From positions 1,504,001 through 1,568,000 of the forward strand of contig CAWHDR010000001.1 of NCBI GenBank assembly GCA_963828165.1: a stretch of DNA of 64,000 bases. Direction: 5' to 3'. Within the stretch, counting starts at the first letter, position 1. Every line of letters starts with the position of its first letter. The notes under the pieces are model-generated. The model had not been told where the DNA came from and did no database searches. It saw nothing but the letters and a program-made list of their open reading frames with translations. Shown here in pieces: positions 1-64,000 of this stretch. This DNA is from an uncultured Chloroflexia bacterium (GTDB lineage Bacteria > Chloroflexota > Limnocylindria > Limnocylindrales > CSP1-4). Made by a program: the position numbers and the translations under genes.

Positions 1-1
1 G

Positions 2-568
2 GCGGCGACCGCCGCGCCCACGGCCACCACCGCGCCCGCGGCAGAGCCCGACGAGGACGACGGTTCAGCCAGGCCCGAGAAGGCGCCCAAGGGGCCGAAG
101 GCCAAGAAGGCCCCCGGGGTTGAGGTGACGATCAGCGGGACCATTGCGACCCGGACGGACGCCGACGGGAACACCGAGTACACGACCGTTGCCGGCGGCA
201 AGACTCTCGTTCTCGAAGCCGGTCCCTCCTGGTTCTTCGGCGCCAACCATCCGCTCAAGCCCTTCGTCGGCAAGCGCGTCACGATCACGGGAGAGCAGCG
301 CGCTGGCGAGGATGAGGTCGATGTCGAAGCCGTCGATGGGAAGCGCCTCCGCGCCGAGGGCAAGCCACCGTGGGCGGGCGGCTGGAAGCGTGTCGGAGAG
401 CGGCATCCCGGCTGGACCCAGGAGAAGTGGGACCGCTGGCAGACGAAGTTCGCCGACAAGGCCAAGGCGCTCGGCACCGACTGCTTCCCGCCCGGCCAGT
501 GCAAGGACAAGCCCGGCAAGGGCGGTGCCGACTCGGACGACTTGAGGGCGCCCGACGCCGGAGGCTGA
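2..568 (+). CDS. hypothetical protein with Pro/Ala/Thr linker and possible OB-fold-like domain (5'-truncated by window edge)
   Basis: Frame of ORF 125..568 is open back to position 2 (AATAAPTATTAPAAEPDEDD...). It continues into VTISGTI...LEAGPSWF...GKRVTITG, a beta-rich OB-like pattern. Confidence 0.6.
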   Translation, partial: AATAAPTATTAPAAEPDEDDGSARPEKAPKGPKAKKAPGVEVTISGTIATRTDADGNTEYTTVAGGKTLVLEAGPSWFFGANHPLKPFVGKRVTITGEQRAGEDEVDVEAVDGKRLRAEGKPPWAGGWKRVGERHPGWTQEKWDRWQTKFADKAKALGTDCFPPGQCKDKPGKGGADSDDLRAPDAGG

Positions 569-580
569 CCCACGTCACCG

Positions 581-749
581 GCGAGTCCCGACGCGAGACT
601 CCGCCACCGCCGCGTACCGACGCGAGACTCCGCCACCGTCGCGTCCCGACGCGAGACGCCGCCACCGCCGAGCCCCGACGCGGGAGTCCGCTATCGGTGA
701 GTCCCGACGGGAGATTCTATCGGCGAGTCCCGGCTCCAAGACTCCGCCA
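581..749. repeat. intergenic imperfect tandem repeat, 29-bp period, 5-6 copies, built on a GAGTC-N9-GACTC palindrome
   Basis: CCGACGCGAGAC-like core at 588, 617, 646, 675 and 704, with a degenerate copy near 730. First unit GAGTCCCGACGCGAGACTC (583-601) is an inverted repeat. Confidence 0.75.
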
Positions 750-969
750 AATGCTCGCGCCACGGAACCTTAGGCGGAGAATCGAACCGTGATCGATGGC
801 CTGCTCGGCCGGATCCCTGCGTGGTCCCGCACGATCAAGCCCGGCGACGACGCCAGAGCGCGCCGAAAGGCCGCCTAACGTTCCCCCCACGAACATTTGG
901 CGGACTTGTCGAGGCTTCGAGGCTGATCGCCACTGTGTCGCTGGGGACCCGCGCCGCTACGATGCCGGC

Positions 970-1782
970 ATGCGCCTGCCCGTGGCCCTGGTCCAGCTCG
1001 ATGCGACGGACGACGTCGACACCAACATCGCGACCGCCGCCAAGCTCGCGGCTGAGGCCGCCGCCGGTGGTGCCCGCCTCGTCGCCCTGCCGGAGTACCT
1101 GCAGTACCGCGGCGACGACGCTGGCTTCCGTGCCTCCGCACGACCCGTTCCTGGACCGCACACGGACGTTTTCTCCGAGGTCGCTCGCGAGCACGACGCC
1201 TGGATCCTCGTTGGCAGCCTCGCCGAGTCGTCAGGCGACGAGGCCCGCCCGCACAACACGAGCGTGCTGATCTCCCCGGATGGCTCGATCGCGGCGACGT
1301 ACCGGAAGATCCACCTGTTCGATGTCGCCGTGGACCAGGGCCCGGTCGATACGGAATCGGCCCGGGTCACCGCGGGCGAGGCGACCATCGTCGCCGATGT
1401 CGACGGAGTCGCCCTGGGCCTGTCGATCTGCTACGACCTGCGCTTCCCCGAGCTCTACCGATCGCTGGCGCTGGCCGGTGCTGAGGTGCTGACCGTTCCT
1501 GCGAACTTCACGGAACGGACCGGCCGCGATCACTGGGAAGTCCTCCTCCGCGCTCGAGCGATCGAGAATGGCGCCTGGGTCCTCGCGCCATCGCAGATCG
1601 GTGGGCCTCCAGGCGCGCCGGCGTTCGGTCGCTCGATGATCGTGGATCCGTGGGGCACGGTCGTGGCCCAGGCGCCGGACCGGGTCGGCATCATCCGGGC
1701 GGACGTGGAGACGGACCGCGTCGCCGCGGTCCGTCGTCAGATCCCTGTGCTGGCCAACCGGCGACCGGCGGCCTATCGCTGA
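970..1782 (+). CDS. carbon-nitrogen hydrolase (nitrilase superfamily, Nit1/deaminated glutathione amidase-like)
   Basis: Catalytic triad motifs LPEY, YRKIHLFD and ICYDLRFPE. Start placed at ATG 970, 6 nt after TACGAT. Confidence 0.9.
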   Translation: MRLPVALVQLDATDDVDTNIATAAKLAAEAAAGGARLVALPEYLQYRGDDAGFRASARPVPGPHTDVFSEVAREHDAWILVGSLAESSGDEARPHNTSVLISPDGSIAATYRKIHLFDVAVDQGPVDTESARVTAGEATIVADVDGVALGLSICYDLRFPELYRSLALAGAEVLTVPANFTERTGRDHWEVLLRARAIENGAWVLAPSQIGGPPGAPAFGRSMIVDPWGTVVAQAPDRVGIIRADVETDRVAAVRRQIPVLANRRPAAYR

Positions 1783-1796
1783 GCCCGAGGCCAGCC

Positions 1797-2951
1797 TCAG
1801 CGGATGAGCTGGACGCCGATCGACCCAGCATCGGTGATCGGACCACTGCCGACCGGACCCGACGTGATGTAGCGAACGAACCAACCGGCGAGACAGCTGC
1901 TGCTGCCGTTGCCGGCGATCGGCATGAGGGTCGTGCCGTTTCCCTGGCACGCGGCGTTGCTCCCACCGTTCTGATCCGACATATAGTCGAGGTAGAACGC
2001 GGTCACCCGGATGATGTGATAGACGGCCTTGCTTCCCCCGGTCGTGATGCATTCGCCGTCGCAGATCGGGATCAGGACCACTCTGCCGCTGAGCTTGTTG
2101 ACCTCGTCAACCATCTTCTTGGCGCAGTTGTTGCCGTTGTCCGAGGCGACATCCGCCGGGAAGGTGGCGAACTGGATGGCGGGAGGGTTGGTGACCTCGT
2201 CGTCGCAGTTGTTCGGCGTGCCGTCGAGGTCGAGGATCATGAACGAGCCGCCACCGGTCTTGCACAGGGGCACGATGTACTCCTGCCCGATCGGCGGATT
2301 GCCCGGCTGACTCATCTCCCAGTCGGCCTCGCTCGTGCCCAGGTCGCCGTTCTTCTCGCAGTCGGCGATGTTGACCGGGAACACGACGGGGAGGAATTGG
2401 CCGCCCGCCAGCGGGCCGGCGATCGCGGTTGCATCCGCGGAGGCCCTGAACTGGTTGATGCCGATCACCCGGGCGAACGCCGTGTCGAACAACTGATTGC
2501 CACCGGCGTGGACGCCCGAGGTCTCGCCGGGCATGACGCCATCGCCGACACGCGCGGCAGATGCCGTGCTGGTGACGACCGTATTGCCCGGGCTGAGGAG
2601 CTGGCCGGCCCGGTTCGTGTAGTAGGCGGCGACCGAGTCGAGCTGATTGGCGGTTGCGATCGAATTGACGGCGATCGCGACATCGGCGTCGGTCTTAGTC
2701 CCTCCGCCGAGCTGCTGGGCGATGACGGTGGCGCCGGCGTTCGCCACCGCGTCCGCCGCGTTCTGCACGCCACGCTGGTGGGCGTAGGCGTTGCCACCAT
2801 CGAGGATCAGGGCGACGCCGCCGATCATCGAGATCATCGCGATGACCGCCACGACGAGGATCTGGCCACGGGGCCGACTTCTCGGGCGCCTTGGCGTTGT
2901 CTGGTCCATGTTGGCCTCTGTCTTTCGGTGGTGGAAGGGATTCCGGGTCAT
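1797..2951 (-). CDS. TadG-like Flp pilus-associated protein
   Basis: RGQILVVAVIAMISMIGGVALILDGGNAYAHQRGVQNAADAVANAGA matches the Tad N-terminal signature. Cys-rich C-terminal domain. ATGA overlap with upstream gene. Confidence 0.85.
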   Translation of the reverse strand: MTRNPFHHRKTEANMDQTTPRRPRSRPRGQILVVAVIAMISMIGGVALILDGGNAYAHQRGVQNAADAVANAGATVIAQQLGGGTKTDADVAIAVNSIATANQLDSVAAYYTNRAGQLLSPGNTVVTSTASAARVGDGVMPGETSGVHAGGNQLFDTAFARVIGINQFRASADATAIAGPLAGGQFLPVVFPVNIADCEKNGDLGTSEADWEMSQPGNPPIGQEYIVPLCKTGGGSFMILDLDGTPNNCDDEVTNPPAIQFATFPADVASDNGNNCAKKMVDEVNKLSGRVVLIPICDGECITTGGSKAVYHIIRVTAFYLDYMSDQNGGSNAACQGNGTTLMPIAGNGSSSCLAGWFVRYITSGPVGSGPITDAGSIGVQLIR

Positions 2952-3454
2952 GGCTGCTTCGGGCAGTTCAAGGCCGCCACGCCGTCAGTCGGGGTCAGCG
3001 GGCAGCTGTACTCGACTGACAACACCGAGGTTGCCTCGAACGTCACGCCGTTCTTGAACAGGATGTTGCTGACGAATGGGGTGATCGGGAAATACGTGGC
3101 CTCGAAGGACACGACGGCCAGACAGCCGACGGCGACGAGCGCGCATTGCTTGGAGGTATCGGGTGTGCCGTCGGTCTTGACCTGGTAGAAGTCGATCTCG
3201 ACGCTTGGGTCGCTGAGCTCGACGATCACCGTCTGGTCCTTCGCCCTCTTGATGATGCTGGGCTCGTACTGGTTGACGATCGCCATACGGGCGCCCTCGC
3301 GGGCAGCGTTGGTCAGGGTGTTGTAGGCAAAGACCGCGCGGCCGAGATCGAAGATCGCGACGAGGAGGAGCAGGAAGAGCGGGATGATCAGCGCGAATTC
3401 GACGAGGGCCTGGCCTCGGCGGCGCCGAGCGTTGTCGCGGCCGAAGATCTTCAT
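2948..3454 (-). CDS. TadE-like pseudopilin
   Basis: RRGQALVEFALIIP...NAAREGARMA. Start at 3454 gives an ATGA overlap with the upstream stop. Confidence 0.9.
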   Translation of the reverse strand: MKIFGRDNARRRRGQALVEFALIIPLFLLLLVAIFDLGRAVFAYNTLTNAAREGARMAIVNQYEPSIIKRAKDQTVIVELSDPSVEIDFYQVKTDGTPDTSKQCALVAVGCLAVVSFEATYFPITPFVSNILFKNGVTFEATSVLSVEYSCPLTPTDGVAALNCPKQP

Positions 3455-4656
3455 GGCCGGTTCACCACCACAGCGCTGTTGCACGGGACTTGGGAGGACG
3501 CGACGATGGACTGGGTCGTGATCGTGTAATTACCGCTGGGTGCGCCTGGCCCATCCGAAACGGTCCCGGTGAAGCCGGCGCCGGTCCACACCCCCTGCGC
3601 GGAGTTGCGCTTGACCCCATTGAGTGAAGGCGCCGTGCACAGGCCCGAGGCCACCGTGACGTAGTTGACCTTCGTGTGCGTCACATCGCCCGTCGGGTAT
3701 GTGACGGTCAAGGAGACCGTGTAGGTGCCCGCGGTGTTGTACGTGTGGCTCGTGGTCGCGCCGGTGCCGGTGCCCTGGCCCGTCCCGAAGTCCCAGGCGT
3801 AGGCCGTCCCTCCCGGGGTGGATGTGCTCGTGAAGTTGACCGCCAGCGGGGGAGCACCGCTGTTTTGATTCGTGGTGAAGTTCACCGTGGAGACCGCGGT
3901 GACCGTCACGCCCATCGTGGCGGTGCTGGAGCCGAGCGAGTTCGTGGCCGTCATCGTCACGAGGTAGGTGCCGGGAACGATGAACACATGGCCCAGTGGA
4001 TCCTGCAAGGTCGAGTTGGGGGAACCGTCGTTGAAGTCCCAAAGCCAGCTCGTCGGGTTGCCACCTGAGGTGTCGCGGAATACGACGGTGAAAGGAGCGG
4101 GGCCGCTTAGTGCCGAAGGCGCCACGTCCCCGTTCCCGGTGAATGCTGCATTGGGTGGACTTCCGCTCGTCGTGTTGTCAGTGGCAGTCATGCCGGTCTT
4201 GACGGGGAAGACCGCCGTAGAGGAGACGGCCACGGATCCGCCCAGGATGTTGGAGATGCCTGGGGTGATGATCCCGAAGGTGCACGTGAGCCCCACGTGC
4301 GCCTCGTCGCCGAGGTCCTGGCCGGTGAAGGTCGGAGCCGGCGCCGTCTGGACGCCGCCGACCAGCGGGAGCTTGCAGTTGTTGGCGGCCGCGTCGTTTT
4401 TGATCTGGGCCTGGTAGCGAGCCTTGATCGCCGCATCGCCCGATCCCGACCACGCCTGCGGGTTGTTGGCCGCAAGGTTGGCGCCGATGCGCGCCATGCT
4501 CTGGAGGTTGATCCAGCCCAGGTACACGCGACCGAAGTCGAGCGCGATCAGCGTCAGCATCAGGATGATGGGCAGGACGAGCGCGAACTCGACGAGGCTC
4601 TGGCCTCGCGATCTGCGATCGCCGCGACCGCGTCGGGGGATGTTGGGGAGGCGCAT
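3451..4656 (-). CDS. TadE-like pseudopilin fused to two PKD domains and a C-terminal PASTA-like segment
   Basis: RGQSLVEFALVLP. PKD motifs WLWDFNDGS...PGTYLVTMTATN and YAWDFGTG...SHTYNTAGTYTVSLTVT. Confidence 0.85.
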   Translation of the reverse strand: MRLPNIPRRGRGDRRSRGQSLVEFALVLPIILMLTLIALDFGRVYLGWINLQSMARIGANLAANNPQAWSGSGDAAIKARYQAQIKNDAAANNCKLPLVGGVQTAPAPTFTGQDLGDEAHVGLTCTFGIITPGISNILGGSVAVSSTAVFPVKTGMTATDNTTSGSPPNAAFTGNGDVAPSALSGPAPFTVVFRDTSGGNPTSWLWDFNDGSPNSTLQDPLGHVFIVPGTYLVTMTATNSLGSSTATMGVTVTAVSTVNFTTNQNSGAPPLAVNFTSTSTPGGTAYAWDFGTGQGTGTGATTSHTYNTAGTYTVSLTVTYPTGDVTHTKVNYVTVASGLCTAPSLNGVKRNSAQGVWTGAGFTGTVSDGPGAPSGNYTITTQSIVASSQVPCNSAVVVNRP

Positions 4657-4906
4657 ACAAGGGATCCTTGGAGTACGGGTTCGGAGGTGTGTCACCGATG
4701 CTCGGCGAAGCACCTTTCACGGTCCCTTGAAACGGTGCGAGCGTGCATAGCCCGGACGGGTCACGGGCGGGGGCGAGATAGTCCGGCCCGGGTCCTGCCT
4801 CGACGGCCCTCCGACTGCCCGCGACTACCCTCAATGCCAGCGATGCCCGCCTGAATCGAAAGAGCCGCGCCCCCGACGCGGCCCTTCCATTCCCCCGGAC
4901 GCCAGA

Positions 4907-5923
4907 TCAGTTGCTCAGCTTGATCACATAGCTGCCGTGGAACATGCCGGCGCAGGTGGTATCGGAGATCGCGCATACATCGCTTGCCGATGCGCTGCGA
5001 GTGATGCCGGTCAAGAAGTAGCCCGAGATGGTGCCCTCGTCCCCGCCGCCGCGCTTGGTCGCGCTGACGACGTGGAACAGCGCCCACCCGCGGAAACAAC
5101 CAGTGGTATGCGATCCGTCGGACACACCGCCGGCGGAGAAGCAATACGGTTCGCCCGGGATCGGCGGGCCGACGATCGGAACCGCGACGTCGCGGCCCGC
5201 GAGGGTCGTGTTGATGCTGGGCTGGCTCGGGCTGTTGGTGTCGAACAGCGCGTTGTGAACGCCGTTGTTGCTCTGACCGATGTACTGATTCAGGATCAGA
5301 TCACCGTTGATCGGCGCGCTTCCGTCGAGCGCGTCCTTGACGTCATTCGTCGAGACATTGCCCGTACCGAGATTCGTCCAGGCGACGTTCAGGACCGCCA
5401 GCGGGCTGTCGCTGCCCTGGCCGGTGGTCTTCTCGAAATCGGTCGTGTGCGTGTAGATCTCGAAGGGGAGCCCGGTCACCGGATCGAAGACTTCCTGGCT
5501 GAGGATGAACGGCGCGACGCCGATGAACTTCGTCGGGATGCCCGTCAACGCAGTCGCGGTCACGCTGACCTGCCACGTTCCCTGACCTACGACGCCTGCG
5601 AAGAAGTTCTGGTGCGGCGCGCCGATCTCGACCGTGACCGTCTTCGGCGTCAGGACGACGTTGACGTTCACGCCACCCGTCCCATGCTCGTAGCCGTTGT
5701 CCGTTGCCATGGAGAGGGCCGCGGCGGTCGGGTCCTTGCCATTCAGCAGGGCGTTGGCTCCCGCAAAGGCGGCAAGGTCCGCAGCATTCTGCTCGCTGCG
5801 TCGCTGGGCGAATGCGAAACCACCGTCGATCACGAGACCGACACCGGCCACGATCGCCACCAGGGCGAGCGCGAACAGCACCATGATCTGGCCGGGCTGT
5901 CGCGGCTTAGTGGATCTGGGCAC
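4907..5923 (-). CDS. TadG-like Flp pilus-associated protein (paralog of 1797..2951)
   Basis: GQIMVLFALALVAIVAGVGLVIDGGFAFAQRRSEQNAADLAAFAGA. Confidence 0.85.
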   Translation of the reverse strand: MPRSTKPRQPGQIMVLFALALVAIVAGVGLVIDGGFAFAQRRSEQNAADLAAFAGANALLNGKDPTAAALSMATDNGYEHGTGGVNVNVVLTPKTVTVEIGAPHQNFFAGVVGQGTWQVSVTATALTGIPTKFIGVAPFILSQEVFDPVTGLPFEIYTHTTDFEKTTGQGSDSPLAVLNVAWTNLGTGNVSTNDVKDALDGSAPINGDLILNQYIGQSNNGVHNALFDTNSPSQPSINTTLAGRDVAVPIVGPPIPGEPYCFSAGGVSDGSHTTGCFRGWALFHVVSATKRGGGDEGTISGYFLTGITRSASASDVCAISDTTCAGMFHGSYVIKLSN

Positions 5924-6356
5924 TGCTGCTTCCCTTCATGGTCCACGTCCCGATGAGTCCGAGAAGTGGTGTGACGGCCCGATATGGAGCCGTGATCGTG
6001 ACCTGGACGGAATGCTTGCTGAAATCGCAGGGATCCGGCGCTACCGGGGCCCCGGCGTCATCGATACACATGTATGTCGGGTTACCGAGGGCGGGGATCA
6101 AGGACTTCTGCGTGGCGACGACGGCTGCCGTTTCCGCGCTCGCCGGCGACCCGGGGTTGCATGTGAGGGCGTCCGGTACCACGCAAGGGTGGACACTCGT
6201 GACCCGGGCGATCTCCCGCGCCGCTTGTGACACGCCGTTGAACTTGTAGACGGCCATCCCAAAATCCACGACGCCCATCAGGAGCACCAGGAAGATGACG
6301 ATGGTGAGCGAGAACTCCACGAGGCCCTGGCCTCGCTGCTCATCCCGGGTTCTCAT
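5907..6356 (-). CDS. TadE-like pseudopilin
   Basis: RGQGLVEFSLTIVIF...QAAREIARVT. ATG 6356 overlaps the upstream stop (ATGA). Confidence 0.85.
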   Translation of the reverse strand: MRTRDEQRGQGLVEFSLTIVIFLVLLMGVVDFGMAVYKFNGVSQAAREIARVTSVHPCVVPDALTCNPGSPASAETAAVVATQKSLIPALGNPTYMCIDDAGAPVAPDPCDFSKHSVQVTITAPYRAVTPLLGLIGTWTMKGSSSAQIH

Positions 6357-7363
6357 GGCGCGTTGACCGTCTGGGTGACGGCGACGGAGCATCCCGGCTT
6401 CGTGACCGTGAGCGTGACCGAGTGCGGGCCACTGCTCGGGAAGTTGATGTTGTTCAGGTTCTGACCAGAGCCCGTGATGGCTCCCGTCCAAGCCCAGGTC
6501 CAGCCGCCCGAGCCATCCGAGACGCTACCCGCGAGATTCATGCGATGCGGGTTGCCCCCGTTCGAGCGATCCGTTGCGGTGAACGAAGCCGTGGGGCAGA
6601 CGGGCCCTGGGCCACTGCCCGTGACGGTGATGGTCTCCTGCGCCGTGTCCGTCTGTCCGCGGCTGTCGGTGACCGTCAGCACGATGGTGTAGGTACCGGC
6701 GGCCGAATACGTGGTGAATGACGTCACGCCCGTCTTGGCGAAGCTCCACGAGTACGAGACGATCGTCGCGCCGACCGCCGATGATGCAGAGGCATTGACG
6801 TCGACCCGGAGATTCGGTGGCACGGATCCGGTTGTCGGGCTGGCCGTGAAGGCGGCCGTGGGCGCAGGGAGTGCGGGGAAGGTCACCCGGGGGACGACGA
6901 GGCACTCGGCGTCGGCGGTTGCTCCCAGGATCAGGTTGCTGCCGACGATGCTGGCGATGATCGGTGTCAGCAGGCGGAATGGCGACTCGACCGAGACAGC
7001 GACCTTCGGCGGGGTCCCACTTGCCGGGTACATGGCGTCCTTCACGCACACGGCCGGCGTCAGGTCCACCTTCGTCCGATCGACTTCCACGAAGCCGCCA
7101 TCTGCTTCGGTCAGCACGCCGCACATCACTGTGTTGGCGTCACTGCAGCCTTGATTGGCCTGGAAGGTGCCGCCCTGCGAAGCGACGAGGGCCCCTTCCT
7201 TGGCGGCATTCGTGATCGTGATCTGCGCGTAGAGCAGCCGTCCGAGGTCGAGCGCCGAAAGGAGCAGGATCAGAAAGACCGGGGCGATCAGCGCCAGCTC
7301 GACGACGCTCTGGCCACGGGTTCGCCTGCGACGACTGGGCATCACAAACAATCTCGGCATCAA
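6353..7363 (-). CDS. TadE-like pseudopilin fused to PKD domains
   Basis: RGQSVVELALIAP...NAAKEGALVA. PKD-like PTAAFTASP...YSWSF...TYSAAGTYTIVLTVTD, plus a second PKD-like repeat. Confidence 0.85.
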   Translation of the reverse strand: MMPRLFVMPSRRRRTRGQSVVELALIAPVFLILLLSALDLGRLLYAQITITNAAKEGALVASQGGTFQANQGCSDANTVMCGVLTEADGGFVEVDRTKVDLTPAVCVKDAMYPASGTPPKVAVSVESPFRLLTPIIASIVGSNLILGATADAECLVVPRVTFPALPAPTAAFTASPTTGSVPPNLRVDVNASASSAVGATIVSYSWSFAKTGVTSFTTYSAAGTYTIVLTVTDSRGQTDTAQETITVTGSGPGPVCPTASFTATDRSNGGNPHRMNLAGSVSDGSGGWTWAWTGAITGSGQNLNNINFPSSGPHSVTLTVTKPGCSVAVTQTVNAP

Positions 7364-7529
7364 GTCCCCCGACAGATTGGTACGAAAGTCCCACGCATGG
7401 TGCCATGGTGACCTTTCACGCGACCTTACGGGCGGTGCGGCAGCGCGCCGAGGATGGCCCGACCGGCGGGTACCTCAGGGGACCTCTAGGTCAGTTGGCA
7501 CGGGTCGATCCAGGCAGCACCATCCGCAC

Positions 7530-7757
7530 ATGACCAAGCGCATCGTTGCCGCGTTCCTGTGGTTCTACGCCGGCTGGTATGCCGGGGCCCTGATCGCCGA
7601 GTTCGTCGGTGTCAGCGCCCTGCTGGGTCCGATCATCGGTGCCGCCGCGGCCGGCCTGATCGTCGGCGACCCGCGCCGGATGATCTGGTCTGCCCGGGCT
7701 CCACGAACGTCGTCCGCGAAGGCAGCCGCTCCCGAGGGGCTCCCCGACCCCGCCTGA
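7530..7757 (+). CDS. small two-TM membrane protein
   Basis: MTKRIVAAFLWFYAGWYAGALIAEFVGVSALLGPIIGAAAAGLIVGDP. Divergent from the Tad cluster. Confidence 0.65.
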   Translation: MTKRIVAAFLWFYAGWYAGALIAEFVGVSALLGPIIGAAAAGLIVGDPRRMIWSARAPRTSSAKAAAPEGLPDPA

Positions 7758-7790
7758 CCACTCGACCGTACCAACCCAAGCTGGGGGGAA

Positions 7791-7816
7791 CCGCCGGGCC
7801 TACCAAGGCCCGGCGG
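7791..7816. terminator. GC hairpin between convergent genes (probable bidirectional terminator)
   Basis: CCGCCGGGCCT-ACCA-AGGCCCGGCGG, a perfect 11-bp stem. No long U tract. Confidence 0.6.
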
Positions 7817-7827
7817 ATCTGCGTCTG

Positions 7828-9312
7828 TCAGCCTTCGTCGCCCGGCTCGCCGGGTAGCACGATGGTGAACGCCGCGCCCCGGGCCACGGCCTCCGCCCCG
7901 CCCCTGCCCGTCTCCCCGTTCCCGGCCCCTGGCCCGCCAGCAGGCTCCAGGATCAATTCCCCGCCCATCGCCCGGCACAGCTCACGCGAGACGTACAGGC
8001 CCAGGCCGCTCCCACCGTCCGATCCGGCCTCCTCCCCGCGCGCGAACCGCACGAACAACCGGTCACGGTCCGCCTCCTTGATGCCGGGTCCGCGGTCTTC
8101 GATGGTGAGCCGGACCGTTCGGTCCGCCTCGTCGGCGACGATCTTCGCCTCAACCGGGGTGCCGCCCCCGTATTTGACGGCATTGTCCAGGAGCGCCCAC
8201 AGGACCTGGTCGAGCTGGTCCGCGTCGGCGACGGCCAGCCAGCCTTCGGCGCCGTCCTCGAGCTCGAAGGGCACGTCGTCCACGCCAAGCGCCTCCCAGG
8301 CCTTGCGCGCGCGCGTCGACAGCGACACGACCTCGGTCCGTGGCTTGAGGGCGCCGGACTCCAGGCGGGTCACGGTCAGCAGTTGCCGGACCATGCGCGA
8401 CAGCCGCTCGGACTGCTCCGCGATGATCCCCAGCCGTCGATCGGGCGGGGCCAGCTCCTCGCTCAGCTGTTCCGCGTAGGCCCGGATGCTCGTGAGCGGC
8501 GTCTGGAGGTTGTGGCTCACGCCGCGCAGGAAGTCGTCCTTGGCCTCGTCGAGCTCCAGCAGCTGACGGTTCTGCGACTCCACGGTCGCGAAGAGCTGGG
8601 CGTTTCGGATGGCCGCGGCCATCGCGTTGGCGAAGAGCTCCAGCAGGTCCTGGTCCGCGGGCTCCCAGCGGCGGGTCGCCGGCAGCCGCCCGATCAGCAC
8701 CCCGATATCCGTCCCGCCGGCCCGCATGACTGCACGCAGGGGCCGCGAGACACCCGGGACGACCTCCTCTTCGTCGACGATCGACGAATCGCCGACCACG
8801 ACGGTCGCATCGATCAACGCGAACGCCGACGTCGCATCCGACGACGTCCGATCGACCAGCGCCTCAACGTCGTCGCGTGGCGAGACCTCGTCGATCGCCG
8901 CGAGGATCCGCCCGAGCTCCCGGTTGCGTCGCCCGAGGTCCGCGGCCAGTCGATTGTGGCTGTCGGCCAATCGTGCGAACTCGTCGTCGCCGGCGACCCG
9001 GATCGGGGTCGAGAGGTCGCCGGTCGACACTCGGTCCACGGCCGCCACGACGGAGCGGAGCGGGGCGGTCAGCTCGGTCGCCAGGGCATACGACGCAAAG
9101 ATCGCGAACGCCAGCACGATGGCGATCGCGAAGAGCAGGACCCGGCCGATCGTCTCGTCGGTGACCTGGAGCCGGAACGTCGTCTCGAGGACCAGCACGA
9201 CCAGCCCGAACGTGGCCAGCGGGAGCACCGACGCCACGATGAACGCGACCGTGAGCCGGGACCGGAAACTCAGCCGTGGCGCGGGTTCGGCTGGGCGCTC
9301 GTCCTCAGTCAC
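7828..9312 (-). CDS. sensor histidine kinase (2 TM, HAMP, GAF-like, HisKA, HATPase_c)
   Basis: H-box VSHNLQTPLTSI, N-box LLDNAVKY, G boxes DRGPGI and GSGLGL. GTG 9312 overlaps the regulator's 3' end. Confidence 0.9.
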   Translation of the reverse strand: MTEDERPAEPAPRLSFRSRLTVAFIVASVLPLATFGLVVLVLETTFRLQVTDETIGRVLLFAIAIVLAFAIFASYALATELTAPLRSVVAAVDRVSTGDLSTPIRVAGDDEFARLADSHNRLAADLGRRNRELGRILAAIDEVSPRDDVEALVDRTSSDATSAFALIDATVVVGDSSIVDEEEVVPGVSRPLRAVMRAGGTDIGVLIGRLPATRRWEPADQDLLELFANAMAAAIRNAQLFATVESQNRQLLELDEAKDDFLRGVSHNLQTPLTSIRAYAEQLSEELAPPDRRLGIIAEQSERLSRMVRQLLTVTRLESGALKPRTEVVSLSTRARKAWEALGVDDVPFELEDGAEGWLAVADADQLDQVLWALLDNAVKYGGGTPVEAKIVADEADRTVRLTIEDRGPGIKEADRDRLFVRFARGEEAGSDGGSGLGLYVSRELCRAMGGELILEPAGGPGAGNGETGRGGAEAVARGAAFTIVLPGEPGDEG

Positions 9313-10036
9313 CGGGCGCGCTCGTCGGGCTGCCGGGTGACGCCACCAGTCGATAGCCCACGCCGCGCACGGTCTGGACGTGCATCGGCCGGTTCGCGTC
9401 CACCTCGACCTTCTGGCGGAGGCGTCGCATCGTGACCCAGACGTAGGACGGATCGGCGTCTTCGGTCTCGGCCCAGCCCCTGGCGAGGAGCGTCTCGGTC
9501 GTGACGACCTGGCCGATGTTCGCGGCGAGGGCGTAGAGCAGCCGAGACTCGGTCGGGGTGAGCTGGACGACCTGCCCACGGACGGTCGCCTCGCGCCGGT
9601 GGAGGTCGAGCGTCAGGTCGGGGCCAAGGTCCAGGCTCTGGCGGGGGACCTTGTCGCCGAGGCGCCGAAGGACGCGATTGATGCGCGCCCGGAGCTCCGG
9701 ATAGTGATACGGCTTCGTGACGTAGTCCTCGGCGACCTCCTCGAGCAGGTCGGCCTTCGAATCGCCGGCGTCGATGGCGGAGAGCACGATGATCGGCAGG
9801 TCGGCATGCGTCTTGATCTCGCGCGCGAGGGTCAGGCCGTCCATGCGCGGCATCATCATGTCCACGATGAGCAGGTCCGGCCAACCGGCACGCAGCCGGC
9901 GGAGCGCCTCGTCCCCATCGCGCGCAGTGGCGATCTCGTAGCCGTCCGCGCGTAGCTGGTCGGCCAGCAATACGAGCAGGTTCGGGTCGTCATCGACGAT
10001 GAGGATCCGGGGGGCTGGTCCGCCGCCGCTCAGCAT
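9305..10036 (-). CDS. OmpR/KdpE-family response regulator
   Basis: ILIVDDD, LLIVDMMMPRMDG, DYVTKPY. Winged helix LTPTESRLL...QTVRGVGYRL. Confidence 0.92.
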   Translation of the reverse strand: MLSGGGPAPRILIVDDDPNLLVLLADQLRADGYEIATARDGDEALRRLRAGWPDLLIVDMMMPRMDGLTLAREIKTHADLPIIVLSAIDAGDSKADLLEEVAEDYVTKPYHYPELRARINRVLRRLGDKVPRQSLDLGPDLTLDLHRREATVRGQVVQLTPTESRLLYALAANIGQVVTTETLLARGWAETEDADPSYVWVTMRRLRQKVEVDANRPMHVQTVRGVGYRLVASPGSPTSAPGD

Positions 10037-10427
10037 GTGCGTGAGTATGCCGCGCCTCCCAGGACCCGGGAGAGTACGGATGACGGTGCCCCCATGCACC
10101 GTTTCTCGCGTTTGTGCGGTCTTGTAGTCCAAATGGGGGATGACTTTCGACAGCAGACCAGTACTGTTGCCCACTCAAACGCCCTCGGGGGAGGGCAGGA
10201 ACTGAACAGTCGACCCGTCCCCGTTTCTGGGGAAGCGACCCTCGGGCCGAGCGCGCACACAAGCACTCATCTTTCGTTTCGATCTTTTCGGCAGCAGCGC
10301 GATCGACCAGAGCCACCCACCCGCACCACGATCTTGCACTCGGGATCGTGGGCCGCGGGGCTTTCGCTTCCCCCTTGAACTCGACGGGTATCCGTCACCA
10401 ACGCGTCAAGGGTTCAGGGAGGCCTCA

Positions 10428-12422
10428 ATGTCCGGTTCAACCGGCTCACGTTCCGTCGCTCGATTTCTCGTTGCCATCCAGGTCTTCCTGCTCGTGGCTT
10501 CTTTCTTCGCGCCCGTCGCGAGCCTGGCGGCCGAGCCGTCCGACGATCCGGGCGCCACCCCGAGCGCGGAACCGTCCGCCGAGCCCACGCCGGAACCGAC
10601 ACCGGAGCCCACGGCTGAGCCGACTCCCGAGCCGACTGCGGAGCCGACGCCTGAGCCTACCGCCGAGCCCACGCCGGAGCCGACCGCCGAGCCGACCGCT
10701 GAGCCCGACGGCCGACCCGACGGCTGAGCCGACCGCCGACCCGACGCCCGAGCCGACGGCTGCGCCTACGCGGGCCCGCGCCGACCTACGCGCCGAGCGG
10801 CCCGCCCTCCATCGAAAGCGACCTGGACGACTATCCACCCGGTGGCTTCGTCACGCTGACCGGCTGCGAACTGGCATGCCGGCGAGAGCGTCCACATCTT
10901 CGTGAATGACCACGTGGGGACGAGCTGGAGCCGGACGGTCGACGTGATCGCCGACGGCGACGGCAACATCCGCGACGCGTTCAACCTGCCGAACTGGTTC
11001 GTGGCCGACATATTCGTGTCGTCGCGACCGGCGCACAGTCTGGTATCGCCACGACGACGTTCACGGACGGCAATCGGTTCAGAGTTAGGACTGACGTGCC
11101 GGCGCGAACACGTCCACCATCACTTGGTTCGCTACAGCGCCGCGAACTGCACGGGCACCATCATGACTCGGGCTTCAGCAGGCCATGACGGGCGGCTCCG
11201 GCGCGAGCCATGGGTGTAACCGGCGCGTTCAGCCCCGCCAATCGATGCAATTTCAGCGGCATCGTCGATCAGCGGCTTTGCATTTGGCACGGTTGGACAA
11301 ATGGCTCGTTCGTCGATGCTCGGCCCTCAACGCCCGCCTGCCAGGCAACCTTCGAACGGCAAACGCTGAACACTCGGCAACTTCGTCGCGAACACTGCCC
11401 CGATGGCCGCGAGCCAGACTGTTGCCACGAACGAGGACACCGCCAAGCTCATCACGCTTTCGGGGAGTGACACCAACGGCCAGAATTTGACGTTTGCAAT
11501 CGTCGGTTCCCCGGCAAACGGCGGGCTCGGGAGCCTGGGCGCCCCGAGTTGCTCGGTCACAGCGGGCACTTCAACGTGCACGGCCACCGTCACCTACACA
11601 CCGAACCTGAACTTCAACGGCACCCGACAGCTTCACGTTTCGCGTGAACGACGGGACCGCGAACTCTGCGAACTGGCCACGGTCACGATCACCGTCACCC
11701 CGGTCGACGACAACCCGGTCGCGGTGGATGACGCCGGCGACGGTCGGCGAAGACTCGGGTGCCAACGCGATCAGCGTGCTCACCAACGACACCGACATCG
11801 ATGGCGGCCCCAAGTCGGTCGCCTCGGTCACCCAGCCTGCCCGGACCGTCGCCTCGCCGGCGGCGGCACCGGCGTCAGTACACCCCGAACTCAACGACTG
11901 CCGCAGCCCGGCGCACCGACAACTTCACGTACACCCCGGCGGCCGACCGCCACGGTCACGCCCTCGCCTCGTTGACCTTCCAGGTGCGCGACAACGGCGG
12001 GGTCACCGACGGTGGGCGTCAACCTCGACCAGAGCGCCACCACCGACACGATCGACGTGGCCCCAGTCGGTCGCCGCGCCCGCCGGGCCAACGGCACGGT
12101 CGCCATCACCGGCGACGGCACGCCAGTACACCCCGAGCTCCAACTTCGGCTTCACTGATCCCAACGACACCCCAGCTAATGCGTTCGACGAGCGTGGCCA
12201 TCACGACCCTGCCCGCCGACGACTCGCTCACGTCTGAGCGCCATGGCAACGTGATCCGCCGGTCAAGAGACCCCGGTCGGCAGCCTGGGTCAACCGCGGT
12301 TCACCCCGGCGGCCAACGGCCGGCGGCATCAGCCCTGCGGCACTCGTCTACACCCAGGTGCCGACTTCTTCGGCGTCACCAACGGTGGGGTCAACTCGAC
12401 GGGAGCCGACCGGCACCGTCAC
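10428..12422 (+). pseudogene. frameshifted 5' portion of the giant adhesin (signal peptide, EPT repeats, Ig-like and cadherin-like domains); real decay or consensus errors
   Basis: Signal peptide MSGSTGSRSVARFLVAIQVFLLVASFFAPVASLA. Coherent fragments jump between frames (ESDLDDYPPGGFVTLTG / GESVHIFVND...FNLPNWFVA / QTVATNEDTAKLITLSGSD / TVGEDSGANAISVLTNDTDIDG). Confidence 0.7.
10560..10765 (+). repeat. 12-bp coding tandem repeat (EPTP/EPTA Pro-Thr linker)
   Basis: GAGCC(C/G)AC-type units encoding SAEPTPEPTPEPTAEPT... Confidence 0.8.
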
Positions 12423-13328
12423 GTGACCGTCACCAACGTCAACGACGATCCGGTCGCCAACGACGACTCGGCCACCGTGGCCGAGGACTCCATCGGCAAC
12501 GCGATCAACGTCCTGGGCAATGACAACGACGGCCCCGACGTCGGCGAGACGCTGCTGGTCACCGCGGTCAGCAACCCGCCCAACGGCTCGGCCGCCATCA
12601 CCGGCGGCGGCACCGGCGTCAGCTACACCCCGGATGCTGACTTCTTCGGGACCGACACCTTCACCTACACGATCAGCGACGGCAACGGCGGGACCGACAC
12701 GGCCACCGTCACCGTGACCGTCACCAACGTCAACGACGATCCGGTCGCCAACGACGACTCGGCCACCGTGGCCGAGGACTCCATCGGCAACGCGATCAAC
12801 GTCCTGGGCAATGACAACGACGGCCCCGACGTCGGCGAGACGCTGCTGGTCACCGCGGTCAGCAACCCGCCCAACGGCTCGGCCGCCATCACCGGCGGCG
12901 GCACCGGCGTCAGCTACACCCCGGATGCTGACTTCTTCGGGACCGACACCTTCACCTACACGATCAGCGACGGCAACGGCGGGACCGACACGGCCACCGT
13001 CACCGTGACCGTCACCAACGTCAACGACGATCCGGTCGCCAACGACGACTCGGCCACCGTGGCCGAGGACTCCATCGGCAACGCGATCAACGTCCTGGGC
13101 AATGACAACGACGGCCCCGACGTCGGCGAGACGCTGCTGGTCACCGCGGTCAGCAACCCGCCCAACGGCTCGGCCGCCATCACCGGCGGCGGCACCGGCG
13201 TCAGCTACACCCCGGATGCTGACTTCTTCGGGACCGACACCTTCACCTACACGATCAGCGACGGCAACGGCGGGACCGACACGGCCACCGTCACCGTGAC
13301 CGTCACCAACGTCAACGACGATCCGGTC
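12423..13328 (+). repeat. three identical 291-bp (97-aa) coding repeats
   Basis: Units start at 12423, 12714 and 13005, with a partial unit at 13296. Off-frame ORFs recur at 291-bp spacing (12520, 12811, 13102). Confidence 0.95.
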
Positions 13329-16300
13329 CTCGCCGCGATCGCCGATGACACCATCCCTGAGATGGCGGCCTTCGGCTTCACGGCCTCAGCGTCGGACATC
13401 GACGGTGATGACTTGACCTTCAGCCTCGACGGCGCCCCGGCCGGCGCCAGCATCGACCCGCTCACGGGCGAGTTCAGCTGGACCCCGAGCGAGGCCCAGG
13501 GCCCCGGCGTCTACACCTTCGACGTGGTCGTCACCGATGACGGCACGCCGGCCCTCGACGACACCGAGGAGGTCACCCTGACCGTCCTCGAGGTCAACCG
13601 CGCACCGACCGTCGCCCCGATCGCCGACGACACCATCCCGGAGATGGTGGCCTACACCTTCACCGCCTCGGCGACCGATCCGGACCTGCCCGCCAACGGG
13701 CTGACCTTCAGCCTCGACGGCGCCCCGGCCGGCGCCAGCATCGACCCGCTCACGGGCGAGTTCAGCTGGACCCCGAGCGAGGCCCAGGGCCCCGGCGTCT
13801 ACACCTTCGACGTGGTCGTCACCGATGACGGCACGCCGGCCCTCGACGACACCGAGGAGGTCACCCTGACCGTCCTCGAGGTCAACCGCGCACCGACCGT
13901 CGCCCCGATCGCCGACGACACCATCCCGGAGATGGTGGCCTACACCTTCACCGCCTCGGCGACCGATCCGGACCTGCCCGCCAACGGGCTGACCTTCAGC
14001 CTCGACGGCGCCCCGGCCGGCGCCAGCATCGACCCGCTCACGGGCGAGTTCAGCTGGACCCCGAGCGAGGCCCAGGGCCCCGGCGTCTACACCTTCGACG
14101 TGGTCGTCACCGATGACGGCACGCCGGCCCTCGACGACACCGAGGAGGTCACCCTGACCGTCCTCGAGGTCAACCGCGCACCGACCGTCGCCCCGATCGC
14201 CGACGACACCATCCCGGAGATGGTGGCCTACACCTTCACCGCCTCGGCGACCGATCCGGACCTGCCCGCCAACGGGCTGACCTTCAGCCTCGACGGCGCC
14301 CCGGCCGGCGCCAGCATCGACCCGCTCACGGGCGAGTTCAGCTGGACCCCGAGCGAGGCCCAGGGCCCCGGCGTCTACACCTTCGACGTGGTCGTCACCG
14401 ATGACGGCACGCCGGCCCTCGACGACACCGAGGAGGTCACCCTGACCGTCCTCGAGGTCAACCGCGCACCGACCGTCGCCCCGATCGCCGACGACACCAT
14501 CCCGGAGATGGTGGCCTACACCTTCACCGCCTCGGCGACCGATCCGGACCTGCCCGCCAACGGGCTGACCTTCAGCCTCGACGGCGCCCCGGCCGGCGCC
14601 AGCATCGACCCGCTCACGGGCGAGTTCAGCTGGACCCCGAGCGAGGCCCAGGGCCCCGGCGTCTACACCTTCGACGTGGTCGTCACCGATGACGGCACGC
14701 CGGCCCTCGACGACACCGAGGAGGTCACCCTGACCGTCCTCGAGGTCAACCGCGCACCGACCGTCGCCCCGATCGCCGACGACACCATCCCGGAGATGGT
14801 GGCCTACACCTTCACCGCCTCGGCGACCGATCCGGACCTGCCCGCCAACGGGCTGACCTTCAGCCTCGACGGCGCCCCGGCCGGCGCCAGCATCGACCCG
14901 CTCACGGGCGAGTTCAGCTGGACCCCGAGCGAGGCCCAGGGCCCCGGCGTCTACACCTTCGACGTGGTCGTCACCGATGACGGCACGCCGGCCCTCGACG
15001 ACACCGAGGAGGTCACCCTGACCGTCCTCGAGGTCAACCGCGCACCGACCGTCGCCCCGATCGCCGACGACACCATCCCGGAGATGGTGGCCTACACCTT
15101 CACCGCCTCGGCGACCGATCCGGACCTGCCCGCCAACGGGCTGACCTTCAGCCTCGACGGCGCCCCGGCCGGCGCCAGCATCGACCCGCTCACGGGCGAG
15201 TTCAGCTGGACCCCGAGCGAGGCCCAGGGCCCCGGCGTCTACACCTTCGACGTGGTCGTCACCGATGACGGCACGCCGGTCCTCGACGACACCGAGGAGG
15301 TCACCCTGACCGTCCTCGAGGTCAACCGCGCACCGACCGTCGCCCCGATCGCCGACGACACCATCCCGGAGATGGTGGCCTACACCTTCACCGCCTCGGC
15401 GACCGATCCGGACCTGCCCGCCAACGGGCTGACCTTCAGCCTCGACGGCGCCCCGGCCGGCGCCAGCATCGACCCGCTCACGGGCGAGTTCAGCTGGACC
15501 CCGAGCGAGGCCCAGGGCCCCGGCGTCTACACCTTCGACGTGGTCGTCACCGATGACGGCACGCCGGTCCTCGACGACACCGAGGAGGTCACCCTGACCG
15601 TCCTCGAGGTCAACCGCGCACCGACCGTCGCCCCGATCGCCGACGACACCATCCCGGAGATGGTGGCCTACACCTTCACCGCCTCGGCGACCGATCCGGA
15701 CCTGCCCGCCAACGGGCTGACCTTCAGCCTCGACGGCGCCCCGGCCGGCGCCAGCATCGACCCGCTCACGGGCGAGTTCAGCTGGACCCCGAGCGAGGCC
15801 CAGGGCCCCGGCGTCTACACCTTCGACGTGGTCGTCACCGATGACGGCACGCCGGCCCTCGACGACACCGAGGAGGTCACCCTGACCGTCCTCGAGGTCA
15901 ACCGCGCACCGGTGCTCGGCGCTATTGGCAACAAGTCGCTCAACGAAGGCGGCACGCTGACCTTCACCGCTACGGCGACCGATCCAGACATTCCTGTCAA
16001 TGGTCTGACGTTCAGCCTGACCAATGGCACGACAGGCTGCGGCGTGGGAGTCACCTGCGCGGTCCCTGCCGGCGCCAGCATCAACCCGACCACAGGTGCG
16101 TTCACCTGGACGACACCGGACAGCGGGACCTTCCGCTTCAAGGTCGTCGTTACCGACGATGGCTCGCCAGTGCTCTCCGATAACGAGGAGATCACAGTCA
16201 CCGTCAACAACGTCAACCCGACCGCGGACCTCGCCAACAACGGCCCGATCAACGAGGGCGGCACGGCCACGATCTCCTTCAGCAACCAAGCTGATCCTTC

Positions 16301-17186
16301 GACCGCCGACACAGCCGCGGGCTTCCACTACGCCTATTCGTGCAGCAATGCGAGCCTGGCCACCGCCACATATGCGCTGAGCGGCACGAGTGCATCAACC
16401 ACCTGTTCGTATCCCGATGGTCCCTCGACCCACACGGTCCGGGCCCGGATCATCGACAAGGACGGCGGCTACAGCGAGTACACAACAGTCGTCACGGTCA
16501 ACAACGTCAAGCCGGTCGTCACCTTCGCCGCGATCGCCGTCGATCCGGTGACAGGCGTGATCTCGTCCACGATGACCTACGCAGACGTGGGCGTGAATGA
16601 CACGCAGACGGCCACCTTCGAGTACCGCCTGAACGGGGTCCTGGTAGCCACGCACACGTCCGCTTCTACGCTGCCGTCGAGTGGCACCGCCCTGGACAGC
16701 TACACGGCTGCCCCCGGCTGCTACACGGTCGAAGTCACGATGTGGGTCACCGACAAGGACGGCGCCAGCTCCGACCACGCGGTCCGGAACGGCTTCACGC
16801 CGCTCGTCGACATCTACACGCCGAGCTTCAAGGCCCCGATCAAGAACAACGAACGGAATATCGCGAAGTACGGGAACGTCGTTCCGATCAAGGTCGAGCT
16901 CGCGAGCAACTGCTCGCCGGGCACGACCGTGACCAGCCCCGTCCTCCACATCACGATCGCACTAGGTAACGTCGCCGACGTTGTTCCGGACGCGACCCCC
17001 GTGATCGTGGCCGAGAGCGTCAGCAACGCCGATACCGGCACGCAGATGCGCGTGAACGGCGGGGGCTACATCTACAACTTCACCACCAAGAACCTGACCC
17101 AGGGCCAGGACTACACGATCCGCATCCGCGTCGGCAGTACGACCGGACCGATCATCCTGCGGGCCTTGTTCCAGCCCAAGAAGTGA
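12423..17186 (+). CDS. giant secreted/surface adhesin: tandem cadherin-like (Big_9-type) and Ig-like (He_PIG-type) repeats, PKD-like domain, C-terminal PxKF-like domain
   Basis: 1587-aa ORF with VNDDPVANDDSATVAED...YTPDADFFGTDTFTYTISDG repeats and GASIDPLTGEFSWTP repeats. C-terminal FKAPIKN...GNVVPIKVEL. True start is probably 10428. Confidence 0.85.
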   Translation: MTVTNVNDDPVANDDSATVAEDSIGNAINVLGNDNDGPDVGETLLVTAVSNPPNGSAAITGGGTGVSYTPDADFFGTDTFTYTISDGNGGTDTATVTVTVTNVNDDPVANDDSATVAEDSIGNAINVLGNDNDGPDVGETLLVTAVSNPPNGSAAITGGGTGVSYTPDADFFGTDTFTYTISDGNGGTDTATVTVTVTNVNDDPVANDDSATVAEDSIGNAINVLGNDNDGPDVGETLLVTAVSNPPNGSAAITGGGTGVSYTPDADFFGTDTFTYTISDGNGGTDTATVTVTVTNVNDDPVLAAIADDTIPEMAAFGFTASASDIDGDDLTFSLDGAPAGASIDPLTGEFSWTPSEAQGPGVYTFDVVVTDDGTPALDDTEEVTLTVLEVNRAPTVAPIADDTIPEMVAYTFTASATDPDLPANGLTFSLDGAPAGASIDPLTGEFSWTPSEAQGPGVYTFDVVVTDDGTPALDDTEEVTLTVLEVNRAPTVAPIADDTIPEMVAYTFTASATDPDLPANGLTFSLDGAPAGASIDPLTGEFSWTPSEAQGPGVYTFDVVVTDDGTPALDDTEEVTLTVLEVNRAPTVAPIADDTIPEMVAYTFTASATDPDLPANGLTFSLDGAPAGASIDPLTGEFSWTPSEAQGPGVYTFDVVVTDDGTPALDDTEEVTLTVLEVNRAPTVAPIADDTIPEMVAYTFTASATDPDLPANGLTFSLDGAPAGASIDPLTGEFSWTPSEAQGPGVYTFDVVVTDDGTPALDDTEEVTLTVLEVNRAPTVAPIADDTIPEMVAYTFTASATDPDLPANGLTFSLDGAPAGASIDPLTGEFSWTPSEAQGPGVYTFDVVVTDDGTPALDDTEEVTLTVLEVNRAPTVAPIADDTIPEMVAYTFTASATDPDLPANGLTFSLDGAPAGASIDPLTGEFSWTPSEAQGPGVYTFDVVVTDDGTPVLDDTEEVTLTVLEVNRAPTVAPIADDTIPEMVAYTFTASATDPDLPANGLTFSLDGAPAGASIDPLTGEFSWTPSEAQGPGVYTFDVVVTDDGTPVLDDTEEVTLTVLEVNRAPTVAPIADDTIPEMVAYTFTASATDPDLPANGLTFSLDGAPAGASIDPLTGEFSWTPSEAQGPGVYTFDVVVTDDGTPALDDTEEVTLTVLEVNRAPVLGAIGNKSLNEGGTLTFTATATDPDIPVNGLTFSLTNGTTGCGVGVTCAVPAGASINPTTGAFTWTTPDSGTFRFKVVVTDDGSPVLSDNEEITVTVNNVNPTADLANNGPINEGGTATISFSNQADPSTADTAAGFHYAYSCSNASLATATYALSGTSASTTCSYPDGPSTHTVRARIIDKDGGYSEYTTVVTVNNVKPVVTFAAIAVDPVTGVISSTMTYADVGVNDTQTATFEYRLNGVLVATHTSASTLPSSGTALDSYTAAPGCYTVEVTMWVTDKDGASSDHAVRNGFTPLVDIYTPSFKAPIKNNERNIAKYGNVVPIKVELASNCSPGTTVTSPVLHITIALGNVADVVPDATPVIVAESVSNADTGTQMRVNGGGYIYNFTTKNLTQGQDYTIRIRVGSTTGPIILRALFQPKK
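13414..15911 (+). repeat. about nine near-identical 288-bp (96-aa) coding repeats
   Basis: LTFSLDGAPAGASIDP units at 13413, 13701, ... 15717. The only variant I saw is C>T (Ala>Val) at 15280 and 15568. Confidence 0.95.
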
Positions 17187-17233
17187 CCAACTCAGCCCAC
17201 TAGTACAGCGCTCGTCCTACTCCGAGCGCGCGC

Positions 17234-17269
17234 AGAGGCCGGTCCCCACTGACCCGGGGGCCGGCCTCT
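17234..17269 (+). terminator. hairpin downstream of adhesin, probable terminator
   Basis: AGAGGCCGGTCCCC...GGGGGCCGGCCTCT, a 14-bp stem with one G-U pair. Confidence 0.65.
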
Positions 17270-17311
17270 CATCATGTCCAGTGCCTTGCGTTCAGGTCTT
17301 AAGGTGCGTCC

Positions 17312-17629
17312 ATGGTTAGGGATTCGCGTCGCCTAACGCACCGCGCACGTCTGACGGGTCGGGGGCAGATCACCGTGCCGAAGGCCATTCGGGACGCTCT
17401 CGGTGCTCGGCCCGGTGACGACATCGAGTTCGTTTCACGGGACGGCGAGTTGCTCGTCGAGTTGCGACCGAAGCGGAGCGTGCTCGACTTCGCGGGTATC
17501 GCCGCGGACGCGGCCGCAGCCATACCGCCCACCGCGAAGGCGATCGATGAACTGATCGAGCGCGGGATGACCCGAACTGCGATCGCCCGGCCGACGGGCA
17601 GTCCCTCGAGGTCACGGAGGTCGCGGTAG
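17312..17629 (+). CDS. AbrB/MazE/SpoVT-family DNA-binding protein (orphan antitoxin-like)
   Basis: ARLTGRGQITVPKAIRDALGARPGDDIEF. TAAGGT-N6-ATG leaderless-type start. Confidence 0.85.
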   Translation: MVRDSRRLTHRARLTGRGQITVPKAIRDALGARPGDDIEFVSRDGELLVELRPKRSVLDFAGIAADAAAAIPPTAKAIDELIERGMTRTAIARPTGSPSRSRRSR

Positions 17630-17660
17630 ACCCGGCCGGCCCCTCACCTTGTCCGCCCGT

Positions 17661-18527
17661 CTACGGCGCCTTCGGGTCCACATAGCGGCAGCGATCCCGA
17701 AGCGGGCATTGGTCGTGCTCGGGGCGCTGGGCGTGGCAGACCTTGCGGCCGTGCTGGATCAGGTTGACGTGGGCCTCGTACATCTGGTCGGGCTCGAACA
17801 GCCCGAGGACCAGGTCGTGGGCCTCATCAAGCGAGGGCTTCGGTGGCAGCACGCCGACCCGGCGCATCACGCGGTCGACGTGGCGGTCGATCGGCAGCAG
17901 CGGCTGGCCGAAGCAGAACAGCAGCAGCACGGAGGCGGTCTTCTTGCCGATGCCATCGATCTCGTCCAGCCAGTCGCGCGCCTCGATCGCGGGCATGTCA
18001 CCGAGGAACTCGAGCGAATAGTCGCCGCGCTCCTCGCGGATCTTGCGAAGGGTCGTCTGGAGGCGGGGCGCCTTCTGGTTGGGCAGGCCGCCCGGGCGGA
18101 TGACGTCGGTCAGCTCGGGGATCGGCGCGAACTCGACGCGCGCCCAGTCCGGCGCCGCGCCGTCCGACAGCCCGAAACCGCCCCAGCCGGCGCCCGGCTT
18201 GTGCGCCTCGACCGGGCCGCCGCCCGGGTACGCGCGGCGGAGCGCCTCGAAGGCAGCCTCGGCATTGGTGTCGGCGGTGCTCTGGGTGAGGATCGTCAGG
18301 ATCAGCTCGCTCGTCGGGTCCAGGCGGCGCTCCCAGGTCGGGCGGCCGTACTTGGAGGCGAGGCCGTCGAGCACGAACGGCACGAGCCCAGGCCGGTAGC
18401 GCTCGAGCCGCTTCGCGAAGCTCCGCCCCGGGTCGCTGAACTTGCGCTTCTTCGGCCGCGGGCGGCGCTTGGGCTTCGGCGCGTGCCCCGGCGTGGGCGG
18501 CTGGACCAGCGGATCTTCGGCCGTCAT
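17661..18527 (-). CDS. nth: endonuclease III-like HhH-GPD DNA glycosylase
   Basis: LILTILTQST, HhH GIGKKTA, PIDRHV, and Fe-S loop CHAQRPEHDQCPLRDRC. Confidence 0.8.
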   Translation of the reverse strand: MTAEDPLVQPPTPGHAPKPKRRPRPKKRKFSDPGRSFAKRLERYRPGLVPFVLDGLASKYGRPTWERRLDPTSELILTILTQSTADTNAEAAFEALRRAYPGGGPVEAHKPGAGWGGFGLSDGAAPDWARVEFAPIPELTDVIRPGGLPNQKAPRLQTTLRKIREERGDYSLEFLGDMPAIEARDWLDEIDGIGKKTASVLLLFCFGQPLLPIDRHVDRVMRRVGVLPPKPSLDEAHDLVLGLFEPDQMYEAHVNLIQHGRKVCHAQRPEHDQCPLRDRCRYVDPKAP

Positions 18528-19660
18528 GCGATCGCCGCTCCGAGACCGATGAGCGTGGCGATGCGCTCGCCACAGCGTTCCAGGGGTGCCGTGCCTGCGG
18601 CCATCGCCTCCTCCACCGATTGCGGGAGTTCGGTCACCGGGACCGCGACCGCACCAACCTCCGCGAGGGCCGCGATGCCGTCGGGCTCGACGCCGCCACC
18701 GACTGCGATGCAGGGTACGCCCGCTGCCCCCGCGCGGCGCGCGACACCGAGCGCGGTCTTGCCGAAGGCCGTCTGGGCATCGATCCGCCCCTCACCGGTG
18801 ATGACGAGGTCGGCCCGCGCGAGCCGCGCGTCGAAGTCGGTGGCGTCCATGACGAGGTCCACGCCGGGGCGGAGCCCGAATGATCGAAACCGGTCCTGGA
18901 TCGACAGCAGCGCGTAGCCGACGCCGCCGGCCGCGCCGGCGCCCGGCGTCGCTCGCTCGGGCCGGCCGGCCTCGACGTCCATCGTGTCCGCGAATCGGTC
19001 GAGTCGGCGGTCGAGATCCTGGACGTCATCGCGCGTCGCGCCTTTCTGCGGGCCGTAGACGGCCGCGGCACCGGTCGGCCCGGACAACGGATTCGAGACG
19101 TCGCAGGCCACCTGCAGCTCTACGGTCGCGAGCCTCGGATCGAGGTCGGCGAGATCCACCGTGGCGGTGTCCCGGTCGGCATGGGCCCCGAGGCCGGTCA
19201 GCAAGCCGGCGCCGCCATCCGTCGTGGCGCTGCCGCCGATCCCCAGGACGATGCTACGGACACGGGCATTCAGCGCGGCCCGGATGAGGTCGCCGGTGCC
19301 GATGGAGGTCGCCCGGATCGGGTCGCGTTCGTCCGCGGTCAGCAGGGAGAGGCCCGAGGCCGCGGCCATCTCGACCGCCGCGCGCTGGCCATCGTCCGAG
19401 ATCAGCCATCGCGCCGTGATCTGGCGTCCGAGGGGATCGCGGACGGTCGAGGTCCGACGCTGCCACCCCCCGGCTGCCTCGATCGCGGCGAGCGTACCTT
19501 CGCCGCCATCGGCCAGCGGGCAGAGCAGGATCTCGTCGTCCGGGCGGGCGCGGCGCCAGCCGTCGGCCAGTGCCTGCGCGACCTGGACCGAAGTCAACGA
19601 CCCCTTGAACGAGTCCGGCGCGATCAGGACGGTGCGCCCTGCCGCCGGTCCGGCGCTCAC
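18524..19660 (-). CDS. glycerate kinase (GlxK/GarK family)
   Basis: VLIAPDSFKGSL, PLADGGEGT, GIGGSATTDGG, GAGAAGG, VITGEGRIDAQTAFGK. GTG 19660 gives a GTGA overlap. Confidence 0.92.
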   Translation of the reverse strand: MSAGPAAGRTVLIAPDSFKGSLTSVQVAQALADGWRRARPDDEILLCPLADGGEGTLAAIEAAGGWQRRTSTVRDPLGRQITARWLISDDGQRAAVEMAAASGLSLLTADERDPIRATSIGTGDLIRAALNARVRSIVLGIGGSATTDGGAGLLTGLGAHADRDTATVDLADLDPRLATVELQVACDVSNPLSGPTGAAAVYGPQKGATRDDVQDLDRRLDRFADTMDVEAGRPERATPGAGAAGGVGYALLSIQDRFRSFGLRPGVDLVMDATDFDARLARADLVITGEGRIDAQTAFGKTALGVARRAGAAGVPCIAVGGGVEPDGIAALAEVGAVAVPVTELPQSVEEAMAAGTAPLERCGERIATLIGLGAAIA

Positions 19661-20196
19661 CGCAGGTCCTTCCAGAAGAAGGTAGTCGGTGTCGGCGTCC
19701 CGTCGGTCGCCAGGGCGTGGTTCGGCATCACGCCGAGCTCGACCCAGCCCTGGGATCGATAGAAGGCATCGGCTGCGCTCCCGGTCACGGTGTCGAGCAT
19801 GAGCATCCAGCGGCCGTCGGCGCGTGCCCGCTCCTCGGCCGCGGCCATCAACGCCGTGGCGATGCCGCGCCGCCGGGCCGAGCTGTGCACCAGGACCTTG
19901 CCGATCTCGGCGCGATGGGGCGAGTTGGGGTTGCGCGAGCGGATGAGCAGCGTGGAGCCCACCACGCGATCGTCGTCGAGCGCCACGAACGCCGAGATCA
20001 CGCCGTCGCGCACGTGGCCGATGCGTTCGGTCCACCAGGGTGCCGTCTCCTCCACCGTCACGCCGGCGAGGAAGTTGACCCCCGCGCCGCTGTCGACCGC
20101 GTCGACGAGCAGGGCCGCGAGATCCGGGATGGCCGCCCCGTACCCGGCCGCGTCGAGCTCGCGGATCGTGACGGGCGGTGAGGCGCGCTCGGTCAC
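19657..20196 (-). CDS. GNAT acetyltransferase
   Basis: HRAEIGKVLVHSSARRRGIATALM (acetyl-CoA motif A), LDTVTGSAADAFYRSQGW. Confidence 0.9.
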   Translation of the reverse strand: MTERASPPVTIRELDAAGYGAAIPDLAALLVDAVDSGAGVNFLAGVTVEETAPWWTERIGHVRDGVISAFVALDDDRVVGSTLLIRSRNPNSPHRAEIGKVLVHSSARRRGIATALMAAAEERARADGRWMLMLDTVTGSAADAFYRSQGWVELGVMPNHALATDGTPTPTTFFWKDLR

Positions 20197-22139
20197 CGGA
20201 TGGTCGGTTCGAGTCCTACGCGGCCCGCCGCGCGCCGGCGCTCCAGGTATTCCGGGATCCGGATCATCGGCGGGCGTTCCTGGTCGCCGACCTCGATCAC
20301 CTCGAGCGACAGGCGGCCCCTGCCCGAGCGAGGCAGCTTCATCGTGGAGCCCATCTCGGCGAACAGCCGCACCTTGCGCCGCTCCTCGAGCCGCTTGATG
20401 ACCGCCTGGAGGATCACGAACGACATCCGCGACAGCCCTTCGAGCTCCTGGTTGCGGTGGACCCGGCGTTCCAGGTCGACCTGCCCGAGGCCCTCGATGC
20501 CGACGCGCTCCGCCGCGTCGATGAGGTGGCCGATCTCGACCGCGTAGCCCGTGAAGAACGGGATCGACTCCAACAGCGAGCGGCGACCGGCGTACTCCCC
20601 GGCAAGCGGCTGGATGAGCCCCGACAGCTCCGGGTAGAAAAGGTTGATCAACGGCCGCGCGACGAGCTCGGTGACGCGGCCGCCGCCGCCTTCCTTGAGC
20701 ACCCCGTCGGTGACGATGGGCCGCTGGTAGTAGCCCTTGACGTACTGCAGGCGGGGCTCGTGAAGCAGCGGCCCGAGCGTCCCGTAGACCATCCGGTGAT
20801 GCCAGTTCTTCACGTCGGTGTCGGCCCAGACGACGATGTCGCCGGTCGTCTCGTACAGCGACTTCCAGAGCGCCTCGCCCTTGCCCTGGAACGAGCCGTA
20901 GCGCGACAGCACGTCGGGGTGCTGCACGACGCGTGCGCCTTCGGCCTCGGCGATCTCGCGGGTCCGGTCGGACGACGCCGAATCGATGACGAGGACCTCG
21001 TCGAGCAGCGGCACCCGCCCGACCATCTCGCGCATCGCGCGCCGGACGATCGGCCCGATGGTCTCCTCCTCATCGAGCGTGGGGAACACCAGCGAGACCG
21101 TGACGCCCTGCTTCTCCTTGAGCTGGACGAGGCGCCGCAGGTCGCCGAACTCGGCGTGATGGAAGTTCGACTCACCGAACCAGCGCTCGACGCGGGCCGG
21201 TACGGCACGCGCCTCCTCGGCTGCCCGGTCCGCGGCGGCCAGCGACTCCGCCTTGGCGGCGAGCGTATCGAACGTCGTACGGCCGATGGCCTCGCGGGTC
21301 TTGACCACCACGACGGTCGGCTTCGCGCGCGCGGCGATGGCCTCGGGAAGTGCCCCGAACAGGTACGAATCCGCGCCGTCGCCGCCCGGGGCGGCCGATG
21401 CGCCCATGACCACGAGGTCGGCCTTCTCCGCCTCGCGCAGGATGGCGTTGCGGACGTTGGGAGCCTCGCGCAGGACGGCCTCGCCCTTGCCCTTGAGGTG
21501 CTGCTTGATGAACGTGGTCAGGGCACGTTCCGCCTGGGCGCGGACCGCCATCGTGATACCGGCCGGCACGAGGTGGAGCACGACGACCGTCGCGCCGTGG
21601 TAGGTCGCGATCGCGTCCGCGAAGCGGATCGCGAGCTCGGCGTGCGGGCCGCCGCGGACGGGCACGAGCACGCGCTTGATCTCGCGCGTGCCACGCTGCT
21701 TGACGACCGCGATGTCGCACGGGGACTCGCGCACGACCTCGTCGATGGTCGGGGAGAAGACGGTCGGACCGCCGTTGCGACCGTCGTGGCCGGCGGGCGC
21801 CTTGCCGCCCCAGCCGAAGATGATGAGGTCGGACTCCTGCTCGGCGGCGGCCTCCGTGATCCCCTCGGCCGCGTGCCGGCCGATGCGGACGATCGGGTGG
21901 ATGGCGGTCCCGGCCGGGGCGTAGTCGAGCACCTTCTGGAGCAGCCGCCGGGCGTGCCGGGCGCGGGTCGCGCCCTCGGACAGGGGCATGCCCTCGGGGA
22001 CTTCCACGATGCCGAGCGCCGACAGCTCGCCGGCCCGCGGGTCGAGCATCGCCGCCCCGAGGCGGATCAGCTCCTCGGCCGTGCCGGGGTTGGCGACGGG
22101 GATGAGGATCCGGGCGGGCAGCGGGGAGCGCGGGCTCAT
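20193..22139 (-). CDS. gpgS: glucosyl-3-phosphoglycerate synthase with two N-terminal universal stress protein (USP) domains
   Basis: USP1 RILIPVANP...DLIIFGW...PCDIAVVK, USP2 RVLVPVRGGPHA...DLVVMGA. GT81 motifs VSLVFPTLDEEETIG, GKGEALWKSL, GGGRVTELVARP, QPLAGEYAGRR, RVHRNQ. Confidence 0.85.
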   Translation of the reverse strand: MSPRSPLPARILIPVANPGTAEELIRLGAAMLDPRAGELSALGIVEVPEGMPLSEGATRARHARRLLQKVLDYAPAGTAIHPIVRIGRHAAEGITEAAAEQESDLIIFGWGGKAPAGHDGRNGGPTVFSPTIDEVVRESPCDIAVVKQRGTREIKRVLVPVRGGPHAELAIRFADAIATYHGATVVVLHLVPAGITMAVRAQAERALTTFIKQHLKGKGEAVLREAPNVRNAILREAEKADLVVMGASAAPGGDGADSYLFGALPEAIAARAKPTVVVVKTREAIGRTTFDTLAAKAESLAAADRAAEEARAVPARVERWFGESNFHHAEFGDLRRLVQLKEKQGVTVSLVFPTLDEEETIGPIVRRAMREMVGRVPLLDEVLVIDSASSDRTREIAEAEGARVVQHPDVLSRYGSFQGKGEALWKSLYETTGDIVVWADTDVKNWHHRMVYGTLGPLLHEPRLQYVKGYYQRPIVTDGVLKEGGGGRVTELVARPLINLFYPELSGLIQPLAGEYAGRRSLLESIPFFTGYAVEIGHLIDAAERVGIEGLGQVDLERRVHRNQELEGLSRMSFVILQAVIKRLEERRKVRLFAEMGSTMKLPRSGRGRLSLEVIEVGDQERPPMIRIPEYLERRRAAGRVGLEPTIR

Positions 22140-23524
22140 CCGACGCCCTCCGCGACCTTCGCGTCGGTCCAGCGCTCCACGAGGTACGGCTTCGTGCGCT
22201 CGAACGTGCGGGCCTGGCGCTCCACGCGATCCTCGGCCTCATCGGTGGTCACGTTGCGATTCTCGATGACGAAACTGCCCACGCGCCCGAAATAGATCGG
22301 CACGAGGGCCGCGACCAGCGTCTCGAGCGGGTGTTTCGGGTTTCGGGCGGTCACGACGAGGTCGTAGATGACCCGTGACCAGACGTCGTCCGGGAACTGG
22401 AACGCGCTCACGGCTTCAGCCATCGCCTCGGTCGTCGCCGTGGCCGACGCCACGTCCTCGCCGATCCCGAGCTTGGTCCGTGCCGCGTCGCCGATGCGTC
22501 CGGCGTCGGCAGCGAGCTCCATGACGGACTCGAGCGTCGCGGGCGCCAGCATCGAGCCCCACAGGTCGGCCAGGGTCATCGATCCCGTGTGGAACTCCGA
22601 CAGCAGCCGGAGCGTGTTCACGTTGAGCGGCGGCGGGTCGATGATCCGCTCGAAGCCGTAGGCGGGGACGTCGTGGCTGCCCTTGATGTCGAGCCAGTGG
22701 CCCTCGTGTTTCACGGCCAGCCGCAGGATCGTGCCGACGACCTGGCGGAACATGGGCCCCAGGTCCGAGCCCGGGTCCTTGGGGTCGTGGATCTTGGCGC
22801 CGAGGCGCGTCTGGCAGACCGCGAACCCGCCGGCCAGCGCGGAGGTCGTCATCCAGATGTCGATGCCGAACTTGCTGACGTCGTCGGTCCAGTCGTCGAG
22901 GGTCAGATAGTGCCGGACGAGATCGCCGCTGACCCCGAAGTCGCCACCGATCGGCTGGCGGATACGGTGCCCGTAGAGCGCCCGGGTCAACGGGTAGGTG
23001 ACGGTGTTCGTGATCGTGCCGTCGTACTTGTAGCGCGCGTAGAGCGGCGCCACGAAGTCGTAGCCGCCCTTGAGGATGGGTCCGGACAGGAGCTCGATCC
23101 ACTCGGGCACGATGCTGCGCAGGTCCGAGTCCACGACGACGAGCGCCTGGACCTTGAGCGCCGCGGCGATCTCGAAGATCGTGCGCAGGGCCGCGCCCTT
23201 GCCACCGACCCCGTCGATCTCGGGGTAGGTCAGGCTGACGCGCGAGAGCTTGTGGCTCGGGCGGACGAGCAGGATCTGCTCGATGTAGTCGGGCGGCTCC
23301 GTATCGATGACGACGCGCCCGGTTCCGTCCGGGGAGCCCGCGTCCGAATTGACGACCACGGGTCGCAGGTCCGGGAAGTACTGGACGAGACCGGCCTGAG
23401 CCGCGCGCACCACGTAACCGATGGTCGCTGCGTTCTTGAAGCTAGGGATGCCGACCATGATGTCGGCTTCACCGAGTCGGGCGATCTGTTCCCGCACGGC
23501 CGGAGTCAGGGCAGTCTCGGGCAT
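22136..23524 (-). CDS. glycosyltransferase, glucosylglycerate/mannosylglycerate synthase-like
   Basis: IMVGIPSFKNAATIGYVV, NSDAGSPDGT, GKGAALR, DSDLRSI, RYKYDGTITN, RIRQPIGGDFG, FGIDIWMT, KIHDPKDP. Confidence 0.75.
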   Translation of the reverse strand: MPETALTPAVREQIARLGEADIMVGIPSFKNAATIGYVVRAAQAGLVQYFPDLRPVVVNSDAGSPDGTGRVVIDTEPPDYIEQILLVRPSHKLSRVSLTYPEIDGVGGKGAALRTIFEIAAALKVQALVVVDSDLRSIVPEWIELLSGPILKGGYDFVAPLYARYKYDGTITNTVTYPLTRALYGHRIRQPIGGDFGVSGDLVRHYLTLDDWTDDVSKFGIDIWMTTSALAGGFAVCQTRLGAKIHDPKDPGSDLGPMFRQVVGTILRLAVKHEGHWLDIKGSHDVPAYGFERIIDPPPLNVNTLRLLSEFHTGSMTLADLWGSMLAPATLESVMELAADAGRIGDAARTKLGIGEDVASATATTEAMAEAVSAFQFPDDVWSRVIYDLVVTARNPKHPLETLVAALVPIYFGRVGSFVIENRNVTTDEAEDRVERQARTFERTKPYLVERWTDAKVAEGVG

Positions 23525-23584
23525 CGACCCCACCGTACCACCCCGCACGGGCGGAACGCCTTGCAGGTGCGCATCGGGGGCGCC

Positions 23585-24283
23585 TCAGCGGCGGGGCATC
23601 GGCGTCGTGATCCAGTCCGGAGCGACCTCGCCCGGTCGGTAGCGGGAGTTCGCGCCCTTGTACGCGAGGCCCCGGAAGCCCATCTCGCGCCACGAGCCGA
23701 TCCACGTTTCGACCGGGGGACGCACGAACATGCTCGCGCGCACCATGGGATCGCCGGGCAGGACCGAGGCGAGGAGCCGCTTGCGTTCGAGCAGCGGGAC
23801 GTCGAGCAGCCACTCCCCGTCGAGCCAGAGCAGGTCGACGGCCACGAGGTTCACCGGCTCGTCGTCGTCGAACTGCTGCGCCGCCCGTTCGGCCTGTTCG
23901 TCCTCGACCTGCTGTGCACGATCGAGGACCCGACCGCCCACGAGCGCCTTGGTGAGCAGCTTGCTGACCGACGGCATCGGCATGATGCCCGGGCGCAGGC
24001 CGGTGTCCTCGCCGCTGATCATCTTGGTGATGTAGGCATCCAGGATCACGCCGGAGGCCGTGGCGGCCACGGCCCCGGTGAGGGCCCGGGTGAGCTCCTC
24101 GTGCCCGACCACCTCGTCGCCGTCCAGCAGCAGGACGGCCGCATCACCCTGGGCGGCGGCGATGACCCGTAACCCGGACCAGACCGGCTCCACAACGGGC
24201 TCCGGGACGCGATCCGTGCGCCCGGCACCGTACTCCTGGAGGCGCAACTCTCGTGCCAGCTGGATGGCGTCGTCGTCGTCCAT
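23585..24283 (-). CDS. ATP-dependent DNA ligase adenylation-domain-like protein lacking catalytic residues
   Basis: EPVWSGLRV (canonical EPKxDGxR), AVDLLWLDGEWLLDVPLLERKRLL, RGLAYKGANSRYRPG...DWI. Start at 24283 follows TACGAT-N7. Confidence 0.7.
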   Translation of the reverse strand: MDDDDAIQLARELRLQEYGAGRTDRVPEPVVEPVWSGLRVIAAAQGDAAVLLLDGDEVVGHEELTRALTGAVAATASGVILDAYITKMISGEDTGLRPGIMPMPSVSKLLTKALVGGRVLDRAQQVEDEQAERAAQQFDDDEPVNLVAVDLLWLDGEWLLDVPLLERKRLLASVLPGDPMVRASMFVRPPVETWIGSWREMGFRGLAYKGANSRYRPGEVAPDWITTPMPRR

Positions 24284-24512
24284 CTGCGGCATCGTAGCCC
24301 TCCCGGTGACGCGTATCATCGGCCGGTGGCCACTGCCGCCCCCGTCCCGGGTCTTCCCGGCGTGCGGCTGTCGCTGCCGGACAAGGTGTCGGGGTGTTGC
24401 TGATCCGAGGTGTGCCCGAACCGCCGGATCGGATCCCGACCGTGCCCGTGGTCCCGCCGCTCGCCCCACCGGTTCGCCTCGCGCCGGCGGTGGCCCCGAT
24501 CTCGCCCGGGAA

Positions 24513-25511
24513 TCAGTCGGAGTAACCGCCCTGATGTGCCTGGCGCCAGGCCCAGGCCGAGCCGACGATCTCATCGAGGCTGGGCCGGTGCGGCCGCCAC
24601 CCCAGGATCTCCGCGGCCCGCGCCGCCGAGGCGACGAGCACCGGCGGGTCGCCCGTCCGTCGCGGCCCGATCTCGTGCGGGATCGAGTGGCCGACGACGC
24701 GCTCGGCGGCGGCGAGCACCTCGAGGTTGCTGAACCCACCACCGTTACCCAGATTGCAGATCACGGCGCCACGGGCCGTGCGCTCGTCGTCGCGGGCCGT
24801 GGCTTCGATCGCCCGCAGGTGCGCATCCGCGAGGTCAGCCACGTGGATGTAGTCGCGGACGCAGGTGCCATCGGGCGTCGGGTAATCGCCACCGAACAAC
24901 GTCACGGGTTGGCCAGCCTCGATCGCGCCGAAGATGGCCGGGATGAGGTGCGTCTCGGGGTCGTGGTCCTCGCCCAGCGCTTCCGTCGCGCCGGCGACAT
25001 TGAAATAGCGGAGCGTGACGCTGCGCGTGCCGTAGGCCCGGGCGTACCAGAGGAGGGCACCCTCGAACGCGCGCTTCGTCTCGCCGTACGGGTTGATCGG
25101 CCGGAGCGGGGCGTCCTCCGTGATGGGCGTGGCGTCGGGCACGCCGTAGACGGCCGCGGTGGACGAGAAGACGACGCGATCGACACCGACCTCGCGTGCC
25201 GCCTCGAGCAGCGTGATGCCGCCGGCGACGTTGTCGCGGAAGTAGCGGGCTGGGTCTTCGATCGACTCACCGACCAGCGAGCGCGCCGCACAATGGAGGA
25301 TCGCCTCGACGTTCTCGGCGGCGAGGAGGCGGGTCACCGTGGCGCTGTCGCCGTAGCTTCCGACGTGCAGTTGTGCCCCCTGCGGGACGGCGGAACGATG
25401 CCCGGTCGTGAGGTCGTCGAGGACGACCACTTCGTGGCCCGCCGCGATGAACGCCTCCGCCGAAACCGAGCCGACATACCCGGCGCCGCCGGTCACGAGA
25501 ACCTTCGTCAT
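24513..25511 (-). CDS. galE: UDP-glucose 4-epimerase
   Basis: VLVTGGAGYVGS, FSSTAAVYG, NPYGETK, LRYFNVAGA, PETHLIP, TPDGTCVRDYIHV. Confidence 0.95.
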   Translation of the reverse strand: MTKVLVTGGAGYVGSVSAEAFIAAGHEVVVLDDLTTGHRSAVPQGAQLHVGSYGDSATVTRLLAAENVEAILHCAARSLVGESIEDPARYFRDNVAGGITLLEAAREVGVDRVVFSSTAAVYGVPDATPITEDAPLRPINPYGETKRAFEGALLWYARAYGTRSVTLRYFNVAGATEALGEDHDPETHLIPAIFGAIEAGQPVTLFGGDYPTPDGTCVRDYIHVADLADAHLRAIEATARDDERTARGAVICNLGNGGGFSNLEVLAAAERVVGHSIPHEIGPRRTGDPPVLVASAARAAEILGWRPHRPSLDEIVGSAWAWRQAHQGGYSD

Positions 25512-25544
25512 ACCCCGAACGATACGGGCGGACGCCGAACGGCG

Positions 25545-25934
25545 TCAGCGACGGCGTAGTCGATCGACGATCGAGCGGCGCCGGCGGACCTTGGGGGCAG
25601 GCTCGCGAGCCCCGGCCGGCGGAGCCGATGGAGCGGCCGGCGGGACAGGCTCGACGGGTGGCTCGGGAACGGTCTCGCCACGCGTGCGCATGACCTCGTC
25701 GAGGCGCGTGACGAGCCGCTGGGCCGCCTCGTTCTCCGGGTCGATGGTGAGGGCCTTGCGTGCGAGCAGGTAGGCACCGGCGTCATCCGCGTGCTCGAGC
25801 GCGACGCGCGCGAGACCGACCACGGCGATCGAATTTGCTGGATCGCTGGCGGCCACCTGCCGGTAAAGCCGTTCGGCCTCGTCGACGCGCCCGAACGACA
25901 GGGCCCGCTCGGCTTCGAGGAGCAGCTCGATCAT
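25545..25934 (-). CDS. TPR-repeat protein
   Basis: GRVDEAERLYRQVAASDPAN...ARKALTIDPENEAA. Confidence 0.75.
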   Translation of the reverse strand: MIELLLEAERALSFGRVDEAERLYRQVAASDPANSIAVVGLARVALEHADDAGAYLLARKALTIDPENEAAQRLVTRLDEVMRTRGETVPEPPVEPVPPAAPSAPPAGAREPAPKVRRRRSIVDRLRRR

Positions 25935-27301
25935 CCCGCCGGCTCCGAGCTGAGTCGCCGGCGTGCGAGGTCGAGCAGGCCGTCACGCGTGTTGACCGAC
26001 GGGTCGGCGATGACCCGCTCCAGGAGCCAATCCAGGAGGCGCCCAAGGCCGGGCCCCGGCGCGATGCCCAGCTCCGCCATCAGGTCCGAGCCGTCGATCG
26101 CGAGTCCGCTGAGGTCGAGTGCCACGCCCGCGGCGAGCTCCTTGGCGACGCGCGCGCGGAGCTCGTCCAGCCCACCGGCGTCAGGCGCCCGCCCGGATCC
26201 GATGTGGTCCGCCTCACGCAGCAGGAAGAGGTCCTCCAGCTCGTCGCGACCGATCTTCACGATGAACCGGCGGACGGCGGCATCCGACCAGCTCGGCTGA
26301 TACCCGAACATGTGATGGCGGATGAGGCGCACGATCCTCTGGCGCTCCGCCACGGGCCAGCGCCAGTCGTCGAGGAGCTTGTCGGCCAGCTCCGCGCCGA
26401 CCGACTCGTGGCCCAGGAACCGGCCGTCGGCCATCGTCAAGGGCTTGCCGATGTCGTGAAGCAGGGCCGCGAACCGGATCCACGTCGGCTCCCTCGCCGC
26501 CCCGTCGACCGCGCGGAGCGTGTGATCCCAGAGGTCCTCGCCGGGGACCTTGTTCTGCGGGATGCCGGGCTGCGCGGCGAGATCCGGGGAGATGGCGAAG
26601 AGCAGCCCGGTCTCGGCCATCAGCCGAAGGCCGACCGACGGACGCTGCGCGGACAGCAGCCGCCGCATCTCGATCGCGATCCGCTCGCCGGACAGGCGGC
26701 GCACGTTGTCGGCCTTCGCGCGGATCGCGGCCAGCGTCGCCGGCTCAACGTCGAATTCGAGCGTGGCCGCCAGCCGGACGGCGCGGACCATGCGCAACGC
26801 GTCCTCGTGGAAGCGCTGCGCCGGGTCGCCGACGGTCCGCAGGGTGCGAGCCGCAAGGTCGGCCTGGCCGCCGTGCGGATCGACGAGTCGTGGCGGTTCG
26901 CCGGGCTCGGCGCCCCAGGCCATCGCGTTGACCGTGAAATCGCGGCGGGCCAGATCCAGATGGATGGACTCGCTGAACTCGACCCGATGCGGCCGACGGA
27001 AGTCGGCGTAGTCGTGGTCGGAGCGGAACGTCGTGATCGCGACCTCACCGACCTCCGGAGAATCGGTCCGGACCGCGACCGTTCCGAACTTGTTCTCATA
27101 AACGGCGTTGGGAAACAGCTCGAGCGTGCGTTCTGGTAGCGCGGCGGTGGCGAGGTCCCAGTCCTCCGGCGGCCGGCCCAGGAGGCTGTCGCGGACGGAC
27201 CCTCCCACCACGTACGCTGCGTGCCCACCGGCCCAGAGCGTGCGCAGCAGGTCGGAGACGCCCTCCGGGATCGCGCGTTGGAGGTCGATCTTGGTCGACA
27301 C
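25931..27301 (-). CDS. cca: CCA-adding tRNA nucleotidyltransferase/poly(A) polymerase family with HD domain
   Basis: AYVVGGSVRD, DWDLAT, DLARRDFTVNAMA, RFHEDALRMVRAVR, LLHDIGKP. Start is uncertain (27301 or 27352). Confidence 0.88.
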   Translation of the reverse strand: MSTKIDLQRAIPEGVSDLLRTLWAGGHAAYVVGGSVRDSLLGRPPEDWDLATAALPERTLELFPNAVYENKFGTVAVRTDSPEVGEVAITTFRSDHDYADFRRPHRVEFSESIHLDLARRDFTVNAMAWGAEPGEPPRLVDPHGGQADLAARTLRTVGDPAQRFHEDALRMVRAVRLAATLEFDVEPATLAAIRAKADNVRRLSGERIAIEMRRLLSAQRPSVGLRLMAETGLLFAISPDLAAQPGIPQNKVPGEDLWDHTLRAVDGAAREPTWIRFAALLHDIGKPLTMADGRFLGHESVGAELADKLLDDWRWPVAERQRIVRLIRHHMFGYQPSWSDAAVRRFIVKIGRDELEDLFLLREADHIGSGRAPDAGGLDELRARVAKELAAGVALDLSGLAIDGSDLMAELGIAPGPGLGRLLDWLLERVIADPSVNTRDGLLDLARRRLSSEPAG

Positions 27302-27318
27302 GTCGCCCGCTCGGGGCG

Positions 27319-27834
27319 TCAGTTCCGCCCGAGGAACAGGTACGTCCGCCACGCGTCGTTACGCTCGTCCACGAGATACGGCGTGAACAGCGAGTAGATG
27401 TCGCTGCGCGGCTCGTGCGGCTCTCGCTTGAGTCGAAGCCGCGCCTCGTCCAGCGTCTTGCCGCCCTTCCGGTGGTTGCAGGGCTTGCAGGCGGTGACGA
27501 GGTTCTCCCAGCTGTGGGCTCCGCCACGGTGGCGCGGCATCACATGGTCGAGCGTGAGGTCGTGGGTCTGGCGGCCGCAGTACTGGCACGTGTGCCGGTC
27601 GCGCGCGAAGACCTCGCGACGGCTGAGCTTCACCCGCGGCCGCGGCCGGCGGATGAAGTGCTGGAGGCGGATCACGGAGGGCGCGCGGAACTCCGTCCGC
27701 GGCGTCCGAATCATCTGGTGGTCGTACTCGATCACCTCGGCCTTCTCACCGAACAGCAGTCGGAAGGCCCTTGGCAGATTGCAGACGTTGAGCGGCTCGT
27801 AGTTCTGGTTCAGAACGAGAACGACGCCGTCCAT
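27319..27834 (-). CDS. HNH endonuclease (McrA-like)
   Basis: VLVLNQNYEPL, RDRHTCQYCG, LTLDHVMPR, WENLVTACKPCNHRKG. Confidence 0.92.
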   Translation of the reverse strand: MDGVVLVLNQNYEPLNVCNLPRAFRLLFGEKAEVIEYDHQMIRTPRTEFRAPSVIRLQHFIRRPRPRVKLSRREVFARDRHTCQYCGRQTHDLTLDHVMPRHRGGAHSWENLVTACKPCNHRKGGKTLDEARLRLKREPHEPRSDIYSLFTPYLVDERNDAWRTYLFLGRN

Positions 27835-27892
27835 GGTGGGCGGAGGATAACAAGTTCACCGCAGCGTGCCGCGAACGTGCGCTTCGAGCGGC

Positions 27893-28357
27893 TCAGGAGC
27901 CGGTGACTCGCCACACGTCGTACTCCGCGGCCTGGCACGCCGCTCCGCCCGTTGGGGTGCCATCCGTCGACCGCTTCGGCCCGCAGGTCAGGGCGATCGT
28001 TCGTCGTGTGCCATCCGCCAGGTCCAAGATCACGAACCTGGGTTCTTGGAGGCCACCGACGGCGAACGTGACCTCGTTGGGCCCGTTGCCGCGCATGGTC
28101 GGATAGCCCGCGGTGACCGCTCCGGTGATCGTGGCTCCAGGGTCCGTGGCGTGGAGGATCGCGGTGGCCGCCTCGATGGCGGCCCTGCACACCTCATCAC
28201 TCAGCGGCTCGCATGGATGCTCGTGAGTCACCCAGTAGCCGTCGACCGCATGCGCGCCCTCGTCCCACCAGCCGTCGGCATTCGGCCGCGCACAGGACAT
28301 GACGATCGCCATCGTCGCGAGTACTCCCATGGCTCGAACCGGAACGCTCCATGTCAT
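27893..28357 (-). CDS. hypothetical putative lipoprotein
   Basis: Hydrophobic N-terminus ending IVMSC. TAGCCT-N6-ATG upstream. Confidence 0.55.
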   Translation of the reverse strand: MTWSVPVRAMGVLATMAIVMSCARPNADGWWDEGAHAVDGYWVTHEHPCEPLSDEVCRAAIEAATAILHATDPGATITGAVTAGYPTMRGNGPNEVTFAVGGLQEPRFVILDLADGTRRTIALTCGPKRSTDGTPTGGAACQAAEYDVWRVTGS

Positions 28358-28432
28358 GGGGAGAGGCTACGCGCCGCGACCCGCGGCGCGCCCCGTCTGA
28401 TGGTCCCAGCCGCCGGCCATGCCACGGGTCCG

Positions 28433-28583
28433 ATTCACCACCGGTGAATGAAGGTCTGCGAAGCGAGGTCGTGGCCGGGGTTGCGGGCGTGGTGTTCACT
28501 GCCGGTGAATGCCTCAGCGCAACTGGGGCCCCTACATACACTCATCGCCGGCCTGACCGCGCAATCATTCAGCGTCAGTGAAT
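28433..28583. repeat. three 17-bp palindromes (A/G)TTCA(C/G)-N5-GTGAAT
   Basis: ATTCACCACCGGTGAAT 28433-28449, GTTCACTGCCGGTGAAT 28494-28510, ATTCAGCGTCAGTGAAT 28567-28583. Confidence 0.65.
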
Positions 28584-28598
28584 CGACGTAGGTCGCCG

Positions 28599-29543
28599 TT
28601 ACGTGCTCCGCCCAGTCGCGGCACCTGTCGCAGGGTCCCAGCCGCCGGCTTGGCCGACCTTGCTGCTGAGCGGCTTGCCGAGTCTGTCCGCGATGAACCG
28701 GGCCGCCTCGAGGACGCCGTCCAGGGAGACGCCATGCGTCCATCCCGAGGCGTCGAGGAAGTACACGAGGTCCTCGGTCGCGAGGTTGCCGGCGGCACCC
28801 GGGGCATACGGGCAGCCGCCGGTCCCGCCCGTGGCGCTGTCGAACGTCCGAACCCCTGCGGCCAGACCCGCAGCGACGTTGGCCAGCGCCGTGCCTCGCG
28901 TGTCGTGGAAGTGGAAGGCCTGCCGGCTGACACGGATGCCCGCCCCCTGGGCAAGATTCACGAGCTCGCCGACCTGGTTCGGCACCCCGACACCGATCGT
29001 GTCCCCGAAGCAGATCTCATCGACGCCGAGGTCGAGCAGCCTGCGCGCGACGTCTACCGCGGTCTGCGGCTTCACGCGCCCCGTGTACGGGCATCCGAAC
29101 GCGGTCGACACGTATGCGCGCCGCCACCATCCGAGCTCGCGGGCGCGGGCCAGGACCGGCGCGAAGGCCGCGAGGGACTCGTCGACCGTCATCCCGATGT
29201 TCTTCTCCGTGAACGCATCGGTCGCGGCGGTGAAGACGGCGATCGCCTCGACCCCGGCGGCCTCCGCGCGGGCCAGACCGCGCTCGTTCGGCACCAGGAC
29301 CGGGTAGCGAACGCTTTCGCTGCGCGGCAGAGCGGCCAGGAGCTCGTCCGCGTCCGCGAGCTGCGGGATGGCCTTCGGGGAGACGAACGACGTGACCTCG
29401 ATATCGCGCAAGCCGGCGTCGACCAGGAGCTCGATGAAGCGGAGCTTGTCTGCGGTCGAGATCGGCGTGGGCTCGTTCTGCAGGCCGTCGCGTGGCCCGA
29501 CCTCGTAGATCCGGACGCGTCGGTCGTCGGACCGCTCCGTCAT
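28599..29543 (-). CDS. hydroxymethylglutaryl-CoA lyase
   Basis: IYEVGPRDGLQNE, GDTIGVG, HFHDTRG, GGCPYAPGAAGNLATED. Confidence 0.95.
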   Translation of the reverse strand: MTERSDDRRVRIYEVGPRDGLQNEPTPISTADKLRFIELLVDAGLRDIEVTSFVSPKAIPQLADADELLAALPRSESVRYPVLVPNERGLARAEAAGVEAIAVFTAATDAFTEKNIGMTVDESLAAFAPVLARARELGWWRRAYVSTAFGCPYTGRVKPQTAVDVARRLLDLGVDEICFGDTIGVGVPNQVGELVNLAQGAGIRVSRQAFHFHDTRGTALANVAAGLAAGVRTFDSATGGTGGCPYAPGAAGNLATEDLVYFLDASGWTHGVSLDGVLEAARFIADRLGKPLSSKVGQAGGWDPATGAATGRST

Positions 29544-29567
29544 CGCGCGAAGGTCATCGACGAACGA

Positions 29568-29771
29568 TCAGCCGAGCGGCGGGTCCATCGCCCGCTCGAT
29601 GCGGGCGATCTCGACCTCGATCTTGCCGAGCAGGTCGATCGCCTCGACGTGCTCCGGGCTGCCGTGCTTCGCCGTGTTCCGCCGTTTGCGCGTGTCGCGG
29701 TGGAGGTCGAGCAGCGACTCGCGCGTCCTCGGCAGCTTCGTCTCGGTCGTCGGTGCCTTTGCTTTCTCCAT
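29568..29771 (-). CDS. small helical hypothetical protein
   Basis: 67-aa ORF co-oriented with neighbours. TACGCT-N6-ATG upstream. Confidence 0.6.
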   Translation of the reverse strand: MEKAKAPTTETKLPRTRESLLDLHRDTRKRRNTAKHGSPEHVEAIDLLGKIEVEIARIERAMDPPLG

Positions 29772-29819
29772 GGGCGCAGCGTACCGCGTTCGCGATGCTC
29801 TGGACCCGGCGACATCGCC

Positions 29820-31844
29820 TCAGTCGGGGTCGTCGATGACGCCGAGGGTCTGCCCGCGCGTCACCTGCTCCCCTTCGGCCACGGCCAATTCGATCAAGCG
29901 TCCGGCACGAGGCGACTCGACGGCATGCTCCATCTTCATGGCTTCCAGCGTCACGACCGGGTCATCGGCGTTGACCGCAGAGCCGACCGCCACGTGGATC
30001 TTGAGGACCTGACCGGGCATCGGGGCGACGAGCTCCGTGCGGCCACCGGCGTGGGCCGCGGCCGCGCTCGCGGCGCGATCCACGTCCGGGGGCGGGGCCA
30101 CGCGGAACGGGGTGCTGCGACCGGCGAAGTCCAGGTGGACGGTGTCGCCGGCACGCACGATCTCGGCCCTCGTCCGGGCGTTTCCCGGCGAGAGTCGAAC
30201 GCTCCTTGTCTCGTCGTCGCTGACGAGGCGGATGGCCGGGGCCGCGTTGAGTCGGAAGCCGTCCCGTACGGGTGCCGCGGTCGTGCCTGGTTGGCGGTCG
30301 TCGTCGGCCAGGAGCGCGCGCGCCGCAGCGGACCAGGCCGCGTCCGGGATCCGTGCCCGCTGCGTCCAGTCGTCCGGCGGCCAGATGCGGTCCAGCGTGT
30401 CGGTTCGGGCTTGGCCGTCGCGGACCACCGGCTCGCGGACGAGCCAGCGCAGGAACCGCAAGTTCGTCGTCAGCCCAAGGACCACGGTCCCGTCGAGCGC
30501 CCGCGTCAGGCGCTCCAAGGCATCCGCCCGGTCGTTGCCGCGCGCGATGATCTTGGCGAGCATCGGATCGAACCGGCCACCGACCTGGTCGCCCTCGTCG
30601 ACGCCGGCATCGACCCGGACGCCGTCCCCGGACGGCCATCGAAGGCGCTCGATGCGCCCGGTCGCGGGCAAGAAGCCGCGCTCGGCATCCTCCGCGTAGA
30701 GGCGGACCTCGATCGCGTGGCCTTCGAAGTGGACGTCGTCCTGCGAGATCCCCAGCGGTTCGCCCGCAGCGATGCGGAGCTGGTCGGCGACCAGGTCACG
30801 GCCGGTCGTGAGCTCGGTGACCGGGTGCTCGACCTGGAGTCTCGTGTTCATCTCGAGGAACGTGAACGTGCCCCGGTCGTCCAGCAGGAATTCGCAGGTC
30901 CCGGCGCTCTCGTAGCCGACCGCGCCCGCCAGCGCCAGTGCCGCTTCGCCCATCGCACGGCGTCGCGCGGCATCGACCGCGGGGGAGGGCGCCTCCTCGA
31001 GCACCTTCTGGTGGCGACGCTGGATCGAGCAGTCCCGTTCGCCAAGATGGACGCCATTGCCCTGGTTGTCGAAGAGGACCTGGATCTCGACGTGCCGGGC
31101 TCCTTCGAGGAGCCGCTCGAGGATGAGCCGGTCATCGTGGAAGGCGGCCCGCGCCTCGCGTCGGGCGGCGGCTAGCTCTGTCGGGAGGCGGTCGGCGGAT
31201 CGAACGGTGCGCATGCCCTTGCCGCCGCCACCGGCCGCTGGTTTGACCAGCACGGGGTAGCCGATGCGTTGGGCCGCCTTGATGAGCGCGGCGTCCGACT
31301 GGTCGTCATCGTCGTAACCGGCAGGCACGGTGATGCCGAGGCTCGCCGCGAGCTTGCGACTGGCCGCCTTGTCGCCCATGGCCCGGATGGCTTCCGGTGG
31401 TGGGCCGACCCAGCGGATTCCGGCCCCGATCACGCGCTCCGCGAAGTCGGCATTCTCGGCGAGGAAGCCGAAGCCAGGGTGGAGGGCGTCGGCGTGCACG
31501 TGTCGAGCGGCGGCGACCACGGCGTCGGCGTCCAGGAGGTCGAGCGCGTCCGGGCCGTCCGTGGGTGGGGCCACGGCGCGGATGCCGAGTCGATCGCACG
31601 TCCGGGTGATCCGGGTCGCGATCTCGCCTCGATTGGCAATGAACAGGACGCCGATCGGACCGTTGTGCGCGGTGATCGTGGGATTGCCGGGTGTCTCAAA
31701 CGCGCCAATCGCGTCAGACGCGACACGCCAACGACCGCCCACGCGCCTGGCCGGCATCGCACCACTGGCAATCCAACGTTGAACCGACCGTGTCGACGTG
31801 CCAAGGCGCCGTGCGACCTCACTCGGGCTCAGTTCGTCGCTCAT
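29820..31844 (-). CDS. 3-methylcrotonyl-CoA carboxylase alpha-like (biotin carboxylase + biotin carrier) with N-terminal excisionase-like HTH
   Basis: HTH LSPSEVARRLGTSTRSVQRWIASGAMPARRVGGRWRV. BC motifs IANRGEIA, HPGFGFLAEN, GGGGKGMR, RDCSIQRRHQK, EMNTRLQVEHPVTE. Biotin site EAMKM. Confidence 0.9.
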   Translation of the reverse strand: MSDELSPSEVARRLGTSTRSVQRWIASGAMPARRVGGRWRVASDAIGAFETPGNPTITAHNGPIGVLFIANRGEIATRITRTCDRLGIRAVAPPTDGPDALDLLDADAVVAAARHVHADALHPGFGFLAENADFAERVIGAGIRWVGPPPEAIRAMGDKAASRKLAASLGITVPAGYDDDDQSDAALIKAAQRIGYPVLVKPAAGGGGKGMRTVRSADRLPTELAAARREARAAFHDDRLILERLLEGARHVEIQVLFDNQGNGVHLGERDCSIQRRHQKVLEEAPSPAVDAARRRAMGEAALALAGAVGYESAGTCEFLLDDRGTFTFLEMNTRLQVEHPVTELTTGRDLVADQLRIAAGEPLGISQDDVHFEGHAIEVRLYAEDAERGFLPATGRIERLRWPSGDGVRVDAGVDEGDQVGGRFDPMLAKIIARGNDRADALERLTRALDGTVVLGLTTNLRFLRWLVREPVVRDGQARTDTLDRIWPPDDWTQRARIPDAAWSAAARALLADDDRQPGTTAAPVRDGFRLNAAPAIRLVSDDETRSVRLSPGNARTRAEIVRAGDTVHLDFAGRSTPFRVAPPPDVDRAASAAAAHAGGRTELVAPMPGQVLKIHVAVGSAVNADDPVVTLEAMKMEHAVESPRAGRLIELAVAEGEQVTRGQTLGVIDDPD

Positions 31845-31970
31845 CGTGTCGCGATTGTCGCAGTCGCGCCGCGCGACGGCAAGAAGTGCCGCACCAGATG
31901 ACCGCACAGTGCGATGCTACGCATCTGACGTGGGCTCGACTCGGGGTTTCGATAGGGGGAGGGACGGATC

Positions 31971-32645
31971 TTGGCTGCTGATTCCAAACGCCGGATCGTG
32001 GACTTGAGCCACGAGATCGTCCACGGGATGACCACACATCCCGGGATCCCGGTGCCGTCGATCTCGACGTTCCTGACGCACGAGGCGTCCACCGGCAGGT
32101 ACGCGCCCGGCACGACGTTCGAGATCGGTCGCATCGACCTCGTCGCGAACACCGGGACGTACATCGACATGCCGGCCCATCGATTTCCCGATGGACAGGA
32201 CCTGTCAGGCCTCGAGCTGGAGCGTGTCGTCGATGTCGATGGCGTTCTCGTCGACTGCCGTGGCGCTACGGACCGCGCCATCGGGCCGGACACGTTCCAA
32301 GGCGTCGATGTCCGAGGGCGAGCCGTCCTCGTGGCCACGGGTTGGGACGAGCATTGGGGAACCCCGGCCTACCTCAGCGACAACCCGTTCCTGACCGGTG
32401 ACGCCGCCGAATGGCTCGTGGGGGCGGGCGCGGCGCTGATCGGCATCGACTCCCTCAACGTCGACTCGCTGACCGACCCGGCCCGACCGGCCCACACCGC
32501 GATCCTTCGTGCCGGCATCCCGCTGGTGGAGCACCTGACCGGCGTCGGTGAACTTCCGCCCACGGGCTGGCGCTTCTTCGCCGTGCCTCCGCGGATCGTC
32601 GGGATGGCGACGTTCCCGGTGCGTGCCTTCGCGATCGTCGGCTGA
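31971..32645 (+). CDS. cyclase family (kynurenine formamidase-like) protein
   Basis: IVDLSH, NTGTYIDMPAH, IGIDSLNVD, HTAIL, VEHL, FPVRAFA. Confidence 0.85.
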   Translation: MAADSKRRIVDLSHEIVHGMTTHPGIPVPSISTFLTHEASTGRYAPGTTFEIGRIDLVANTGTYIDMPAHRFPDGQDLSGLELERVVDVDGVLVDCRGATDRAIGPDTFQGVDVRGRAVLVATGWDEHWGTPAYLSDNPFLTGDAAEWLVGAGAALIGIDSLNVDSLTDPARPAHTAILRAGIPLVEHLTGVGELPPTGWRFFAVPPRIVGMATFPVRAFAIVG

Positions 32646-32709
32646 GGCTGCCGCGCGAGCCGGCATCCCGACGACGAAGCCGCGCATCGCGCATCAGCTG
32701 AGGGCACGC

Positions 32710-33520
32710 CTAGCCTTCCGTGTCTGGCGCCCATCCGGGTTTGCGTTTCTCATCGAACGCCGCGAAACCCTCGCGCGCCTCCGCGCTCACGCGCTGGCGG
32801 GCGATGACGCGCGCGGTGTGCCACTTGGATGAGCCGTGACCCAGGCCGCGCACCTCACGGACGATCGCCTTGGCGGCGCGGGCCGCAGTCGGTCCGGCGG
32901 CCAGCACATCGGCCACCGCAGCCTCCACCGCGGCGTCGAGCGCATCCTCGCCTTCGACGATCTCGTGGACCAGCCCGATCCGCTGAGCCCGCACCGCGTC
33001 GAACCGGCGCCCGCCAGGAAAGAGCGCTCGAGCGTGCGACTCCCCGATCTTCGCGATCACGAACGGTGCGATGACCGCCGGCAGGATCCCGAGGCGCGTC
33101 TCGGTGAACCCGAACCGGGCACCGCTCTCGGCCACCACCAGATCGCCGACGGCGCACAGGCCCATCCCGCCCCCGAGCGCGGCACCCTGCACGCGGACGA
33201 TCAGCGGAACCGGCAGGGTGTCGATGGTCTCGAACATGTCGGCCATCGCCATGGCGTCCTGCTCATTACCCTCGACATCAAGCGCCATCGCCGCCCGCAT
33301 CCAGGCGATGTCGGCGCCGGCACAGAACGAGGACCCATCTCCGGCGAGGATCACGGCCCGCAGGCTCGCGCGGCTCCTCGCGGGCGAGCATCGCAAACGT
33401 CGTCCGCAGCTCGGCGATGACGGATGCGTCGAAGGCGTTGTGCACCTCCGGGCGTGCGAGTGTGACCCGGGCCACGGCGTCCGCGGGGCCGCTGCGCTCG
33501 AGCCGAATGGCGGGACTCAC
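32710..33520 (-). CDS. enoyl-CoA hydratase (methylglutaconyl-CoA hydratase-like), one frameshift near 33371
   Basis: N-terminal VARVTLARPEVHNAFD lies in ORF 33278..33862, while LRAVILAGDGSSFCAGADI...ALGGGMGL...FTETRLGILP lies in ORF 32710..33396. TACGAT-N6-GTG start at 33520. Confidence 0.82.
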
Positions 33521-33603
33521 CGCAACATCGTACCGGCGCGCGTAGGCACCGGCGGACCCGGCGCCGACTTTCGAACGGAGCCACGCCGGTCTACCCTGCC
33601 GCC

Positions 33604-34146
33604 ATGGGCCCATCGAATCCGTGGTCGCCGAACTGGCAGCCGGACCCGAGCGGGGGTCGGCTCCTGAGGATTCGCGCCTCACGGCGCGGGGCGTACCTGG
33701 CGGCTGGGATCTACCTGCCGATCGCCACGGTGGCGGCCGTATTCGCCGCCACTCCGCTCGCGACTCTCTGGGCGGAAGTGACGGCGCCGATCGCCATGGT
33801 CGCCGTCCTCTCCGGCGTCGCCGGCGTCGCGCTGCTGGGAGCCGGCCTCGCACCCGCGGCACTCGGGTCGAAGATCGACGCCGCCGTGGTCGGAGTCGCC
33901 ATCGCGATCGGCTGTCCGGTGGCGGCTACCGCGTCGTTCGTGATCTGGGGCTGGGTGATCGATTCCTGGTCCGGCGAGGTTGATGTCGCGGCCTCGTTCC
34001 TACGGGCGGGCGTGACCGCGGCGACGCAGGTGGCGCCGCTGGTCGCCGTGGGCGCCGCGGCCTGGGTCGTGATCCTTCGCCGAGTCAGCGCGCCGCTGCC
34101 GCTCCCGCCACCGTCGACTCCGCCGCCGGCCACTCCAGGACTCTGA
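33604..34146 (+). CDS. hypothetical 4-TM membrane protein
   Basis: Four hydrophobic segments. TACCCT-N6-ATG upstream. Confidence 0.65.
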   Translation: MGPSNPWSPNWQPDPSGGRLLRIRASRRGAYLAAGIYLPIATVAAVFAATPLATLWAEVTAPIAMVAVLSGVAGVALLGAGLAPAALGSKIDAAVVGVAIAIGCPVAATASFVIWGWVIDSWSGEVDVAASFLRAGVTAATQVAPLVAVGAAAWVVILRRVSAPLPLPPPSTPPPATPGL

Positions 34147-34894
34147 CCTCGTCCCCCAGGCGCATCCGGCCGGGCTGTTCGACGTCCGCCAGCACCCCGA
34201 AGTCCGCGTGCTTGCCGTCGCGCAGACCGCGGTAGCTGATGATCGTGCGCAACGTGTCGAGGTCACGCTCGCCCGTATCCGGGTCCTGCGTCGTGATCGC
34301 GCAGCGCGCGTCGGGCATGGTCACCCGCAGCACCGCGTCGCCGATGGCGATCCGGCCGCCGATCCAGGTGTCCTCCTCGTGCGCCCGTGCGCCTTCGAGA
34401 TCGATGAGCATCCGGAAACGACGCGGGTCGACCTCGTCAATGCCGGCGTTCGCGGCCAGCTCCCGCAGTGATCCGTCCGAGATGATGCTGGTCGGATTGC
34501 CGGCCCGCGTGCCGCCGGGTCGATCGCAGCGGACGAGGATGATCGGCCGGCCCGCGATGGGCGCCAGGGCGTCGGCCCACGGCCCGATGACCACGTGCCC
34601 GACTCCGGTCCGTCCGTGGATGTGGGTCTCGACGGGATCGCCGAGCTTGACGTCGTCCTCGATGACACTCCCATCCGGGAAGGTCATCCGCAGGGTCGTC
34701 GCGTCGGGATCGGTGTGGGCCGAGACGACGACCAGCCGTCCGACGACGATGCGGTCGACGAGCCGGTTCGACTCGTCCGTCAGGTAGAAGCGACGATCCT
34801 CGGCGACCCCGTGCTCGGTCACGTCGATCTCGGCCGGGTGCTCCAGCCCGAGGCTGCGAACGGGTGCGATCGAAAAGCGGGCGATGCTGGGCAT
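34085..34894 (-). CDS. MOSC domain protein
   Basis: IAPVRSL, GVAEDRRF, DPRRFRMLI, EEDTW, RCAITTQDPDTGERD, FGVLADVEQPGRMRLGD. Confidence 0.9.
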   Translation of the reverse strand: MPSIARFSIAPVRSLGLEHPAEIDVTEHGVAEDRRFYLTDESNRLVDRIVVGRLVVVSAHTDPDATTLRMTFPDGSVIEDDVKLGDPVETHIHGRTGVGHVVIGPWADALAPIAGRPIILVRCDRPGGTRAGNPTSIISDGSLRELAANAGIDEVDPRRFRMLIDLEGARAHEEDTWIGGRIAIGDAVLRVTMPDARCAITTQDPDTGERDLDTLRTIISYRGLRDGKHADFGVLADVEQPGRMRLGDEVRVLEWPAAESTVAGAAAAR

Positions 34895-35005
34895 GCGCGG
34901 ATGCTACCGGACGACGTCGTTCGGGATCGAGGACGTCGCGCCCGGTTCGAACCTACACTCCGGACTCCCGCTCTGGTACTCGAGCTCAAGGAGTCACGGC
35001 CACGC

Positions 35006-36544
35006 ATGCCCGATCGCGCTGAACGCCGCCTTCCGCCGATCTCGCAATACCCGGTGCATCCGTTCCTGTTCGCGGCGTACGCGGTCTTGTTCCTCTATTC
35101 CGAGAACCTGGCGGCCGTGCTTCTGGTGGACGTGGGCGACCCACTCACGGTCGCGATCGTCCAGGCGATCGTGTTCTATGCCGGTGCGACGATCCTTCTG
35201 CGCAGTGCTCGGCGGGGAGCGGTGGTCGCGTCCGCCATCCTGATCGCCTGGTACGGCTTCGGCCATGCCGCCCCCGGGCTCGCTGATTCCGGGCTGGATG
35301 AACGCCGACAGCTCGCCCTGTGGCTGTTCGCCGTCGCCGGCGCCGTAGCCTATGCCGTACTCGCGCGCCGTTCCCTGCCGACGATCACGGCGCTCCTGAA
35401 CATCTTCGCGGCGGTCCTGGTGACATTCACGCTCGTCTCCATCGTCCCCTACGAGATCTCACGCGGGGCGCGACCCGTGGCAGCCGTCGAGGCCGGGCTC
35501 ACGGGAACGGGTGTTCCCCCGCCGACGCGTGACGTCTACTACCTCGTCTTCGATCGCTACGGGTCGGCGAACTCCCTTGCGACGGCGTTCGGGATCACGG
35601 ACAACGACCTCCCCGGCTGGCTGGAGACGCGCGGCTTCCAGGTCGTGGCGGACAGCCACGCGAACTACCGTGCGACGGACTTCTCGCTCGCGGCGACCCT
35701 CAACATGACCTACCTGGATCACCTGACGGAGTCGATCGGGCGGGTTTCAGACGACCGGACGCCAGCCCAGTCGATGCTGCAGGGCCACCGGGTCGGGAAG
35801 GAGTTCCAGGCGCTGGGATATCGCTACGTGCATCTCGGCTCGTGGTTCGGACCCACCGTGACCAATGCCGAAGCCGACGAGAACATCACATCCGGGGTCA
35901 CCAGCGAGTTCGAGTCCGTCCTCCGCGATACCACCATCCTTCCCGCCATCGAGCGTGTCCGCGGCGACAAGACAGCGACCCGGACGTTCTTCGAGCGCCA
36001 CGGCGACCTGGCGCTCTTCCAGTTGCGGCAGGTGGCGCGCCTGGCTTCCGCACCGGGACCCAAGTTCGTCTTTGCGCACATCCTCCTGCCGCACGATCCC
36101 TACGTCTTCCGCGCGGATGGCACGCGGTACACCGAGGATGAGGTCCGCGACATGGAGGAGGCGGGCCTCTACGACGGCCAGTTGCGCTTCCTGAACGGGC
36201 AGATCAAGGAGGTCGTCGAAACGTTGACCGCCGGGGGAGACGACACGGATCCGATCATCATCATCCAGGGCGACGAGGGCCCACTGGCCTGTCGGAGCGT
36301 CGATTGCGTCGGGGACGACCCACGCTACTTCGCCCTCCGCTTCGGGAACCTGAACGCGATGTACCTTCCCGGCTCGGACGCCGTCGTGCCGCAGGACATC
36401 ACGTCCGTGAACACCTTCAGGTTCCTGTTCGGGTCTGTGTTCGGACAGGACGTCGAGCTGCTTCCGAACCGCAGCTACACGTGGCCGGACAACGACCACA
36501 TCTACGACTTCCGCGACATCACCGATGAGATCCCGCCGGGCTAG
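35006..36544 (+). CDS. membrane-anchored alkaline phosphatase/sulfatase-superfamily protein (LtaS-like architecture)
   Basis: Five N-terminal TMs, DVYYLVFDRYG, NYRATDFSLAATL, FVFAHILLPHDPY, IIIIQGDEG. Confidence 0.75.
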   Translation: MPDRAERRLPPISQYPVHPFLFAAYAVLFLYSENLAAVLLVDVGDPLTVAIVQAIVFYAGATILLRSARRGAVVASAILIAWYGFGHAAPGLADSGLDERRQLALWLFAVAGAVAYAVLARRSLPTITALLNIFAAVLVTFTLVSIVPYEISRGARPVAAVEAGLTGTGVPPPTRDVYYLVFDRYGSANSLATAFGITDNDLPGWLETRGFQVVADSHANYRATDFSLAATLNMTYLDHLTESIGRVSDDRTPAQSMLQGHRVGKEFQALGYRYVHLGSWFGPTVTNAEADENITSGVTSEFESVLRDTTILPAIERVRGDKTATRTFFERHGDLALFQLRQVARLASAPGPKFVFAHILLPHDPYVFRADGTRYTEDEVRDMEEAGLYDGQLRFLNGQIKEVVETLTAGGDDTDPIIIIQGDEGPLACRSVDCVGDDPRYFALRFGNLNAMYLPGSDAVVPQDITSVNTFRFLFGSVFGQDVELLPNRSYTWPDNDHIYDFRDITDEIPPG

Positions 36545-36556
36545 CGGCCACGGCGG

Positions 36557-37165
36557 TCAGCGCAAACCGACACTCTCCAGCTCGGCTTTGGCCAGCTCCT
36601 GGTATCGGCCGGCCGCGAAGTCGCCGAACGGATCGGACGTGTGTTCGAGCAGCTCCGGGTACGACAGGCGGTAGAGGGCGCGGGTCGCCAGCGCCCGTTC
36701 CATCGCGACTTCGGTCATGTCCCCGCGCCGGATCGCCTTGTGCGCCGCCCGGACATTCGCCAGGCGCGCCGCCCGCCACGGGAGGTAGCGGCTCAACCAC
36801 GGGACCACCATGACGCCGACCACCAGCAGGGCCAGGAGCCGCGCGATCAGGATGAGCAGCGTCTCGAGTTCCTGCCCGACGTAGATCAACGGCTCGCCCG
36901 CCGTGCCGAAGGCGCCGGTCGTGAGGTCGCCGATTCCCGGGCCGACCAGGGGGACATCGGCGAACGCGTCCCCCAGGGCGGCGCCCGCACCCTGGATGTT
37001 GGTGCCGCCGGCCTGGAGCACGCGGCCGGCTTCCGCGAACGACGAGATCACATCGTGGACCTTGGCGCCGAGGACGACCCAGAACGAAACCCAGATCCAC
37101 GTCGCCACGTCCGCGACCATCTCGCGCACACGAGCCGCTGGGACCTCGCTCCATAACTTCAGCAT
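36557..37165 (-). CDS. conserved membrane protein
   Basis: Two TM segments flanking an amphipathic helical region; YLPWR motif. Confidence 0.7.
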   Translation of the reverse strand: MLKLWSEVPAARVREMVADVATWIWVSFWVVLGAKVHDVISSFAEAGRVLQAGGTNIQGAGAALGDAFADVPLVGPGIGDLTTGAFGTAGEPLIYVGQELETLLILIARLLALLVVGVMVVPWLSRYLPWRAARLANVRAAHKAIRRGDMTEVAMERALATRALYRLSYPELLEHTSDPFGDFAAGRYQELAKAELESVGLR

Positions 37166-37184
37166 CGTGGCCTCCTGGCGTGAT

Positions 37185-38792
37185 CTACATCCGGAAGACG
37201 CCGAACCTCGTCTCGGGGATCGGAGCGTGGAGGGACGCCTCGAGTCCCAGCGCGAGGACGCGCCGCGTGTCGAGCGGATCGATGACCCCGTCGTCCCACA
37301 GCCGGGCCGTCGCGAAATACGGCGACCCCTCGCGTTCGTACGTCTCGAGGATCGGCGCCTCGAAGGCGTCGCGTTCCGCGTCGTTCTCGAACTCGCCGCG
37401 GACCGTGGACAGGACGCGGGCGGCCTGCTGGCCGCCCATCACCGAGATCCGGGCGTTCGGCCAGGTCCACAGGAATCGCGGCTGGTAGGCGCGGCCCGCC
37501 ATCGCGTAGTTCCCTGCCCCGAAGCTGCCGCCGATGAGCACGGTGAACTTGGGGACCTCGGCGTTGGCGACGGCCATGACGAGCTTCGCCCCGTCCTTGG
37601 CGATGCCGGCCTCCTCGTACTCGCGCCCGACCATGAAGCCCGTGATGTTCTGGAGGAAGACGAGCGGGATGCGCCGCTGACAGGCGAGCTCGATGAAATG
37701 GGCGCCCTTGAGTGCCGACTGGCTGAACAGGATGCCGTCGTTCGCGATGATGCCCACGGGGTACCCATCGATGTGGGCGAAGCCGGTGACCAGGGTCTCG
37801 CCGTAAAGCGGCTTGAACTCGTGGAACCGCGACCCGTCGATCAGGCGGGCGAGGATCTCGCGCACGGGCACGGGTCGACGGGGGTCCGCCGACACCGCGC
37901 TGTAGATGCCGGCCGCGCCGGCAGGGTCGACGGCCGGGGACTCCGGAGTGCGCCGATCCCACGGCGGGGGAGGTGGCTTGCGGTTGAGGTTCGCGACGAT
38001 CGATCGGCCGAGGGCGAGCGCGTGCTCGTCGTCGAGCGCCTCGTGGTCCGCGACACCGGACTTGCGGGTGTGGACCTCGGCGCCACCGAGGTCCTCTGCA
38101 GAGACATCCTCGCCGGTCGCGGCCTTCACGAGCGGTGGGCCGCCCAGGAAGATCGTGCCCGTGCCCTTGACGATGACGGTCTCGTCGCTCATCGCCGGGA
38201 CGTAGGCGCCACCGGCCGTGCAACTGCCCATGACGAGCGCGACCTGGGGGATCGCGGCGGCCGACATGCGGGCCTGGTTGTAGAAGATCCGCCCGAAATG
38301 GTCGCGGTCCGGGAACACGTCGGCCTGGAGCGGGAGGAACGCGCCGCCGCTGTCGACGAGATAGATGCAGGGCAGCTGGTTCTCGAGGGCGACCTCCTGC
38401 GCACGCAGGTGCTTCTTGACGGTCATCGGGTAGTACGTGCCGCCCTTGACGGTCGCATCGTTCGCGACGATCACGCAGGTCGTGCCCTCCACGCGGCCGA
38501 TGCCCGTGACGATCCCGGCGCCCGGGGCGTCGTCGTCGTAGAGGCCGGTGGCGGCCAATGGGCTCAATTCCAGGAACGGGCTGCCCGGGTCCAGGAGGCG
38601 ATCGATCCGTTCGCGGACCGGGAGCTTGCCGCGTTCGCGGTGGCGCTCGATCGACCGGTCGTCGCCCCCGGCACCGCGGCCCGCGACCGCCTCTTGCCGT
38701 TCCCGCAGGTCGTCGACGAGGGCGGACATCGCGTCGTGGTTCGCGCGCGTCTCGGCGGCGGCGGGATCGAGCCGGCTGCGCAGGACGGGCAT
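37185..38792 (-). CDS. 3-methylcrotonyl-CoA carboxylase beta (carboxyl transferase)
   Basis: [68 protein letters not shown]. Start at 38792 follows TATCAT-N6. Confidence 0.93.
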
Positions 38793-38871
38793 GCGCGGAT
38801 GATAGGTCGGGCCTGCACCGGGGATGGCGTCCTCGAGCGTGCCGGTCATCAGTTGTACGCCAGTACGTGAT

Positions 38872-39018
38872 GTGCGCGTGGTGCACGTATCGGCGAACAA
38901 GTCCATGCGAAACGGCGTTCGATGCCCGATTGTGCGTGGGATGCACCATCCGGCGACTGAGACAGCCGGATCGAGGCCGCATATGGCCCTCGATCGTCGA
39001 TGGGTCCGTGGGGCGCAC
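38872..39018. repeat. three 15-bp imperfect palindromes GT(G/C)CG(C/T)-N3-(A/G)(C/T)GCAC
   Basis: GTGCGCGTGGTGCAC 38872, GTGCGTGGGATGCAC 38932, GTCCGTGGGGCGCAC 39004. Confidence 0.5.
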
Positions 39019-39122
39019 GTCCACGGGCCAAGGGGCGCGGGCCGATCGCTGGAATGGTCGTGTGGCGAACCGACCACGTTGTGCCTCGGGAACTCGAAGA
39101 CGGCCTGCGCCGTCCCCCGGCC

Positions 39123-39590
39123 ATGCCGAAGAACATCCGACTTCTGGTGGTCCTCGCCGTCCTTGCCGCGATCGTGACGGCTTGTCAGTCCATCCCGGCG
39201 GTGGCCTCGCTGGTTCCCGACGCAGGCCCGCTGGTCGCGGTCACCGTTCGCGGCGGCGAATGCCCCGAGGGTGCATGCGGCGCAACGACCGTCATCGAGC
39301 GCAACGGCCGCGTCCACCAGACGGCGCCCGTGGCGGCGGAGCTCGGGGCACTCGCCCCGAACGTCCTCACCGCGCTCGACGCCGCCGTGAAGACGACCGA
39401 CTTCGACGCCCTCCGTGCGCGGAAGTTCACCGGGGAATGCCCCATGGCCTACGACGGCCAGGAGTTCATCTACGAATTCGGGGCGCCCGGCGGCATGGAA
39501 CGGATCGCGACCTGCGAGACCGAGGTGGACCCGAACGACCCGCTGTTCGTAGCGGTGACGGCAGCCCTGGCCGCGGTCGAGCCTCGCTAG
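39123..39590 (+). CDS. putative lipoprotein
   Basis: [21 protein letters not shown] lipobox. Cys pairs GGECPEGAC and GECPMAYDG. Confidence 0.75.
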
Positions 39591-39610
39591 CTGAGCTGAA
39601 CGGCGCCGGC

Positions 39611-39961
39611 CTACGTCGGCGCCCGATTTCTCGACACCCCGAGCGCCGTGAGAATCACTCCCACGGCCAGCATCGCCCCCGAGGCCGCGAGCCACGGCGT
39701 GATGTCCGGTCCGCTGCACCCAGGACCGCAGCGCGCGTCCGCCGTTCCGATGACGAACAGCCAGCAGGCTCCGAGCCCCGTCAAGACGCCGCCGAGCGCG
39801 AGCGCCCGGCCCGGCCGAACGCTGAGGAGCCCTGCGGCGACCAGGCCCAGGAGCCCCAGCATCGTCCCGCCGACCAGCGTCGCCAACCCGAAGATCAGGC
39901 CGATGACGAGGCCGGTGAACCACCGTCCACGGAATTCCTTCGATTCGCCGGCCCATGTCAT
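39611..39961 (-). CDS. small membrane protein
   Basis: Hydrophobic. ATGA-coupled to the upstream gene. Confidence 0.6.
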
Positions 39962-40467
39962 CGCGCGAGCCAATGTGCTCGATGGCCCACCGGTGGAGCG
40001 AGAGCAACAACGATCGTAGCGAGCACCATGCCGATGCCCACGATCTGCCGGGGTCGATCGATCGAGCCGAACGGGTCGCATCCCGATGACGGGAGGAACC
40101 ATGTCGCCGTGCCCAAGATCGAGACGGCGATGCCGCGAAGCAACTCGTTTCCGGACGGCAGCGGCCCACGCCCCAACCCGGTGATCGCGAGGAATCCGGC
40201 AAAGGCGACGACAGGCCAGCCGGTCATGATGGCTGGCAACATGCACAACGCTCCAGCGGCTCCCACGACCGGAACCGACCCGCGCACGGCCCCGACGACC
40301 GCGATCGCGGCCGGCATCAGGAACAGCGGGAAGAGCAGCGTGCTGCGGCCTCGATCATTCGGGTCGATCGGCGCGCTCAGGACAAGAAAGACGGCGTGGC
40401 CCGCTGAGATTGCCGCCAGGAGCAGGATCACGCTTCGAACCGCGCCGACTTGTCGTGCTACTCTCAT
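39958..40467 (-). CDS. hypothetical multi-pass membrane protein
   Basis: Several TM segments. TAACTT-N5-ATG upstream. Confidence 0.55.
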
Positions 40468-40477
40468 ATAGCAAGTT

Positions 40478-41260
40478 ATGAACGCTAAACTCGCTACCGT
40501 CAAGTCGCACGAAAACAATGGCGGTCCCACCACGACCCGCGCCGCTGAGAACCGCCCCGCTCCGACGACCGCGGAAACCATCCGCTTGGAGCTCGCGGAA
40601 GCCTGGGGCGAGATGGGCGCAGCGTGGGGCGTGACGCCGGCCATCGCGCGCGTGCAGGCCTATCTCATGGCCCGCCAGGCGCCGTTGACCGAGCGTGAGG
40701 TCCGCGAGGCGCTGGGCCTCAGCCACCGAGCCGCCAGCCTGGCGCTGGCCGAGGCCGAGTCGTGGGGCATCGTCGAGCGTGTCTCCGAGCCACGCCGGGT
40801 TGGCCGCCGCGGGCCGGCAGGCGTCGCGTACCTCGCCGTCGGGGATCACTTCCAGTGGTTCGGCCGGGTCATCGCTGAGCGCAAGGTGCGCGAAGGGGAC
40901 CCCGTCGTCGCGGTGCTCGAGCAGAAGGCCAGAGAGGCCGCCGCGGCCGCCGCCGCGAATCCCGACGATGGCGAGCTGGCCGATCTTCGGGACTGGCTCG
41001 CATCCTTCGTCGTCTTCGTGCGCCTGTTCGATCGCGCCGTGGGGCTCATCCCACAGCTGGAACCCCGAGAGCTCGAGCGCTCGCTGCAGCTCCTCGACCG
41101 GGTGCCGGACGCCACGATCCTGCGGTTGTTCGACCTCCTCGGCGGCCTCGACGACGACGACGTCCTGGAGCTCGTCGACGCCGTGTCGCGGCTGTCGCCC
41201 AAGGCCGCGCGGCGCGCCACGAAGCTGATGTCTGGAGTCGTTCGCACCGTCTCGCGCTGA
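40478..41260 (+). CDS. GbsR/MarR-family transcriptional regulator with C-terminal extension
   Basis: WGEMGAAWGVTPAIARVQAYL...PLTEREVREALGLSHRAASLALAEAESWGIV. Confidence 0.8.
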   Translation: MNAKLATVKSHENNGGPTTTRAAENRPAPTTAETIRLELAEAWGEMGAAWGVTPAIARVQAYLMARQAPLTEREVREALGLSHRAASLALAEAESWGIVERVSEPRRVGRRGPAGVAYLAVGDHFQWFGRVIAERKVREGDPVVAVLEQKAREAAAAAAANPDDGELADLRDWLASFVVFVRLFDRAVGLIPQLEPRELERSLQLLDRVPDATILRLFDLLGGLDDDDVLELVDAVSRLSPKAARRATKLMSGVVRTVSR

Positions 41261-41593
41261 CGGTCCACTGCCTCGGCGTCACCCTGAGTGACGGCTCGAC
41301 CATGAATGTGCATGGACCGGGGCTCGGATCGCCGTTTGGGACGTGCACGCTTGTACGTTCATCGCGAGGGTGCCACCACCGGTGACGGCGAGCCCGTGGC
41401 AGACCGTCGGAGCGTGGTACGAGTCCATCAAGGTCCAGTGCGCGGGGCATGAGCCGCACTCTTGGGCGCACGGGGAACGCGTGCGATAATCGCAAGCGCG
41501 TAAGGGACTCGGCCGACTCGATCGGGCGACGACCCCGGGGCCAGACCCGGCCGGCGATCCGAACGCACAAACCTTGAGGAATCACAGCCCACC

Positions 41594-42481
41594 ATGACCG
41601 TCGAAACGTCCACCTGGGCGACCAAGAAGGGTCTCGCCCAGATGCTCAAGGGCGGCGTCATCATGGACGTCGTCACGGCCGACCAAGCCAAGATCGCCGA
41701 GGATGCCGGCGCTGTCGCCGTCATGGCGCTCGAACGCGTCCCCGCCGACATCCGCAAGGCGGGCGGTGTCGCTCGCATGTCCGATCCCGAGATGATCAGC
41801 GGGATCATGGACGCGGTCTCGATCCCGGTGATGGCCAAGGCCAGAATCGGGCACTTCGTCGAGGCGCAGGTGCTCGAGGCGCTCGGCGTCGACTACATCG
41901 ACGAGTCCGAGGTCCTCACCCCGGCCGACGAGAGCAACCACATCGACAAGCATGCGTTCAAGGTCCCGTTCGTCTGCGGTTGCCGGAACCTCGGGGAGGC
42001 GCTCCGCCGGATCAACGAGGGCGCCGCGATGATGCGGACCAAGGGCGAGGCCGGGACCGGCAACATCGTGGAGGCCGTCCGCCAGCTACGCGACGTGCTC
42101 AGCGAGCTGCGCCGGCTCCAGGGCATGCGTGACGACGAGCTGTTCGTCGCGGCCAAGGATCTTCAGGCACCGTACGAGCTCGTGAAGGACGTCGCTGCGA
42201 ACGGCAAGCTGCCGGTCGTCAACTTCGTGGCCGGCGGGATCTCGACCCCATCCGACGCGGCGCTGGTGATGCAGCTCGGCGCGGAGGGCGTGTTCGTCGG
42301 ATCGGGCATCTTCAAGAGCGAGGACCCGGCACGGATGGCCAACGCGATCGTGCAGGCCACCACGTTCTTCGATGACGCCAAGAAGATCGCCGAGGTCTCG
42401 AAGGGCCTGGGGGCTCCGATGCGGGGCATGGCCCTCGAAGAGATCCCGGAGCAGGAGCGGCTCGCGGTCCGCGGCTGGTAG
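41594..42481 (+). CDS. pdxS: pyridoxal 5'-phosphate synthase lyase subunit
   Basis: [52 protein letters not shown]. Confidence 0.97.
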
Positions 42482-42571
42482 GGCGGGACGGCCCATCCTC
42501 GCGCCGATGGCTCGCAGGGGCGTCGCCTCGGCGCTCGGAGCGCGTGTGACCACACCACGTAGCATCTCTGT

Positions 42572-43207
42572 ATGAAGATCGGCGTCCTCGCCCTCCAGGG
42601 GGCATTCCGCGAGCATCTCGACACGCTCGGCGCCATCGGCGTCGAGGGTGTCCGCGTGCGCGAGCCGGCCGACCTCGACGGGCTCAGCGGCCTGATCCTG
42701 CCCGGGGGCGAGAGCACGACGATGCGTGGACTCATCGAGCGCTGGGGCTTGCGCCAGCCGATCATGGATTTCGCCGACGCTGGAGCGCCCGTCTTCGGGA
42801 CCTGCGCCGGGATGATCGTCCTTTCACGGGAGATCGCGGGCGGCGAAGAGCCGATCCTGCCGCTGCTCGACGTGACCGTCGAGCGCAATGCGTTCGGGCG
42901 GCAGCTCGAGTCGTTCGAGGCGGATCTCGACGTCGACGTCCTGGGCGGGACGCCGGTGCATGCCGTGTTCATCCGGGCACCGATCATCGAACGGACCGGA
43001 CCCGGGGTCGATGTCCTGGCGCGCCTGGACGACGGGCGGATCGTGGCCGTGCGCGAGCGGAACATCGTGGCCACGTCGTTTCACCCCGAGCTGGCCGGGG
43101 AGACGCGCTTCCACCGGCTGGTCGCGACGATGGCCGCCGAGCACGACGATCCGGGCGAGGGCTCCGGACGGCGACCGCACCCGACCCGCCGGACGCAGGC
43201 GCGATGA
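42572..43207 (+). CDS. pdxT: pyridoxal 5'-phosphate synthase glutaminase subunit
   Basis: IGVLALQGAFREH, LPGGESTT, FGTCAGMI, SFHPEL. Confidence 0.96.
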   Translation: MKIGVLALQGAFREHLDTLGAIGVEGVRVREPADLDGLSGLILPGGESTTMRGLIERWGLRQPIMDFADAGAPVFGTCAGMIVLSREIAGGEEPILPLLDVTVERNAFGRQLESFEADLDVDVLGGTPVHAVFIRAPIIERTGPGVDVLARLDDGRIVAVRERNIVATSFHPELAGETRFHRLVATMAAEHDDPGEGSGRRPHPTRRTQAR

Positions 43208-43226
43208 TGACCACGAGGATCGTCGC

Positions 43227-44294
43227 GTGACCGCGACCCGACCGCCGCGCACCCAGGGCAAGGTCCGGGCGGCGCGCCTGACCGACCTCGCCGCGCTCGG
43301 CGAGCTGTCGCGACTGTGCCAGTCGGAGGCCGCCGCGACACGATCGCTCGGCCTGCCGGTGAGCGGCCCTCCGATCGGCGTCTTCAGCCTGTTCCGCCTT
43401 CCGCTCGGTGCCTTCCGCCCGAACGACCTGATGTACGTCTACGAGGGCAGTGGCCGCATCGCCGGCCTCGTGCGTGTGGAACGCGAATCGATCCGCGACG
43501 AGTGGACGATCGTGGAGCTCGACGCCGTCGGGCTCGCCGACGCGGGCGACATCCGCTACCGGCTCGTCCAGCAGATCCTGCGCGAGGGTGCGAAACGGGG
43601 AGCTGCCCGGTTCCACGTCGCGTGCGCCGACGTCGACGGTAACGTCGAGCTGCTCATGCAGGCCGGGTTCATGCGCTACGGGGAGGAACGCATCTTGTTC
43701 CGCGCGGCCAAGACGAAACTACCCGCCCCGTGGACCGAGGACGCCGCCAAGAAGGTGCGGATCCGCCCCGTGCAGGCGATCGATGCGCTCGCGCTCCATC
43801 GCCTCTACCTGACCGCGACGCCGGGACCGGTCGCGCGGCTGGAGGCCATCCGGTTGCCGGACTGGGAGCGCCAGGGGACGCACTGGCGCGTGCCGCGTTC
43901 CAGCCTCGCGCCGATCCTGCGCTTCGCCGATGTCGAGGCGTACGTCCAGGTCGCTCCGGGTGGCGGCAAGGACGGCACCGAGCTCGACGCGTTCGTCCAG
44001 GTCGGCGTCGCGAAGGAGGACCAGCCCCACTACCTGAAGGTCGTTGCGAGGCCGGAGGCCGATGCCGAAGCCATCATCGGATACGGTCTGGGCATCATCG
44101 CCGCACGCACCGCGAAAGGCCGCGACCATCGCCCGAACCACGGTGTCATCTCACCCGTGCGAACCTATGAGGCACCGCTCGATCGCCGACTGGAGGAGGC
44201 TGCCTTCGATTCGATCGCCAGCGTGACACTGCTCATGAAGGAAACCCTCGTCCGCGTGGCCGAGCCGGCCCTCGTGCCGGCCGGCGTGCGCTAA
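43227..44294 (+). CDS. tandem GNAT-fold-like hypothetical protein
   Basis: [12 protein letters not shown] and [16 protein letters not shown] resemble GNAT starts; [11 protein letters not shown]. Confidence 0.6.
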
Positions 44295-44301
44295 CCCGTC
44301 C

Positions 44302-46377
44302 ATGGAGGTCAGCATGGGATCCGAGGACCGTCAGCGGGAATCGATCGACGACCTCGACGCGCTGCTCTCGTCCCTGCCGCCTGAGATCGTCGACGCCGTG
44401 CACGCGCTCGAGGAGCGTGAGTCGCTCATCGAGGTCGTGATGGACCTCGGTCGGCGCCCGGAAGGCCGATTCCCTGACGCCGAGGTGATGCTGCTCGAGC
44501 GCGAGATCGTCGACGCCGACATCGCGTTCGTCGTCGAGCACATCGGACTGTTCGGGGACGACAACCGCGCGGGCATCGAGCGGACGCTCCATCGCATCAG
44601 CGCGATCCGCAACCGCAGCGGCAAGATCGTCGGGTTGACCTGCCGGATCGGCCGGGCCGTGTACGGCACGATCGAGATCATCACGGACTTCGTCGAGACC
44701 GGAAAGTCGATCCTGATCATGGGTCGGCCCGGCATCGGCAAGACCACGATGCTGCGCGAGGCTGCGCGCGTGCTCGCGGACGACCTGGGCAAGCGGGTCG
44801 TGGTCGTGGACACCTCCAATGAGATCGCCGGCGACGGCGACATCCCGCACCCGGCCATCGGCAAGGCACGCCGGATGCAGGTGCGCACGCCGTCGCTCCA
44901 GCACGAGGTGATGATCGAAGCGGTCGAGAACCACATGCCCCAGGTCATCGTCATCGACGAGATCGGGACCGAGCTCGAGGCGCAGGCGGCCCGCACGATC
45001 GCCGAGCGCGGCGTGCAGCTCATCGGTACGGCGCACGGCAACAACCTCGACAACCTGATGCTCAACCCGACGCTGTCCGACCTCATCGGCGGGATCCAGA
45101 GCGTGACCCTCGGCGACGAGGAGGCGCGCCGCCGGCGCACGCAGAAGAGCGTGCTCGAGCGCAAGGCGCCGCCGACCTTCGACGTCATCGTCGAGATCCA
45201 GGACCGCGAGCGGGTCGCCGTCCACAGCGATGTCGCGGACACGATCGACGCGCTGCTGCGCGGGGACGCCGTGGCGCCCGAGCTGCGCTGGCGTGACGAG
45301 GAAGGCGTGCATCGATCGCAGGGCCGGCCGCGGCCATCGCCCCGCGAGCAGCTGGGGGCCGAGCGCTTCGCCGGCCTGGTCGGCGCCGGCTCACCGTGGC
45401 GGATGGAGCCGGGCTGGCGGGGTGACGGCTCGGCACGGACGGCGGGCGGCTTCCGGGAGGCCGAACGCGGTGGGTTCCGACCCGGGTACCGCCCCGGCGC
45501 TTCGGGTGGCTGGCGGCAGACCCGCGGTGGCTCCGGTCGCGAGAGCGCGCCGCGCGGATCCATATCGGAGGGTGGCGCATCGGGCGTGATGCCCGGCGAG
45601 CGGATCGCATCGCGGGGACCCGAGGCGCCGTTCGTTTCCGGGGAGATCGCGGATCGGGGGCCGTTGGAGCGAGGCGCCACGTCCACGGCGCTGGAGACGC
45701 GTGCCCGCGAGGCCCGCGAGCTCGAGCGCCAGAAGGCGTGGCGCGACCAGGCGGCCCGCGCCCTGCAGACCCTCAAGGCGGATGAGGGCACGGCGCCTAT
45801 CAACGCCGACGCGCTCGAGGAGGACGAGGATCTCGATGCCCTGCCGCTGGGCGCCGAGGAGGGATCGCACGGCGAGACCGTGCTCGTGCCCGGCGGCTCG
45901 CCGTTGCCGACGCTGCGGGTCCTGCCCCAGGGCATCAGCCGCAAGCGCCTGGAGCAGGCCGTCCGGGACCTCGGGTTGCCGGTGGTCATCGCCCGCGAGG
46001 TGGACGAGGCGGACGTCGTGATGACGCTCAAGAACGAGTACAAGCAGAAGACGCCACTGCTGCGTGAGGCCGAAGAGCGGGCGATGCCGATCTACGTCCT
46101 CAAGAGCAACACGATCCCGCAGATGCAGACGAGCCTGACGTCGATCTTCTCGCTCGAGATCGATCCGCGCGAGGCCGCGATGCGGGAGACGGAAGATGCC
46201 ATCGAGGTCGTGCTGACCTCGGCGGAGCCCGTCGAGCTGTCACCACAGAACGCGTACATCCGGCGGCTGCAGCACCAGATGGCCGAGCGGGCCAACCTCG
46301 TGTCGCGGTCACGCGGCCGGGAGCCGTATCGGCGGGTGCGCCTGTACCCGGACGCCGCCAGATCCGCCTGGCGGTAG
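44302..46377 (+). CDS. Ycf45/SpoIIIAA-like AAA ATPase with C-terminal R3H domain
   Basis: Walker [32 protein letters not shown]3[18 protein letters not shown]. Confidence 0.9.
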
Positions 46378-46435
46378 TCCCTTTCCTGTCGCACGGGACG
46401 GGGCACGTGGCGGCTCCGCGCGCCCACCCACCCTC

Positions 46436-46610
46436 ATGTCAGCCTGAGACACCATCTCGACACAGCCGACCGTGACCGGCCACACGGTGTCAGCCAGAGG
46501 CACGAAGCGGCCATAGGTGAGCGTGATCGGATGCTCAGACGGCGCCGAACGGCGGTACGAAGCGCTCGATCACGAGCGATCTGTCGCAATCCTGTGCCTG
46601 ACGCTGACAT
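46436..46610. repeat. three 17-bp quasi-palindromic sites (A/G)TGTCAGC-N3-AG(A/G)CAC, two direct and one inverted
   Basis: ATGTCAGCCTGAGACAC 46436, GTGTCAGCCAGAGGCAC 46487, and reverse-complement ATGTCAGCGTCAGGCAC 46594-46610. Confidence 0.6.
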
Positions 46611-46636
46611 CGAAGGCATCCCGTGGGGCTGCCCGC

Positions 46637-47386
46637 ATGGCAGACTTGCCCGCCATGACAGCCATCCCTCCAGCCAGGCCCGACATCCGGCGGCCGCTGA
46701 CGTTGCGTCGCGGGCTGCGCCGGTTGAGCACCGGACTCATCGTGTACGGGCTCATCGGGCTGGCGCTGGCGCTCATCGGCGCGTTCGCGTTGGTGTGGGT
46801 CGGGGGGCGCGTCGGCGCGGTGGCCGACCGGACGGGCGAGCAGGTCGAATCGATCGTCGCGACCCTGGACGAGACGGCGAACGTGCTGGAGAGCATGGGA
46901 ACGTCGGCGACGTCATTCTCCGGGACGTTGGAGCGGACACCGCCCGCCGTCCGCCAGACGGCAGCGACAGTCGCGAACCTGCGGGCCAACCTGACCCTGG
47001 TCCAGGGCCAGCTGGCGGCGATCAACATCCTGGGCGCCCGGCCGCTGGCGGATGCCGCGAACCTGTTCGGCCAGATGGCGACCGACCTCGAAGGCCTGGA
47101 CGGCCGGCTCGAGGTGATCGCCGCCGACCTCGATACCAACCGAACGGCGCTGCTCGACAACTCGACGAAGCTGCAGGCGCTGGGGGTGGAGCTGGACGGT
47201 GTCGCGGACGATTTGCGCGCGGGCTCGATCGAGGACAGCCTCGCCGACGTGCAACTCATCCTGGTCGTGCTGTCGGGACTGCTCGTGGTCTGGGCGCTGC
47301 TGCCGGCCGTCGGGGCGCTGGGCCTTGGCTGGTGGCTCCGGCGGGAACTGCTCGACCCCGACGGCGACAGCCTGGTGGCGCCTTAG
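46637..47386 (+). CDS. membrane protein, two TMs flanking a coiled-coil region
   Basis: TM LIVYGLIGLALALIGAFALVWV, heptad-like middle region, C-terminal TM. Confidence 0.7.
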   Translation: MADLPAMTAIPPARPDIRRPLTLRRGLRRLSTGLIVYGLIGLALALIGAFALVWVGGRVGAVADRTGEQVESIVATLDETANVLESMGTSATSFSGTLERTPPAVRQTAATVANLRANLTLVQGQLAAINILGARPLADAANLFGQMATDLEGLDGRLEVIAADLDTNRTALLDNSTKLQALGVELDGVADDLRAGSIEDSLADVQLILVVLSGLLVVWALLPAVGALGLGWWLRRELLDPDGDSLVAP

Positions 47387-48826
47387 CGCAACTCGTGGCG
47401 AAGGGCGGACCGGGCGGCGTGGTAGCCACTCATGCCGTGGACGCCACCGCCCGGCGGGGTCGACGACGAGCACAGGTACAGGCCGGGTCCGGCGTGGTAC
47501 GGGTCGAGGCTGGGCACGGGCCGGAAGAAGGTCTGGCGGATGTCCGAGATGCCGGCGTTGATGTCGCCGCCGATGTAGTTCGCATCATGTGCCTCCATCT
47601 GCGCCGGCGAGTGCGTGGCCCGGGCGAGGATCAGGTCGTGGAACCCCGGGGCAAAACGCTCGACCTGGGCCTCGATCCGGCGAGTCATGTCGATGTCGGA
47701 GCCCGGCGGCACGTGGCAGTACGCCCAGGCCGTGGTCTTGCCGGCCGGAGCCCGCGACGGATCCCACGGGTGGTACTGGGCGACCAGCGTGAAGGGCCGC
47801 TCCGCGTGCCGGCCGGCCGCGACCTCGGACTCCGAATGCGCGATCTCGTCAAGCGTGCCGCCCAGGTGGACCGTGCCGGCACGACGAAGGCCGTCGGCGG
47901 TCCACGGGATGGGACCACCGAGGGCCCAGTCGACCTTGAACACGCCCGAGCCGTAGCGGAAGCGTTCGTACCTTGACCGCGTCCGCGGCGGCAGCCGGTC
48001 GCCGGCGATGGCCACGGCGGCTCGCGGCGTCGTGTCGAAGAGCACGGCGCGTGCAGGCGGCAGGTCCTCCAGGCTCGCCACCCGTTCGCCGGTGACGATC
48101 TCGCCGCCGAGGGATCGGAGCTCGGCAGCCAGGGTGTCGGTCACCGCGGCAGACCCGCCGCGGATCATCGGCCACCCGACGGCGTGCGCGTACATCCCCA
48201 GCACGAGTCCGAACGAGGCCGACAACGGTCGGTCGAGCGCGACCATCGAGTGCGCCGCGAGCGCTCCGAACATCGCCCGAGCCGACTCCCCTCGGAACCG
48301 CCCGCGCGCCAGTCCTTCCGCTGAACGCAACGCCGGCAGGCCGAACCGGGCGAGCGCAAGCGGGTGGCGCGGTATGTGCACGACCGGACCGAGCAGTTCC
48401 CTCGACAGCTTCCGCGCATCGCGGACGAGCGGCCCGAACAATCGCAGCCAGGCACCGCCGTCGTCGGTCTTGCGGTCGCGATCCAGGCCCGCCGCGGTGG
48501 CCGTGAACGAGCGCTCGAGCACCGCCGCACGTCCGCCGTCGAGCGCATGGGCGAGTGGCGCGTCGGGATGGATGAGCTCCACGCCGCGAGCATTCCAGTC
48601 GATCGTGCGGAAGAAGGGCGATGCGGCCGTCAGCGGCAGGATCGTGGAGCAGACGTCGTGGCGGAAGCCGGGGAGCGTCAGCTCCTGGGTCCGTGTCCCG
48701 CCGCCGATCGTGTCGGCCGCCTCGTAGACCCGGACGGACCTGACCGGCGCGGGCCAGGGTCAGCGCGGCGGCGAGGCCGTTAGGCCCCGCCCCGACGACG
48801 ATGGCATCGAGATCGGGCGTCGTCAC
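47383..48826 (-). CDS. phytoene dehydrogenase-related FAD-dependent oxidoreductase, one frameshift near 48742
   Basis: Rossmann motif DAIVVGAGPNGLAAALTLARAG is in a different frame from RSVRVYEAADTIGGG... and C-terminal YLCSSSTPPGGGVHGMSG. TACGCT-N6-GTG start. Confidence 0.82.
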
Positions 48827-48882
48827 CTGCGCAGCGTAGGCCGTTCGGATGTCGGGCGGCCGGGGCCGTTGCGGCGGTGACG

Positions 48883-49644
48883 TCAGATCCGCCGGCGGAC
48901 GAATCGCCCCGGGGCCCCCGCGGCGTGTATCGCTGCGCGGATCCCGGCGTTGTGGCGGACGTTCCCGACATGGCGCCACTGGCGGCGGCGATCCACGCAC
49001 ACGATCTCAGTCTCTACTTCGACTCCCGTCGCGCCAAGCCGCGCCGCCACGTTTGCCAGCGTGGTTTCCCAGAACCGGTTGTTGACACGATGGCCACCGA
49101 ACACCAGCCCCATCTCGAACAGCGGGTCGCTCGCTCGCTCGAGCGCCTGTGCCTGGATGATGACCGTGCCGCCGGCCGCCCGCGTCGCGCTGAACGTGAT
49201 CCATGCCGCCAACATGTGACCCTCCGGCGACATGAGCGTGAAGGCCTCATCGTCGGCGTACAGCACCAGCACGCCCGTATGGAGCTTGACCGGGCCCGCC
49301 GCCGCCACGGAGAGCAGGGCGACCTCGCCGGGACGGATCCCCGCAAGCGGCGCGTAGAAGGTGTTGCCCTTGGGCCAGAAGCTGGAGAACTCGGTTTTCC
49401 AGGTGGCGATCGCCTCCTCCGGGGTCAGGCTGGTCTCGGCCGGAAGGCGAACGCGGAACGTTTTCTGCCACATCTGCCCGAAGCCTTGGAGAGGCCCCGC
49501 AACGCGTCGCCCAGCCACGGTCGCGGCGACACCTCCGCCGTCCGGGTCGGAGACGGCAAGCCGGTCGACAGGCCGGGCCCAGCTGTCGGCATCGGTTCGC
49601 CGGGGGGTCGACTCGGTCACGGGTTCGCTCGGGCTTGCGCTCAT
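48883..49644 (-). CDS. conserved hypothetical protein, DUF1990/SRPBCC-like fold suspected
   Basis: GPLQGFGQMWQK, TGVLVLYADDEAFTLMSPEGHMLAAWITFSA. Last gene of the partner-switching run. Fold is inferred. Confidence 0.65.
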   Translation of the reverse strand: MSASPSEPVTESTPRRTDADSWARPVDRLAVSDPDGGGVAATVAGRRVAGPLQGFGQMWQKTFRVRLPAETSLTPEEAIATWKTEFSSFWPKGNTFYAPLAGIRPGEVALLSVAAAGPVKLHTGVLVLYADDEAFTLMSPEGHMLAAWITFSATRAAGGTVIIQAQALERASDPLFEMGLVFGGHRVNNRFWETTLANVAARLGATGVEVETEIVCVDRRRQWRHVGNVRHNAGIRAAIHAAGAPGRFVRRRI

Positions 49645-49720
49645 CGGTCCTCTCGCTTAGCGGATGACCCGATCTTGCGGGGCAACCGTCCGGAGATCGT
49701 TACGAGCCGATCCCGGTAGG

Positions 49721-50884
49721 TCACGTGGAACGGCTGCGGACCCAGACTGTGGTCAGCGACGGCCGAACCGCCTGGTCGGCGGCATCGACCAGGGACCTGC
49801 CTACGGCATCCGATTCGACCTCATCACGGAGTCGGCTGCCGAAGGTTTCGACCATCCGCTGATGGTCGTAGCGCGAGCGATAGAACCGTCGGTCGACGAC
49901 CGCCCGTACCGAGCCCCGCACCGGCCCGAATAGTGCGGCGATCGCCAAGGTCGAAAGCGCGACGGGCAGGGTGTCACCACCGGTCAAGGGCACGAGGACC
50001 GCCTGGAGGGCGATGACGAACGAGACATAGAGGACGCCCAGGATGGCGATGACGGCTCCGTAAACGAGCGTGCGCCGGACTACGACGTCGATGTCGTACA
50101 GGCGGTACCGCAAGACGGCGATACCCGCCGCGAGCGGGATGAGAAGGAGAGTGCCGAACACCGCGTAGCCTGCGCTGTCGCCGGCGGTTCCGCGCAGGTC
50201 CATCGCGAGGACGAGCCATGCCCCAGCCTGGAGTGCTGCGGCGAAGGTCATCCACTTGAGTTGCTGACGCTCGATCCCGCGTTCCGCGCGCAATCTCACG
50301 ACCAGGCTCAGGCCGGCAGCAACCGCGCCCGCCAGGAGCGGGAACCAGCCGACGCCACCGCTCTCCAGCGGCGACCCGGTGAATCCAGCGATACCGACCG
50401 GGTTGCGCAGGCGGGGATAGTCCACCAGGGCCGGGGTGAAGGCATTGCCGATCGCGACGAGCAGCGCCCCGCCGATCACCAGAACGGCCGCGATACGCCA
50501 CCGGCGCGATGCCAGCCTGCCGGTCGGGAACAACAGGATCAGCAGGAGCGGGGGAGCGAGCGTGACCGGGAAGCCCCAGGTCGCGACCCATCCGGCCCAG
50601 TCTTGGCCCGCGACCGGCCGCGCGAGGCGGGCGATCGAGTCGAACAGCGCGACGGTCGCTCCGACGACCCCCGTGACCAAGGCAAGGCGGCCGATCACGT
50701 TGCCCGGCTGGCGGCCGACGATCAGTGCACCCACGGCCCCGAACGCCAGGTACGCTGCCGGGAAGAGCACGATGTCGGGCGTCAGCGGTTCCTGGACCCC
50801 GATGGCCCAGAGGACGAGTGCCGCGATCATCGTCACGAGCAGCCCGACGAAGACGATGCCTGCGCGCCAGGGCGTCCGATTCAT
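49721..50884 (-). CDS. multi-pass membrane receptor-like protein ending in the N-terminal part of a GAF domain, no output domain
   Basis: About 9-10 TMs. Motifs PGNVIG, LLFPTGRL, NPVG, ERQQLKW, AVLRYRLYDID. Tail VDRRFYRSRYD...LRDEVESDAVGRSLVDAADQAVRPSLTTVWVR. Confidence 0.8.
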   Translation of the reverse strand: MNRTPWRAGIVFVGLLVTMIAALVLWAIGVQEPLTPDIVLFPAAYLAFGAVGALIVGRQPGNVIGRLALVTGVVGATVALFDSIARLARPVAGQDWAGWVATWGFPVTLAPPLLLILLFPTGRLASRRWRIAAVLVIGGALLVAIGNAFTPALVDYPRLRNPVGIAGFTGSPLESGGVGWFPLLAGAVAAGLSLVVRLRAERGIERQQLKWMTFAAALQAGAWLVLAMDLRGTAGDSAGYAVFGTLLLIPLAAGIAVLRYRLYDIDVVVRRTLVYGAVIAILGVLYVSFVIALQAVLVPLTGGDTLPVALSTLAIAALFGPVRGSVRAVVDRRFYRSRYDHQRMVETFGSRLRDEVESDAVGRSLVDAADQAVRPSLTTVWVRSRST

Positions 50885-52077
50885 CGAGCCGGGCCGCCGC
50901 GGACCCAGACGCCGGCAGACGCGGGCCGCACGGCTTGTGCCGCGACGTCGACAAGACTTCGTCCGACAGCGTCGACCTCGACCTGGTCGCGCAGCTGGCC
51001 GGCGAACCGCTCGAGCGTCTGTCGCGCGTCATAGCGCGAGCGATAGAACCGGCGATCCACCATCCTCTGGACGCGCGCTCTCACGGGACCGAACATCGCC
51101 GCGATCACGAGCGTGGATATCGCCACCGGCAGCGTCTCGCCCCCGATGAAGCCGCTCAGGACCGACTGGAGCGCGAGCACCAGCCCGACGTACACCGCGC
51201 CAAGGATCGCGACGAGTGCGCCGTAGATCAGCGTGCGCCGGATGACGAGGTCGATGTCGAACAGCCGGTGCCGCAGGATCCCGATCCCGACACCGATCGG
51301 GAATCCGCTGAGACCGAGTAACGCCAGCGACCAGGCGGCGGTATCGGAGGTCGCGGCGGCGAGGGCGAGTCCCGCGACGAAGATCGCCGCCGGGTACAGC
51401 AGCCACTTGATCTGCTGGCGCTCAAGGCTCCGGCTCCGCCGGAAGCGCACCACGAGTGAGATGACGGCCGCTGCGGCCATCGCGACGAGGGCAAGGCTTC
51501 CCAGCGGCAGGAACGCAGCAAGGGCGTCGGCGAGCGGCCCGCTAACGCCGAATGGGTTCTGGAAAGCGCCCCCGTAACTTTCGAGGGGGCCCGGCTGGAT
51601 CGCCTGCGCCACGATGAGGACCACCGCGACCCCGATCGCGACCCCGACCACCGGTCGCCAGCGGGGTCCCGGCAGCCGGCCGTCTGGAAAGAGCATCACC
51701 GCAAGCGGGAGGGCGATGCCCACGGCGACGTACCAGCTCCAGCCGCCAGCCCAGGCGACGATTTCTGGACCCGGCAGGCTCGCTCCGGTAAAGGCCACGC
51801 GACCGGCGTACTCGGTGGCGACGATGGCGAGCGAGATGGCGATCCCGACTACCAGGAACAGCCAGCCGACCGGGTTGGCCGGCCGCATCCAGGCGATGGC
51901 GAGCCCGACGCCCGGAAAAGTAATGAAGATCACGGAGATGATCAGGACGTCGATGAAGCTCGGCCGGTCCGGGATCTGCTCGTTGCCGGGCAGCACCAGC
52001 GAGACGAGCCCGGACACATCCATCGCGAGACAAGCGATGAAGAGCAGCAGGGCGAACAGACGCCCGGTCCGTATCAT
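50881..52077 (-). CDS. paralogous multi-pass membrane receptor-like protein with partial GAF tail
   Basis: RPANPVGWL, LFPDGRLPGPRWR, ERQQIKW, ILRHRLFDID, VDRRFYRSRYDARQTLERFAGQLRDQVEVDAVGRSLVDVAAQAVRPASAGVWVR. ATGA-coupled on both sides. Confidence 0.8.
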   Translation of the reverse strand: MIRTGRLFALLLFIACLAMDVSGLVSLVLPGNEQIPDRPSFIDVLIISVIFITFPGVGLAIAWMRPANPVGWLFLVVGIAISLAIVATEYAGRVAFTGASLPGPEIVAWAGGWSWYVAVGIALPLAVMLFPDGRLPGPRWRPVVGVAIGVAVVLIVAQAIQPGPLESYGGAFQNPFGVSGPLADALAAFLPLGSLALVAMAAAAVISLVVRFRRSRSLERQQIKWLLYPAAIFVAGLALAAATSDTAAWSLALLGLSGFPIGVGIGILRHRLFDIDLVIRRTLIYGALVAILGAVYVGLVLALQSVLSGFIGGETLPVAISTLVIAAMFGPVRARVQRMVDRRFYRSRYDARQTLERFAGQLRDQVEVDAVGRSLVDVAAQAVRPASAGVWVRGGPAR

Positions 52078-52424
52078 CCGAGCCGCAGCGCCTCTTCCTC
52101 GCTGTCGACCACACCGATCGCCTCATCGAGGCGAGTAAGCGACAGGATCTCGCGGTAGTGCTCTGACAGTCCGAAGGCCATCAGCCGCTGGCGCTGACGC
52201 TGGGCCCGGACGAGCAACGTGACGAGCAGGCCGATGCCCGTGCTGTTCATGTACTCGAGCTCGCTGAAGTCGAGGACCACGACCCGTGTCGAGGGGTCGG
52301 CGGCGCGGCCATAGGCATCCATCAATGCGGCGTCCGTCGTTCCGGTCAGCTCGCCTCGGATCGCGATGATCGCAGCGCGCTCGCTGGGTCGACGGACCTC
52401 CAGGACGGTCTCGGTGTCGGGCAT
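52074..52424 (-). CDS. STAS-domain anti-sigma-factor antagonist
   Basis: IRGELT...VVLDFSELEYMNSTGIGLLV...EILSLTRLD. GGAGGAG Shine-Dalgarno before ATG 52424. Confidence 0.9.
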   Translation of the reverse strand: MPDTETVLEVRRPSERAAIIAIRGELTGTTDAALMDAYGRAADPSTRVVVLDFSELEYMNSTGIGLLVTLLVRAQRQRQRLMAFGLSEHYREILSLTRLDEAIGVVDSEEEALRLG

Positions 52425-52455
52425 GGCGGTGCTCCTCCGCTGGGCTGCGTCGTGA

Positions 52456-52791
52456 TCAGACACGGGCCGCGGCCCGGTCGGGATGCAACGTCACGAAATC
52501 GGCGAGCCGGGTGATCTCGAAGATCTCCCGGTAGTGATCGCTGAGCCCGAAGGCGTGCACGTCGCACCGATCGGCGCGGGCGCGAGCGAGGAGCTGGACG
52601 ATGACCGCCAGCCCGGTGCTGTTGATGTACTCGGTGCCACCGAAGTCGAGAACGACCCGATCGACGCCCGAGGCCGCCTGGGCCCACGCCTCGAGCAGGG
52701 CCGTCTCCGCGTCCCCGTCGATCTGTCCGACGAGTTCGATGACGGGTGCGTCGCCCTCGGTCCGGACGCTGGCGTTGAATCGGTCGGTCAC
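52456..52791 (-). CDS. STAS-domain anti-sigma-factor antagonist
   Basis: LVGQIDG...VVLDFGGTEYINSTGLAVIV...EIFEITRL. GTGA overlap with upstream gene. Confidence 0.9.
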   Translation of the reverse strand: MTDRFNASVRTEGDAPVIELVGQIDGDAETALLEAWAQAASGVDRVVLDFGGTEYINSTGLAVIVQLLARARADRCDVHAFGLSDHYREIFEITRLADFVTLHPDRAAARV

Positions 52792-54356
52792 GATGGTGCC
52801 TCCTCGAGGTGGAGTACGAGCTCGGCGGTGTGGTAGCGGCCGTCGGATGTGACGCGGACCGCGTCGACCATCTGCTGGATCAGGAAGATGCCCCACCCCC
52901 GCGGCTTCTGATCGCCGGCCAGCTTGGCCGCGACGTCGGGGGTCTCGACGATCGGGATGGCCTGGTCGCCGCCCTCATCCCGGATGCGGACGACGAGGTC
53001 CCGGCCCTCGACACCGGCCGTCACGCGGACGGGGATCTCGGGCCGGTTATGGTTGCCATGCTCGATCGCATTCATCGTGGCCTCGGCGACCGCGGTCTTG
53101 AGCTTCTCGAGGGTCGGCGTCGCCAGTCCGAGCGGCGCCACGGCCGCCGCCACGCGGTCCATCGCTTCGCGTTCACGGCCGGGCTCGCTTGGCAGCTCGA
53201 ACTCCGTGAGCAGCCCGTCGTCGTGCCAGCCGATGGAGACAAGGGTGATGTCGTCCTCCTGCTCCCAGTCCGGGCCAGTGAACCGTTCCAGCTCAGCGAG
53301 GACCGCCAGGAGCAGGCGGTCGCCGCCATCCGCTCGGGCGATGACGTCGCGAAGTCGGGGGATCCCGAACATCTCGTGGTCGCGCCCGTGGGCCTCGGCG
53401 ATCCCGTCCGACGAGAGGACGAGCTGGTCGCCGCGGGCCAGGCGGGTTTCAGTCTCCGTGTAGCGCATCCCGGGCATCAGTCCGAGCGGCATGCCCGTGG
53501 CCCGCAGCTCCTCCGCGCCCGTCGACGACCGGACGATCGGGAGGTTGTGTCCGGCGTTCGCGAAGCGGATCAGGCCGGTCGCCGGGTCAAGCACGCCATA
53601 GAGGCAGGTGACGAACATCCGCGGGGGCATATCGGCCTGGAGCAGGTCATTGGCGCGCGCCAGGACCTCGCCGGGCGACGCGGCTTCCTGGCCGGCGGCG
53701 CGGAGGAACGATCGTGTGGCCGCCATCACCATCGCCGCGGGAACGCCCTTGTCCGTGACATCCCCAACCGCGAACGCCAGGGTCCCGTCGCTGCGCTCGA
53801 CGAAGTCGTAGAAGTCGCCCCCGACCGCCCTGGCCGGACGGTAGTGGGCCTGGACGCTCCAGCCCGACGGCTGCGGCAGCACCAGCGGGAGGAAGTGCTG
53901 CTGGATCAGCTGGGCGACCTGGAGCTCGTGCTCGAAGCGTTCTCGCTTGACCGCCTCCGCTTCCTGCTCGCTCACGAGCTGGGCGATCCGGAGCGCCGGC
54001 GCAGCCTGCGCGGCCAGGCTCTCGAGCAGCTTCCGATCGTCGGCCGAGTAGTCCTGGTCCGAGAGTCGGGGGCCGAGGTTGAGCGACCCGACCAGCTCGC
54101 CGTGGGTGATGAGCGGGACGACGAGCGAGACGCCCGCCGCGCGCCATGCACGCAACGCCGGGGAGTCAAGTTCGAGGCCGTCGAGGTCGACCGCGCCGTG
54201 CGCCGCCTCGAGGTAGGGGAGCAGCGGGTCGTTCTCGGCGATCGGCAGTGGAGAGGTCGCGTCGGACGGCCGTTCCACCGCGAGATCGGGCGGGACGCTC
54301 GCGGCCACACTGCCGCGCCCGATGGCGCGGCGCAGGGCGCCGCCGATCAGGGTCAT
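52788..54356 (-). CDS. partial GAF + SpoIIE/PP2C phosphatase + RsbW-like HATPase (anti-sigma kinase) fusion
   Basis: Half-GAF VSLVVPLITHGELVGSLNLGPRLSDQDYSADDRKLLESLAAQAA. PP2C VGGDFYD, VGDVTDKG, NAGHN, SSDGIAEA, QEDDIT. Kinase EATMNAIEHG, RDEG, RGWGIFLI. Confidence 0.9.
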   Translation of the reverse strand: MTLIGGALRRAIGRGSVAASVPPDLAVERPSDATSPLPIAENDPLLPYLEAAHGAVDLDGLELDSPALRAWRAAGVSLVVPLITHGELVGSLNLGPRLSDQDYSADDRKLLESLAAQAAPALRIAQLVSEQEAEAVKRERFEHELQVAQLIQQHFLPLVLPQPSGWSVQAHYRPARAVGGDFYDFVERSDGTLAFAVGDVTDKGVPAAMVMAATRSFLRAAGQEAASPGEVLARANDLLQADMPPRMFVTCLYGVLDPATGLIRFANAGHNLPIVRSSTGAEELRATGMPLGLMPGMRYTETETRLARGDQLVLSSDGIAEAHGRDHEMFGIPRLRDVIARADGGDRLLLAVLAELERFTGPDWEQEDDITLVSIGWHDDGLLTEFELPSEPGREREAMDRVAAAVAPLGLATPTLEKLKTAVAEATMNAIEHGNHNRPEIPVRVTAGVEGRDLVVRIRDEGGDQAIPIVETPDVAAKLAGDQKPRGWGIFLIQQMVDAVRVTSDGRYHTAELVLHLEEAPS

Positions 54357-54424
54357 GCGTGGCCGTCCGGTGTCGCGATCCGCTTCATCGTGGTCATCCT
54401 CATCGACCATCATTCCGAGATCGT

Positions 54425-54458
54425 TACGATGCAACCCCGCCCGGCGCGGCACAAGGAG
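54425..54458 (+). promoter_or_regulatory. putative -10 box and Shine-Dalgarno for the BTAD regulator
   Basis: TACGAT at 54425-54430. AAGGAG at 54453-54458, 7 nt before in-frame CTG 54466. Confidence 0.45.
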
Positions 54459-54465
54459 CGACGGT

Positions 54466-56490
54466 CTGACGCTGCGTATCACCCTCCTCGGGCCACCTGA
54501 CGTCCGCATCGACGGCGACCCTCTCCTCGTCGACACGCGAAAGGCGGTGGCGCTGCTCGCCTACGTGGCCATGGTCGGCCGACCGGTCGCCCGCGCGTCC
54601 CTGGTCGACCTGCTCTGGCCGGACGCCGAGCCCGACTCGGGCAGCGGGTCGCTGCGGCGGACCCTCAGCGTCCTGCGATCGGGTCTGGGCGGACGTTGGC
54701 TTGCGGTCGATCGGCGTCAGGTCGCCCTGGCCGGGGAGGAGATCACGCTGGACGTCTCGGTGGCGCGCACCGTGTTCGCGGCTGCGTCGCACGATCACGG
54801 ACCAGGGGAGGCGTGCCCGTCCTGTCGTCGCACGTTGGCGCGCGGGGCGGCCCTCTTCCGCGGCGAGTTCCTCGAAGGGTTCGCCCTGCGCGATAGCGCC
54901 TCCTTCGACGAGTGGCAGACCCTGGAGGCGGAGGCGCTTCGTGGTGAGCACGGGCGAGCGCTCCTGCGTCTCGTCGCACTCGAGGCGGCGGAGGGGAGAT
55001 TCACACACGCCATCGCCACGGGACGGCGGCTCGTGGCGCTCGACCCGCTCGATGAACGAGGGCATCGGGCGTTGATGCGAGTCCACGCGGATGCGGGCGA
55101 TCGGCACGCCGCGGTTCGCGTCTACGACGAGTGCGTCCGGATCCTCGCAACCGAGCTCGGTGTCGCGCCAGACGCCGAGACCACTTCGTTGCACGAGGAC
55201 ATCCGCTCCGGACGTTTCGAAGCGAGGTCCGCGACCGTTCGCCCGACGCCCGCCCCGGCTCCCGCACCCACGTCGGCGTTCGCCGGGCTCGACGCCGTCA
55301 CGAGGGACGTCCTCGCCGCCGCCGCCATCGTCGGGCGGGAGGTAGACCCGGACATCGTGGTTGACGTCGCGGGCCACGGCGAGGCCGACGTGGCAGGCGC
55401 GATCGATCTCCTCGTCGGCGGTGGGATCCTGGCGGAGACCGGCCAGGAGCAGCGCGACTCCTACCGCTTTCGAGACGACCTCATCCGGACCGCAGTCCTG
55501 GAGGAGCTCGGATCGGCCCGGCGACGCGCCCTGCATCGCCGCGCTGCGACCATCCTTGCGACCCGGTTCGATCGTGCCACCGGGGACGGATGGATCGCGG
55601 CGCGCATCGCCGAGCACCTCGCGGCAGGTGCTCGTCCCCTCGAGGCCGCCGCATTCCATCGACGCGCCGCGGAAGCCGCGCGTCGGATCTCCGACCATGG
55701 GCTGGCCGCCGAACAGTTCCGGGCCGCACTCCTGCTGGGCGACCCCGAGCAGGCCGAGCTCTACGCCGCGATCGGCGATGCCGAGACCTTGCTGGGGCGC
55801 TACGGGGAGGCGCTGGCCGCGTACGAGCTCGGGGCCGCGCTCGCCCAGGCGGCTGAGGTCCCTGCCTTCGAGCTCAGGCTCGGCAGCCTGCACCTGCGAC
55901 GCGGTGCCCTTGAGCTCGCGGAACTCCACCTTGCCGCCGCGCTGGTTCGGATCGGCGAAGCGCCGTCCCCCACTCGAGCACGAGTCCTCACCGAATATGG
56001 TCTCGTGGCCGTGCGCCGAGGCGACGAATCGACCGCCCGCGAACTGGCCGACGAAGCGTTGACGATCGCTCGGGCAAGCGCGGACTCGCAGTCGGAGGCA
56101 CACGCGGAGAATCTCCTCGCGATGCTGGCGCGCCGCTCGGGCGATGGCGAGGCGGCCCGCCAGCACCTGCGGCGGAGCCTGGAACGTGCCGGTGTCGCTG
56201 ACGATCCCTCGGCACGCCTCGGGGCGCTCAACAATCTCGCGCTCCTGGAACGGGCGGCCGGGAATCTCGAAACCGCACTCGATCTCACGGACGAAGCGCT
56301 GCGTCGCTGCGTGTTCATCGGGGATCGTCACCGCGAGGCCGCGCTGCGCAACAACCGCGCCGACCTTCTGCACGCCATGGGTCGACCAGCCGAGGCGGCC
56401 GAGGAGCTCGTCCGCTCGGTCACTGCATTCGGGGAGGTCGGCGATCGAGCGGGCCTTCAGCCCGAGATCTGGAAGCTCGTGGACTGGTGA
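54466..56490 (+). CDS. SARP/AfsR-like regulator: wHTH + BTAD + TPR, lacking a P-loop ATPase domain
   Basis: LRITLLGPP, RKAVALLAYV, LLWPDA, FRGEFLEGF, LDPLDERGHRALM, ELGVAPDAET, TPR tail. Start is uncertain: CTG 54466 proposed, ORF track gives 54322. Confidence 0.85.
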   Translation: MTLRITLLGPPDVRIDGDPLLVDTRKAVALLAYVAMVGRPVARASLVDLLWPDAEPDSGSGSLRRTLSVLRSGLGGRWLAVDRRQVALAGEEITLDVSVARTVFAAASHDHGPGEACPSCRRTLARGAALFRGEFLEGFALRDSASFDEWQTLEAEALRGEHGRALLRLVALEAAEGRFTHAIATGRRLVALDPLDERGHRALMRVHADAGDRHAAVRVYDECVRILATELGVAPDAETTSLHEDIRSGRFEARSATVRPTPAPAPAPTSAFAGLDAVTRDVLAAAAIVGREVDPDIVVDVAGHGEADVAGAIDLLVGGGILAETGQEQRDSYRFRDDLIRTAVLEELGSARRRALHRRAATILATRFDRATGDGWIAARIAEHLAAGARPLEAAAFHRRAAEAARRISDHGLAAEQFRAALLLGDPEQAELYAAIGDAETLLGRYGEALAAYELGAALAQAAEVPAFELRLGSLHLRRGALELAELHLAAALVRIGEAPSPTRARVLTEYGLVAVRRGDESTARELADEALTIARASADSQSEAHAENLLAMLARRSGDGEAARQHLRRSLERAGVADDPSARLGALNNLALLERAAGNLETALDLTDEALRRCVFIGDRHREAALRNNRADLLHAMGRPAEAAEELVRSVTAFGEVGDRAGLQPEIWKLVDW

Positions 56491-56514
56491 GCGGCCGACG
56501 GCCGGACGCCGCTC
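56489..56514. terminator. short hairpin between convergent genes
   Basis: GAGCGGC...GCCGCTC, a 7-bp stem. Confidence 0.35.
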
Positions 56515-56515
56515 C

Positions 56516-57964
56516 CTAGGCAGGCGCCACGACGAACGGCTGGCCAGCCCGGAATTCCATGTCCGGCGAGGCGCCGATCATGCAGACCGGCCCGTAGGCC
56601 CCGGCCTCGAGCGACACCGAGCTCGTGATGGACCCGCCCGCGCCGGGCTCGTCGGAGGCGCCGCCGGCGTCGATGATCCAGTCGGGCAACACGTCGGTCT
56701 CGACATCGATCGTGGGCAGCAGGGCCGCCACGTCCTCCCACGTGTGCGGCTGGCGCACGCCCACGATCCGAACGGCCGCCGGATCGCCGGTCGTGTTCTC
56801 GAACGTCAATGCGGCCAGGCCGGGTTTCAGGCCGCCGGGCATCTCGAAGGTGCAGGCCGCGCCGTCCCAACGGACCGTGAGCTGACCCGCTAGGTCGAAT
56901 GGGGACACCCGATCTCCACCGACCCCCAGGGCCTCGATGAGGGCCGTCTCGACCGCCTCGCGATCCGCGGCGGTCGCGAACGCCACCGGCCGGCCGGCGT
57001 CCTGCCGGCTGACCCGCCCGGTCTCGTCGACGAGCAGGAGCGCGTCCTCCCAGGTGACGAGGTCGGGTGAGCTCACGGTCAGCGCCGCGAGCTCGTCCCA
57101 GAGTTGCTGGCCTTCGCCGGTCAGGCGGGTCGGGACACGGGCAAGGAGCTCGAAGACGAGGTCGGCGCCGGCCGTCGGCCGGTGCTCGGTCAGGCGTTCG
57201 GGCAGGTCGGGTGGGATCGGCACGTCGGCGGTCGCATCGAGCGGGACCAGCCTGATCGGTGTCGCGGTGTCGAAGATCGCGCTCACCGCCGAAGGGTCGG
57301 CGGCGAGGTTCCATTCGAGGCTGTCGTCGGCCGTGACCCCGTCGACGATGACGTTGCCGGGAACGTCGATCGCGCCACCCATCGCGTGGATCGCCGCGAT
57401 CCGGTCTGCGACCGTCGGGTCGGCGATGACGGCGTCCTCGAGGTTGGTCCAGGGACCCAGGGCCACGACCGTCGGTGAGCTCGGGCTTGCGTCCACGGCG
57501 GCGGTCAAGAGGCTCGCCGCGTCCTCCGCGACGCCTGTGTTCGACGGCGCCGGCATCTCCATCCCCCAACCCTCGTCCGCGTTGAGGCGCCACTCGTCGG
57601 GGAATCGTTGGCCGTCGGGTCCCGGGTCCACCCGACCGCAGGCGAACGGGATCGCGCCGGCCCCGAACTCCTCGAGCACGTACTGCACGATCTGGCGGCC
57701 CGAGGCGCAGTTCGTCACGCCTGTCCCGGTCGGGACGATGGTGATGGCGCGTACGTCGACGCGGGGGTCGCGCAACAGCACGGCCAGCGCCGCCATGTCG
57801 CTGACGTCGACGTCCGTGTCGACGATGATCGGGATGCGTGTCGTGGGTGGATCGCCGGTGACCAGCGGCGGCTCGGTCCCGTCCGTGGCCGCATCGCAGG
57901 CGCCCACGAGCCCGGCCAGGACGACGACGACGACCGCGCCCGCGCGAGCCCGACGGGAAGGCAT
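56516..57964 (-). CDS. nucleoside hydrolase-family lipoprotein with C-terminal extra domain
   Basis: Lipobox LVGA-C, IIVDTDVDVSDMAAL, ALGPWTNL, MGGA...GNV, EWNLAADP, VPLDAT, LWDELAA. TACCAT-N7-ATG start. Confidence 0.8.
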   Translation of the reverse strand: MPSRRARAGAVVVVVLAGLVGACDAATDGTEPPLVTGDPPTTRIPIIVDTDVDVSDMAALAVLLRDPRVDVRAITIVPTGTGVTNCASGRQIVQYVLEEFGAGAIPFACGRVDPGPDGQRFPDEWRLNADEGWGMEMPAPSNTGVAEDAASLLTAAVDASPSSPTVVALGPWTNLEDAVIADPTVADRIAAIHAMGGAIDVPGNVIVDGVTADDSLEWNLAADPSAVSAIFDTATPIRLVPLDATADVPIPPDLPERLTEHRPTAGADLVFELLARVPTRLTGEGQQLWDELAALTVSSPDLVTWEDALLLVDETGRVSRQDAGRPVAFATAADREAVETALIEALGVGGDRVSPFDLAGQLTVRWDGAACTFEMPGGLKPGLAALTFENTTGDPAAVRIVGVRQPHTWEDVAALLPTIDVETDVLPDWIIDAGGASDEPGAGGSITSSVSLEAGAYGPVCMIGASPDMEFRAGQPFVVAPA

Positions 57965-58157
57965 GCGCTGCATGGTAGGGCCGCGGCGCCCCCATGGACC
58001 GGCGAACGACGTCAGCCCGCCGCCGGACCCCGATCGAACCAGATCCGCTCCCCGGTGAACCGCTTCGTGGCGGGGCGGACCCACAGGCGTTTGATCCGGC
58101 GCAACTCGTCTGGATCGAATCCGCGGGCCAGCATCGACCGGATGCGTGGCCGGTCGG

Positions 58158-59444
58158 TCACCGGGTCGTGGCGGCCATGCGCTCCAGCGCCTCGAGCGCC
58201 CGGTCGACTTCGGCGGCGGTGTTGTAGTGGACCAGCCCGATCCGCAGCACGCCACCGACCTCGGCCTTGCCGAGCCGCTCGATGAGACCGGTCGCGTAGA
58301 AGTCACCGTCCCACACGTAGATGCCCTCCCGTCCGAGCGCTTCCGCGGCCGCCCGCGGGGCGAGGCCCTCGATCGAAACGGACACGGTCGGCACGCGCTC
58401 CGCCGCGCGGGCAGGGTCGGCGATGCCGTGGATGGTCACGCCTGCGATGGCCCCAAGGCCGGCGATCAACTGGCCCACCAGCTCGCGCTCGTACTCGACG
58501 ATGGCGGTCATCCCCGCAACGAGCTCGCGCCGGCGTTCGCTGGCCTCGCCGGCACCCGGCGCCCCGGCCACGTCGCCGTACGAGCGCCCGACGTCACGCA
58601 GGTAGTCGGTCGCAGCCAGCGTTCCGGCGATCGACTCGAAGGCGGCGGTGCCCGTCTCGAATCGATCGTGCGCAGGGCGCACCTTGAATGCTGGCAGCGA
58701 ATCGAGCACCGCAGCCTTGCCGTATAGCGCGCCGAGGTGCGGACCGAACCACTTGTAGGCGCTGCACACCAGGAAGTCGGTGTCGAGCGCGCGGACATCG
58801 ATCGGCCCGTGGGGCGCGTACGCGACGGCATCGATGTAGGTGAGCGCCCCGACCTCGTGCGCACGCGCGACGATCTCGGCGACTGGATTGATCGCCCCGA
58901 CCGCGTTGCTGGCGTAGCCCACCGCGACGAGCTTCGTTCGCGGCGTGAGCTTGGATTCGAGGTCCTCGAGGTCGAGCGTGACATCGTCCTCGCGGATGTC
59001 GACCTTGCGGACCGTCACCCCGCGGTCGGCGGCCATCGCCTCCCAGGTCGAGACGTTCGCCTCGTGGTCCAGGGTGGTGACGACGATCTCGTCGCCGGGC
59101 CCGAGTGTCGCGCCGATCGAACGTCCGACGTGGAGGGTGAGCGTCGACATGTTGTAACCGAACTTGATCTCGTCCGGGCTCGCGGCACCGAGGAAGTCGG
59201 CCACCGCGGCGTGGGCCTCGTCAGCCATGGCGTCGCTCATCTCGCTGGTGGTGAACGCGCCGCCGCTGTTGGCGTTGGTATTCGTGAAGTACGCGCCGAC
59301 GGCGTCGATCACGCGCTGGGGGACCTGGGTGCCACCAGGACCGTCGAGGAACGCGACGGTCTGGCCGTCCTGCTCCCGGGCGAGAGCCGGGAATTCGGTG
59401 CGCAGGGCATCGACTTCGAAGGCGGGCATCGAGACTCCGTTCAA
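58158..59444 (-). CDS. cysteine desulfurase-like class V PLP enzyme
   Basis: FLDGPGGTQVP, LDHEAN, ASNAVG, IDAVAYAPH, CSAYKWFGPH, RFETGT, RIGLVHYNT. Alternative start at ATG 59429. Confidence 0.92.
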   Translation of the reverse strand: MNGVSMPAFEVDALRTEFPALAREQDGQTVAFLDGPGGTQVPQRVIDAVGAYFTNTNANSGGAFTTSEMSDAMADEAHAAVADFLGAASPDEIKFGYNMSTLTLHVGRSIGATLGPGDEIVVTTLDHEANVSTWEAMAADRGVTVRKVDIREDDVTLDLEDLESKLTPRTKLVAVGYASNAVGAINPVAEIVARAHEVGALTYIDAVAYAPHGPIDVRALDTDFLVCSAYKWFGPHLGALYGKAAVLDSLPAFKVRPAHDRFETGTAAFESIAGTLAATDYLRDVGRSYGDVAGAPGAGEASERRRELVAGMTAIVEYERELVGQLIAGLGAIAGVTIHGIADPARAAERVPTVSVSIEGLAPRAAAEALGREGIYVWDGDFYATGLIERLGKAEVGGVLRIGLVHYNTAAEVDRALEALERMAATTR

Positions 59445-60037
59445 CTCGCGGTTTGGACCGTCGGGTCGCGGGGCAGCAACAGGCCGACCAGTCGATACAG
59501 CCCGTAACCCAGGGCGACGCCGAGGACGTTGATGATGATGTCATCGACATCGGCGACGCGGTACGGCGCGCCGACCAGCACGGACAGGGCAACTTGCACG
59601 GTCTCGAGGGCGAGCGAGATCGCCAGGCCGGCGCCAACGACCGCGGGTAGGGATCGCCAGCGCGGCCAGATGAGCGGCAGGAAGACGCCCAACGGGACGA
59701 AGGCGAGGGCGTTGCCGACCAGGACCCGTCCAGGCGGCCCGTCGAGCCCGAACCGGAGGGAGACGCGGATGGTCTCGAACGGCACGATGTTCGCCCATGG
59801 AAACGGCCACGGCCGGTAATCATCCAGATTCGCCGCTGGTAGCCGCGTCCACGGTGGAAGCGGAAACGGCGTGAACAGCAGCCCGATCAGCACGACGACA
59901 TAGGCCGCAAACGCGAGCCGGATGGACGACGGCCACCGACCGATACGGTCCCGCCCATTTGCCAACGCCACCACCGGCAGGACGATGATCAGTCCGAGCA
60001 GGATGAAGCTGGTCGTGGGGAACGTGTCCGAGCTCAC
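59441..60037 (-). CDS. VanZ family membrane protein
   Basis: NIVPFETI, GNALAFVPLG, ISLALETVQ, DVDDIIINVLG. Confidence 0.88.
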   Translation of the reverse strand: MSSDTFPTTSFILLGLIIVLPVVALANGRDRIGRWPSSIRLAFAAYVVVLIGLLFTPFPLPPWTRLPAANLDDYRPWPFPWANIVPFETIRVSLRFGLDGPPGRVLVGNALAFVPLGVFLPLIWPRWRSLPAVVGAGLAISLALETVQVALSVLVGAPYRVADVDDIIINVLGVALGYGLYRLVGLLLPRDPTVQTAS

Positions 60038-60074
60038 CGCTCGATCATCGCACCAGCGAAGCTGGTCAGGCTGC

Positions 60075-61472
60075 CTACCGCTCTTCCATCGTCGCCGGCA
60101 CCCGGGCGTCCTTGAAGATCTCGAGCGCTTCCGTTGCCAGGGATCGTGCCTCGAATGACGCCGTCGCCGGCACGATGACGGCGGAACCGTTCGCCCGGGC
60201 GAGGGCGGCGGCGGCAGCGTGCAGTTCCCGCAGGGTGATGGGTTCCGACGCGCCGTCCAGGGTGGCGATCATCTTCGCGCCGCTCTCGACCTGCAGGTGC
60301 AAGCGCGGACCGGTCGGGGTCGCCTCGAGCGGCAGGACCGAGATGGATGGGGTCGACGCCGGTTCGACTGGCGGTGGGGCCGGAGCGATCTCGGGCTGCG
60401 CCCCGACCGCCGCCGGCGCCGAAGGTGTCTCGATCGCCGCCGGTGTCTCGAGCGACCCGGGGATGGAGGTGGCGCCCGTCGCAGCCGTGATCGGACGATA
60501 CAGGTCGTCCGCTGCCGGGCGCGTCGGCGTGGCCGGCGGCGGATCCACGATGGCCGCCGCCGCATCCGCGATCGACCGGGTGGTGCCGGACGGCGCCCCG
60601 GCCGCGAGCGCAGTGCCGGGCACGACCCCCGCCGCGGGAGCAGCCCCTGCCGCGACCGATGCCTGCCCGCCCGCCAGCTGAGCGGCGCGTCGGCGAACGA
60701 TCCGTCGCTCGATCCACCAGATCAGGACGACCAGGAAGGTCGCACCGATGACGACCATGGCCGTGGCGATGGCCTGCACGACCAGCGTCTCCTGCACGGC
60801 CTCCTCGAGCGTGCCGGAGCCGAACAGGTCGAGATAGGCCGTGAAGCGTGGCGTGAGGTAGCCGCCCAGCAGCCCGACCCACGCCACGAAGATCAGCGCC
60901 TCGTGCTGGATCGACTCGGGGTCGAGCCGGCGGATGACGTCCCGCACGATGGCCGGGACACGGAACAGGTTCAGGCCCGGCAGGAAGTTCTCGACGAAGG
61001 CCATGAACCCGTCCGTGGGCGGATAGCCGAGTCCCAGCGCCGGCATCGCCACCACGACGCGGCTGAGCCAGAACGCCCACCCCGTCAAGGCGAGCACGGC
61101 GACGCCCAGCGTGGCGATGGCGATGCTGCCGGCCACGAGCGATTCCGCGGACTGGCCGAACGCCGGATCGTTGAGCAGCGCCGGATCCTTCAGGATGCGG
61201 CCGAACAGGACGGCGTCCGCGATGGTCGAGACGATCTGCATGACCGGGAGGAAGATCAGCAGCGCCGACGCGAGCAGTGCCGCCCGGCGGGACGGCCGGT
61301 ATTCAGGGAGGGCGATCTCGCGGAGCCTGCCGTGGCCGGTCCCCTCGATCTGCGACGGGTCGACGGCCGCAACATCACGGGGCGTCCGGCAGGCGTAGCA
61401 CTTCTTGGAGCGCAGGTTGTTGACCGATCGGCACTCGCCGCAGACCCAGATGTCCGCGTCCGTGCCGGCCAT
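60075..61472 (-). CDS. DUF4328-like membrane protein with N-terminal RanBP2-type zinc finger and Pro/Ala-rich tail
   Basis: WVCGECRSVNNLRSKKCYAC. TM region with WLSR...FLPGLNLFRVP. Confidence 0.7.
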   Translation of the reverse strand: MAGTDADIWVCGECRSVNNLRSKKCYACRTPRDVAAVDPSQIEGTGHGRLREIALPEYRPSRRAALLASALLIFLPVMQIVSTIADAVLFGRILKDPALLNDPAFGQSAESLVAGSIAIATLGVAVLALTGWAFWLSRVVVAMPALGLGYPPTDGFMAFVENFLPGLNLFRVPAIVRDVIRRLDPESIQHEALIFVAWVGLLGGYLTPRFTAYLDLFGSGTLEEAVQETLVVQAIATAMVVIGATFLVVLIWWIERRIVRRRAAQLAGGQASVAAGAAPAAGVVPGTALAAGAPSGTTRSIADAAAAIVDPPPATPTRPAADDLYRPITAATGATSIPGSLETPAAIETPSAPAAVGAQPEIAPAPPPVEPASTPSISVLPLEATPTGPRLHLQVESGAKMIATLDGASEPITLRELHAAAAALARANGSAVIVPATASFEARSLATEALEIFKDARVPATMEER

Positions 61473-62824
61473 CAGTGCTCCGTGGTGCCCGTGAACGACC
61501 AGCTCTCGATACGGAGCGCCGGGACGACGACCCCTCCAAGGAAGCCTTTCAGCGTCTTGCGCTCGCGGGCGACCGCGACCGTGCCCGCCATCGCATCGAG
61601 ATAGCTCTGGGTGAAGCGCAGGTTCTTCACGGGCCCGAGGATACGCCCGCCTTCGACGAGGAATGTGCCATCACGAGTCATGCCCGTGACGATCGCGAGC
61701 TTGGGGTGGACCGGGTTCGTGTAGTGGAACCGCGTGACCAACAGCCCGCGATCCAGACCGCCGATCAGCTCCTCGCGCGACGCGGACCCGCCGGCCATGA
61801 CCTGGTTGAGCGGGAACGGGCCGTACGGATTGGGGGCCGGCAGGCCATGCCCCGTCGACGCCACGCCGTCACGAGCGGCGGTCTGGCCGTCGTACACGAC
61901 CCCCTGGCACACGCCGGCGTCGAGCAGCGTCACCCGTTGCTTGGCCACGCCCTCGTAGTCGAAACCCATCGGGAGCCCCGCGGGGTCGCGCCCGTCGTCG
62001 ACGACCGAGACCAGATCGCTGCCGATGCGCTTGCCGATCTCGACGAAGCTGCGCTCTTCCTGGACGGCGAGGGCCGAGAACCCGAGGTAGCCGAGCATGT
62101 CGAGCAGGTCCACGACGGCGTATTCCTCGAGGACGACGGGGTAGTCGCCGGCATCGATGGCAACCGCGTTCGCGGTCGCGCGCGCCTTGTCCGACGCTTC
62201 CCGGCCGATCGCGGCCGCGTCGATGGTCGTGGCGTCGACCGCGGCCTGCTCCGCGTACCCCGTGCCTCCATTCGGCCCCATGGAGACCGTCAGCAGCTGG
62301 GCCACGGTCCGCGTGCCCGCCGCGCGAACGCCCTTCGAATTGGCCACGGCCGTGGTCTCCGTGCCCGTCGAGAACGATCCGTAGCCGATGACCCCGGCCG
62401 CATCGGCCGCGGCGATGACGGCTCGGACGCCGTCGGCGCGCAGCTCCGGCGAGGCTTCAGCCGTGCCCGCGGCGTAGCCGGCCGGGACATCCTCGATCGG
62501 GGTTGGCTCGGGCAGTCCGCCCCAGTCCTCGAGCTCCTCCACGACCCGGGCGATCGCGGCGGCATTGGCGGCCAGCCGACGGATCCCCTCGTCGTCCGTG
62601 CGCCCCGACGAGGCCACACCCACCCGCTTCCCGACCGCGAACCGCAGGTTGATCGAGACGTTCGTCTCGGCGACGTTCTGGTGGATCTGGCTGTTCGCGA
62701 AGCGGGTCAGTGCGGCGTCCTCGGCCATGACGAGTGCCTCGCACTCGGAGGCGCCTTCGCGCTCGGCGTGGGCGAGGACGCGTTTCGCGAGGCCCAGCGC
62801 GTCGCGGGCCCGGTCGTCGTTCAT
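61472..62824 (-). CDS. TldE/PmbA family protein
   Basis: LTRFANSQIHQN, GDYPVVLE, FDYEGV, STGHG, TGMTRDGTFLVEGG, NLRF. No HExxxH motif. Confidence 0.88.
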   Translation of the reverse strand: MNDDRARDALGLAKRVLAHAEREGASECEALVMAEDAALTRFANSQIHQNVAETNVSINLRFAVGKRVGVASSGRTDDEGIRRLAANAAAIARVVEELEDWGGLPEPTPIEDVPAGYAAGTAEASPELRADGVRAVIAAADAAGVIGYGSFSTGTETTAVANSKGVRAAGTRTVAQLLTVSMGPNGGTGYAEQAAVDATTIDAAAIGREASDKARATANAVAIDAGDYPVVLEEYAVVDLLDMLGYLGFSALAVQEERSFVEIGKRIGSDLVSVVDDGRDPAGLPMGFDYEGVAKQRVTLLDAGVCQGVVYDGQTAARDGVASTGHGLPAPNPYGPFPLNQVMAGGSASREELIGGLDRGLLVTRFHYTNPVHPKLAIVTGMTRDGTFLVEGGRILGPVKNLRFTQSYLDAMAGTVAVARERKTLKGFLGGVVVPALRIESWSFTGTTEH

Positions 62825-62831
62825 GGACGGC

Positions 62832-64000
62832 CTACCACTTGCCGACCCCGACCTGGACATCGCGGAAGCGTGCCCCCGGAACGGCATGCCCGACGTGTCC
62901 TGTCTGGCCAGGCTCGCCCTTCCCGCAGTTGGGCGTGCCGAGCATCACGTAACTGCGCTCGTCGCCCACGGCGTCGCACGATCGCCAGAACTCGTAGGTG
63001 ATGCCGGTGTACGTCGGGTTCTTGAACAGGCGTCCCTTCTTCCCGCCCTTGATCTCGTACGCGACCTCCGTCGCGAACTGGAAGTTCAGGCGCCGGTCGT
63101 CGATGGACCACGAGCGGTTCGAGGCGAGGTACAGGCCGTCGTCGGTGTCGGCGACGATCTCGTCCAGGCTCATCCCGGGCTTGGGCAGCAGGTTGATGTT
63201 CGTCATGCGGATGAGGGGGATGCGGTTCCAGCCGTCCGCCCGCATCGCGCCTCCGCTCTGGCGCCCGATCTTCGGGGCCGTCTCGCGCGACGTGAGGTAG
63301 CCCACGAAGATGCCGTCCTGGACCAGCGGCACCGCTTGGGCGGTCACGCCCTCATCGTCCCACCCGAACGTGCCCAGGCCGCCGGGCGCCGTCGCATCCG
63401 CCACGATGTCGACCAGGTCGGAGCCGTAGCGGAACCCTTCCTCGAGCTTGTCGGTCGTCAGGAAGCTCGTCCCGGCGTAGCTCGCCTCGGTGCCGAACAC
63501 CCGATCGAGCTCCGTCGGGTGGCCGCAGCTCTCGTGGACCTGCAGGTACAGCTGACTCGGGTCCAGGACGATCGTGAACCGGCCGCTCGGGCACTGCGGG
63601 GCGGTCAGGAGCGCGACCGCCTCTTCGGCCAATGGCTGGGCGCGATCCGCGAGGCCGAGGCGGCGGATGAACTCATAGCCGGCGGCCTGCCAGCCGCCGC
63701 CCGAATCGGGGTACGACCGGCGCTGATGCTCGTCGCCGTCGACCGCGTTCGCTTCAACGGCCGACCCCACGTGGGTGATCGTCTGTTCCGTGTACGAGCC
63801 GTCGGTCGCGGCGAACGTCTTCCATTCGCGCTGGGCCGCGTACATCGACTCGGTGAAGGCGATGCCCTTGACCCGCGCGGCCGCCTCGTCGGCGGCGAGC
63901 AGGTCCCCGATCTTGCGCTCGAGCGGGACCGAGAACGGGTCCTCTTCGACCGGGGTCTCGAATCGGCCTGTGGCGGGCGGCCGATCGTCGAGGACCATGG
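62832..64000 (-). CDS. tldD: TldD family metalloprotease (5'-truncated by window edge)
   Basis: HESCGHPTELDR, WDDEGV, RMTNINL, NFQF, NCGKGEPGQ. Confidence 0.9.
   Translation of the reverse strand, partial: MVLDDRPPATGRFETPVEEDPFSVPLERKIGDLLAADEAAARVKGIAFTESMYAAQREWKTFAATDGSYTEQTITHVGSAVEANAVDGDEHQRRSYPDSGGGWQAAGYEFIRRLGLADRAQPLAEEAVALLTAPQCPSGRFTIVLDPSQLYLQVHESCGHPTELDRVFGTEASYAGTSFLTTDKLEEGFRYGSDLVDIVADATAPGGLGTFGWDDEGVTAQAVPLVQDGIFVGYLTSRETAPKIGRQSGGAMRADGWNRIPLIRMTNINLLPKPGMSLDEIVADTDDGLYLASNRSWSIDDRRLNFQFATEVAYEIKGGKKGRLFKNPTYTGITYEFWRSCDAVGDERSYVMLGTPNCGKGEPGQTGHVGHAVPGARFRDVQVGVGKW

What the first reader, a model, noticed from the sequence alone, without database searches (positions are those of the whole stretch)
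48883..56490. Candidate 'split-GAF' plug-in receptor system feeding a partner-switching module
Seen: a co-oriented, largely translationally coupled run of [half-GAF/PP2C/anti-sigma kinase] - STAS - STAS - receptor A - receptor B - DUF1990-like gene. Both ~390-aa receptors resemble the membrane input region of GAF-containing kinases. Both stop right after ...RYD-helix-helix-RPxxxxVWVR, which is where a GAF domain's first two helices and first strand would end. The enzyme at 52788..54356 has no TM segment. It begins with what looks like the remainder of a GAF (NDPLLPYL...GVSLVVPLITHGELVGSLNLGPRLSDQDYSADDRKLLESLAAQAA) and lacks those first elements. Both receptors stop at the equivalent point with clean stops, and the GAF remainder lies upstream of them, so a sequencing frameshift cannot explain this. 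Inference: one GAF fold is completed in trans, letting interchangeable receptors dock on a shared phosphatase/kinase that sets STAS phosphorylation. I know of no description of such a system.
Basis: partly seen in the sequence, partly recalled or inferred. Interest (0 to 1): 0.88.

Follow-up and report, generated by a model that had tools for sequence, protein, structure and literature searches.

The report
Split GAF receptor–phosphatase signalling system
Two membrane receptors each end in the first helix and strand of a GAF sensor domain whose remainder begins a separate phosphatase/kinase, and this split design, with 1 to about 20 receptor matches against one or two enzyme matches per genome, recurs in two bacterial phyla and appears undescribed.

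Summary
On the minus strand lie enzyme (GAF remainder–PP2C–RsbW-like kinase), STAS, STAS, receptor A, receptor B and a DUF1990 gene. Most are joined by 4-base overlaps.

- **Complementary halves:** both receptors stop 5-6 residues after a conserved ...RPxxxxVWVR strand. In natural fused relatives that tail and the enzyme's N-terminus are the two ends of one Pfam-scored GAF.
- **Not an artefact:** 228 of 230 receptor genes in 77 loci stop within 23 codons of the tail.
- **Co-occurrence:** all 28 enzyme-positive genomes of 151 Actinomycetota also have tails. In 151 Chloroflexota, 12 have both, and one further genome has the fused form.
- **Many to one:** receptor matches number 1-21 per genome against 1-2 enzyme matches.
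- **Complex model:** it pairs the tail strand with the enzyme's last GAF strand, score 0.65 against 0.00 for the best control.
- **Conserved locus:** divergent SARP regulator, receptor array, enzyme, STAS, STAS, DUF1990.

Nothing is shown experimentally. The tail alone has no detectable GAF homology. Four literature searches found no description.

The parts
54322..56490 (+). SARP-family regulator (BTAD + TPR), divergent from the enzyme gene. 54322 is the longest-ORF start; the true start is uncertain and probably near 54460.
   Evidence: Pfam BTAD E 2.4e-22 and TPR_12 E 1.6e-16; NCBIfam AfsR E 5.6e-21. Homologues with E below 1e-30 lie in 26 of 30 enzyme-bearing loci. This copy shows no AAA_16 domain, which 4 of 4 scanned homologues have.
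52788..54356 (-). Soluble bifunctional enzyme, 522 aa: disordered N-terminus, GAF remainder, long linker helix, PP2C phosphatase, RsbW-like serine kinase.
54243..54356 (-). Enzyme residues 1-38: a conserved basic start (M-T-x5-L-R-R-x3-R) followed by a variable linker.
   Evidence: pLDDT is below 50 for residues 1-35. The motif is conserved in the split forms. Fused forms carry a 30-50 residue low-complexity linker at this place.
53952..54242 (-). GAF remainder, enzyme residues 39-135. The model gives helices 45-51 and 66-73, strands 78-84 and 87-93, and the start of helix 105-154.
   Evidence: Pfam GAF_2 profile 88-135 of 136, E 1.8e-8. Model pLDDT is 82-92 over residues 41-150. The listed fold-search hits are almost all GAF-containing chains, but weak (best E 8e-3).
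53226..53792 (-). PP2C (SpoIIE-family) phosphatase domain.
   Evidence: Pfam SpoIIE E 3e-50. The acidic positions D181, D184, D199, D317, D368 and D369 are invariant in 38 sequences.
52833..53192 (-). HATPase_c_2 (RsbW/SpoIIAB-like) serine kinase domain.
   Evidence: Pfam E 3.4e-21; NCBIfam anti-sigma F factor E 5.5e-12. E425, N429, H433, G434, D460, G462 and G487-G489 are invariant.
52456..52791 (-). STAS protein 1, an anti-sigma-antagonist type. The GTG start overlaps the enzyme's stop (GTGA).
   Evidence: Pfam STAS E 2.3e-11; TIGR00377 E 1.4e-14. The serine of the NSTG motif is present in 29 of 29 aligned sequences. Junction.
52074..52424 (-). STAS protein 2. The likely ATG start is at 52424; the longest ORF starts at 52463.
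   Evidence: Pfam STAS E 2.5e-13. The serine is present in 28 of 29 aligned sequences; the other row is a gap. Junction.
50881..52077 (-). Receptor A, 398 aa: about 10 membrane helices and a cytoplasmic tail.
   Evidence: Model pLDDT 81.5, above 90 for most of residues 1-270, with no beta sheet. Hydrophobic segments. More than 3600 homologues of similar length.
50884..51066 (-). Receptor A tail, residues 338-398: DRRFYRSRYD helix, second helix, then RPxxxxVWVR strand.
   Evidence: D, R, P and W are invariant in 77 tails. Residues 382-398 are unstructured in the model of the receptor alone. Residues 385-395 pair with enzyme 89-95 in the complex model.
49721..50884 (-). Receptor B, 387 aa, a paralogue of receptor A. 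Its ATG overlaps receptor A's stop (ATGA).
49724..49903 (-). Receptor B tail, the same helix-helix-strand ending ...RPSLTTVWVR.
48883..49644 (-). DUF1990-family protein, 253 aa, the conserved last gene of the operon.
   Evidence: Pfam DUF1990 E 0.032, below the cut-off. Atlas scores 0.97-0.98 to DUF1990 clusters. It follows the STAS pair in 28 of 30 enzyme loci; the other two are cut by contig ends.

Best explanation
This is one copy of a widespread six-part signalling locus: a divergent SARP regulator, then one to many membrane receptors, one enzyme, two STAS proteins and a DUF1990 protein.

Shown here (by sequence, homology and models):
- Each receptor is a bundle of about 10 membrane helices with short outer loops.
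- Its cytoplasmic end is homologous to the first helix and first strand of the GAF domain in fused relatives.
- The enzyme starts with about 38 disordered residues, then carries the rest of that GAF. A long helix joins it to a PP2C phosphatase and an RsbW-type serine kinase.

Supported by a model and by fused relatives:
- The receptor tail docks on the enzyme. Its strand lies beside the enzyme's last GAF strand, and its helix packs on the enzyme's last GAF helix, so one GAF-like fold is completed across two proteins.

Inferred:
- Completing the fold orders the GAF-to-PP2C linker helix. In RsbU-type phosphatases, as described in print, sensor domains control the phosphatase through such a linker.
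- That shifts the balance between dephosphorylating and phosphorylating the conserved serine of the two STAS proteins.
- Paralogous receptors have variable membrane parts and a constant tail, so they would share the enzyme and pool different membrane-level signals.

Speculative:
- The output runs through the DUF1990 protein and/or the SARP regulator rather than a sigma factor.
For: Homology of the two halves:
- Fused relatives hold receptor, GAF, PP2C and, in two of them, the kinase in one chain: P0140 (906 aa) and P0132, L088 and L089, L092 and L093.
- In P0161, P0127 and L088 the Pfam GAF model passes its cut-off. It runs from the tail-equivalent helix to the enzyme-equivalent end, and the window's two proteins map to its two ends.

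The split is real and selected:
- 228 of 230 complete tails in 77 loci are followed by a stop within 23 codons.
- 139 of 148 complete tails among the best 150 database representatives end within 25 residues. 6659 representatives reach E 1e-10 or better.
- The best 120 of 1500 enzyme homologues are mostly 512-558 aa, and the 102 aligned ones share the same short N-terminus.

Association:
- 30 of 77 receptor-seeded loci hold the enzyme, usually right after the receptor array.
- 5 of 5 genomes with a lone receptor have one strong enzyme match elsewhere.
- Chloroflexota, 151 genomes: enzyme in 13, tail in 19, both in 12.
- Actinomycetota, 151 genomes: enzyme in 28, tail in 31, both in 28.
- Receptor matches per genome range from 1 to 21, enzyme matches from 1 to 2.

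Constant plug, variable input:
- Paralogues within one locus are 30% identical in residues 1-210, 54% in 211-330 and 66% in the tail (190 pairs from 158 receptors).

Structure models:
- Complex score 0.65 against 0.00 for the best of 3 controls. The mark was reached by 58 of 80 solved complexes and 2 of 110 mismatched pairs. Contacts agree at 86% or more and the partner's pLDDT is at least 68. Pairs 93:389, 91:391 and 95:387 show an antiparallel strand pairing.
- The tail is unstructured in the receptor alone.
- The enzyme's N-terminus alone models as two strands plus helices.

Partner-switching parts are intact.

The linker mechanism is taken from passages of PMC12143880.
Against: - There is no experimental evidence of any kind.
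- The complex score may reflect the model's memory of intact GAF folds. It used my own unpaired alignments, so the calibration holds only roughly.
- The tail alone has no detectable GAF homology. A Pfam scan of both tails found nothing at E up to 10. A profile of 77 tails against PDB sequences gave only two non-GAF hits, E 0.68 and 1.9.
- The enzyme's GAF remainder is modelled confidently without the tail (pLDDT 82-92), so it may be stable alone.
- This GAF is degenerate. Where the second strand should be, fused forms have a low-complexity linker.
- Of 52 loci with at least 3.5 kb upstream of the first receptor, 21 show a lone receptor with no other system gene. Ten downstream neighbours scanned in ten enzyme-less loci gave only unrelated families or none.
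- G057 has three stand-alone receptors and no enzyme match, though it is only 84% complete.
- No contact of the enzyme's conserved basic N-terminus was predicted.
Confidence: 0.65

Rival explanations
1. Constitutive anchoring. The receptor and enzyme are simply the two subunits of a former single-chain sensor phosphatase. Each receptor holds its enzyme copy permanently. Signals still pass through the rebuilt GAF, but nothing is exchanged or shared, and the split has no regulatory meaning of its own.
For: - Fused and split forms are interleaved in a quick tree.
- Both forms occur together in G206 and G235, so the two seem functionally equivalent.
- The complex model says nothing about dynamics.
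Against: - Receptor matches outnumber enzyme matches by up to 21 to 1 per genome.
- Lone receptors lie far from the enzyme gene.
- This makes one-to-one stable pairing less natural unless the enzyme is made in large excess.
Confidence: 0.17
2. Vestigial halves. After gene fission the tail and the GAF remainder no longer meet. The tail serves the receptor alone, for example in oligomerisation or another partner's binding. The enzyme is regulated through its own N-terminus or by the STAS and DUF1990 proteins.
For: - The tail has no direct GAF signal.
- The enzyme's remainder is modelled confidently alone.
- Many receptors are unlinked to the enzyme.
Against: - The tail is the most conserved part of the paralogues, 66% against 30% identity.
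- P and W are invariant in 77 tails. In the model they meet the enzyme's invariant G90-G95 strand.
- Genome co-occurrence is near complete: 28 of 28 enzyme-positive genomes in one sample, 12 of 13 in the other.
- The controls of the complex model scored 0.00.
Confidence: 0.13
3. Artefact. The receptors and enzyme are pieces of one gene broken by a sequencing frameshift, an assembly error or recent pseudogenisation.
For: - Some loci from metagenome bins do show frameshifted receptor or enzyme pieces: L050, L055, L062, L076, L058, L090.
Against: - In the window the GAF remainder lies upstream of the receptors, separated from them by two STAS genes.
- 228 of 230 tails end in a nearby stop.
- Thousands of homologues have the same lengths.
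- The same split occurs in isolate genomes of Kribbella: L021, L030, L033.
Confidence: 0.01

Closest known systems
Natural single-chain relatives found here: membrane receptor–GAF–PP2C, with or without the kinase domain (P0140, P0132, L088, L089, L092, L093)
   Same: They have the same membrane region, the same DRRF-type helix, the same ...QPxxxxxW/L.. strand, the same GAF end, the same PP2C and, in P0140 and L088, the same kinase domain. Everything is colinear with receptor plus enzyme.
   Different: They are one polypeptide, so one receptor per enzyme. A 14-50 residue Pro/Gly-rich or otherwise low-complexity linker sits where the window has a stop codon, other genes and the enzyme's disordered N-terminus.
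Bacillus subtilis RsbR paralogues/stressosome–RsbT–RsbU–RsbV–RsbW partner switching (the stressosome part is recalled; RsbT–RsbU comes from passages of PMC12143880)
   Same: Both have a PP2C phosphatase, an RsbW-type kinase and STAS antagonists with a phosphorylatable serine. In both, several sensor paralogues feed one phosphatase, which is controlled through a helical linker before the PP2C domain.
   Different: Here the sensors are integral membrane proteins. They are predicted to dock by completing a GAF fold, not through an RsbT kinase binding the RsbU N-domain. The kinase is fused to the phosphatase. No Sigma70_r2 match lies between C1:1,493,713 and C1:1,570,917, which spans the system. 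A DUF1990 protein and a SARP regulator are the conserved neighbours.
Sensor-domain–PPM fusions: M. tuberculosis Rv1364c (PAS–PPM–anti-sigma–antagonist), S. coelicolor OsaC (GAF and PAS), C. difficile RsbZ (tandem GAF), as listed in passages of PMC12143880
   Same: A cytoplasmic sensor domain is joined to a PPM phosphatase by a helical linker. Rv1364c also carries the RsbW-like domain in the same chain.
   Different: Those sensor domains are complete within the chain. No separate receptor supplies part of the fold, and there are no receptor arrays.
Membrane-GAF histidine kinases, such as PrsK (TIGR02916), and the roughly 700-aa receptor–GAF–HisKA_3 kinases
   Same: The membrane input region is homologous (E about 1e-40 to 1e-50). 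The PrsK profile is matched in parts by both receptor and enzyme.
   Different: The output is a histidine kinase and the GAF is whole in one chain. The PrsK scores of 22-24 bits are far below that model's cut-off of 300, so neither window protein is a member.
Folds completed by another chain: donor-strand complementation in chaperone–usher pili, and split PH domains (both recalled, not tested here)
   Same: The principle is the same: one chain supplies a missing strand or segment to another chain's domain.
   Different: Those cases serve fibre assembly or eukaryotic scaffolding. They are not a bacterial receptor-to-enzyme link, and none involves a GAF domain.

Membership tests
GAF domain (Pfam PF01590 / PF13185 / PF13492) | The whole profile is matched within one polypeptide | tested here: not met
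   The enzyme matches only profile positions 88-135 of 136 (GAF_2) and 90-133 of 133 (GAF). The receptors have no Pfam match.
GAF domain (Pfam PF01590 / PF13185 / PF13492) | The N-terminal helix and first strand are homologous to the receptor tail | tested here: inconclusive
   Direct tests were negative: a Pfam scan of the tails and a tail profile against PDB sequences. The indirect test was positive. In fused relatives P0161, P0127 and L088 the GAF model, above its cut-off, starts in the tail-equivalent helix, and receptor A aligns through that point.
GAF domain (Pfam PF01590 / PF13185 / PF13492) | GAF-like three-dimensional fold | tested here: inconclusive
   The enzyme's N-terminus alone gives almost only GAF-containing chains among the listed hits. 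They are weak: best E 8e-3, none at 1e-3 or better, TM-score 0.33-0.48 against single GAF domains, 71-109 aligned columns. In the complex model the tail strand lies beside the last strand. That this is the first strand's place in a GAF sheet is recalled topology.
Partner-switching system (RsbU/RsbV/RsbW type) | PP2C/SpoIIE-family phosphatase with conserved acidic positions | tested here: met
   SpoIIE E 3e-50. The aspartates are invariant in 38 sequences. That these positions bind the metal is recalled.
Partner-switching system (RsbU/RsbV/RsbW type) | RsbW/SpoIIAB-like serine kinase | tested here: met
   HATPase_c_2 E 3.4e-21. The NCBIfam anti-sigma F and RsbW models match, but below their equivalog cut-offs. 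The ATP-lid residues are invariant.
Partner-switching system (RsbU/RsbV/RsbW type) | STAS antagonist with a phosphorylatable serine | tested here: met
   There are two STAS genes, and TIGR00377 scores above its cut-off for both. The serine is present in 29 of 29 and 28 of 29 aligned sequences. Phosphorylation itself was not tested.
Partner-switching system (RsbU/RsbV/RsbW type) | A sigma factor, or another defined target, held by the kinase | tested here: not met
   None of the 29 Sigma70_r2 matches in the genome lies within the system. The nearest are at C1:1570917 and C1:1493501, both outside the window. The target is unknown.
XrtA/PEP-CTERM histidine kinase PrsK (TIGR02916) | Score above the curated cut-off of 300 bits | tested here: not met
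   The scores are 23.9, 22.0 and 18.6 bits, partial matches only.
DUF1990 (PF09348) | Score above the Pfam cut-off of 23 bits | tested here: not met
   The score is 14.8 bits, E 0.032. The atlas places the protein among DUF1990-named clusters at 0.97-0.98, one of which has PF09348 on 75% of its members, so it is a likely distant member.
SARP / AfsR-type regulator | BTAD domain with a DNA-binding N-terminus; large forms add a STAND ATPase and TPR repeats | tested here: met
   BTAD E 2.4e-22, TPR and an AfsR partial match. The ATPase (AAA_16) is present in 4 of 4 scanned homologues but was not detected in the window's copy.

The most novel reading that the evidence does not exclude
Fold completion serves as a plug-in interface.
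- Up to about 20 sensor paralogues per cell would time-share a single phosphatase/kinase.
- Each would lend it the first helix and strand of its GAF domain.
- Whichever receptor exposes its tail completes the fold and switches the enzyme.
- The signal would then go through two STAS proteins to a DUF1990 protein and a SARP/STAND regulator instead of a sigma factor.

That would be a new way for bacteria to wire many inputs to one output, and a natural precedent for split-domain sensor design.
Probability: 0.45. Interest if true: 0.9.

Novelty: new variant of a known kind. Interest (0 to 1): 0.8.

Why it matters
- **A new docking principle.** Partner-switching modules and GAF-regulated PP2C phosphatases are known. 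A sensor domain divided between a receptor and its enzyme, with arrays of receptors sharing one enzyme, is not described in the literature I could search.
- **Scale.** The family is large: 6659 cluster representatives reach E 1e-10 or better against the receptor's last 99 residues. It spans soil Chloroflexota and Actinomycetota, including cultured Kribbella. All receptor hits that carry a name are called hypothetical protein, apart from one labelled MFS family permease.
- **Testable mechanism.** The reading explains thousands of unannotated membrane proteins at once. It gives a concrete mechanism: a tail strand with an invariant proline and tryptophan binding a defined enzyme strand.
- **New output candidates.** It links DUF1990 and a SARP/STAND regulator to partner switching.
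- **Design precedent.** It offers a natural template for modular split-domain biosensors.

Tried and rejected
1. **Direct GAF homology of the tails.** A Pfam scan of both 79-residue tails at E up to 10 found nothing. A profile of 77 tails against PDB sequences gave only two non-GAF hits, E 0.68 and 1.9. The tail's GAF identity therefore rests on the fused relatives and the model.

2. **The enzyme's basic N-terminus as the missing second GAF strand.** I rejected this idea. Residues 1-35 are modelled as disordered. No confident contact to them was reported. Fused forms have a low-complexity linker at that place. The motif's role stays unexplained.

3. **A hidden tail upstream of the enzyme.** The 60-codon upstream extension (GTG at 54536) adds no further GAF match. 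With it, the GAF models still match only their C-terminal part, profile 81-135.

4. **Other partners next to lone receptors.** A loose HMM scan of neighbours in 22 loci found no GAF remainder. Of ten downstream ORFs sent to Pfam, seven gave unrelated families: oxidoreductase (two), LuxR/STAND regulator, MFS transporter, SufB with intein, CTP synthase and glycosyl hydrolase. Three gave none.

5. **Fold search of the receptor.** Only weak hits to animal 7-helix receptors came back (E 0.016 or worse, rmsd about 8 Å, none at 1e-3 or better). I read this as generic helix-bundle likeness.

6. **Direction of evolution.** The careful tree did not finish. The quick tree puts the six fused forms in two clusters among the split forms. 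The outgroups sit on very long branches, so fission versus re-fusion is unresolved.

7. **DUF1990.** It has no relative of solved structure by sequence.

8. **Literature.**
   - 'split GAF domain': 0 papers.
   - 'GAF domain' plus 'strand complementation': 0 papers.
   - Five phrases for truncated, partial, incomplete or half GAF: 2 unrelated seaweed papers.
   - Partner-switching, GAF, PP2C and transmembrane terms: 9 papers, 8 listed, none on this system by title or abstract start.
   - Gene-fission and split-domain terms: 106 papers, 15 listed, none relevant by title or abstract start.
   - DUF1990: 3 papers, seen as listing only.
   - Subscription journals and supplementary files were not searchable. 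Supplements were not opened and could hold a mention.

Full report
**What is in the window**

The minus strand between 48883 and 54356 carries six co-oriented genes.

- **Enzyme (52788..54356, 522 aa).** Its N-terminus matches only the last third of the GAF profiles, for example GAF_2 positions 88-135 of 136. A SpoIIE-type PP2C domain (E 3e-50) and an RsbW-like HATPase_c_2 domain (E 3.4e-21) follow.
  - The start at 54356 fits the N-termini of 102 aligned homologues.
  - The protein has no hydrophobic segment.
- **Two STAS genes.** STAS1 starts in a GTGA overlap with the enzyme's stop.
- **Receptor A (398 aa) and receptor B (387 aa).** The STAS2/receptor A and receptor A/receptor B junctions are ATGA overlaps.
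- **DUF1990-like gene.** It follows after a 76-base gap.
- **SARP/BTAD-TPR regulator (54322..56490).** It is divergent from the enzyme gene.

The genome's nearest relatives by these proteins are Chloroflexota, several labelled Candidatus Limnocylindria.

**The two halves belong to one GAF**

- Both receptors end 5-6 residues after a conserved helix–helix–strand tail (...DRRFYRSRYD...RPxxxxVWVR).
- NCBIfam's PrsK kinase model is matched by the receptors at profile positions 203-347 and by the enzyme at 408-475. The scores are far below membership.
- A search among longer proteins found natural fusions. P0140 (906 aa) is receptor, GAF, PP2C and kinase in one chain, and P0132 is its shorter relative.
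- Four more fused forms came from whole genomes: L088 and L089, L092 and L093.
- In P0161, P0127 and L088 the Pfam GAF model passes its cut-off and covers profile positions 1-133 or 8-133. It starts in the tail-equivalent helix.
- Receptor A aligns to P0161 residues 45-409 (E 3e-50). The enzyme aligns to residues 495-539 (E 2e-10). The GAF of P0161 spans 378-529.
- In the fused PP2C forms, a low-complexity linker of about 14-50 residues follows the first strand, before the conserved I-A-x-N-D-P segment.
- The window's split falls at the start of that linker. The enzyme's first 35 residues model as disordered.

Against this, the tails alone give no GAF signal. A Pfam scan and a 77-tail profile against PDB sequences were both negative.

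**The split is real, old and common**

- The receptor has more than 3600 homologues of similar length. 3618 of 8000 scored candidates reached E 0.001 or better. Most of the best 120 are 360-435 aa and none has a Pfam family.
- Against the receptor's last 99 residues, 10182 cluster representatives reach E 0.001 or better, and 6659 reach 1e-10 or better.
- Of the best 150 representatives, 148 hold a complete tail.
  - 139 end within 25 residues of it.
  - 3 end within 26-40 residues.
  - 6 end later. Those six look like fragments or read-through into the next receptor gene, and none has a GAF remainder.
- The enzyme's first 135 residues find 1500 proteins at E 0.001 or better. The best 120 are mostly 512-558 aa. 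The 102 of at least 500 aa that I aligned share the same short basic start.
- In 77 loci from a scan of species genomes I found 230 complete tails. 228 are followed by a stop within 23 codons and the other two within 37.
- No ORF of those 77 loci held a tail ahead of a GAF remainder.
- A frameshift artefact is therefore excluded.

**Gene order**

Receptors stand in co-oriented tandem arrays of up to 11 in one locus.

- 30 of 77 loci hold the enzyme.
- The common order is divergent SARP, receptors, enzyme, STAS, STAS, DUF1990.
- The STAS pair and DUF1990 follow the enzyme in 28 of 30 enzyme loci. The other two are cut by contig ends.
- A SARP homologue with E below 1e-30 is present in 26 of 30 enzyme loci. 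Three of the four without one have under 1.6 kb upstream.
- The window is a variant in which the two receptors sit between the STAS pair and DUF1990, as one receptor does in L001 and L002.

**Co-occurrence**

- Of the 52 loci with at least 3.5 kb upstream of the first receptor, 21 show a lone receptor and no other system gene.
  - A loose scan of neighbours in 22 enzyme-less loci found no GAF remainder.
  - Ten downstream ORFs from ten of those loci gave only unrelated Pfam families or none.
- All 5 such genomes tested have one strong enzyme match elsewhere (E 1e-36 to 1e-42).

| Sample | Genomes | Enzyme N-terminus | Tail | Both |
|---|---|---|---|---|
| Chloroflexota | 151 | 13 | 19 | 12 |
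| Actinomycetota | 151 | 28 | 31 | 28 |

- **Chloroflexota.**
  - The one enzyme-only genome (G143) carries the fused form.
  - Six tail-only genomes have their tails in open frames of 721-1213 aa. These are presumably fusions to other outputs, which I did not examine.
  - One genome (G057, 84% complete) has three stand-alone receptors and no enzyme match.
- **Actinomycetota.**
  - The three tail-only matches are weak (E 1e-9 to 1e-10).
  - Five of these genomes are unpublished. Without them the counts are 23, 26 and 23 of 146.
- Receptor matches per genome run from 1 to 21, enzyme matches from 1 to 2.
- Related genomes are not independent, so I give no statistic.

**Variable input, constant plug**

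Among 190 within-locus pairs of 158 complete receptors, identity is 30% in residues 1-210, 54% in 211-330 and 66% in the tail. In 77 tails an aspartate, an arginine, the proline and the tryptophan are invariant.

**Structure models**

- **Receptor A alone** (pLDDT 81.5) is a bundle of about ten helices with no sheet. Residues 382-398 have pLDDT below 50.
  - From the positions of the basic loops I infer that both ends are cytoplasmic and the outer loops are short.
- **Enzyme residues 1-190 alone** (pLDDT 70.8) give a disordered 1-35, two short helices, strands 78-84 and 87-93, and a helix 105-154 running into the PP2C domain. That is not a full GAF.
  - Its listed PDB matches are almost all GAF-containing chains, but weak (best E 8e-3, none at 1e-3 or better).
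- **The complex** of enzyme 1-150 with receptor A 334-398 scored ipSAE 0.65 (runs 0.63, 0.65, 0.66) against 0.00 for the best of three controls.
  - The tool's mark was reached by 58 of 80 solved complexes and 2 of 110 mismatched pairs.
  - The runs agree in at least 86% of contacts and the partner's pLDDT is at least 68.
  - The closest pairs (93:389, 91:391, 95:387) describe an antiparallel pairing of the tail strand with the enzyme's last strand.
  - Tail helix 365-379 lies on enzyme helix 106-129.
  - From recalled GAF/PAS topology, that is where the first strand and helix of a GAF sit.
  - The pass may reflect the model's knowledge of intact GAF folds. That shows complementarity, not binding in a cell.

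**Downstream parts and mechanism**

- The PP2C acidic residues and the kinase's ATP-lid residues are invariant in 38 homologues.
- The STAS serine is present in 29 of 29 and 28 of 29 aligned sequences.
- None of the genome's 29 Sigma70_r2 matches lies within the system.
- Passages of PMC12143880 describe how sensor domains, GAF among them, control RsbU-type phosphatases through a coiled-coil linker that dimerises the PP2C domains.
- The enzyme's long helix fits that role. I therefore infer that completing the GAF orders the linker and shifts the enzyme between dephosphorylating and phosphorylating the STAS proteins.
- The target is unknown. The conserved DUF1990 and SARP/STAND genes are the candidates.

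**Comparison and novelty**

- The closest known systems are RsbU-type partner switching with several sensor paralogues, and single-chain sensor–PPM fusions such as Rv1364c, OsaC and RsbZ.
- The differences are the membrane receptors, the division of the sensor domain between two proteins, the arrays of receptors per enzyme, the fused kinase, and the DUF1990/SARP neighbours.
- Searches for a split, partial or strand-complemented GAF domain found nothing relevant. Two broader searches listed nothing on this system.
- I rate it a new variant of a known kind, with high interest.

**Verdict**

It is higher, about 0.85, for the weaker claim that receptor and enzyme are two parts of one system.

Noticed in passing
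window 54322-56490 (+); homologues in L021:4593-7436, L049:2394-5267, L056:5631-8897, L091:7009-10233: The divergent SARP regulator is a conserved neighbour of the system, present in 26 of 30 enzyme loci. Four of four scanned homologues carry an AAA_16 STAND ATPase between BTAD and TPR. The window's 722-aa copy shows none, so it looks like a shortened form.
   Followed up: partly
window 48883-49644 (-): A DUF1990-family gene closes the operon in 28 of 30 enzyme loci. It has no known function and no solved relative by sequence. One listed paper title links DUF1990 to a chloroplast outer-envelope channel, Oep23 (search listing only).
   Followed up: partly
window 54315-54356 (-), enzyme residues 1-14: A basic start (M-T-x5-L-R-R-x3-R; F-R-R-R in many Actinomycetota) is conserved in the split enzymes and missing from the fused forms. 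It is modelled as disordered and its role is unexplained.
   Followed up: partly
L050:10989-11628, L055:10702-12361, L062:5296-7658, L076:9106-10404: Some arrays hold receptor copies broken over two or three frames. This suggests decay of paralogues, or sequencing errors in metagenome bins.
   Followed up: no
L090:9485-11222 (G141), L058:12876-14484, L063:4288-5963, L046:12575-14550: In several loci the enzyme is split by a frame change inside or after the PP2C domain. G141 shows a 298-aa open frame at both of its matches. Whether this is real or a sequencing error was not resolved.
   Followed up: no
P0127 (1608 aa), P0161 (1272 aa): The same receptor and a complete GAF are fused to CARDB and a STAND NTPase (nSTAND1/AAA_16). 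The membrane module therefore feeds quite different outputs in single-chain form.
   Followed up: partly
L040:8649-11297: A SufB gene next to a lone receptor carries an intein (Hint and LAGLIDADG domains).
   Followed up: no
G206 and G235 (L092, L093): Each of these genomes has two enzyme matches. The lower-scoring one is the fused receptor–GAF–PP2C chain. The higher-scoring one aligns from enzyme residue 1 or 7 and looks like the split form, though I did not fetch it.
   Followed up: partly
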